NCBI GenBank assembly: GCA_046881885.1
Contig: JBKSMP010000014.1
Coordinates: 1 to 22,445 of the forward strand
DNA from: Opitutales bacterium
GTDB lineage: Bacteria > Verrucomicrobiota > Verrucomicrobiia > Opitutales > UBA9783
Direction of reading: 5' to 3'
Length of the DNA: 22,445 bases
Translations under genes and position numbers: made by a program
Notes under the pieces: model-generated
The model's database searches: none
What the model was told of the DNA's origin: nothing
What the model saw: the letters and a program-made list of their open reading frames with translations, nothing else
Shown: in pieces, positions 1-22,445 of the stretch
How positions within the stretch are numbered: the stretch's first letter is position 1
How the letters are laid out: each line of letters starts with the position of its first letter

Positions 1-1
1 A

Positions 2-1717
2 TACCATGCAAAAAAACTTGAGAAAAATTTTTCAAGTGTCGGTTGGGAAAGTCGGGAAAAAGTAGGACAAGCATTGTCTACTCTTAGTAATAACACAAGT
101 TTAAGCGCACGGCAAAAAACAGATATTTTAAAAACGCTTGACAAAAAATTTGCAAAAGAACTTCTTGCAAAATCAGACCAAAATACTAACGAAAAATTAG
201 AAACTATTGCTAATCGATTATCAAATGAAATAAAAATGCTAACTTTAGATCAGACTAGATTTAAAACAATTACCCCGCAAGATCAATCTATAGAAGAACT
301 CAACCCACAACAAGATGTACAGACTTCAATAGAAGATTCTTCTTCGGATAATATGCAAACACAACAAACGAACCAAAATCAGCCGCAAGTATCCAAACAA
401 AAGATTGAAACATCTAATCATGAATCTAACGAAATTCCTGAACAAATAACAACAAATTCCGCTGAAGATAAAACAAAAGGAATTGATAACCAAACCAAAG
501 AGAAGATTTTAGGAACAACAAATAAAGTTTTATATAAATTGGCTAATTCCAAAAACAAGCAAAAAATGATTTTGGACCAATTACCAGAATCGATGGATAA
601 TGCCACTTTAGATAGTATTTTAAATGACGAAAGATGTAGTCGTGGGGTAAAAACTGCTTTGTTACTATCACCTGATTTAACGTACGAACAAAAACTAAAG
701 GTAGTAAACAGCGATAAAAACAATGAAATTGTAGCCTATTGCCAAAAGCATAAGAATGTATTCCCACAAGTACGATCGGCATTAACACCCACATCCAAGG
801 TAAAACAAGGAAGTACGCAATTTATTAGTAAAAACAGCCCAACAAACCTCAAAAGCTTCGTAAATGCATTTTTTGACCAAAATGGACAATTTACAACCCC
901 TGATGATATAAAAGCTGCTAGAAATTTCTTCAATCCCACTACATTTACGACAGAAGAACGAACAACGATTGTGGAATTATTGAAAGAGAAGAAGAAGCAG
1001 ATTGGAAATGCATCAACTAGTCCTAAGACCATGGAGGAGCTAAATAATGTAAACCAGGAAAAACAAATCAATAGATTAAAAATCGACATGATGATCGCCC
1101 AGTTTACAGAGCCTTGGGATGAAGGACTTACTCAAAAATTTAAAATTTTTGATGGTTTAACTAAAGATGTCATTAATATATTAGAATCCAACATAGATGA
1201 AGCAATGAATATTGATGATTCCACAGGTACAATCACAATGCAAAATTTTCTAAAAAATCCAGAAGAAATAGCTCAAAAACTTAGCTATATTGAAGACACA
1301 ACTCTAGTGTTTAATCAATTTCAATCTCCTAAGGAATCTTTTCCAAATTCTGCTATCCTAAATTGTAATGTTATGATTGCACAACAGTATCCTAGGTTAG
1401 GGCTATTAATTAAAGATGCTTGCAAACCAAATAATTCCCTAGGTCACATAGATCGTGTTTTAAATGAAGCAAAAAGTGTTTTAATTGATTTTGAGCATGG
1501 ACAAAAAATAGTTTTTATAGCAAAGAAATGTTCGGAGTTTATAGAACAACACAAAAATGACAAAGAATATAAAGGAAAAACTTCAGATGCTATCGAAAAG
1601 AATTTTCTCTTAAAGAATGGCTTCTCTAATTCGACCGGAATAGGCGACTTAACTAAAACAAATGCCAAAGAAGTAACCCAACTAGCCCAAGCTTTAGGCT
1701 ATAAAGAAACCCAATAA
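2..1717 (+). CDS. Hypothetical Q/N/T/K-rich protein, 5'-truncated by the window edge; no recognisable domain
   Basis: The ORF track starts at a TTG (nt 74). The same frame is open with no stop back to nt 2 (YHAKKLEKNFSSVGWESREKVGQA...), so the true start probably lies upstream of the window. Long uninterrupted ORF ending in TAA at 1715-1717. The N-terminal half is low-complexity (QQTNQNQPQ, SSSDN) and there is no TM segment. Confidence 0.6.
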   Translation, partial: YHAKKLEKNFSSVGWESREKVGQALSTLSNNTSLSARQKTDILKTLDKKFAKELLAKSDQNTNEKLETIANRLSNEIKMLTLDQTRFKTITPQDQSIEELNPQQDVQTSIEDSSSDNMQTQQTNQNQPQVSKQKIETSNHESNEIPEQITTNSAEDKTKGIDNQTKEKILGTTNKVLYKLANSKNKQKMILDQLPESMDNATLDSILNDERCSRGVKTALLLSPDLTYEQKLKVVNSDKNNEIVAYCQKHKNVFPQVRSALTPTSKVKQGSTQFISKNSPTNLKSFVNAFFDQNGQFTTPDDIKAARNFFNPTTFTTEERTTIVELLKEKKKQIGNASTSPKTMEELNNVNQEKQINRLKIDMMIAQFTEPWDEGLTQKFKIFDGLTKDVINILESNIDEAMNIDDSTGTITMQNFLKNPEEIAQKLSYIEDTTLVFNQFQSPKESFPNSAILNCNVMIAQQYPRLGLLIKDACKPNNSLGHIDRVLNEAKSVLIDFEHGQKIVFIAKKCSEFIEQHKNDKEYKGKTSDAIEKNFLLKNGFSNSTGIGDLTKTNAKEVTQLAQALGYKETQ

Positions 1718-1736
1718 ATAAATCCTAAAAATCCGA

Positions 1737-1764
1737 TTGTAAAATTTTTCTAAAAGGGTATAAT
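1737..1764 (+). promoter_or_regulatory. Sigma-70-type promoter for the usp-eno-ftsZ-pilin run, at leaderless distance
   Basis: TTGTAA (1737-1742), 16 nt spacer, TATAAT (1759-1764), then exactly 7 nt to the ATG at 1772. No Shine-Dalgarno motif in between. Confidence 0.45.
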
Positions 1765-1771
1765 TAAAAGC

Positions 1772-3951
<2,180 letters not shown>

Positions 3952-3956
3952 AAACT

Positions 3957-5087
3957 ATGGATGAATTGGGGATGGAGCAAACAGCAAGTGTTGGCGCACG
4001 ACTGAAGTTCTTAGCGCTCGGTAGTGCTGCTTGCCGCGTCCTCAATCACTTTTTTACCACGCAAACCTATGTTGCCGATTTGTGCTTGGCCGTAGATACT
4101 GATTTGCGCTGCTTGGAACAACTCAATTCTACCCTTCCCAAGTACTGTTTCGCGAAAAAACATTTTCGTGGCTTAAGTTCAGGTGGAGATGAAACACTCG
4201 TAAAAGAGGTTTTAGGTAAAGAAGACGCTTGTATCCAAGCCTTTTGTCAAAAAACGGATGTACTGATTATTTTAGTCGGTTTAAGTGGCGGAACAGGTAG
4301 TGGCGCCTTATTGGCAACCATACAAATGGCTTTAAGAGCCGGTACCTTTGTCTTAATCATTCCTATACTTCCCTTCACCTTTGAGGGAAAAAACAAAAGC
4401 ATTCGTGCACGTAACCAAGTAAATGCTTTGCAATCATTCGCCGATTTGGTTGTCCCTTTCTATAATGATATCTTATTTCAAACCCTACCCGAATCAGCAA
4501 CCGTAAAAGAAGCTTTTCAAGAAGGCGACAAGCTAATTTCTCAAATTATGTGTGCATTTGCAAATAGCTTAAATCGAGTCGAATCGGGCGCTTTTGCAAC
4601 AAACTTAAATGAATTTTCACGGCATTTTTCTGAAAAGCCGGATATTGTCTTTTGGGGACTCGGTAAGGCAAGTGGAGAAAATGCTTTAAATCAAGCTCTG
4701 AAAAAAGTTTTTGAGTGTACTCCCTTAAAAACACAGGGTTCAGATGCACCTGCACAACGCGCTTTTGTTGCAGTACATTCCAGTAATGAAATCCCTTTGA
4801 GTGATCTAAAAAACTTAAATTACGAAATCCAAAGCTTTTTAGGAGTTCCCGAAATTCAATTTCTCAACAGCTGTAATACCTCTTTGAATGATTCGCAAGA
4901 GGTTGAGCTGTTTTTACTCGTCTCCTCAACGAAAAAGAACATCAAAACCGTTCGCTATCGTAAAGGGAAAAAACAAGCCGCTCCAGAAGCACATGTACAA
5001 ACCCAATTTGATTTTGAAGAACAAGCCAACGAATCGTATTGGGATACGCCCACCTATTTGCGTATGGGCCTTAAACTCGACGCATGA
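3957..5087 (+). CDS. ftsZ: Divergent FtsZ-family (tubulin/FtsZ GTPase fold) protein
   Basis: 376 aa, collinear with FtsZ. Matching blocks: LAVDTDLRCL (NTDAQAL), RGLSSGGDETLVKE (KGLGAGANPEVGR), VGLSGGTGSGALLATI (GMGGGTGTGAAP), PILPFTFEGKNK (TKPFxFEGxxR), and a C-terminal WDTPTYLRMG resembling the DIPAFLRKQ tail. The T1 loop is ALGSAACR instead of GVGGGGxN. The T7 loop is NLNEFSR instead of NVDFADV. Starts 5 nt after the eno stop. Confidence 0.8.
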   Translation: MDELGMEQTASVGARLKFLALGSAACRVLNHFFTTQTYVADLCLAVDTDLRCLEQLNSTLPKYCFAKKHFRGLSSGGDETLVKEVLGKEDACIQAFCQKTDVLIILVGLSGGTGSGALLATIQMALRAGTFVLIIPILPFTFEGKNKSIRARNQVNALQSFADLVVPFYNDILFQTLPESATVKEAFQEGDKLISQIMCAFANSLNRVESGAFATNLNEFSRHFSEKPDIVFWGLGKASGENALNQALKKVFECTPLKTQGSDAPAQRAFVAVHSSNEIPLSDLKNLNYEIQSFLGVPEIQFLNSCNTSLNDSQEVELFLLVSSTKKNIKTVRYRKGKKQAAPEAHVQTQFDFEEQANESYWDTPTYLRMGLKLDA

Positions 5088-5476
5088 AGGCAAAAGGCTT
5101 TACCTTATTAGAACTGCTATTAAGTCTTTCTATTCTTTCGATTGGTTTTTTAGCGTTTTCTTCCTGTATAGAATCCCAAAAACAACAAAAACGCAATTTG
5201 CAAGTCTACCAATCACTTTATCCTTTTATTGAAGCCTTTGAATGGTTTTTTCACACTTATGATGATCCTGACGAAACTATTGAAGGTACTTGGTTGGCAT
5301 ACCAAACGAAAAATGGTAAACGAAAATTTTTAAAGCAAACGCAAGCCAATCCCTTGCTTCCTAATTACTCCTTTAAAATAGAAGTGTCGGCTGAAAGTTC
5401 GTTTTACAAAATTAGTTTTTTCGATAAAACAACAAGAGCATTAGCCAGTTTTTATTGGGCAAATGAAGAACTTTAG
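5084..5476 (+). CDS. Prepilin-type N-terminal cleavage/methylation domain protein (pseudopilin/type IV pilin-like)
   Basis: N-terminus MKAKG|FTLLELLLSLSILSIGFLAF matches the class III signal (G|FTLxE followed by a hydrophobic helix). 130 aa. Its ATG overlaps the ftsZ stop (ATGA at 5084-5087). Confidence 0.75.
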   Translation: MKAKGFTLLELLLSLSILSIGFLAFSSCIESQKQQKRNLQVYQSLYPFIEAFEWFFHTYDDPDETIEGTWLAYQTKNGKRKFLKQTQANPLLPNYSFKIEVSAESSFYKISFFDKTTRALASFYWANEEL

Positions 5477-5477
5477 C

Positions 5478-6197
5478 TTATCTGTTTATTTCACCCAGAT
5501 CGAACAGGTCGAAATTAGGTTCGCAACTTGCTTCAAAAGATAAGTTTTTTAGCTCAAATTGTATTGTTTTAGCATGCAAATACAAACGATCTACCTTTAA
5601 CTGACGATTAAGATTAAAATCTCCATATGTTTTATCGCCCAGAATAGGAAAATGATGATAAGCACATTGAGTACGTAATTGGTGTGTTCGTCCCGTCAAC
5701 AGATACAATTCAAGTGCACTTAAGGCTCTCCCTTTTAGCGAAAAGGTATGTAAACAGTTTATCTTTGTTTGGGCCATAATGCCCCTATTTGAAGTATTGC
5801 ATTGCGTACGCAACTTTTGCTGCTCCTTACGGATCGATAAAAAATCCTTCCAAACGACTTTCTGGGTCGGAAATCGCCCTTTTACAAGCGCACAATACGT
5901 TTTCCTTACGGCATGGGATTTAAACAAAGTACGAACCTCCTGAGCAAGCGAAGGATCAGTTGCTAAAAGCAAAACACCAGAAGTAGGACTATCCAATCGA
6001 TTCAGCAAATATACCCATTCATTTCCTATTTTGTAAGCCTCTTTCTCAAAATCGTAAGGGGCTTGCACCACACTCTGCTTAAACTTATCTGAAGTATTAG
6101 GATGCGAAAGTAATCCGCAAGGCTTATCAATCGCCAGAATCCCCTTCGAAGCTTTTATAAGTTTTACAGAAGTATGCCATGGAATGTTTTCCTTCAT
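5478..6197 (-). CDS. RluA-family pseudouridine synthase (no S4 domain)
   Basis: 239 aa. Catalytic block LNRLDSPTSGVLLLA and GRTHQLRTQCAYHHFPILGDKTYG are typical of the RluA/RsuA superfamily. Confidence 0.85.
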   Translation of the reverse strand: MKENIPWHTSVKLIKASKGILAIDKPCGLLSHPNTSDKFKQSVVQAPYDFEKEAYKIGNEWVYLLNRLDSPTSGVLLLATDPSLAQEVRTLFKSHAVRKTYCALVKGRFPTQKVVWKDFLSIRKEQQKLRTQCNTSNRGIMAQTKINCLHTFSLKGRALSALELYLLTGRTHQLRTQCAYHHFPILGDKTYGDFNLNRQLKVDRLYLHAKTIQFELKNLSFEASCEPNFDLFDLGEINR

Positions 6198-6296
6198 AGA
6201 TGTTCTATTATCTCAAGATATCAGTCCGATTTTAGCAAGATCGTTTTATAACTTTAGAAAAATCCCAAATTTTATGCAAAATAAAACGGCAGAATA

Positions 6297-7110
6297 AAGT
6301 TTGAAGAGCAAGCTATTGAGTACAGAAAAGAAGGCCGATGCAGGAAATGTAAAGCGTAAGCATTTTCTAAAAAGATGAAGTTAATTTTTGGTGGCAATCG
6401 GTGAGATACGCTTGTGTATAATATGCTTTGTTTTTTTTAGGAAAATATTGCAAGGTACGGCCTTGAGGGAGTCAATGGCCGTTGGCCATTTGAAAGTTTT
6501 TTGGAACCAATTCCGCATTCCCAAGGGCAATGCGGATGGGCAAAATATATCATTGCATTCAAGGGACTTGCGATGGTTTTATGCTCGGGGAATTTGGTGC
6601 CATTGTTAAGTGTAACGGATTTTACGGCCTGAGGAAATGGTTCAAATGCCGAATTTGTTAGAAATAAGTTTTGTTGCTAAATAGAACTGAGATTCGGACG
6701 AGTTTGAATTGAGAGATTTTTGTAAAAAATCCGTCAAACTCCCTTAAAACATTTATTTATTTATTGGACAATACTATTGCGCAATAAATAAAAGTTTTTG
6801 AGAGGTTAAGGGAATACTCAAGCTCGAATTTCCGCATAAATCCTGCGATAAATGCTTTCATAACTGATGTTTACAACGCTCGCAATCTGTTCCGGACTAA
6901 AATTTTGAACAATCCGAATACTTTTCCACAGGTCTTTTTGCTGATTTTCGACATTTTTGACCCCTTCAGACGCTTGTTGGCTAGCTTCTGCGCTCGCTCA
7001 TACTCGTAACTTCGCTTCAATTCTCGTCTAATCGTACTTCGGCTTCGCCCGAGCTCCTCCGCGATCTTTCTACGTTCTTCTTTTGAGATGTGTTTGTATT
7101 GCATTTTCAT
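6297..7110 (-). pseudogene. Decayed IS30-family transposase (frameshifts, stops, internal deletion)
   Basis: My minus-strand translation gives IS30-type pieces in different frames: MKMQYKHISKEERRKI..LGRSRSTIRRELKRS (7110->6871); FSPEQIASVVNISYESIYRRIYAEIRA* (6901->6818); FEPFPQAVKSVTLNNGTKFPEHKTIASPLNAMIYFAHPHCPWE (6646->6518); GRTLQYFPKKNKAYYTQAYLTDCHQKLTSSF* (6462->6367); RKCLRFTFPASAFFSVL (6368->6297). The DNGxEF aspartate is replaced (LNNGTKF) and the first part of the DDE core is missing. Confidence 0.75.
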
Positions 7111-7194
7111 TTTTTACGTTATCACAAAATGCTAGATCCTCATCTCTTTCCGCTTTTCGCAATTTTTTACTTCCCGTGTTGCTCTTCAAACTTG

Positions 7195-7229
7195 AGCCTC
7201 CCAATACGGGAGGCTTCTTTATTATTTTC
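7195..7229. terminator. GC-rich hairpin downstream of ahpC, probably a bidirectional intrinsic terminator
   Basis: AGCCTCCC (7195-7202), loop AATAC, GGGAGGCT (7208-7215). Followed by TTCTTTATTATTTT on the plus strand and preceded by an A-rich run as read on the minus strand. The stem begins 36 nt after the ahpC stop. The T-tract is better on the plus strand, so orientation is ambiguous. Confidence 0.5.
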
Positions 7230-7250
7230 AGAACTTAGTTGATTCAGAAC

Positions 7251-7904
7251 TTATTTAAAAAACTGATGAAGACCGTCTTGGGTTGGCTGCATAGCTTTAT
7301 CGCCTTTGTGCCAATTGATGGGGCAAACTTCTCCAAATTGTTCGAAATGTTGCAGTGCGTCAACCATACGCAAAGTTTCTTCGACGGAACGACCTAGGGG
7401 CATATTATTGATGACCTGGTGTTGTACAATACCTTCTTTATCGATTAAGAACAAACCGCGATAAGCGACCAAAGTTCCTTTAGTTTGCAAACATCCGCAT
7501 TCATCGTAGTAATAATCGCCGGCCAAGACCCCGTAATTGGTTGCGATGGTTTTATTGGTATCTGCAACGATAGGGTAGGTAACACCTTGGATGCCACCCA
7601 ATTGTTTGGGTTGTTGCAACCAAGCGAAATGGCTATTTTCGGTATCGGTAGAACAGGCAACAACCTGCACAGAACGTTCTTCAAAAGCCTTTAAAGCTTC
7701 TTGGAAGGCATGCAATTCTGTTGGGCAAACAAAAGTAAAATCTTTCGGATAAAAGAATAAAACAACGTATTTTTTCCCTAAAAATTGCTCTAAGGAAAAG
7801 TTTTCCACAATTTCTGCGCCGTTAAGAACCGCTGGAGCTATAAATTGCGGTGCTTTTCGTCCAACGAGTGCAGCCGGTACTGAGTTACAATTACATTCAC
7901 ACAT
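7251..7904 (-). CDS. ahpC: Typical 2-Cys peroxiredoxin (AhpC/Tsa family) with a Cys-rich N-terminal extension and an internal insertion
   Basis: FFYPKDFTFVCPTEL (peroxidatic Cys), GEVCPINW (resolving Cys), and LFLIDKEGIVQHQVINNMPLGRSVEETLR. Extra features are MCECNCNS at the N-terminus and DYYYDECGCLQTKG inserted before the RGLFLID block. Confidence 0.93.
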   Translation of the reverse strand: MCECNCNSVPAALVGRKAPQFIAPAVLNGAEIVENFSLEQFLGKKYVVLFFYPKDFTFVCPTELHAFQEALKAFEERSVQVVACSTDTENSHFAWLQQPKQLGGIQGVTYPIVADTNKTIATNYGVLAGDYYYDECGCLQTKGTLVAYRGLFLIDKEGIVQHQVINNMPLGRSVEETLRMVDALQHFEQFGEVCPINWHKGDKAMQPTQDGLHQFFK

Positions 7905-7976
7905 GGCTTCAAAATAAGTCGCGAAAACTATTCCGTCAACTGTTTTGTTGATTAAAAATGAATGGGTGTTTTTGTG

Positions 7977-8813
7977 CTATTTTATGCCGTATTGTTGGCC
8001 ATTAATTGCGATAGGACGAGATAATGTACCCTTTTGACGCATAGAATTTAGAAGTACTTTGGAAGCTTCATCTAAAAAATCTTCTGAAATTTTTATGGAT
8101 TTTAAAAAAGGAAGTCGGCAATCAATATGATTGTGCGTTTTTACAAATAGGTCTTGTAGAGATTTTAATTGAGAACAATGCTCAACTTCAAGTACTTCGA
8201 GCGCGGTTAATTGTAATAGAGGCTTTAGATTTTGTAGGTAAGTACTATTGCAACGAAGTGTTTGTAGGCTTGGTAGGGATAAATTTTCTGGAAATTGTGA
8301 GATAGGATTAAACGATAGGTCGAGCTTGGTCAATAATTTACTCGATTCGGTCGTCATGAATTGTTGAATTTGGTTGTGCGAGAGATTTAAGTCCTTTAAT
8401 TGCTCAAAATTACATAAAAAGGAGGCTTGTAGTTTATTATGGGACAAATCTAAGACTTCGAGTTTGGGTAATTGGCTGAGAATGGAAACATCCGTAATGA
8501 GATTATTCGATAGGAATAAGGTTTTTAAGCGTTTTAATGTGTTTAGCGGTGCTAGAGCGTCAATGAGGTTGTTTTTTAGAGATAATAACTTTAGGTTAGG
8601 TAAACACTCAAACCCTCTTAAATTCGAAATTTGAGCGTTGTCCGCTTGAAAAGACGTAATAGCCTCGAATTTTAAATTTTTGTTATTTGTACAGATGTTT
8701 TTAACGATTTTACGCGCATGCTGGTCGGCAAAAAAATGCCACGGTTCTTTTTGTTTATCGGCATGCGCGGTAGCCGCTATCGTTAAAAGCAACAATATAT
8801 TTTTAATTTTCAT
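7977..8813 (-). CDS. Secreted leucine-rich repeat (LRR) protein
   Basis: Sec-type signal MKIKNILLLLTIAATAHA|DKQ. Followed by about eight 22-residue LxxLxLxxNxIxD/S repeats (LPNLKLLSLKNNLIDALAPLNT, LKRLKTLFLSNNLITDVSILSQ, LPKLEVLDLSHNKLQ...). The start overlaps the upstream gene's stop (ATGA at 8810-8813). Confidence 0.8.
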   Translation of the reverse strand: MKIKNILLLLTIAATAHADKQKEPWHFFADQHARKIVKNICTNNKNLKFEAITSFQADNAQISNLRGFECLPNLKLLSLKNNLIDALAPLNTLKRLKTLFLSNNLITDVSILSQLPKLEVLDLSHNKLQASFLCNFEQLKDLNLSHNQIQQFMTTESSKLLTKLDLSFNPISQFPENLSLPSLQTLRCNSTYLQNLKPLLQLTALEVLEVEHCSQLKSLQDLFVKTHNHIDCRLPFLKSIKISEDFLDEASKVLLNSMRQKGTLSRPIAINGQQYGIK

Positions 8814-9466
8814 ATATTTTGTTCCATAAGTTTCAAAATTTCATTTGTTTTTGAAAGCAATTCTTGATTTTCTTCGCTTAAACAAGCGGTGTTATCAAGA
8901 ACTTCTTTAATTTTAAGAAGATATTCTTTTGCTTTATCTTTGTTGTTGCGATTCATTTCACAATCTGCTGCAAAAAAGTAAAGGTCGGGATCCTGTAAAG
9001 CATTAACGGTATTAGCATAAAACTCTGAAGCTTGCTCAGGGCCTTTTACTTCTTCAGTCGCTTTGCCAAGATATAAGTAAGGTTTTGTGTAAGTTGGACA
9101 ATAAGAAACAATAAAATAAAACATTGCATAAGCATCATTCCAAGTTTCATTTTCAAAAGCTTCTAGAGCATATTGCATCATGATATTGTAACATGCTTTT
9201 TTGCTGTTTTGTCCTAAATTTTTTTTGGATTTTATTTTTTGAAAATATTTTGCTAATAATTTTTTGTGGTCATAATTTTCAAAAATATGCAAAGCTTCAA
9301 TTAGTTGTTTTTTTACATCTGATAAATAGCGTTCCCAGAGAGGCTTTTGTTGTAATACTTTTTGTTCAAATTTATCATCTAAAATAATATTATTTTCGTT
9401 TTGTTGGCAGAGTTGTAACGCTGCTAATAATGTTGCTAAATTTGATTGAAAATTTGTTGTGTTCAT
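8810..9466 (-). CDS. TPR-like protein resembling class II type III secretion chaperones (SycD/LcrH/CesD type); function tentative
   Basis: 218 aa, helical. My hand alignment with remembered SycD/LcrH needs a single 1-residue indel. WNDAYAMFYFIVSYCPTYTKPYLYLGKATEEVKGPEQASEFYANTVNALQDPDLYFFAADCEMNRNNKDKAKEYL aligns with YEDAHKVFQALCVLDHYDSRFFLGLGACRQAMGQYDLAIHSYSYGAIMDIKEPRFPFHAAECLLQKGELAEA. It is a CDS with high likelihood; the functional call is only moderate. Confidence 0.6.
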   Translation of the reverse strand: MNTTNFQSNLATLLAALQLCQQNENNIILDDKFEQKVLQQKPLWERYLSDVKKQLIEALHIFENYDHKKLLAKYFQKIKSKKNLGQNSKKACYNIMMQYALEAFENETWNDAYAMFYFIVSYCPTYTKPYLYLGKATEEVKGPEQASEFYANTVNALQDPDLYFFAADCEMNRNNKDKAKEYLLKIKEVLDNTACLSEENQELLSKTNEILKLMEQNI

Positions 9467-9475
9467 AAAATTGCT

Positions 9476-22445: not shown

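What the first reader, a model, noticed from the sequence alone, without database searches (positions are those of the whole stretch)
3957..5087. FtsZ homologue with degenerate GTP-binding T1 loop and T7 catalytic loop, located outside the dcw cluster
The protein is collinear with FtsZ over its whole length. It retains the T4 signature (SGGTGSG) and a C-terminal peptide resembling the FtsA/ZipA-binding tail (WDTPTYLRMG versus DIPAFLRKQ). The glycine-rich T1 loop GVGGGGxN is replaced by ALGSAACR. The synergy (T7) loop NxDxxD is NLNEFS, so both acidic residues that activate GTP hydrolysis in the neighbouring subunit are lost. The gene sits directly after enolase rather than at the end of the dcw cluster, and the dcw cluster in this window ends after murF. 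Erosion or loss of FtsZ is documented in parts of the PVC superphylum. This could be an intermediate state, or a repurposed GTPase-impaired filament protein.
Basis: partly seen in the sequence, partly recalled or inferred. Interest (0 to 1): 0.65.

Follow-up and report, generated by a model that had tools for sequence, protein, structure and literature searches.

The report
Remodelled FtsZ of gut Opitutales bacteria
This gene encodes a genuine but heavily remodelled cell-division protein FtsZ that is conserved in a group of uncultured gut Verrucomicrobia; its GTP-binding loop and several catalytic residues differ from almost all known FtsZs, so it may work as a slow-hydrolysing filament.

Summary
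ORF 3957-5087 (+) is an intact 376-aa FtsZ homologue. It passes Pfam Tubulin (E 2e-18). It scores only 77 bits against the TIGR00065 ftsZ model, whose cut-off is 295. An AlphaFold model superposes on solved FtsZ over both domains (TM 0.86-0.89).

The T1 claim holds. GxGGxGxN is replaced by ALGSxACR, and this motif is fixed across about 40 relatives from human-gut, rumen and termite-gut Opitutales genomes.

The T7 claim is mis-registered by two residues. The correct equivalents of N-x-D-x-x-D are A214-T-N216-L-N-E219, so one acidic residue is kept (Asp in most relatives). Non-canonical T7 loops are also the rule in the neighbouring Verrucomicrobia-type FtsZs, including copies in ftsQ-ftsA-ftsZ operons.

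The gene is not eroding. dN/dS is 0.03-0.06, the nucleotide-pocket loops are the most constrained part of the core, and the C-terminal tether peptide is nearly invariant.

In a bootstrap tree the family nests inside Verrucomicrobia-type FtsZ. It is never next to ftsA. In most lineages it overlaps a downstream pilin-like gene.

I could not determine whether the same genomes also carry ftsA or a canonical ftsZ. My best reading is a relocated, remodelled FtsZ of this lineage with slow GTP turnover. This is a new variant of a known kind.

The parts
3957..5087 (+). Gene for the divergent FtsZ (376 aa; the stop codon overlaps the next gene's start)
   Evidence: ORF; Pfam Tubulin E 2e-18; TIGR00065 77 bits against cut-off 295; two-domain FtsZ fold, TM 0.86-0.89 to 2vxy, 3wgk and 8gzx; dN/dS 0.03-0.056
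4014..4037 (+). T1 loop, residues 20-27, ALGSAACR in place of GxGG[AG]GxN
   Evidence: Column counts for the family against canonical FtsZ; G22, S23, A25 and R27 invariant in the family; mean entropy 0.48 bits
4278..4304 (+). T4 tubulin signature, residues 108-116, GLSGGTGSG (retained)
   Evidence: G108, G111, G112, G114 and G116 invariant in both the family and canonical FtsZ
4395..4397 (+). K147, at the position of the catalytic H5 arginine (S. aureus FtsZ R143)
   Evidence: K in 42/42 family members against R in 52/53 canonical FtsZs; R143K in S. aureus FtsZ lowers GTPase about 6-fold and stabilises polymers (PMC8936486)
4596..4613 (+). T7 loop and start of H8, residues 214-219, ATNLNE, equivalent to canonical N-x-D-F-A-D
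   Evidence: Same register from phmmer, MAFFT, hhalign and predicted H8 at 217-223; family residues A/V, N/R and D/E
4938..5036 (+). Short disordered linker, residues 328-360
   Evidence: pLDDT below 50 from residue 328; canonical Verrucomicrobia-type relatives have much longer linkers
5037..5078 (+). C-terminal conserved peptide, residues 361-374, YWDTPTYLRMGLKL
   Evidence: 11 of 14 positions at least 95% conserved, entropy 0.11 bits, the lowest in the protein; aligns with DLD[IV]PT[FY]LR.G[IL]K[IL] of relatives encoded next to ftsA
5084..5476 (+). Pilin-like gene (130 aa) whose ATG overlaps the ftsZ-like stop codon (ATGA)
   Evidence: PF07963 N_methyl 28.4 bits against cut-off 21.2; the same gene pair in several family lineages with otherwise different flanks; model has a helix at 8-58 plus five strands
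2656..3951 (+). Enolase gene directly upstream (5-bp gap); probably the same transcript in this lineage
   Evidence: TIGR01060 662 bits; sequence of the junction; no terminator-like site between the genes
12677..18920 (+). First half of the dcw cluster: mraZ, rsmH, a 95-aa ftsL-sized ORF, ftsI, murE, murF; it ends before glgA
   Evidence: NCBIfam hits; same order on an independent contig, L053

Best explanation
The ORF encodes this lineage's own FtsZ. It descends from the Verrucomicrobia-type FtsZ that normally sits in ftsQ-ftsA-ftsZ, and it has moved out of the dcw cluster (here behind eno).

Shown:
- It is an intact two-domain FtsZ fold with a short linker and an FtsZ-type C-terminal tether peptide.
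- It belongs to a family of about 40 sequence clusters in gut-associated Opitutales genomes.
- It is under strong purifying selection.
- Its nucleotide-pocket loops are remodelled (T1 ALGSxACR, T2 DTD, H5 Lys for Arg) but are the most constrained part of the core.
- The T7 residues that activate hydrolysis in the neighbouring subunit are only partly kept (A-x-N-x-x-E/D) and vary more.

Inferred mechanism: it still binds a guanine nucleotide and polymerises head to tail. It is tethered to the membrane through its C-terminal peptide, most likely by FtsA. It hydrolyses GTP slowly, giving long-lived filaments that scaffold the divisome (FtsL and FtsI are encoded in the window).

Whether it is the only FtsZ in the genome is inferred, not shown.
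For: - Homology and fold.
- Family: 41 clusters at 44-90% identity with the same length, in 17 loci from 16 genomes of the species-representative collection, from human gut, rumen and termite gut.
- Selection: dN/dS 0.030-0.056 against 0.026 for enolase.
- Pocket loops T1-T6 and H7: entropy 0.64 against 1.36 bits for the rest of the core (p = 1e-10). 34/67 against 37/231 positions are at least 95% conserved (odds ratio 5.4, p = 3e-8). T7/H8 is 1.06 bits and the tail 0.11 bits.
- Tree (neighbour-joining, 200 bootstraps): family 92%; with P0224, P0225, P0226 and P0228 100%; inside a 97% clade that contains P0045, an FtsZ encoded directly after ftsQ-ftsA; all inside a 100% clade of Verrucomicrobia-type FtsZ, which includes a copy at the end of a full dcw cluster.
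- Shared derived characters with the ftsA-adjacent copies P0045 and P0052: VDTD, GLSSGGD and the tail Q.xF.FE...D.PT[FY]LR.G[IL]K.
- T1 intermediates exist: LGGAGCR in L009 and ALGGAASR in P0224.
- The divergence is gene-specific. Enolase, MurE, RsmH and GlgA in the same window score well above their model cut-offs.
- Slow hydrolysis: in S. aureus FtsZ, R143K and Q48A each cut GTPase about 6-fold and stabilise polymers (PMC8936486). The family has K147 invariant and R or S at the Q48 position.
Against: - No ftsA, ftsQ or ftsW was found in about 370 kb of related loci. An FtsA search did not surface a copy from these lineages.
- The rest of the genomes could not be read, so a canonical ftsZ elsewhere is not excluded.
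- Gene-specific acceleration combined with relocation is also the classic signature of a paralogue.
- In S. aureus FtsZ, N208L and D210N each abolish assembly. The family carries A/V and N/R at those positions, so polymerisation is not assured.
- The H7 aspartate that reads the guanine base is not conserved in the family (Y17, D16, N8).
Confidence: 0.5

Rival explanations
1. It is a specialised paralogue that coexists with a canonical FtsZ and FtsA encoded elsewhere. With an altered active site but an intact tail, it could co-assemble with or cap FtsZ filaments, compete for the tail-binding anchor, or build a separate cytoskeletal element. The translationally coupled pilin-like gene hints at an envelope or secretion link.
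For: - It is always outside dcw and never next to ftsA.
- Its divergence is gene-specific while neighbouring housekeeping genes look normal.
- The 4-bp overlap with a pilin-like gene is conserved across lineages whose other flanks differ.
- The T7 loop is less constrained than the pocket.
Against: - No second tubulin-family gene was seen in any related locus.
- The species-genome scan gave one locus per genome, apart from one gene split across two contigs. Its patterns would not detect a canonical ftsZ.
- From my own knowledge, known bacterial FtsZ paralogues (FtsZm, Agrobacterium FtsZ2 and FtsZ3) usually lose the C-terminal peptide. Here it is the most conserved segment.
- Relatives in the true ftsQAZ slot already show the same trends.
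- The pilin-like partner is missing in the termite-gut clade and in L009.
Confidence: 0.3
2. It is a decaying FtsZ on its way to loss, as happened in Chlamydiota and Planctomycetota. The T1 and T7 changes would then be relaxed-selection damage.
For: Several residues needed for catalysis or assembly in model FtsZs are substituted. The gene has left the dcw cluster.
Against: - The reading frame is intact and of constant length in about 40 clusters.
- dN/dS is 0.03-0.056.
- The substituted T1 residues are themselves invariant.
- The pocket loops and tail are the most conserved parts.
- The family spans hosts from termites to humans.
Confidence: 0.03
3. It belongs to a different tubulin-superfamily clade (FtsZl-1/Tubulin_2, TubZ/PhuZ, CetZ, BtubA/B) and is not an FtsZ derivative.
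For: Weak Pfam Tubulin_2 hit, E 0.0022, 17.7 bits against a cut-off of 27. PF12327 FtsZ_C is not detected.
Against: - All significant solved-structure matches by sequence and by fold are FtsZ.
- The alignment to TIGR00065 covers residues 11-334.
- The tree places it inside Verrucomicrobia-type FtsZ with 100% support.
- It shares the FtsZ C-terminal peptide.
Confidence: 0.02

Closest known systems
Canonical bacterial FtsZ (TIGR00065; for example B. subtilis 2vxy, S. aureus 3vo8, E. coli 8gzx)
   Same: Two-domain fold (TM 0.86-0.89). It also shares the T4 GGTGSG signature, T5 PFxFEG, T6 ND, a short linker followed by a C-terminal D-x-P-x-[FY]-L-R peptide, and collinearity over residues 11-334.
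   Different: - T1 has one glycine instead of four or five.
- T2 N to D and Q to R.
- T3 G82 to V.
- The H5 arginine is Lys.
- T7 N to A and first D to N.
- It scores 77 bits against the 295-bit cut-off.
- It is not next to ftsA or in the dcw cluster.
Verrucomicrobia-type FtsZ (V. spinosum FtsZ; long-branch, extended C-terminus; PMC1845146, PMC12283558)
   Same: Phylogenetic nesting. It shares the tail context Q.QFE...D.PT[FY]LR. T7 is already non-canonical in this group ('xIGxD[DE]' or 'NxDxx[TSA]').
   Different: Those proteins keep GxGGAGxN in T1 and the H5 arginine (128/146). They have long linkers, lie at the end of ftsQ-ftsA-ftsZ, and carry a detectable PF12327 domain.
Engineered S. aureus FtsZ interface mutants Q48A, R143K, N208L, D210N (PMC8936486)
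   Same: The family naturally carries R or S at the Q48 position, K at R143, A or V at N208 and N or R at D210.
   Different: The mutants are single changes in a canonical background. Here the changes are combined, fixed and under purifying selection, which implies compensation. No biochemistry exists for this family.
Bacterial FtsZ paralogues (Magnetospirillum FtsZm, Agrobacterium FtsZ2 and FtsZ3) - from my own knowledge, not tested here
   Same: FtsZ-derived genes located outside the dcw cluster with altered properties.
   Different: Those paralogues coexist with a canonical FtsZ and typically lack the linker and C-terminal peptide. Here the peptide is the best-conserved element, and coexistence is unknown.
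Tubulin T1 loop (GQCGNQ-type) - from my own knowledge
   Same: It shows that a T1 loop with non-glycine residues at several positions can still bind GTP in this superfamily. G22 aligns with the first tubulin glycine.
   Different: Position 25 is Ala where both tubulin and FtsZ have Gly. The rest of the protein is FtsZ-like, not tubulin-like.

Membership tests
FtsZ (cell-division tubulin homologue) | Tubulin/FtsZ GTPase domain | tested here: met
   PF00091 E 2e-18, 67.8 bits against cut-off 33
FtsZ (cell-division tubulin homologue) | FtsZ C-terminal (activation) domain | tested here: met
   PF12327 is not detected by sequence. The AlphaFold model aligns over about 312 columns, covering both domains, with solved FtsZ at TM 0.86-0.89
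FtsZ (cell-division tubulin homologue) | Score above the curated equivalog cut-off (TIGR00065) | tested here: not met
   77 bits against 295.2. NCBI names two members 'hypothetical protein'
FtsZ (cell-division tubulin homologue) | Glycine-rich T1 loop GxGG[AG]GxN | tested here: not met
   ALGSAACR. Canonical G, G, G and N are present in at least 49/52 reference sequences
FtsZ (cell-division tubulin homologue) | T4 tubulin signature [SAG]GGTG[SAT]G | tested here: met
   S110-GGTGSG116, invariant glycines
FtsZ (cell-division tubulin homologue) | T7 synergy loop N-x-D-x-x-D | tested here: not met
   A214-T-N216-L-N-E219. Only the last acidic position is kept. Only 14 of the 146 nearest cluster representatives have the full triad
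FtsZ (cell-division tubulin homologue) | Disordered linker plus conserved C-terminal peptide (D-[IV]-P-x-[FY]-L-R) | tested here: met
   Residues 328-360 have low pLDDT. YWDTPTYLRMGLKL is nearly invariant
FtsZ (cell-division tubulin homologue) | Phylogenetic placement within FtsZ | tested here: met
   Neighbour-joining tree, 200 bootstraps: inside the Verrucomicrobia-type FtsZ clade at 100%
FtsZ (cell-division tubulin homologue) | Gene at the end of the dcw cluster, next to ftsA | tested here: not met
   It follows eno here. It follows ComEC, a dCMP deaminase, a beta-lactamase-fold gene or upp in relatives
FtsZ (cell-division tubulin homologue) | GTP-dependent polymerisation, GTPase activity, Z-ring at midcell | not testable with these tools
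   Needs biochemistry and microscopy
FtsZl-1 / Tubulin_2 (PF13809) family | Match to the PF13809 model above its cut-off | tested here: not met
   E 0.0022, 17.7 bits against cut-off 27, over 61 residues only
Type IV pilin / pseudopilin (for the downstream gene 5084-5476) | N-terminal prepilin cleavage and methylation motif G|FTLLE plus a hydrophobic helix | tested here: met
   PF07963 28.4 bits against cut-off 21.2; TIGR02532 25.3 against 16.3; invariant KGFTLLE
Type IV pilin / pseudopilin (for the downstream gene 5084-5476) | Pilin fold (long N-terminal helix packed on an antiparallel sheet) matching a solved pilin | tested here: inconclusive
   The model has a helix at 8-58 and five strands, but there is no significant match to any solved structure

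The most novel reading that the evidence does not exclude
This is the only FtsZ in these gut Opitutales. It has become a nucleotide-locked, essentially non-hydrolysing filament that still binds its membrane anchor through the conserved tail. These bacteria would then divide without GTPase-driven treadmilling. That would be a living intermediate between FtsZ-dependent division and the FtsZ-free division of Chlamydiota and Planctomycetota, inside the one name-giving PVC phylum currently described as retaining ftsZ and highly conserving the dcw genes.
Probability: 0.15. Interest if true: 0.8.

Novelty: new variant of a known kind. Interest (0 to 1): 0.5.

Why it matters
FtsZ's glycine-rich T1 loop and its inter-subunit catalytic residues are among the most conserved features in bacterial cell biology. 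Single changes at several of these positions inactivate model FtsZs.

This family carries a fixed set of such changes (T1, T2, the H5 Arg to Lys, T7) under strong purifying selection. It is a natural experiment on which parts of the GTPase cycle are dispensable.

If it is the sole FtsZ, it bears on how PVC bacteria moved away from FtsZ-driven division.

There is also a practical point. The protein fails the curated ftsZ model, and NCBI names two of its relatives 'hypothetical protein'. Gene-presence surveys can therefore wrongly score these genomes as lacking ftsZ.

Tried and rejected
Search for ftsA or a second ftsZ in the same genomes:
- tblastn and an FtsA profile built from 120 Opitutae FtsAs found nothing in about 370 kb of related loci.
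- A database search with the FtsA of the closest ftsQAZ-type relative listed only ordinary Opitutae FtsAs. None had contig statistics matching the family's contigs.
- Look-ups with the window's end proteins did not extend the window.

Search for an early-branching member still next to ftsA:
- P0224, P0225 and P0228 sit on contigs of 1.4-2.1 kb.
- The gene upstream of P0225 is upp. The gene upstream of P0228 is an unknown acidic protein.

Shared synteny with L052:
- In L052, ftsZ is followed by a type II secretion pseudopilin cluster. Its neighbours show no sequence similarity to genes in the family loci.

Fold match for the pilin-like partner:
- No significant match to any solved structure.

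Readings rejected:
- Alignment artefact. Three alignment methods agree on T1.
- Pseudogene (dN/dS).
- Another tubulin clade (tree).
- The LRR/TPR/membrane-protein operon at 7977-12537 as a functional partner. It looks like a type III secretion chaperone and translocator module that is merely syntenic.

Literature: searches found no description of this family.
Full report
WHAT IS THERE

ORF 3957-5087 on the + strand is intact and encodes 376 aa. It matches the Pfam Tubulin/FtsZ GTPase domain (E 2e-18). It aligns with the curated ftsZ model TIGR00065 over residues 11-334, but scores only 77 bits against a cut-off of 295. All significant matches among solved structures are FtsZ, at E about 2e-20.

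An AlphaFold2 model built on a 25-sequence family alignment has mean pLDDT 78.9 and pTM 0.80. Only residues 1-11 and 328-376 are disordered. The model superposes on solved FtsZ structures over about 312 columns, with target-normalised TM-scores of 0.86-0.89. Both FtsZ domains are therefore present, although Pfam FtsZ_C is not detected by sequence.

Enolase ends 5 bp upstream. The mraZ-rsmH-(ftsL)-ftsI-murE-murF block at 12677-18920 is followed by glgA.

THE MOTIFS

I compared 42 family members with 53 canonical FtsZs column by column.
- T1 is A20-L-G-S-A-A-C-R27. Canonical FtsZs have G, G, G and N at positions 20, 23, 25 and 27 in at least 49 of 52 sequences.
- T4 (GGTGSG), T5 (PFxFEG) and T6 (ND) are retained.
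- T2 has D47 for N and R51 for Q.
- T3 has S74 and V82 for two glycines.
- The H5 arginine is K147 in all 42 family members.

The predicted helix H8 begins at 217, which fits. So the asparagine and the first aspartate are replaced, while the second acidic residue is kept as Glu. It is Asp in 29 of 42 relatives.

Mutagenesis of S. aureus FtsZ gives a yardstick (PMC8936486).
- Q48A and R143K each lower GTPase about 6-fold and stabilise polymers.
- N208L, D210N, D213N and D46A suppress assembly.
- The family equivalents are R or S, K, A or V, N or R, D or E, and D.

IT IS A FAMILY, AND IT IS CONSTRAINED

The protein database holds 41 clusters at 44-90% identity, all about 375 aa long. There is then a large gap to ordinary FtsZ, from E 1e-71 to 1e-23. 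A scan of one genome per species found the family in 17 loci from 16 metagenome-assembled genomes. They are labelled Opitutales, Puniceicoccales or Verrucomicrobia and come from Hadza and other human guts, yak and deer rumen, and termite guts. The window is 98% identical to CAZIZB010000063.

The substituted T1 residues G22, S23, A25 and R27 are invariant in the family, and so is the tail WDTPTYLR.G.KL. dN/dS is 0.030-0.056 between close relatives, against 0.026 for the adjacent enolase.

Within the family the nucleotide-pocket loops (T1-T6, H7) have a mean entropy of 0.64 bits, against 1.36 for the rest of the core (Mann-Whitney p = 1e-10). Positions at least 95% conserved number 34/67 against 37/231 (odds ratio 5.4, p = 3e-8). 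T7/H8 is near the core average at 1.06 bits. The C-terminal peptide is the most conserved segment at 0.11 bits.

This pattern fits a protein that still uses its pocket and its tail. It does not fit a decaying gene.

The divergence is gene-specific. Enolase, MurE, RsmH and GlgA in the same window score far above their model cut-offs.

WHERE IT COMES FROM

The nearest ordinary FtsZs are of the Verrucomicrobia type. They share the tail context (Q.QxE...G.F...DLD[IV]PT[FY]LR) and already have an unusual T7, 'NIGLDEL'. One of them ends a complete mraY...ddl-ftsQ-ftsA-ftsZ cluster.

A profile search of 1.84 billion cluster representatives gave a graded series of relatives. P0224 has T1 ALGGAASR and P0225 has AAGGAACN. 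P0226 and P0228 follow, and then many short FtsZs.

A neighbour-joining tree with 200 bootstraps gives these supports:
- the family, 92%;
- the family with P0224, 86%;
- adding P0225, 78%;
- adding P0226 and P0228, 100%;
- this group inside a clade that contains P0045, 97%;
- that clade with P0052, 79%;
- everything inside the Verrucomicrobia-type FtsZ clade, 100%.

P0045 and P0052 are each encoded directly after ftsQ-ftsA. They share VDTD and GLSSGGD with the family.

Among the 146 nearest representatives only 14 have the canonical N/D/D T7 triad. The types 'xIGxD[DE]' and 'NxDxx[TSA]' dominate. Nearly all of those printed keep GxGGAGxN in T1, and 128 keep the H5 arginine.

So T7 deviation is a trait of the wider clade and also occurs in FtsZs in the normal operon slot. 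The T1 remodelling and the fixed Arg-to-Lys change are the features most characteristic of this family: Lys at that position occurs in only 12 of the 146 relatives.

V. spinosum FtsZ is known to be long-branched (PMC1845146) and essential (PMC12283558). The same 2025 paper describes Verrucomicrobiota as retaining ftsZ and the dcw genes as highly conserved in the phylum. I found no description of this family in the literature.

GENOMIC CONTEXT

In none of the loci examined is the gene next to ftsA or ftsQ. The upstream gene differs by lineage:
- enolase in this window;
- ComEC;
- a dCMP deaminase;
- a beta-lactamase-fold gene;
- upp.

The gene pair with the next ORF is kept in most lineages. 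That ORF (130 aa here, 5084-5476) starts inside the ftsZ-like stop codon (ATGA). It carries a prepilin cleavage and methylation motif, KGFTLLE, scoring 28.4 bits on PF07963 against a cut-off of 21.2. Its model is one long N-terminal helix followed by five strands, without a significant match to any solved structure. Its detectable homologues are confined to the same lineages.

The pair is absent from the termite-gut clade and from the human-gut genome L009, so it is not obligatory. Most of a pseudopilin lies in the periplasm, so a direct contact with the cytoplasmic FtsZ tail seems unlikely. I treat the pair as co-expressed, with its function unknown.

THE OPEN QUESTION

I could not establish whether these genomes also have ftsA or a canonical ftsZ.
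- tblastn and an FtsA profile found nothing in about 370 kb of related loci.
- A database search with the FtsA of the closest ftsQAZ-type relative listed only ordinary Opitutae FtsAs. None had contig statistics matching the family's contigs.
- Look-ups from the window's ends gave no extension.
- The pattern scan of species genomes would not have detected a canonical ftsZ.

INTERPRETATION

The best-supported reading (confidence about 0.5) is that this is the lineage's own FtsZ, moved out of the dcw cluster.
- Its nucleotide pocket is rebuilt but functional.
- Its tether peptide is intact and most likely still binds FtsA. The tail is nearly the same as in relatives encoded next to ftsA.
- Its inter-subunit active site predicts slow GTP turnover and long-lived filaments.

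The main rival (about 0.3) is a specialised paralogue beside a canonical FtsZ. The 'eroding gene' and 'other tubulin clade' readings are contradicted by the selection data and by the tree.

VERDICT

This is a new variant of a known kind, of moderate interest now (0.5). It would be of high interest if it proves to be the only FtsZ of these bacteria and is catalytically inert.

Noticed in passing
window 5084-5476 (+): A 130-aa pilin-like gene (prepilin motif KGFTLLE) starts inside the ftsZ-like stop codon (ATGA). The pair is conserved in several family lineages whose other flanks differ. It is absent in the termite-gut clade and in L009. Detectable homologues occur only in these lineages.
   Followed up: partly
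window 7977-12537 (-): A six-gene minus-strand operon. It encodes a secreted LRR protein, a TPR protein weakly like the SycD/LcrH type III chaperones, a protein with a paired hydrophobic hairpin (translocator- or Inc-like), a DUF748-like membrane protein, and two unknown proteins with signal-peptide-like N-termini. The LRR, TPR and DUF748-like genes also lie just downstream of the ftsZ-like gene in distant relatives (L010-L013, L017). L045 and L050 show an LRR and a DUF748-like gene in the same position.
   Followed up: partly
L049 10304-12462; L050 2653-3093: Related genomes carry Bac_export_1/2/3 genes (type III or flagellar export apparatus) and a CesT-type chaperone close to the ftsZ-like gene. 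This suggests that these gut Opitutales have a type III secretion system and a lifestyle associated with host or protist cells.
   Followed up: no
146 nearest cluster representatives (P0224-P0369): Only 14 of the 146 FtsZ relatives nearest to this family have the textbook T7 triad N/D/D. Two alternative types dominate, 'xIGxD[DE]' and 'NxDxx[TSA]', and they include FtsZs encoded directly after ftsA. Non-canonical synergy loops appear to be the norm in this PVC-type FtsZ neighbourhood.
   Followed up: partly
P0227 (840 aa), P0234 (826 aa), P0248 (731 aa), P0274 (914 aa), P0294 (915 aa): Several related representatives are very long proteins in which the FtsZ core occupies only part of the sequence (in P0227 and P0248 it starts near residues 480 and 390). 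They may be fusions or have extreme linkers.
   Followed up: no
window 6197-7251, ORF 6871-7110 (-): About 1 kb without a long ORF. It contains a 79-aa fragment with an HTH_38 helix-turn-helix (28.3 bits), of the kind I recall from IS30-type transposase N-termini. It may be a transposase remnant marking the rearrangement that separates the ftsZ-like/pilin-like pair from the LRR operon in this lineage.
   Followed up: partly
window 18920-19194 and L053: The dcw cluster is split. murF is followed directly by glgA and then a convergent FKBP/Mip-like isomerase. mraY, murD, ftsW, murG, murC, ddl, ftsQ and ftsA are not in the window. The same arrangement occurs on an independent contig.
   Followed up: partly
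L009 9965-11119: The human-gut member (MGYG-HGUT-04418) has T1 'LGGAGCR'. This is intermediate between the canonical GGAGxN and the family's GSAACR, and shows stepwise loss of the T1 glycines.
   Followed up: partly
window 21970-22056 (+): tRNA-Leu (anticodon CAA).
   Followed up: no
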